Part shown: positions 1 through 6,677 of the stretch, in pieces
Numbering within the stretch: the stretch's first letter is position 1
Layout of the letters: every line of letters starts with the position of its first letter
Origin: a virus
Lineage: Duplodnaviria; Heunggongvirae; Uroviricota; Caudoviricetes
Length of the DNA stretch: 6,677 nucleotides
Strand: one strand, 5' to 3'
Virus record (IMG/VR): IMGVR_UViG_2534681835_000040
Notes under the pieces: model-generated
Told to the model about the DNA's origin: nothing
What the model saw: the letters and a program-made list of their open reading frames with translations, nothing else
The model's database searches: none
Program-made: the position numbers and the translations under genes

Positions 1-300
1 TCTCAGTATGTGTCACTGGCCTATACGGAGCGACTAAAAGAAGCCGGATTACTGGCATCAACAGGGAGTACAGGCGACTCGTATGACAACGCGATGGCTG
101 AGAGCATCAATGGTCTTTACAAAGCGGAGGTAATACACCGTAAGAGCTGGAAAAACCGTGCAGAAGTGGAACTGGCCACACTAACGTGGGTGGACTGGTA
201 TAACAATCGACGATTGCTGGGAAGGCTGGGCCATACTCCTCCGGCAGAAGCAGAAAAAGCTTATTATGCTTCCATCGGAAACGATGATCTGGCAGCCTGA
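1..300 (+). CDS. IS3-family transposase (OrfB, DDE/integrase-core domain), C-terminal fragment; 5' end lies outside the window
   Basis: Frame 1 is open from base 1 (the track's start at 10 is an in-frame GTG, not a real start). Translation ...SQYVSLAYTERLKEAGLLASTGSTGDSYDNAMAESINGLYKAEVIHR... carries the SQY and DSYDNAxAES...K motifs of the C-terminal part of the IS3-family DDE catalytic core (conserved E and downstream K/R). Stop TGA at 298..300. Confidence 0.8.
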   Translation, partial: SQYVSLAYTERLKEAGLLASTGSTGDSYDNAMAESINGLYKAEVIHRKSWKNRAEVELATLTWVDWYNNRRLLGRLGHTPPAEAEKAYYASIGNDDLAA

Positions 301-342
301 GTTCACAGATAAAACACTCTCCAGGAAACCCGGGGCGGTTCA
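1..342 (+). mobile_element. Right end of an IS3-family insertion sequence (partial; left part outside window); right boundary approximate
   Basis: Transposase 3' end at 1..300. IS3-family elements end in ...CA shortly after the transposase stop; a candidate terminus is GGTTCA ending at 342, but the true boundary could lie anywhere in about 305..357. No inverted-repeat partner is available in the window to confirm. Confidence 0.45.
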
Positions 343-657
343 GAGCGCATAGGCAGCTTGGACGTTCGAGACAATATTGAGCGCCGTGCTTATGAAATTG
401 CACTGGCATCGCTGGAAGCAGAACCGATAGCGTGGGAATGCGGTGAAAACATAATCCTGTTTAACCCTGACACAGTTGAAGCATACGCAAAACGTGCGGA
501 AATATCACCTAAACCACTATTCTCCGCGCCGCCAGCGCTGGTAGTGCCTGATAAGTTGCCGCGTGAATACAGAAACGGTTGGCCTCTTGCGTATAGTGAT
601 TATGCTGAAGGCTGGAACGACTGCCGCGAAGCCATGCTTCAGGGAGATAAATCATGA
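313..657 (+). CDS. Prophage protein of unknown function, probably a 3' fragment truncated by the IS insertion (no ATG start; the track start at 358 is TTG)
   Basis: The frame is open from 313 (after TAA at 310..312) to the TGA at 655..657. The only start-like codon before the end is TTG at 358 with a weak AGG upstream. The stop overlaps the next gene's ATG (ATGA at 654..657), as in phage operons. Sits immediately after the IS right end. Confidence 0.5.
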   Translation, partial: NTLQETRGGSERIGSLDVRDNIERRAYEIALASLEAEPIAWECGENIILFNPDTVEAYAKRAEISPKPLFSAPPALVVPDKLPREYRNGWPLAYSDYAEGWNDCREAMLQGDKS

Positions 658-1019
658 TTAATCGTATCAAGCTGGAGCACATCCTCGAATATGCCAGGCA
701 GCAGAGGCATATTGGTCAGCATTGTAAAATTCCACCAGGAGATATGGTTGAAATCATGGAGATTGCCATGCGCAAGGCTGGCAACTCTCCGGTAACTCCG
801 GATGGTTGGATAAGCTGTAGTGAGCGAATGCCGGAAAAGAATCAGAGCGTGCTTATTTCGGTGAATTTCGATAGCTCTCTGGTTGAGCCGCTAATATGCT
901 CTGCACGCTATACCGGAAGTACATTCCGGCGTGGAGATGTAACGATTAAGCCGGGCAATGGTGTTGAGCAGGTAACACACTGGATGCAGCTACCAGAACC
1001 GCCGCAGGAGGTGAAATGA
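654..1019 (+). CDS. DUF551-family prophage protein
   Basis: ATG at 654 with GGGAG Shine-Dalgarno 7 nt upstream. The C-terminal half GWISCSERMPEKNQSVLISVNF...GVEQVTHWMQLPEPPQ has the W..ER(L/M)PE ... THWMxLPEPP signature that I recognise as DUF551, common in enterobacterial prophages. Confidence 0.85.
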   Translation: MINRIKLEHILEYARQQRHIGQHCKIPPGDMVEIMEIAMRKAGNSPVTPDGWISCSERMPEKNQSVLISVNFDSSLVEPLICSARYTGSTFRRGDVTIKPGNGVEQVTHWMQLPEPPQEVK

Positions 1020-1102
1020 TGAATTGGCCTGAAGCATTCACCGCAGTAGGAGTTGCAATAGCGGTGGCATTTATTCTGTATTCGCTTTTCCGCTGGGGAT
1101 AA
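1016..1102 (+). CDS. Small hydrophobic (single predicted TM) peptide, 28 aa, not in the ORF track
   Basis: ATG at 1016 overlaps the upstream TGA (ATGA coupling) and is preceded by AGGAGGTGA at 1006..1014. Translation MMNWPEAFTAVGVAIAVAFILYSLFRWG has a clear hydrophobic core. Stop TAA at 1100..1102, 4 nt before the next gene. Confidence 0.45.
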   Translation: MMNWPEAFTAVGVAIAVAFILYSLFRWG

Positions 1103-1106
1103 AGGA

Positions 1107-1349
1107 ATGTTCGCTCTGATTCAACGTGGTCAGATATACACGGACAGAGCCGGATACCCTGTGGTGATTACTCGCAGTACTCAGCACTCAGTATTCTTTC
1201 GGCGCATGGACGGACGCTCCGGGCGGGTACACATTGGTGAGTTCAACAGCCTGTTCGAACATATTGACCGCCAGGAGTACCGCAAAATTCTGGCGGGCAC
1301 TGAGCAGGAAATGCACCTGAAAAAATTACGCGCAATGCAACGGAGGTGA
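1107..1349 (+). CDS. Small prophage protein (80 aa), resembles the DUF4222-type proteins found near xis/int in enterobacterial prophages
   Basis: ATG at 1107 with GGGGA/AAGGA upstream. Same strand and tight spacing with its neighbours. The DUF4222 resemblance is from memory and is not verified. Confidence 0.75.
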   Translation: MFALIQRGQIYTDRAGYPVVITRSTQHSVFFRRMDGRSGRVHIGEFNSLFEHIDRQEYRKILAGTEQEMHLKKLRAMQRR

Positions 1350-1352
1350 TAC

Positions 1353-1487
1353 ATGCATACGGCTTTTGAGTTCTGGGTTCGCAAGACATTCGGCAATCGC
1401 TACGACCTGCCCCGTGATGTTGACGGCTTCTACTGCCGTGAAGTTGTGAAACGAATGTTTGACGTGTGGTGCCACTGCCGTGGATGA
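1353..1487 (+). CDS. Small Cys/His-containing protein, 44 aa, not in the ORF track (possible Zn-binding)
   Basis: ATG at 1353 preceded by a strong Shine-Dalgarno GGAGGTGA (1342..1349) that contains the upstream gene's stop. Translation MHTAFEFWVRKTFGNRYDLPRDVDGFYCREVVKRMFDVWCHCRG; stop TGA at 1485..1487. It fills an otherwise unexplained gap in a dense operon. Confidence 0.45.
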   Translation: MHTAFEFWVRKTFGNRYDLPRDVDGFYCREVVKRMFDVWCHCRG

Positions 1488-1505
1488 ACGTTTTATGAGG
1501 TAACT

Positions 1506-1721
1506 ATGGCTCTCAACATTGATTGCGTACCTATAACGACATGGTGTCGAGATATGGGAGAAACGCTGGATGCCGTTAACAAACGGTTACAACGTGGAGT
1601 ATGGAAGGAAGGGGTTCAGGTTTTAAATGTGGAAGGCTCCAAAGAACGATGGATTGATTTAACTGAGGTTTCAAAATGGGCGAGAAAAAACAAATATCCT
1701 TATCACTCCCAAGAGGAATAA
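1506..1721 (+). CDS. xis: Excisionase-like / recombination directionality factor
   Basis: 71-aa protein immediately upstream of and overlapping the integrase gene by 46 nt in a different frame, the classic xis-int arrangement. GAGG sits 6 nt before the ATG. The call rests mainly on position and size; the sequence family is not verified. Confidence 0.6.
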   Translation: MALNIDCVPITTWCRDMGETLDAVNKRLQRGVWKEGVQVLNVEGSKERWIDLTEVSKWARKNKYPYHSQEE

Positions 1722-2848
1722 CAATTCGTCAATACAAGAATTGCTCTACATTAGTTGTAACCTTCACATATAAAGGGGTTCTTTGCAGAGAACCCTTACC
1801 CAGGCTGGAAGCTAACGCAAAGGGGATTAAGTATGCTGAACGGCTTCTAGGAGAAATAAAAAACCAAATCAGTGATGATTCATTCGATTTTTCAAAATAC
1901 TTTCCAAACTCTAGGAAGCTGGCATTATTTGGAATGGTAAAGAAAAATAAAAGTGTGAGAGATTACCTAGATGAGTATCTGGAAATTTGCAAAAACAGAA
2001 AGTTATCACCTTCAACAATAAATGGATATGAAAAATGCGTATCTGCATTATCTGAACTACATAAGCTACATGTTGTTGACCTGACACCAGCAATATTAAA
2101 AAAATGGATCTCAAAAAGAACAACAAAACTTAAGACCATAAGAAACAATCTATCATTTTTAAGAAGTGCAGTAGATGAAGCGGTCACTGACGGACTTATA
2201 ACGATAAATCCTGTAAAACTGGTTAGTGCAAGTAGATACCATGCGGTTAACCATACAGCCAATACTGATGATTATGAAGTGGATCCATTCACACCAGCAG
2301 AGGCAACAGCTATCTACAACGCCTGTCTTTATCAGGAATGGAGAAATCTTTTTTGTTTCGCATTCAATACAGGCCTACGAAGCTCAGAATTATGTGCATT
2401 GCGTTGGTCTGATATTGATTTTATTGGGCATACCGTTCACGTACAGGTCGCTTCTGTCGTTGGTGTGATAAAAGGAACCAAAACAAAAGCTGGTACCAGA
2501 AAAGTTGAATTAAACAATGAAGCTATAATGGCATTACAGGCCCAGAAATCATTTACGATGATGAGAAGTGATTTTGTATTCAGTGATCCAAAAACACGCA
2601 AGCCGTGGGCTAATTCAGCTGCGATTCGTAAGAAAGCCTGGCTCCCGACTCTTAAAAAGGCCGGAGTTCGTTACCGCAATCCATATCAGACTAGACATAC
2701 ATTCGCTACACGGCATATCAGCCAGGGGGCAAATTTATTCTGGCTTGCCGGTCAAATGGGACACAAAGGACCAGAAATGCTGTTTAGACACTATGGTTCA
2801 TATTTATCAGAATATGATGGCAAGACTGCGATCTCAGAAGTAATCTAG
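1676..2848 (+). CDS. int: Tyrosine site-specific integrase (phage integrase family with N-terminal arm-DNA-binding domain)
   Basis: The N-terminus LPRGITIR...VVTFTYKGVLCREPL...FDFSKYFP matches the arm-binding (DUF3596-like) N-domain pattern. The C-terminal half carries the catalytic signature in order: GLRSSELCALRWSDID (Arg), KTKAGTRKV (Lys), TRHTFATRH (Arg), MGHKG (His), RHYGSY (Tyr nucleophile). GAGG lies 8 nt before the ATG at 1676. Confidence 0.9.
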   Translation: MGEKKQISLSLPRGITIRQYKNCSTLVVTFTYKGVLCREPLPRLEANAKGIKYAERLLGEIKNQISDDSFDFSKYFPNSRKLALFGMVKKNKSVRDYLDEYLEICKNRKLSPSTINGYEKCVSALSELHKLHVVDLTPAILKKWISKRTTKLKTIRNNLSFLRSAVDEAVTDGLITINPVKLVSASRYHAVNHTANTDDYEVDPFTPAEATAIYNACLYQEWRNLFCFAFNTGLRSSELCALRWSDIDFIGHTVHVQVASVVGVIKGTKTKAGTRKVELNNEAIMALQAQKSFTMMRSDFVFSDPKTRKPWANSAAIRKKAWLPTLKKAGVRYRNPYQTRHTFATRHISQGANLFWLAGQMGHKGPEMLFRHYGSYLSEYDGKTAISEVI

Positions 2849-2982
2849 CCGCTTAAATATTTCAAAATATGTACTAAGGTAGGACAGAGAATAGACTCCA
2901 ACTTACACCTGAAATACATAAAAACATCTAGAAATAATATGAAATCTTTTGTTTTTCATATCGTTATGTAACTTGGGTGTTT

Positions 2983-3008
2983 GGGTTCAACTCCCGCCAG
3001 CTCCACCA
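2983..3008 (+). other. ssrA: 3'-terminal 26 nt of tmRNA (ssrA), i.e. T-loop, 3' acceptor strand and CCA, without the gene body: attachment-site core
   Basis: GGGTTCAACTCCCGCCAGCTCCACCA matches, from memory, the 3' end of E. coli ssrA (...GGACGCGGGTTCAACTCCCGCCAGCTCCACCA). The bases just upstream (..GGGTGTTT) do not match ssrA, so this is a partial copy, as expected at a prophage/island junction. It lies exactly between two integrase genes. Confidence 0.7.
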
Positions 3009-3044
3009 CTTTTTAGTTGTTTGAAGTTCAATGAAGTCTACTAA

Positions 3045-3076
3045 GCCCACACAGCACAAGCTCTGCGGGCTTTTTT
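3045..3076 (+). terminator. Rho-independent terminator-like hairpin plus T-tract downstream of the ssrA 3' fragment
   Basis: GCCCACACAGCACAAGCTCTGCGGGC forms an imperfect GC-rich stem (GCCC/GGGC outer pairs, AGC/GCT inner pairs) followed by TTTTTT at 3071..3076. Plausibly the native ssrA terminator retained at the junction. Confidence 0.45.
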
Positions 3077-3173
3077 ACGTCTATTGTCGTCCAGTGAGAA
3101 TTGCTGAGAACTACGAGTTATGGCACCCTGAATGGGACCCACTAAGAAGGGTCCAAAAACCGAGGGTCCCAAA

Positions 3174-4403
3174 ATGGCAAAAATCGCTAAGAAGCTCACT
3201 GACACTGAAATCAAAAGCACCAAGCCAGCCGATAAAGAAATCAACTTGTTTGACGGTGATGGTCTGATTCTACGAATCGCTCCTTTGGCGAAAGGAGGCA
3301 AGAAAAATTGGTATTTCAGGTATGCAGTACCAGTGAGCAAGAAAAGAACCAAAATGAGCCTTGGGACATATCCTCACCTTACCCTTGCAAGAGCCAGAGC
3401 CTTACGTGATGAATATCTCTCCTTTCTGGCAAATGGTGTTGATCCCCAAATCCATAACAACGATAAGGCGAAGGCATTAAAGAGTGCTACTGAGCACACT
3501 CTCCAAGCCGTAGCGCGGAAATGGTTAGATGAGAAGGTAAAGACATCAGGTATCTCACAAGACCATGCAGCAGACATCTGGCGCAGCTTAGAGAGAAATG
3601 TCTTTCCCGGTCTGGGTAATGTCCCTATCAATGAGATCCGACCTAAGCTCTTAAAACAACACCTTGATCCTATTGAGCAACGAGGCGTATTGGAAACTCT
3701 ACGCCGTATCATTTCACGTCTGAATGAAATCTTCCGGTGGGCAGCTACTGAAGAACTTATTGAGTTCAACCCGGCTGACAACCTTGGTCAAAGATTCAGT
3801 AAACCAAAAAAGCAAAATATGCCTGCCCTTCCCCCAAGCGAATTGCCAAGGTTTATGGAATCTTTGACGAATGCGTCAATCCGGTTGGAAACACGTATGC
3901 TAATTGAATGGCAATTGTTGACATGGGTTCGTCCGGGTGAAGCCGTTCGCGCAAGGTGGTCTGATATTGATACAACCAACAGCATTTGGAACATTCCTGC
4001 TGATTTCATGAAAATGAAAAAGCTTCACAAAGTTCCTTTGAGTAAAGAAGCTTTGCGCATCCTTGAATTAATGAAATCAATAAGTGGGCATAGAGAATGG
4101 GTTTTCCCCAGCATAAAAGCGCCTCTTAATCATATGCATGAACAAACAGCCAACGCAGCTATCATCCGAATGGGGTTCGGAGGCGAGCTTGTAGCTCACG
4201 GTATGCGTTCTATTGCACGAACAGCGGCAGAGGAGTCTGGTAAATTCAGAGCTGAAGTTCTTGAGGCAGCGCTTGCCCACTCGAAAAAAGATGAAATTAT
4301 CGCAGCATACAATCGTGCAGAATATCTGATAGAGCGACAGAGTTTGATGCAATGGTGGAGTGATTACGTTCAAGCTCAAAGATCAAATGCTCTGGTAGCC
4401 TAA
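3174..4403 (+). CDS. int: P4-type tyrosine integrase (CP4-57 IntA-like)
   Basis: From the ATG at 3174 (GAGGG 7 nt upstream) the protein begins MAKIAKKLTDTEIKSTKP...LFDGDGLILRI...WYFRY, matching the N-terminus of P4/CP4-57-type integrases; the ATG at 3132 is an alternative start. Catalytic signature: RPGEAVRARWSDID (Arg), KMKKLHKVPLS (Lys), AHGMRSIART (His..Arg), LAHSKKDEIIAAYNRAEY (His, Tyr). Sits directly downstream of the ssrA 3' fragment, as intA does at ssrA in E. coli K-12. Confidence 0.9.
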   Translation: MAKIAKKLTDTEIKSTKPADKEINLFDGDGLILRIAPLAKGGKKNWYFRYAVPVSKKRTKMSLGTYPHLTLARARALRDEYLSFLANGVDPQIHNNDKAKALKSATEHTLQAVARKWLDEKVKTSGISQDHAADIWRSLERNVFPGLGNVPINEIRPKLLKQHLDPIEQRGVLETLRRIISRLNEIFRWAATEELIEFNPADNLGQRFSKPKKQNMPALPPSELPRFMESLTNASIRLETRMLIEWQLLTWVRPGEAVRARWSDIDTTNSIWNIPADFMKMKKLHKVPLSKEALRILELMKSISGHREWVFPSIKAPLNHMHEQTANAAIIRMGFGGELVAHGMRSIARTAAEESGKFRAEVLEAALAHSKKDEIIAAYNRAEYLIERQSLMQWWSDYVQAQRSNALVA

Positions 4404-4441
4404 GTATCAGAATAGCTAATATAATCCTGAAGGTAAAGAAA

Positions 4442-4630
4442 ATGGAAACCCTATTCAAAGTTTTTGAAAAATTTAGTTCCAGACCACTTTTTTTTATTTT
4501 TTTCGGACTCTCACTTTGTGAATTTTTTCAGAAACAATCTGTTCTGATGAATCCATCAGCAGATAACATCGCGAAATTATTCGCAGCCATGATATTAGTT
4601 GTTTTTTTACTTGGGGATTTGAATGGCTAA
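4442..4630 (+). CDS. Hypothetical small protein (62 aa) with two hydrophobic segments; doubtful
   Basis: ATG at 4442 with GAAGG about 8 nt upstream. Translation has PLFFIFFGLSLCEFF and AKLFAAMILVVFLLG hydrophobic stretches. It lies in a very AT-rich spacer where ORFs arise easily by chance. Confidence 0.25.
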   Translation: METLFKVFEKFSSRPLFFIFFGLSLCEFFQKQSVLMNPSADNIAKLFAAMILVVFLLGDLNG

Positions 4631-4873
4631 TCTTCAAGTTCAATGTAAACCTTGAACCTCATGATCAAGGCGATATTGGACCAACAATTGGAACGGCTAC
4701 TTTAGCTGTATACTTAGTTTATGCCTTTCACTTTCTCAGTGAAAATCCTGAAGCATTAAATTTAAAGTTATTAACTAACTCTGGCTTTATATACAGCACA
4801 ACTCTATTATTATTCTCATTAGAATGCATGAAGCTTAGAAGACTTAAACAAAAATAAACAACATCATTGTGAT

Positions 4874-4915
4874 GATAAATATAAAATAGGCATGGCGAAA
4901 AAAAATCACCACGCC
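4874..4915 (-). terminator. Putative rho-independent terminator for the large - strand ORF
   Basis: On the - strand, GGCGUGGUGA pairs with CGCCAUGCC (about 9 bp with two G-U wobbles, 4889..4915) around a U-rich loop, followed by the U-rich tract UAUUUUAUAUUUAUC (4874..4888). It lies 14 nt after the stop at 4929..4931. Confidence 0.4.
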
Positions 4916-4928
4916 TAAAATATAATAA

Positions 4929-6677
4929 TTATGGTAGCATCATTGATACATAATCCACACCAATCCTTGAGCTATACTGAGACGCTATAGCCTGATATCT
5001 TTCTGCATAACCAGTTCTCAGTTGAGATTTAAGTTTGAGTCGGACAGGAACATTTTGCACGTTGCCATCCATATTACTTAAAAACACGGCAGAAATAATA
5101 TTTTTTTCTTCGCCATCAACTGTTGTTCCATGATTCAACACCACCATATAATCAACAACAGGAAGCGTTTTATCCCCTTCGAAAATAGAGAGATATTTTC
5201 TTTGATTTTTATGCATTACATATATATATTTCGAATGTTCAGCAAATGGCAATGCTTTACTCTGACTGGCGTTAAAAAGCTCCAGAACTTTAATGAGCCT
5301 GTGCGGACTTAATCTTACATGGTGAGGGTCGTTACCCTGAGTAGGAACCAAATCACATGCCGCAGATACACATAAATACCATTTGTTCGACTCTGTATCA
5401 AAGAAAATAGTGCCAGTAGAAATATGACCATCTTCAAAATTCTTTGAAGACAAATTCATATTTAAAGCATGATACATTTCGTGATAAGTATCATTATTTG
5501 ATGGCAGATCCATTTTTGAAGAGCAATATTGGAGCAATGCAGCAACTCCGCTGTTAGCGTATTCATTTGAATAGCTATCAAAAACACTTTTGATAAATTC
5601 ATCCAGCGTATTATTATTTTTAAGTCTTTGATAAAGCTCTTCTGATAAATTACCAAATACAAAGTCAATATTTCTACATCTAATATCAGGCGAGTCTGAT
5701 TTTAATATCTCATTTAACCACGCAGCTTGACCGTAATGATCGTTAGCCAAATGATTTACAAAAGATAAAGCCTCAGCTTCGATTGCATTCTGAATTTCAG
5801 ATTTTATTAACTGATAATAAGATGGTTTCCATTCAATGAGAGAATCATTGAGAGTTTGCCAAATCCTATCTCCATCGTTTTCATGATCATCTTGAACCTT
5901 ATGAAATAGGGAGACAAAGATATTACCACATTGAATCCATTTTACTCCGCTTTCATCACCCCGAATGACATTGCCAGATGTGTTGCTAGAAATAATTGCA
6001 TTTCTAGACACAGCATATTCTGCAATCATTTTTGCAATGAAGTTTTTATCCTTTTGATCCTCCAACACAGCATCATCATGTATTAATCTTTTAATTCTTC
6101 TACAAGGCTTACTGTCTTTAATATAGGCTATTGTTTCATCTCTTGTGAGAGCTTTATTACCATTATCATTTAAGTTCGGTAATACAACGTCTTCCCAATA
6201 ACTTTGGACATCTTCATTATCGTAGTCAATGATCAAGCTGTTGATATCCAGAGCACCTTTGAGAGTCGATGATATCTGCATCCAAACCGTTTCTAAATTC
6301 TCTCTAGTATATATTACAATCATATTTAAATGATCGGAGTCTTTCAAATCTTGTAATAGTTTAAGTGTTTTATCAGGTGCATTATTATCAAGATGATAAT
6401 CTACAATAATAAGATCTGATTTTCTAATCCGATCCACATCGAAATTAACAGAACCATTGTCAACATCACAAATCATATTTTTAGATTGAAAAAAGCTCTC
6501 AAGAGTAGCGGCTCGTTTAGATGAGTCAATTTTGTTGTAGTCTAAATCAACTTCGTTATTCAACGCCCTGATTGATTCAGAATACGTCAGAAAATCGTCA
6601 TCAATCATGACAACGGAACGAATTGCATTTTCGCAGAAAGTTTTCTGGACAAGAGAATTATAATTTGCCACTGTCAT
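4929..6677 (-). CDS. Large hypothetical protein (582 aa in window; ATG is at the window edge) with an N-terminal CheY-like receiver-like region and an unassignable C-terminal region of about 440 aa; candidate cargo/defence gene
   Basis: Uninterrupted 1749-nt ORF, stop TAA (reverse complement of 4929..4931). Visibly AT-rich codon usage unlike the prophage genes. N-terminal motifs in receiver-like order: SVVMIDDDF (acidic pair), DLIIVDYHLDNNAPDKTLKLLQDLK (Asp at the end of a hydrophobic strand), NMIVIYTRE (Thr). No P-loop, GGDEF or other motifs I can recognise downstream. Confidence 0.85.
   Translation of the reverse strand: MTVANYNSLVQKTFCENAIRSVVMIDDDFLTYSESIRALNNEVDLDYNKIDSSKRAATLESFFQSKNMICDVDNGSVNFDVDRIRKSDLIIVDYHLDNNAPDKTLKLLQDLKDSDHLNMIVIYTRENLETVWMQISSTLKGALDINSLIIDYDNEDVQSYWEDVVLPNLNDNGNKALTRDETIAYIKDSKPCRRIKRLIHDDAVLEDQKDKNFIAKMIAEYAVSRNAIISSNTSGNVIRGDESGVKWIQCGNIFVSLFHKVQDDHENDGDRIWQTLNDSLIEWKPSYYQLIKSEIQNAIEAEALSFVNHLANDHYGQAAWLNEILKSDSPDIRCRNIDFVFGNLSEELYQRLKNNNTLDEFIKSVFDSYSNEYANSGVAALLQYCSSKMDLPSNNDTYHEMYHALNMNLSSKNFEDGHISTGTIFFDTESNKWYLCVSAACDLVPTQGNDPHHVRLSPHRLIKVLELFNASQSKALPFAEHSKYIYVMHKNQRKYLSIFEGDKTLPVVDYMVVLNHGTTVDGEEKNIISAVFLSNMDGNVQNVPVRLKLKSQLRTGYAERYQAIASQYSSRIGVDYVSMMLP

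Follow-up and report, generated by a model that had tools for sequence, protein, structure and literature searches.

Organization of the locus

The window, that is, the whole stretch of 6,677 nucleotides that was analyzed, contains parts of two elements on either side of a short segment of the tmRNA gene, ssrA: the integrase end of an Stx1a lambdoid prophage on the left and a small island with a CP4-57/P4-type integrase on the right (Table 1). It corresponds to Escherichia coli O111:H8 strain 8E (NZ_CP077465.1, 1245654-1252331, reverse strand), and the single difference between the window and that record is one T in a T-run at window position 4609. Both integrases of the window are tyrosine integrases. 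An earlier note on this DNA, made from the letters of the window, had placed the end of the left integrase 135 nt upstream of the ssrA segment and the start of the right integrase 166 nt downstream, both on the plus strand; the first distance follows from the end of the ORF (2983-2848 = 135), and the second, counted from 3008, holds with the RefSeq start.

In strain 8E, a complete ssrA is found at record positions 1285062-1285424, beside smpB. It lies 35,738 bp upstream of the core in the window and in the same orientation, which is where the earlier note had expected it, beyond the far end of the left prophage. That end of the prophage, with tail fibre genes and dinI, abuts the complete gene, and the 8E locus has no further core copies between or around the intact ssrA and the window core. 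According to the RefSeq annotation, the DNA between the two cores includes Q, stxA1a/stxB1a, holin/lysozyme, terminase, portal, capsid, and tail genes; with Q, stx, lysis, and morphogenesis genes annotated there, the left element has the gene content of an Stx-converting lambdoid prophage.

Table 1. Features of the window and of the adjoining 8E locus, with the sequences of the two core junctions.
Feature	Position	Strand	Basis or remarks
IS1203 (IS3-family) copy, 3' end, inside prophage	1..300	+	rve_3 integrase-core domain in ORF 10-300
xis, Stx1a prophage excisionase	1506..1721	+	RefSeq excisionase WP_071827872.1; overlaps int start, as in lambdoid phages
Stx1a prophage integrase, 390 aa	1676..2848	+	Pfam Arm-DNA-bind_2, SAM-like, Phage_integrase
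Int-proximal att arm, phage DNA to putative crossover region	2849..2982	+	Collinear with LMessi int-to-core spacer
Displaced att core: last 26 nt of ssrA (2983-3008) plus CTTT	2983..3012	+	Direct repeat of intact-ssrA junction
Putative ssrA trailer and intrinsic terminator, island-borne	3009..3076	+	Hairpin 3043-3072 plus U6; terminator scan
CP4-57 IntA-type (P4-family) integrase	3174..4403	+	Pfam Arm-DNA-bind_3, Phage_int_M, Phage_integrase
Island cargo	4442..6677		Small hypothetical gene (frameshifted) and Response_reg_2 protein; kinase gene just past window
Response_reg_2 (PF19192) protein	4929-6677	-	Island cargo
HEF_HK and HATPase_c kinase	8E locus extract 26680-28398	-	Adjoins Response_reg_2 gene, beyond window
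Intact ssrA / phage junction			...GGACGC GGGTTC...CCACCA CTTT AAGAAGG...
Window junction, phage / island			...GTGTTT GGGTTC...CCACCA CTTT TTAGTTG...

The ssrA fragment and the direct repeat

Window positions 2983-3008 (GGGTTCAACTCCCGCCAGCTCCACCA) are identical at 26 of 26 positions to the 3' end of the 363-nt ssrA, in the source genome as well as in K-12. When the whole of ssrA was used as a blastn query, this was the sole ssrA-derived segment of the window (ssrA 338-363, E 4e-9), the remaining matches being noise of 10-11 nt. ARAGORN found no tmRNA or tRNA genes in the window, and the Rfam tmRNA model (RF00023) covered 13 nt with 10.2 bits against a threshold of 47. The claim that only the last 26 nt of ssrA are present, with no gene body, is borne out by these searches; the segment is a fragment of ssrA and not a gene, and it does not have the full tRNA-like domain, tag frame, and pseudoknot. 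The 26-mer has a single occurrence in the 46.7-kb locus, even when three mismatches are allowed.

The match to the junction at the intact gene continues for four nucleotides beyond the end of ssrA (CTTT), so the repeat is 30 nt rather than 26. This direct repeat is perfect, with its second copy at the junction beside the intact ssrA, and the copy in the window serves both elements, as the ssrA-distal junction for the prophage and as the ssrA-proximal one for the island. When the window was compared with all complete E. coli genomes, ssrA loci without the tandem arrangement aligned from position 2983, the first base of the core. The alignments of some island-bearing genomes begin one base earlier, at 2982.

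A segment this short might also be a chance match, or the stump of an ssrA destroyed by deletion. Nothing more than its length speaks for either, and the probability that one of them applies is practically negligible. The 26-mer did not occur in 100 shuffles, the same genome has an intact ssrA, and the DNA upstream of the segment belongs to a phage att arm, collinear with the attP of phage LMessi, and not to chromosome brought there by a deletion; on these three grounds, both were rejected.

The Stx1a prophage and its attachment site

The left integrase is taken to be an ssrA-specific tyrosine recombinase. Its identity is 77% to the integrase of LMessi, a free phage, as well as to that of the prophage occupying this site in O26:H11, and protein identities of 75-78% were found with the integrases of the LMessi group as a whole (LMessi, the PhiR12 phages [PhiR12_x], phi467, and Cronobacter phiES15). 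The group differs from the 8E prophage in having no stx annotated in the regions examined and in its diverged att arms, and no DNA nearly identical to the left integrase gene and att was found in the phage collection. For this reason, the attP of the prophage is inferred from the 77%-identical relative. The excisionase gene that precedes int has no Pfam or NCBIfam match.

In LMessi, int is followed by approximately 134 nt, the exact 26-mer with CTTT, and then an arm that resembles the DNA abutting the intact ssrA in 8E; the spacing from int and the 30 nucleotides are the same as in the window. Among the related phage records, this arm has 81.9-84.7% identity to the DNA after the intact 8E ssrA. 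The contiguous arrangement in LMessi was observed directly, and it is an attP of the type predicted by joining both ends of the prophage. No record in the phage collection covers at least 80% of the full reconstructed attP. In phi467, whose integrase is 76% identical, the stretch searched lacks a core up to 1.2 kb from int. The arm between int and the core in the window is not ssrA-derived according to blastn, and other ssrA loci match the window only from 2983.

In phages of this kind int reads toward the core, so that after integration int comes to lie at the ssrA-distal end; this accounts for a single core flanked by two integrase genes in the same orientation. The left half of the earlier proposal, a shared att core, agrees with these data, as the Int and Xis genes of the prophage abut the core and a related free phage has the corresponding attP intact. 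The label attR that was given to this junction is suitable only in the sense of ssrA-distal; in the lambda convention, the int-proximal junction is attL. The left prophage also has the Islander signature: the intact ssrA and the same-strand 3' fragment share the perfect repeat across their 35,738 bp, and an integrase is accompanied by a fragment-bearing attP, seen in the relative and reconstructed for the prophage itself.

The Stx1a prophage looks defective, since no repressor, N, or O/P genes are annotated for it in RefSeq. The IS1203 copy that enters the window at its left end spans 18970-20300 of the 8E locus extract, between a ninE annotated as truncated and the block of DUF551, DUF4222, xis, and int, and it occupies the place of the early, immunity, and replication region. 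Despite this IS-mediated decay, 8E retains both perfect 30-nt repeats as well as int and xis, and the prophage may therefore still be able to excise, which would be relevant to stx loss and mobilisation.

The island on the right

The right element was described in the earlier note as a P4-like island, and its integrase agrees with this: it has the domain architecture of the CP4-57/P4 type, shares 48% of its residues with K-12 IntA in a full-length alignment, and passes the NCBIfam model NF007246 with 440.6 bits (cutoff 434). The same protein, WP_001341819.1, is present in O26:H11 strain 11368. Its gene is directly 3' of the ssrA end, in the same orientation and behind a homologous trailer and terminator, exactly as intA is placed behind ssrA in K-12. 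Of the P4-like accessory genes, neither an alpA-type regulator or excisionase nor a primase-like gene was found on the island.

The segment from 3009 to 3076 is homologous to the left end of K-12 CP4-57 and to the 3' end of the Rfam IsrM model, and its hairpin has a predicted energy of -15 kcal/mol (z -4.2). In phage-free strains this segment follows the intact ssrA directly, with 100% identity, and presumably acts there as the trailer and terminator of ssrA; in 8E it is orphaned. The intact ssrA of 8E now precedes phage DNA, in which a hairpin with a U-run (-16 kcal/mol) is found approximately 150 nt downstream (12905-13062 of a second 8E locus extract, minus strand). The region of this hairpin is largely conserved in LMessi, and it seems that the tmRNA gene receives a substitute terminator from the phage.

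The island is approximately 5.5 kb in length and has four genes, encoding the integrase, a hypothetical protein of 138 amino acids, the Response_reg_2 protein, and the kinase. The hypothetical gene has its full length in RefSeq 8E (locus extract 24442-24858) and is shortened to 62 amino acids in the window (4442-4630) because the window is without one T at 4609, which is probably a homopolymer sequencing or assembly difference. The kinase gene has an internal stop in 8E, where it is a pseudogene, and is intact in CP-1639, O26, and O43. PADLOC did not convincingly place the island cargo in any defence system.

In 8E, the island runs into a truncated ygaQ, followed by glaH-gabDTP, and among the genomes compared it ends at either the truncated ygaQ or IS3. 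A further copy of the 26-mer had been expected beyond the island, and on this point the earlier note was not supported: in 8E, O43 RM10042, and O26 11368, no distal core was found with up to 3 mismatches to the 26-mer or up to 4 edits to a 19-mer, so that even a degenerate copy is absent. The island is therefore without the distal tDNA fragment of its own that belongs to the Islander signature, and it is best read from these three genomes as a fixed remnant that would be unable to excise. The tandem model is not refuted by the absence of a third core, since none of the genomes examined, the phage-free one included, has more than a truncated remnant of the island.

Order of arrival

Integration into either copy of the core yields the same map, so the order in which the two elements arrived cannot be deduced from the layout. 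The earlier note proposed that the prophage came after the island, and population data support this. The ssrA/island junction, rebuilt without the phage, was found with 100% identity over 763 nt in many diverse phage-free E. coli, with at least 80% of its length covered in 959 genomes. The phage-free state was seen directly in O43 RM10042, which has the same four-gene island and no prophage. The junction of phage, core, and island as in the window was found at 98% identity or more in only four genomes, with diverged versions in five more. In O26:H11 11368, a different phage, which belongs to the same integrase group, precedes the same island; its Int is 77% identical, and a DUF4760 gene is present between int and core. 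The displaced core of this strain (locus extract 6038-6063) is shorter by 3 nt, with CCACCAC reduced to CCAC. In a sizeable minority of island-bearing genomes, the core adjacent to the island is not annotated as ssrA, and the island is probably separated from ssrA by other elements there.

Because phage-free genomes join the island to the intact ssrA, and because O26:H11 has another phage before it, the island is taken to have been there first. Parsimony across genomes makes it far more likely that the Stx1a prophage arrived at a site already holding the immobile remnant. The reverse order, in which the Stx1a phage entered an island-free ssrA and a P4-type island later entered the displaced 26-nt fragment, would by the logic of att recombination lead to an identical final layout, and a tandem array can be extended at either core. 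It is nevertheless improbable: the island is immobile and without a distal repeat in all three genomes checked, one of them phage-free, and stands behind a different phage with the same Int accession in O26:H11, while the many diverse phage-free genomes with the ssrA/island junction at 100% contrast with the four that have the phage/island junction. The reverse order would require the repeated insertion of an element that was already truncated.

The proposed history therefore has the island first. In the ancestor, ssrA would have been joined directly to a small CP4-57/P4-type island remnant, which supplied its trailer and terminator. A lambdoid Stx1a phage would then have arrived with the same 26-30 nt in its attP, just downstream of int, and we infer that its own tyrosine integrase catalyzed recombination between attP and the 3' end of ssrA. 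With the crossover placed inside the shared core, ssrA would have remained intact, now with a trailer and terminator supplied by the phage, and the second copy of the core would have been displaced by 35.7 kb to its position between the phage int and the island int. The prophage would later have lost its early region through an IS1203-associated deletion, with int, xis, and both repeats kept. The identities and the layout are observed directly, as are the contiguous attP in a relative and the phage-free state of other strains. The history as a whole is very probable, with the 26-mer as the displaced 3' end of the tmRNA gene, marking the boundary between the prophage and an older island remnant.

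The IsrM-like match

Window positions 2943-3076 (mainly 3000-3076) match the Rfam family IsrM (RF02763) with 53.1 bits and an E value of 9.5e-13; the gathering threshold is 376. Only the 3' portion of approximately 95 nt of the 329-nt model aligns, 208 model positions being replaced by 25 nt, and the aligned part consists of a degenerate stretch resembling the ssrA end followed by the trailer and terminator of the island. Membership in the IsrM family of small RNAs was rejected on the score and because only this trailer and terminator part aligns, and the match itself is explained by the island-borne ssrA trailer. In Salmonella LT2, isrM is just upstream of the integrase gene STM2763 and in the same orientation, so the 3' end of IsrM looks like the att and trailer region of a homologous P4-type island.

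That 2943-3076 encodes a small RNA akin to Salmonella IsrM that is expressed, and is more than the scar of recombination, could be argued from the E value, from the good terminator at 3043-3076, and from a weak promoter-like site at 2909-2938. This is very improbable, considering that the score is far under the gathering threshold with a partial alignment, that what aligns is the island trailer, which ordinary strains have behind ssrA, that the number of promoters is inside the range of the shuffles, and that the upstream arm is not conserved among 8E, O26, and LMessi. The fold of 2940-3080 is no better than that of shuffled sequences (z -0.15), and a structured RNA over this region was rejected. 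There is likewise only a slight chance that transcription from the phage arm through the core, trailer, and terminator (approximately 2945-3076) yields a short RNA ending in the acceptor and T-arm half of tmRNA, which would correspond in E. coli to the 3' part of IsrM, a virulence small RNA of Salmonella; in that case, new small RNAs would arise repeatedly from att scars at ssrA.

Comparison with known systems

It has long been known that several elements share the 3' end of the tmRNA gene as the place where they attach. Williams (2003) reportedly described tandem occupation of this gene, as "traffic at the tmRNA gene." Tandem prophages are also known in STEC, and in the Islander collection an intact tDNA with displaced fragments, including tandem arrays, is standard, the tmRNA gene being the most enriched target (PMC4383910). 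The locus in 8E resembles such an array in its intact target gene, its displaced 3' fragment in the same orientation, and its one tyrosine integrase per element. The strict definition of Islander has a fragment for each member of the array, and the 8E locus departs from it because the island, having lost its fragment, is without a third copy of the core.

Like the island, CP4-57 of K-12 has an IntA-type integrase gene that lies approximately 170-200 nt past the 3' end of ssrA and reads in the same direction, and the left ends of the two elements are homologous, the trailer and intrinsic terminator included. CP4-57 is a larger element of 22 kb, with alpA, many cargo genes, and a degenerate distal repeat, psaA (attR pseudo-ssrA); the island in the window, at approximately 5.5 kb, has an integrase only 48% identical, other cargo, and no distal repeat.

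The arrangement of the locus is ordinary and of a kind already published. What is new here is in the details: the repeat of 30 nt, the intact junction in 8E, the lack of a third copy at the island, and the explanation of the IsrM match. In O111:H8, the fragment shows exactly where the Stx1a prophage ends on its right side and where the island remnant begins on its left, and the significance beyond correct annotation is slight.

The closest known system is from the same serogroup. The ssrA gene is a listed integration site of Stx phages, first described for CP-1639, a cryptic Stx1 prophage of E. coli O111:H- strain 1639/77 (GenBank AJ304858; Creuzburg et al. 2005, Microbiology 151:941); Ogura (2007) also reported ssrA-integrated Stx1 phages from O111 strains, with the right junction "not identified." CP-1639 is an Stx1 lambdoid prophage between ssrA/smpB and a "remnant integrative element," after which come b2657-b2659. 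In the annotation of AJ304858, this remnant consists of intA, a hypothetical gene, a receiver protein, and a histidine-kinase-like protein. The dinI-ssrA junction of CP-1639 has 99.8% identity to that of 8E, and both prophages are riddled with IS629/IS1203. They differ in what was lost: in CP-1639, an IS629-associated deletion took int and xis of the phage together with the displaced core and the 5' portion of intA on the island, and the junction seen in the window is missing there because of this deletion, whereas 8E has kept the junction and lost the early region of the phage instead.

What the first reader, a model, noticed from the sequence alone, without database searches (positions are those of the whole stretch)
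4929..6677. Large AT-rich orphan ORF convergent on a P4-type integrase: candidate undescribed cargo or defence gene
The gene sits beside the 3' end of a P4/CP4-57-type integrase, the position where P4-like satellites have been reported to carry variable anti-phage cargo. Its composition is clearly more AT-rich than the neighbouring prophage genes, suggesting separate acquisition. Apart from the N-terminal receiver-like motifs, I cannot match its roughly 440 C-terminal residues to any family (no P-loop, no obvious nuclease, GGDEF or EAL signatures). The ORF starts exactly at the window edge, so partner genes or the promoter may lie just beyond 6677.
Basis: partly seen in the sequence, partly recalled or inferred. 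Interest (0 to 1): 0.85.

Follow-up and report, generated by a model that had tools for sequence, protein, structure and literature searches.

The report
Leftover receiver gene of a methylase-linked kinase system
The 582-codon gene is real, but it is not an orphan: it is the receiver-type partner of a described yet functionally untested three-gene cassette (DNA cytosine methylase, sensor kinase-like ATPase, receiver-effector), and in E. coli only a broken remnant of that cassette survives next to the integrase.

The parts
4929..6677 (-). RR-like gene (582 aa; Response_reg_2 family; WP_000214990.1)
   Evidence: ORF. PF19192 E 3.6e-31. 111 homologues, nearly all 570-625 aa. AF2 model with pLDDT 85 and pTM 0.78.
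5892..6677 (-). Receiver (REC-like) domain, residues 1-262, with a helical insertion at about 128-226. It has the acidic pair D26/D27, the phospho-acceptor D93, T124 and K260.
   Evidence: These residues are invariant in 43 sequences. Secondary structure is from the AF2 model. Foldseek hits to NarL, RstA, BfmR, Spo0F and KdpE receivers have probability 0.95-0.99 but weak E-values.
5448..5891 (-). Family-specific helical bundle, residues about 263-410. It contains invariant W283 and P285, and it ends in the H403-A-L-N406 motif.
   Evidence: No Pfam, PDB or NCBIfam match.
4932..5447 (-). Family-specific beta-rich domain with a C-terminal helix, residues about 411-582; the putative effector. Invariant residues are G422-T423, C436, C441-D442, P445, Q552, R554, Y557, R571, G573 and D575.
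4887..4917 (-). Terminator-like hairpin (12-bp stem followed by a T-run), 12 nt after the stop codon; the likely end of the kinase/receiver operon
   Evidence: 4 terminator-like sites found against 0.9 expected. This one is the strongest.
4442..4857 (+). Small hydrophobic ORF (138 aa in other strains, WP_000448925.1), frameshifted here at the T-run near 4602. This ~500-bp segment is absent from the intact relative L056, so it is not part of the conserved system.
3132..4403 (+). P4/CP4-57-type tyrosine integrase of the ssrA island that carries the cassette
   Evidence: The same integrase lies next to smpB/ssrA in L002 and in the intact relative L056.

Best explanation
The gene encodes the receiver-effector (RR-like) component of the Response_reg_2/HEF_HK two-component-like system. 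The complete form of that system is a three-gene mobile cassette:
- a C5 DNA methylase;
- a ~1000-aa soluble protein that joins an N-terminal paraMORC-type GHKL ATPase (related to the GHKL module of BbrUII/HgiDII restriction enzymes) to a histidine-kinase core (HEF_HK DHp plus HATPase_c);
- this ~590-aa protein.

Shown here:
- family membership;
- intact phospho-acceptor residues;
- an abutting kinase-like gene, arranged for translational coupling;
- strict three-gene linkage in other bacteria;
- carriage on mobile elements;
- the E. coli copy is a deletion derivative of an ssrA island that carries the full cassette in a relative.

Inferred mechanism:
1. The methylase marks host DNA.
2. The GHKL module of the kinase-like protein monitors DNA or its methylation state.
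3. It drives His-to-Asp phosphotransfer to D93 of this protein.
4. Phosphorylation of the receiver releases the family-specific C-terminal module, in the way CheB or Detocs DtcC are gated.
5. That module acts as a toxin-like or nucleic-acid-targeting effector. It is possibly of the CcdB/MazF fold.
6. The result is restriction-like or abortive defence, or post-segregational addiction.

In this window's lineage the methylase and the sensor half of the kinase are gone and the kinase fragment is a pseudogene. The gene is therefore most likely an inert, recently stranded remnant.

Sub-confidences:
- family membership and remnant status: 0.9;
- defence or addiction role of the intact cassette: about 0.55;
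- CcdB/MazF-like effector: about 0.25.
For: Family and receiver:
- PF19192 at 109 bits.
- D26, D27, D93, T124 and K260 are invariant.
- Receiver-fold hits by Foldseek.

Partner:
- The HEF_HK/HATPase_c partner ends 1 nt upstream, with GGAG 8-14 nt before the ATG.
- The family and its 91.6% linkage to the kinase-like gene are published, together with C5-methylase and R-M enrichment (PMC8011034).

Cassette:
- Methylase, kinase-like and receiver-like genes are all present in 38 of 39 informative non-E. coli loci, across several phyla.
- It occurs on ICEs, on Tn7, and next to an HTH controller-like gene.
- The kinase-like N-terminus matches NF050001, the BbrUII/HgiDII restriction enzyme family, at E 5e-14. 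Its C-terminus matches histidine-kinase CA domains.
- The whole cassette is uniformly 33-36% GC.

Remnant status in E. coli:
- The intact layout sits at the same smpB-ssrA-integrase site in L056.
- E. coli homology starts at kinase codon ~379, and the longest ORF starts at residue 426 of 997.
- None of 5426 E. coli genomes covers the kinase N-terminus.
- The kinase fragment has a stop in strain 8E and IS damage in other strains.
- An IS splits the receiver gene after residue 453 in a cluster of 1605 sequences.
- The 2005 CP-1639 record labels the region 'remnant integrative element'.

C-terminal region:
- It is found only fused to this receiver: 673 representative clusters.
Against: - No experiment shows phosphotransfer, defence or toxicity for any member of the family.
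- PADLOC v2 has no model for either protein.
- No recognisable nuclease is present in the cassette, so the 'restriction' arm is unidentified.
- The gene is intact and almost invariant in hundreds of E. coli genomes. The kinase core (H-box SHELEE plus the CA domain) is intact in many strains. Residual or domesticated function cannot be excluded.
Confidence: 0.8

Rival explanations
1. One reading: a free-standing, previously undescribed anti-phage gene in a variable cargo slot of a P4-like satellite, functional as it stands.
For: It lies next to a P4-type integrase and is AT-rich. The C-terminal region is uncharacterised. The ORF is intact in most carriers.
Against: The family is described and annotated. 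The gene is always paired with a kinase-like gene and a methylase elsewhere, and those partners are deleted or broken here. The island has no satellite genes. The slot is invariant across E. coli. In other strains the variable cargo (DarTG, a methylase with AAA_15, ParA) sits in a different slot, between the two integrases.
Confidence: 0.06
2. The protein is a regulatory response regulator. Its C-terminal module is a DNA-, RNA- or protein-binding output that tunes expression or activity of the linked methylase or of neighbouring R-M genes. This is the 2021 paper's suggestion. On this view it is not an effector.
Against: No HTH or any other known output domain is detected. The cassette contains no other candidate for a restriction or toxic activity that would explain why a methylase is obligatory. 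The many invariant polar residues (H403, N406, T423, C436, C441, D442, Q552, R554, Y557, R571, D575) look more like an active site than a binding surface.
Confidence: 0.17
3. The C-terminal module is itself a novel DNA endonuclease. The cassette would then be a phosphorylation-activated restriction-modification system that cuts unmethylated DNA, rather than a toxin or abortive-infection device.
For: The C5 methylase is obligatory. The GHKL module of the partner is homologous to that of the BbrUII/HgiDII restriction enzymes. The cassette has no other nuclease. Conserved acidic, basic and His residues are present.
Confidence: 0.22
4. The E. coli remnant has been domesticated. The truncated kinase core and the receiver protein still signal, or the receiver is fed by another kinase or by acetyl-phosphate, and they provide a new function.
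For: The 572-aa kinase fragment keeps the H-box and the CA domain and is intact in most of the loci read. The receiver gene has 0-1 SNP among 12 copies, and three of the four point substitutions seen are synonymous. About 11% of complete E. coli genomes keep it.
Against: The near-identity leaves too little divergence to show selection. There is repeated independent decay by IS elements and stop codons in both genes. 773 genomes retain kinase DNA but only 573-586 retain the receiver gene.
Confidence: 0.1

Closest known systems
Response_reg_2 / HEF_HK two-component-like pairs (Bellieny-Rabelo, Pretorius and Moleleki 2021, Genome Biol Evol; PMC8011034)
   Same: The gene is a member. It has the PF19192 domain with all receiver catalytic residues, an adjacent HEF_HK/HATPase_c gene, and an association with C5 methylases and R-M genes. 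E. coli strains were in that data set.
   Different: The E. coli copy lacks the methylase and the HATPase_c_3 half of the kinase. It corresponds to the paper's 'group 2' architecture, shown here to arise by deletion. The paper did not analyse the ~320-aa C-terminal module and tested no function.
Detocs (DtcA kinase, DtcB buffer receiver, DtcC receiver-effector; Rousset et al. 2023, bioRxiv 10.1101/2023.01.24.525353)
   Same: Both would be defence systems built on a His-Asp phosphorelay, in which a receiver domain gates a C-terminal effector.
   Different: This cassette has no separate buffer receiver gene. Its sensor is a paraMORC GHKL module rather than TPR. Its effector is an unknown fold rather than a PNP nucleosidase. 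It has an obligatory C5 methylase. There is no sequence relationship, and its function is untested.
paraMORC / GHKL ATPases of R-M and defence systems (Iyer et al. 2008, PMC2292703; BbrUII/HgiDII restriction enzymes, NF050001; VcSduA GHKL-Shedu, PMC12137116)
   Same: The partner's N-terminal HATPase_c_3 module is homologous. It has the same link to cytosine methylases, Vsr and defence islands.
   Different: In those proteins the GHKL module is fused to, or works with, a nuclease or helicase. Here it is fused to a histidine-kinase core that addresses a separate receiver protein. That arrangement is not described in Iyer 2008.
CcdB / MazF / Kid toxins
   Different: No sequence or profile similarity. 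Foldseek does not recover them. The domain here is larger, and it is fused to a helical bundle and a receiver rather than paired with an antitoxin.
Receiver-gated enzymes such as CheB (textbook knowledge, not tested here)
   Same: An N-terminal receiver that is presumed to inhibit a C-terminal catalytic domain until it is phosphorylated.
   Different: The C-terminal fold is unrelated and the role is different.

Membership tests
Response_reg_2 (PF19192) RR-like family | Match to the Pfam model above the gathering score | tested here: met
   109.1 bits against a cutoff of 27, E 3.6e-31, residues 19-175.
Response_reg_2 (PF19192) RR-like family | Receiver catalytic set: acidic pair after beta1, phospho-acceptor Asp after beta3, Thr after beta4, Lys after beta5 | tested here: met
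   D26/D27, D93, T124 and K260 are invariant in 43 sequences, including this one. Their positions fit the strands of the AF2 model.
Response_reg_2 (PF19192) RR-like family | An adjacent gene for a HEF_HK kinase-like protein | tested here: met
   A HEF_HK (26 bits against a cutoff of 24.1) plus HATPase_c protein ends 1 nt upstream. It is N-terminally truncated in E. coli.
Complete methylase / HK-like / RR-like cassette | A C5 DNA methylase directly flanking the pair | tested here: not met
   Present in 38 of 39 informative non-E. coli loci. Absent from all E. coli loci read.
Complete methylase / HK-like / RR-like cassette | [quoted passage not shown] | tested here: not met
   The E. coli partner starts at residue 426 of 997. 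None of 5426 genomes covers the N-terminal part. There is a stop codon in strain 8E.
Canonical two-component response regulator | Match to Response_reg (PF00072) and a known output domain | tested here: not met
   Only PF19192 is reported at E up to 0.1. No output domain was found.
Canonical two-component response regulator | Phosphorylation of the conserved Asp by the cognate kinase | not testable with these tools
   This needs in vitro phosphotransfer or Phos-tag analysis.
Known anti-phage defence systems (PADLOC-DB v2.0.0) | A significant match to a defence-protein model | tested here: not met
   For the RR-like protein, only a 15.7-bit hit at E 0.0028 to an unrelated TM model. No hits for the full-length kinase-like proteins. 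Only the methylase matches, as MTase_II. The library dates from 2023.
Detocs | Three genes including a stand-alone buffer receiver (DtcB) | tested here: not met
   The cassette consists of methylase, kinase-like and RR-like genes only. No second receiver gene is seen in the gene tables.
Type II restriction-modification system | A recognisable restriction endonuclease paired with the methylase | tested here: not met
   No nuclease domain or fold was found in either non-methylase protein. Only the GHKL module resembles that of BbrUII/HgiDII enzymes: 51.8 bits against a family cutoff of 550.
CcdB/MazF toxin superfamily | A shared fold supported by more than one method, or by profile similarity | tested here: inconclusive
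P4-like satellite cargo hotspot | Satellite hallmark genes (psu, delta/ogr, sid, alpha primase) in the same element, and variable content at the slot | tested here: not met
   The island holds only the integrase, the small ORF, the RR-like gene and the kinase fragment. A P4-like element in L001 is a separate neighbour. The slot content is at least 99% identical in 559 of 573 genomes (with the flanks, 562 of 586).

The most novel reading that the evidence does not exclude
The intact cassette (C5 methylase, paraMORC-GHKL/histidine kinase, receiver-effector) is a new class of immune or addiction system. In it, discrimination of self from foreign DNA by methylation is sensed by a MORC-like ATPase. 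The signal passes by His-Asp phosphotransfer to a receiver that unleashes an effector of a fold not yet seen in solved structures, possibly a distant CcdB/MazF relative. The E. coli gene would then be a still-competent effector stranded without its sensor. It could be used to study the effector in isolation.
Probability: 0.3. Interest if true: 0.75.

Novelty: already known. Interest (0 to 1): 0.35.

Why it matters
For this window the result is mostly a clarification. An apparently mysterious AT-rich gene beside the Stx1 prophage and ssrA integrase of STEC O111 is the stranded end of a broken mobile cassette. It is not a hidden active defence gene.

At the family level, the analysis sharpens a lead that has had no experimental follow-up since 2021:
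- The three-gene linkage is nearly absolute across phyla.
- The kinase's sensor module is related to the GHKL module of a family of restriction enzymes.
- The receiver protein carries a conserved ~320-aa module with an apparent active site and no confident structural relative.

If this is a defence system, it would join Detocs as a second case of two-component signalling in bacterial immunity, and it would be the first tied to DNA methylation.

Tried and rejected
- MADS (methylation-associated defence system): its preprint mentions no receiver or GHKL components. Rejected.
- WonAB and VcSduA of V. cholerae: these are ABC-ATPase plus PD-(D/E)xK, and GHKL-Shedu. They serve as precedent only and are not this system.
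- Iyer 2008 paraMORC1-5: no kinase or receiver variant is described.
- A 2026 HisKA preprint only lists PF19191.
- Sequence search of the PDB with the protein and with profiles A1 and A2: nothing significant.
- Foldseek against the PDB, with the full model and with the C-terminal model: only weak receiver/flavodoxin hits and nothing for the C-terminal region.
- AFDB Foldseek was unavailable.
CheY also failed, so the test is too insensitive to count against either resemblance.
- I tried to retrieve BbrUII/HgiDII enzymes to compare their nuclease part with the C-terminal region. The search returned only family fragments.
- Permissive Pfam scan of 17 C-terminal regions: no recurring family.
- tRNA/tmRNA and Rfam scans of the window: nothing.
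- Polymorphism among 12 E. coli copies is too low (0-1 SNP) to assess selection.
- Plasmid and phage collections: two distant plasmid hits, plus two prophage records that simply include the chromosomal flank.

Full report
**Observation.** The window has a 1749-nt ORF on the minus strand (4929-6677; ATG; 582 aa).
- Its GC content is 0.343. The adjacent P4-type integrase (3132-4403) is 0.45 and the prophage segment 1-1675 is 0.50.
- The integrase carries Arm-DNA-bind_3, Phage_int_M and Phage_integrase domains and passes NCBIfam NF007246.
- The two genes converge. Between them lies a small ORF, frameshifted in the window, and a strong terminator-like hairpin (4917-4887, minus strand) 12 nt after the stop codon.

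**Identity of the gene.**
- Pfam assigns residues 19-175 to Response_reg_2 (PF19192) at E 3.6e-31. NCBIfam and PADLOC v2 give nothing useful.
- The same protein (WP_000214990.1, 'response regulator receiver domain') occurs in 586 of 5426 complete E. coli genomes. It is always chromosomal, and in 562 of them it is at least 99% identical.
- PF19192 and its partner domain HEF_HK (PF19191) were defined by Bellieny-Rabelo et al. 2021 (PMC8011034). They reported 91.6% linkage between the RR-like and HK-like genes across 644 regions. They also reported enrichment of C5 methylases, Vsr and R-M genes, and a relationship of the HK-like protein to paraMORC ATPases. No functional test was done, and E. coli strains were in their data.
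- The gene is therefore neither an orphan nor undescribed.

**What lies beyond the window edge.**
- In all E. coli contigs read, a gene for a HEF_HK plus HATPase_c protein ends TAA-T-ATG, 1 nt before the start codon. A GGAG lies 8-14 nt upstream, an arrangement suited to translational coupling.
- The window matches E. coli O111:H8 strain 8E over its full length, apart from one T in a homopolymer run. In that strain the kinase gene is an annotated pseudogene with an internal stop.

**The complete system.**
- I read loci from other bacteria around close and distant homologues. These include Pantoea, Citrobacter, Serratia, Erwinia, Acinetobacter, Vibrio, Shewanella, Alteromonas, Rhizobium, Bradyrhizobium, Sphingomonas, Planctomycetota and Fimbriimonadales.
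- In 38 of 39 informative loci, three genes lie directly adjacent, often overlapping: a 350-420-aa C5 DNA methylase, a 970-1050-aa HK-like protein and a 580-670-aa RR-like protein.
- The HK-like protein has an N-terminal HATPase_c_3 domain, then HEF_HK and a C-terminal HATPase_c.
- Its first ~130 residues match NCBIfam NF050001, the BbrUII/HgiDII restriction enzyme family, at E 5e-14. This is far below that family's cutoff, so it is shared-module similarity and not membership.
- Its C-terminus matches solved histidine-kinase CA domains.
- The cassette rides on ICEs (relaxase, TraG, TraU), on Tn7 (TnsABCDE) and on integrase islands. In Acinetobacter an HTH_3 controller-like gene sits next to the methylase.
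- The cassette is uniformly 33-36% GC in hosts of about 50% GC.

**The E. coli copy is a remnant.**
- Locus L056 has an RR-like protein 87% identical to the window's. It shows the ancestral layout at the same site: smpB, (ssrA), P4-type integrase, then the RR-like gene (582 aa), the HK-like gene (991 aa) and the methylase (389 aa).
- DNA homology between E. coli and L056 starts at HK codon ~379. In strain 8E it abuts a fragment of an alpha-amylase-like gene. In other strains an IS3 sits at the junction.
- The longest kinase ORF left starts at residue 426 of 997.
- No complete E. coli genome covers the kinase N-terminus, and none of the E. coli loci read has the methylase.
- Decay continues. 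IS1 or IS3 break the kinase fragment in several strains. There is a stop codon in 8E. An IS3-family element splits the RR-like gene after residue 453 in a cluster of 1605 sequences typical of O103/O121 STEC.
- 773 genomes keep kinase DNA, but only 573-586 keep the RR-like gene.
- The 2005 GenBank record of the cryptic Stx1 prophage CP-1639 already labels this stretch 'remnant integrative element'.

**The protein.**
- 111 homologues were found. The full-length ones are 570-625 aa and align from end to end.
- Invariant residues include the full receiver set (D26, D27, D93, T124, K260). A second set lies in the C-terminal region: H403-A-L-N406, G422-T423, C436, C441-D442, P445, Q552, R554, Y557, R571, G573 and D575.
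- The AF2 model (pLDDT 85, pTM 0.78) shows three parts: a receiver with a helical insertion (1-262), a helical bundle (about 263-410), and a beta-rich domain ending in a helix (about 411-582).
- Foldseek against the PDB recovers only receiver/flavodoxin folds, at weak E-values.
- Foldseek on the same model found nothing. PDB profile searches and a permissive Pfam scan of 17 family members also found nothing.
- A profile of the C-terminal region finds 673 representative clusters among 1.84 billion proteins. In full-length hits it always begins near residue 250-330, so it is known only in fusion with this receiver.

**Mechanism.** The shown and inferred steps are separated in the best explanation above. 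I infer a methylation-gated system:
1. The methylase marks self DNA.
2. The MORC-like GHKL module of the kinase surveys DNA.
3. His-to-Asp transfer to D93 relieves receiver inhibition of the C-terminal effector.
4. The effector arrests the cell or attacks nucleic acid.

The obligatory methylase, the carriage on mobile elements and the restriction-enzyme-like GHKL module support a defence or addiction role (about 0.55). The class of effector is open: toxin-like CcdB/MazF about 0.25, novel DNA nuclease about 0.22, regulatory output about 0.17. In this window the sensor and the methylase are gone, so the gene is most likely inert. The simultaneous loss of the methylase and the sensor half is what one would expect if an unprotected active system were harmful, but this is inference.

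**Comparison and novelty.**
- The gene is a member of the published Response_reg_2 family.
- It works most like Detocs DtcC or CheB, where a receiver gates an effector, but it is not a member of those families.
- The partner resembles paraMORC and GHKL restriction components.
- As an entity the gene is already known. New here are the near-absolute three-gene linkage, the restriction-enzyme link of the GHKL module, the domain anatomy and 'dark' status of the C-terminal module, and the demonstration that the E. coli locus is a deletion derivative.
- Interest is modest for this locus (0.35) and higher for the family if it is tested.

Noticed in passing
window 1-2848 (context: L054 1-9848): The left part of the window is the integrase end of an Stx1a-converting lambdoid prophage. 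In strain 8E, stxA1a and stxB1a lie about 3.3-4.6 kb left of the window start. Window 10-300 is the 3' end of an IS1203/IS629-type transposase. It is followed by a 99-aa ORF, DUF551, DUF4222, an excisionase and the phage integrase (1676-2848).
   Followed up: partly
window 2849-3131: Two tyrosine integrases lie in tandem, only 283 bp apart: the Stx-phage integrase and the P4-type island integrase. This indicates tandem integration at ssrA. No tmRNA or tRNA remnant is detectable in the window, and the att core was not mapped.
   Followed up: partly
L009 6135-7451; L007 13776-16488; L053 2035-3957 (between the two integrases in other strains): In other E. coli strains the short gap between the prophage integrase and the island integrase holds different cargo: DarT with its NADAR antitoxin, a D12-class methylase with an AAA_15 ATPase, or ParA with two hypothetical genes. 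This is the variable slot at this site. The slot of the finding is not variable.
   Followed up: no
window 4442-4857, T-run near 4602: A 138-aa hydrophobic ORF (WP_000448925.1) is frameshifted in the window by a T7-versus-T8 run. This is the only difference from strain 8E over 6677 nt, so it could be a sequencing error. The ~500-bp AT-rich segment that holds it is absent from the intact relative L056.
   Followed up: partly
L015 (DAIPZW010000118.1): A 5.6-kb contig binned as a Bacteroidales MAG carries the E. coli RR-like gene with a single SNP (G448D) and an identical kinase fragment. It is probably a mis-binned E. coli contig.
   Followed up: no
L001 14178-21749: In one E. coli strain a P4-like satellite (alpha primase, Psu, Ogr/Delta, AlpA, Ash, Derepression) lies immediately beyond the island integrase. 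It is a separate element that shares the ssrA region.
   Followed up: no
P0355; PMC8011034: One relative of the kinase N-terminal module is fused to a Vsr endonuclease domain. The 2021 paper reports Vsr genes directly downstream of RR-like genes in 20 genera, which fits 5mC-linked mismatch repair accompanying the cassette.
   Followed up: no
L011 7034-9999; L055 5204-8188: The kinase-like gene is also split in some non-E. coli loci: 766 + 219 aa in Citrobacter farmeri CP011132, and 214 + 715 aa in a Logan contig. Inactivation of the sensor kinase may therefore recur outside E. coli.
   Followed up: no
L040 (Gemmatimonadetes MAG): This is the only informative non-E. coli locus with no C5 methylase within about 8 kb of the kinase/receiver pair. 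Its kinase ORF is also short (842 aa).
   Followed up: no

Follow-up and report, generated by a model that had tools for sequence, protein, structure and literature searches.

The 582-aa protein encoded at the right end of the window (the whole 6,677-nucleotide stretch of viral DNA analysed here) is probably the HEF_HK / Response_reg_2 regulator of a restriction-modification (R-M)-like defence cassette, a receiver-gated effector that is present here as an inert remnant. The receiver identity is already known from a Pfam family, the RefSeq name and a 2021 paper, in which the receiver family and its kinase partner were published (Bellieny-Rabelo, Pretorius & Moleleki, PMC8011034). For this reason, and as the E. 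coli copy is a remnant, little is at stake in the receiver finding alone. Greater interest lies in the family, a widespread and tightly conserved cassette of a methylase, a MORC-like kinase and a receiver-effector. New relative to PMC8011034 are the extension of the receiver to residue 283, with an insertion before β5 and the Lys residue K260; the conserved C-terminal 300-residue module, with its invariable fusion to the receiver; and the minimal cassette without a separate nuclease. The gene and its setting in the window are as follows.

4929..6677, minus strand: response-regulator-like gene, 582-aa ORF (RefSeq WP_000214990.1, "response regulator receiver domain")
4887..4917, minus strand: terminator-like hairpin, a 12-bp stem followed by a T-run, 12 nt past the regulator stop codon
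3132..4403, plus strand: P4-type tyrosine integrase (409 aa in RefSeq)

The cassette is carried by a small ssrA-integrated island, whose P4-type tyrosine integrase lies inside the window. The regulator gene has a GC content of 34%, whereas the left part of the window has about 50%, and the hairpin is likely the end of the kinase-regulator operon. In a Pfam profile search, the ORF matches PF19192 (Response_reg_2) over residues 19-175 with 109.1 bits (E=3.6e-31), exceeding the gathering score of 27 bits fourfold and lying far above chance level. The protein has no match in NCBIfam, and phmmer finds nothing among PDB sequences. PADLOC models give no convincing match, the best (E=0.0028, 15.7 bits) being an unrelated transmembrane candidate, and PHROGs returns solely families of unknown function, built from the same locus in prophage records. 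Searches of plasmid and phage collections produce two distant plasmid matches and two prophage records that merely contain the E. coli chromosomal locus.

The original prediction, made from three motifs in the translation, was of a CheY-like receiver at the N-terminus fused to a large unknown module, and this is borne out by the PF19192 profile and the predicted structure. The three motifs are found where they had been placed, all on the minus strand within the ORF at 4929-6677. The elements of the domain are listed below.

5829..6623, minus strand: receiver (REC) domain, residues 19-283
6594-6614, minus strand: VVMIDDD motif, residues 22-28
6597..6602, minus strand: acidic pair D26-D27 after β1, predicted metal-binding (from conservation in 115 relatives)
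6345-6410, minus strand: IIVDYHLDNNAPDKTLKLLQDL motif, residues 90-111
6399..6401, minus strand: D93, predicted phospho-acceptor at the end of β3 (from conservation and alignment to solved regulators)
6300-6323, minus strand: MIVIYTRE motif, residues 119-126
6306..6308, minus strand: T124, conserved Thr at the end of β4 (from conservation and the model)
5967..6257, minus strand: helical insertion between α4 and β5, residues 141-237 (from relatives and the model)
5898..5900, minus strand: K260, conserved Lys at the end of β5, in NIFVSLFHK (from conservation and the model)

The full-length AlphaFold model (pLDDT 83.8, pTM 0.78) contains a (βα)5 flavodoxin-like fold that can be superposed on solved receivers, with β1 at residues 21-25, β3 at 89-93, β4 at 118-124, β5 at 253-259 and α5 at 268-283. 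Each of the three motifs lies at the C-terminal end of one strand (β1, β3 and β4, respectively). Among 115 relatives (median identity to the 582-aa protein 25%), D93, T124 and K260 are conserved in 100%, D26 in 98% and D27 (as D or E) in 97%. The assignment of the second motif to the phospho-acceptor strand agrees with the conservation of D93 and its alignment with the acceptor Asp of solved regulators, and that of MIVIYTRE to the conserved-Thr strand with the conservation of T124 and its position in the model. In VVMIDDD, D26 and D27 are the conserved pair, but the third acidic residue, D28, is variable (Q, E, D, K or R). The gap between the first two motifs, put at about 66 residues, is indeed 66 residues from D27 to D93 and, as had been pointed out, longer than in CheY. 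In canonical CheY-like receivers, 44 residues separate the acidic pair from the acceptor Asp; the long β1 to β3 spacing is due to an extended α1 region.

Besides the variable D28, a second point of the original prediction needs correction. The conserved Lys, described as not obvious, is present as K260, and the receiver, traced from position 6200 upward, extends well below 6200 to about residue 283, also past the Pfam match, because K260 lies after the helical insertion. Both the length and the sequence of this insertion differ between relatives. By sequence conservation and modelling, residues 19-283 are assigned as a genuine CheY-type receiver with a complete predicted phospho-acceptor set (D26, D27, D93, T124 and K260). 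Canonical CheY-like receivers (PF00072; e.g. CheY, PhoP and KdpE) share the (βα)5 fold with the regulator and carry the five functional residues in corresponding places, where β1, β3, β4 and β5 end; the regulator differs from them in the absence of a PF00072 match, the absence of a Pro after the Lys, and the insertion of about 100 residues between α4 and β5.

The protein had been called an orphan, but in the E. coli genomes containing the window sequence, from which the kinase gene was read, that gene ends 1 nt before the regulator ATG, just outside the window. The suggested search for a nearby histidine kinase is thus positive, the adjoining gene encoding an HEF_HK (PF19191) phospho-His helix (H-box ISHELEEM) and a HATPase_c domain. 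Homologues 99% identical to this E. coli kinase remnant are 988 aa long and have an N-terminal HATPase_c_3 domain in addition. Intact kinases elsewhere are soluble proteins of about 990 aa, comprising a MORC-like GHKL ATPase, a coiled region, the phospho-His helix and the kinase ATPase domain, and in other bacteria the regulator gene lies directly downstream of the kinase gene. In Salmonella, the gene order is C5 methylase, kinase and regulator, with genes that overlap or abut, and metagenomic, marine and Acinetobacter loci contain the same trio, with identities of 25-45%.

A neighbourhood survey of 77 species-level loci finds the kinase next to the regulator in 66/66, with the GHKL N-terminus in 65/66, and a C5 DNA methylase in 55/57. 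For comparison with Type II R-M systems, neither the window nor any matching E. coli copy contains this methylase. Vsr is the sole further recurrent neighbour across the 77 loci; no separate nuclease gene recurs beside the cassette, and no endonuclease domain is recognizable anywhere in it. Other neighbour "clusters" come, in GC-rich genomes, from antisense ORFs lying inside the genes for the kinase and the methylase and were discarded. The published Response_reg_2/HEF_HK pair, for which 91.6% linkage over 644 regions was reported (PMC8011034), agrees with the surveyed loci in its conserved residues (Asp/Asp-Asp/Thr/Lys), in lying beside the gene of a soluble kinase with HATPase_c_3, HEF_HK and HATPase_c domains, and in its association with a C5 methylase and Vsr; the E. 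coli copy differs in being without the methylase and the kinase N-terminus.

The C-terminal ~300 residues form a single family-specific module, consisting of a helical bundle and a β-rich domain.

5448..5828, minus strand: all-helical region, residues 284-410, with motifs PSYYQ..SEIQN, GQAAWL and (M)YHALN and invariant N406
4932..5447, minus strand: β-rich C-terminal module, residues 411-582, with motifs TGT, WYLCVSAACDLVP, QLRxxY and RIGVD

Key residues of the β-rich part are G422 in TGT, C436 and invariant C441 in WYLCVSAACDLVP, and invariant R571 in RIGVD; the loop with C441 is of low model confidence. The invariance of N406, C441 and R571 suggests that the module either is an enzyme or has a tight binding site. 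No Pfam family matches these 300 residues, nor is there a convincing structural counterpart: Pfam scans of 21 C-modules taken singly give scattered single matches only, and Foldseek against the PDB returns nothing at E ≤ 0.001, with TM-scores of about 0.1. The module scores weakly against the CcdB / MazF / Kid toxin fold (identity 5-12%), and the known catalytic residues of these toxins cannot be mapped onto it, making the resemblance a weak lead rather than an assignment. A profile of the module matches 646 cluster representatives, of which the best 150 are mostly 560-680 aa long with the module starting from about residue 280; the shorter ones resemble fragments. Ten relatives were scanned with Pfam, and eight contain PF19192 and no other family; the remaining two, at 459 and 462 aa, are short and give no match. 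None of the ten has the module on another N-terminal domain, and the best 150 matches share the same layout; in the sequences surveyed, the module thus appears always fused to a Response_reg_2 receiver.

This arrangement suggests that the receiver may gate the output module by phosphorylation, in line with the phosphorylation-gated effector originally envisaged. In the proposed mechanism, the cassette would act as a restriction-modification-like defence unit, in which the C5 methylase marks self DNA and the trigger, probably DNA that is unmodified or invading, is sensed by the MORC-like part of the kinase. Autophosphorylation of the kinase at the H-box histidine would follow, then transfer of the phosphate to D93, and phosphorylation of D93 would release the activity of the C-module, the putative effector. 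We tentatively propose that the C-module may be a novel immune effector and the "restriction" half of a three-gene R-M-like system, possibly fired by a His-to-Asp phosphorelay after the MORC-like ATPase-kinase senses unmethylated or invading DNA, and not via direct protein contact or transcription. Should this effector reading be true, MORC-type ATPases, DNA methylation and two-component phosphorelay would be joined in one defence mechanism, and the cassette would add a new effector fold. The existence of intact, near-identical copies in Salmonella, Klebsiella and Serratia makes the system easy to clone and test.

Three known defence systems may, by analogy, serve as precedents for phosphate-gated immune effectors. 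Ambrosia, which is validated against phages and loses defence in the acceptor-Asp mutant D60A (bioRxiv 10.1101/2025.09.30.679545), resembles the cassette in combining a methylase, a kinase with HATPase_c_3 and HATPase_c domains, and a receiver protein. The first 400 aa of its kinase AbrB match the N-terminal ATPase of the cassette kinase in BLASTP (32% identity over 120 aa, E=6e-11), as well as the RDxxRVxPYG region (E=4e-6). Ambrosia differs in having five genes, among them those for an XRE regulator, a stand-alone HNH nuclease and a methylase of the N6 type; in the Response_reg_2 cassette, the methylase is of the C5 type, and neither HNH nor XRE genes recur. Its receiver protein AbrC (209 aa) has neither a PF19192 match nor the C-module of the 582-aa regulator, and a profile comparison with the regulator family yields no alignment. 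In Detocs, an infection-sensing kinase phosphorylates a receiver whose fusion partner is a cell-killing effector and not a DNA-binding domain, a logic shared with the mechanism proposed here, and defence is abolished by the acceptor-Asp mutation D58A and likewise by the His mutant (bioRxiv 10.1101/2023.01.24.525353). Detocs comprises the TPR-type sensor kinase DtcA, the buffer receiver DtcB and effectors DtcC that are mostly PNP (ATP nucleosidase) proteins; the Response_reg_2 cassette contains no PNP domain and no third receiver gene, and, unlike the cassette, Detocs has no methylase. Type 1F Shedu carries an N-terminal phosphoreceiver on the immune effector, with a histidine kinase encoded alongside (PMC10441436); its effector is a DUF4263 PD-(D/E)xK nuclease, a domain not detected in the 582-aa regulator. 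The methylation-associated defence system MADS was also considered and is unrelated, since a histidine kinase features in its paper solely as an island boundary gene.

Most response regulators are transcription regulators, and phosphorylation of D93 could conventionally cause the C-region to bind DNA and switch the methylase or other R-M genes. A regulatory role over R-M systems was proposed in the 2021 paper (PMC8011034); AbrC is a proposed transcription activator, with reporter expression rising upon infection (bioRxiv 10.1101/2025.09.30.679545); and in Acinetobacter cassettes a small HTH gene adjoins the methylase, reminiscent of R-M systems regulated by controller proteins. Nevertheless, we consider such a role for the 582-aa protein unlikely: neither the 21 C-modules (E up to 10) nor the full protein match any helix-turn-helix or winged-helix family, residues that stay invariant at a median identity of 25% are more reminiscent of an active site than of a surface for reading DNA, the conserved cassette offers no nuclease to control (only the methylase and sometimes Vsr), and AbrC has no detectable homology to the regulator. 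The original prediction also allowed for a divergent or pseudo-receiver, or for another flavodoxin-like fold imitating the CheY motif pattern. The divergence is real: the proposed alignment to PF00072 gives no match at E up to 10, the receiver fold being recovered via the PF19192 profile and the model, and a direct comparison of the family profile with the E. coli CheY sequence gives no alignment. Sequence profiles match solved regulators only marginally, at E 0.03 to 1: with the insertion excised, the domain profile aligns D93 with the acceptor Asp of solved response regulators, the best being 3kht at E=0.03, a weak signal, and the full-length family profile reaches E about 0.9 at best against PDB sequences. 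Pseudo-receivers typically lack the five active-receiver residues. Here, these are 97-100% conserved, and the gene invariably has a partner kinase with a preserved phospho-His motif, making a pseudo-receiver or mimicking fold highly improbable.

In E. coli, the cassette survives as a remnant, from which the methylase and kinase residues 1 to ~375 have been deleted. Among the 573 complete E. coli genomes that match the intact Salmonella operon, none contains the methylase or the N-terminal MORC-like ATPase of the kinase, and none reaches 80% coverage of the operon. The 12 matches listed all start at nt 2295 of the query, at about kinase codon 376, indicating a single breakpoint; an IS3 element adjoins it in 2/4 E. 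coli loci inspected. With this deletion, the regulator can most likely not be activated, and its intact gene is most likely inert in the E. coli lineage. A pair that still functions as a sensor-less or rewired module, with D93 phosphorylated by the remnant kinase or through cross-talk, is quite unlikely. It would be compatible with the 572-aa kinase remnant, which retains HEF_HK and HATPase_c with H, N and G boxes, and with the natural occurrence of kinases without the N-terminal ATPase (34/222; PMC8011034). Most of the 586 carrier genomes, moreover, have an intact regulator ORF with 99% identity or more. This ORF differs from the intact Salmonella copy by seven synonymous and two non-synonymous changes, a pattern that seems unlike free decay, but a set of nine changes is too small for a decision. 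Against a functional pair, the breakpoint common to all E. coli copies listed lies inside the kinase gene, leaving an annotated start that is an internal Met without the native promoter. Nine nucleotide differences in the kinase remnant cause six amino-acid changes; the remnant has internal stops or additional deletions in some strains, including an internal stop in the genome closest to the window; and an IS3-family element interrupts the regulator gene in eight of the genomes listed. Salmonella, Klebsiella and Serratia carry intact cassette copies with 99% identity to the E. coli remnant, and this near-identity suggests a recent transfer, such that intactness of the ORF is weak evidence of selection. 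About 1,600 deposited regulator sequences are a 453-aa fragment, compared with about 2,000 full-length entries, and GenBank AJ304858 labels the locus a "remnant integrative element".

The three CheY-like motifs originally predicted for the N-terminus of the regulator are all found where they were placed, in an ORF that ends the following series of features:

1-2848: lambdoid prophage end, forming the left part of the window
within 1-2848: DUF551 and DUF4222 genes
10-300: C-terminus of an IS3-family (IS1203/IS629-like) transposase
1506-1721: excisionase
1676-2848: second integrase
2983-3009: 27-nt copy of the ssrA (tmRNA) 3' end, ...GGGTTCAACTCCCGCCAGCTCCACCA, just upstream of the island integrase
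4442-4858, plus strand: 138-aa membrane-protein gene, between integrase and regulator
4929-6677, minus strand: regulator ORF, 582 aa, with its ATG as the last codon of the window
regulator residues 22-28, minus strand: VVMIDDD motif
regulator residues 90-111, minus strand: IIVDYHLDNNAPDKTLKLLQDL motif
regulator residues 119-126, minus strand: MIVIYTRE motif

The sole Pfam match of the regulator is PF19192 ('Response_reg_2'; residues 19-175, 109 bits against a threshold of 27 bits, E=3.6e-31). The canonical receiver family PF00072, proposed earlier as a check, gives no match in the Pfam scan, the family profile does not align with CheY, and the full-length profile finds a response regulator among PDB sequences at E ~0.9 only. 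In the regulator model, D26 and D27 directly follow β1 (21-25), β3 (89-93) ends in D93, 66 residues after D27, and β4 (118-124) ends in T124. The conserved Lys, previously thought not obvious, is present as K260 at the end of β5 (253-259, NIFVSLFHK), beyond a helical insertion (141-237) that follows α4. Because β5 and K260 come after this insertion, the receiver extends to residue ∼283, exceeding both the Pfam match and the region first proposed. With the insertion excised, the family profile matches solved response regulators (3kht, E=0.03; Rcp1, 0.6; PmrA, 1), placing D93 on the acceptor Asp in these alignments and T124 on the β4 Thr of Rcp1. An alignment of 115 full-length relatives taken from 50%-identity clusters (median identity to the E. 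coli protein, 25%) shows no variation at D93, T124 and K260; D26 is retained in 98%, 97% have D or E at position 27, and D28 varies. The PF19192 match, the strand positions in the model and the conserved functional residues support the receiver reading, and the sequences point to a divergent but fully equipped domain. Of the earlier alternatives, 'divergent or pseudo-receiver', the former agrees with the silence of PF00072, while the latter is dropped, the full functional set of D26, D27 (D/E), D93, T124 and K260 being conserved at 97-100% in the 115 relatives. The geometry of their pocket is inferred.

The receiver itself is not novel. An identical protein, WP_000214990.1, carries the RefSeq name 'response regulator receiver domain', and the regulator is present in 586 of 5,426 complete E. 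coli genomes. Bellieny-Rabelo et al. 2021 (PMC8011034) introduced PF19192 together with its partner family, PF19191 (HEF_HK). They described a conserved set of Asp, acidic pair, Thr and Lys, a gene linkage of 91.6% over 644 regions, and neighbourhoods of the pairs enriched in C5 methylases, Vsr and R-M genes; 83% of the HEF_HK kinases carried a HATPase_c_3 (paraMORC-like) domain at the N-terminus, and the regulators had no further known domain. The GenBank record of Stx1 prophage CP-1639 (AJ304858) tags the E. coli locus as a 'remnant integrative element' with a 'histidin kinase-like protein'.

Modelled separately with a pLDDT of 84.5, the output module (residues 284-582) begins with a helical bundle (284-410) and continues as a β-rich domain with a C-terminal helix. 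Nothing was found in a Foldseek structure search of the PDB with the module, and no family in a Pfam scan of 21 members. Its profile retrieves 646 proteins from 1.84 billion representatives; most of the best 150 are 560-680 aa long, with the module from residue ∼280 on, and eight of ten scanned contain PF19192 and no other family (the remaining two are short and lack any match). This common layout and the PF19192-only scans indicate that receiver and module behave as an obligate fusion. P285, N406, G422, C441 and R571 are invariant across the 115 relatives, and C436, A479, R560, G573 and D575 are more than 90% conserved, suggesting a module that is probably catalytic or ligand-binding. The C441 loop (CVSAACDLVP) is the sole low-confidence stretch in both models.

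In genomes with the window sequence, a gene for an 'ATP-binding protein', lying past the window edge, ends 1 nt upstream of the regulator start. Its 572-aa product combines a HATPase_c domain with the HEF_HK phospho-His helix (…EIISHELEEM…), so that the suggested search for a nearby kinase gene succeeds and the label 'orphan protein' no longer holds. The motif observation is confirmed and its interpretation supported, with corrections concerning the Lys, the pseudo-receiver and the orphan status. Kinases of Salmonella, Klebsiella and Serratia that are 99% identical to the 572-aa product have 988 aa, including an extra N-terminal HATPase_c_3 domain. There the series opens with a C5 cytosine methylase gene (PF00145, E=9e-59), which overlaps the start of the kinase gene, and continues with kinase, regulator, small membrane-protein gene and P4-type integrase, within a mobilisable island with a relaxase. 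The methylase-kinase-regulator trio also occurs with regulators 25-45% identical, in a metagenomic contig, a marine gammaproteobacterium and Acinetobacter. In the Acinetobacter loci (L011 and L012), a Tn7-like transposon carries the kinase-regulator pair as cargo, with TnsC/TnsD/TnsE upstream of the pair; the methylase is convergent, with a 71-aa HTH_3 protein encoded ahead of it, the arrangement of R-M systems regulated by a controller protein.

Family motifs were used to fetch 77 species-level loci; in all 66 with enough sequence, the kinase lies immediately upstream of the regulator on the same strand, with a GHKL N-terminus in 65 of the 66. The C5 methylase belongs to the cassette in 55/57 loci (40 upstream, 12 convergent downstream, 3 co-directional downstream). 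Vsr, which usually accompanies C5 methylases, is the only other recurrent neighbour (31 loci), and no recurrent nuclease gene lies beside the cassette in the 77 loci.

The analysis shows a receiver that is complete, a cognate kinase bearing a phospho-His motif and a methylase partner, with no separate nuclease. In a restriction-modification-like defence, the methylase would mark self DNA, the MORC-like ATPase half of the kinase would sense the trigger, phosphate would pass from the kinase His to D93, and the output module would then act as effector. The survival of E. coli lineages without the methylase yet with an intact regulator fits an effector that is off unless the full kinase activates it. 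Receiver-gated immune effectors have precedents in Detocs, Shedu type 1F and Ambrosia. Ambrosia is a validated system in which a methylase and an HNH nuclease accompany a receiver and a kinase with both HATPase_c_3 and HATPase_c (10.1101/2025.09.30.679545). Its kinase AbrB is homologous to the N-terminal half of the cassette kinase (E=6e-11); its receiver AbrC has no detectable relation to the regulator. The main rival, a transcriptional role, was put forward in the 2021 paper (PMC8011034) and for Ambrosia, but is rated lower because no DNA-binding fold is detectable in the regulator and the cassette offers nothing obvious to regulate besides the methylase. The family is a promising candidate for a defence system of a new kind, controlled by phosphorelay and linked to methylation. 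The DefenseFinder 'RM_Type_II REase' profile matches AbrB (Table S1, 10.1101/2025.09.30.679545), and MORC-like ATPase-kinases may already be counted as restriction enzymes by some annotation pipelines.

Neither the methylase nor the MORC-like kinase half remains in the E. coli copy. The intact Salmonella operon has 573 matches in all complete E. coli genomes, none spanning 80% of it, and 12/12 among the matches listed start at query nt 2295 (∼kinase codon 376). By direct comparison, homology to the Salmonella kinase ends ∼130 nt upstream of the annotated internal start; the 572-aa product as annotated begins at an internal Met (E. coli L002:10281-12150, Salmonella L004:10001-12967). Of four E. 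coli loci inspected, two have an IS3 element adjoining the breakpoint. The kinase remnant has an internal stop in O111:H8 strain 8E, the closest genome to the window, and is deleted further in strain C7. An IS3-family element splits the regulator gene in at least eight of the E. coli genomes listed, O103 and O121 strains included, and a 453-aa regulator fragment accounts for ∼1,600 deposited sequences, compared with ∼2,000 full-length. Between E. coli and Salmonella, the regulator gene has 9 nt differences (7 synonymous, 2 non-synonymous) and the kinase remnant 9 (6 amino-acid changes); these small numbers mainly show recent transfer, with a hint of relaxed constraint on the remnant. The regulator gene in this genome is most likely an inert leftover; its GC content is 34%, compared with ∼50% for the left part of the window.

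The remnant is also carried by the laboratory and industrial strains E. coli W, KO11FL and LY180 and by one record labelled DH5alpha, odd for a K-12 derivative (matches NC_017664, NC_017635, NC_022364 and NZ_CP026085). A 5.6-kb contig (L014, DAIPZW010000118.1) binned as a 'Bacteroidales' metagenome-assembled genome contains a full-length, 100% identical regulator gene, and its label is probably a binning error or contamination.

The 138-aa membrane-protein gene is frameshifted at ∼4601, leaving a 62-aa ORF; the T run there has 7 residues in the window, against 8 in both strain 8E and AMSHJX01. A sequencing error or a genuine mutation could explain the difference. The full tmRNA gene is absent from the window, and the repeat at 2983-3009 looks like an attachment-site repeat separating the left prophage from the right-hand ssrA island. 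The prophage integrase beside the island integrase places two integrases back to back at ssrA. Strain 8E has this prophage in an Stx1-converting form; stxA1/stxB1 lie ∼5 kb further left there.
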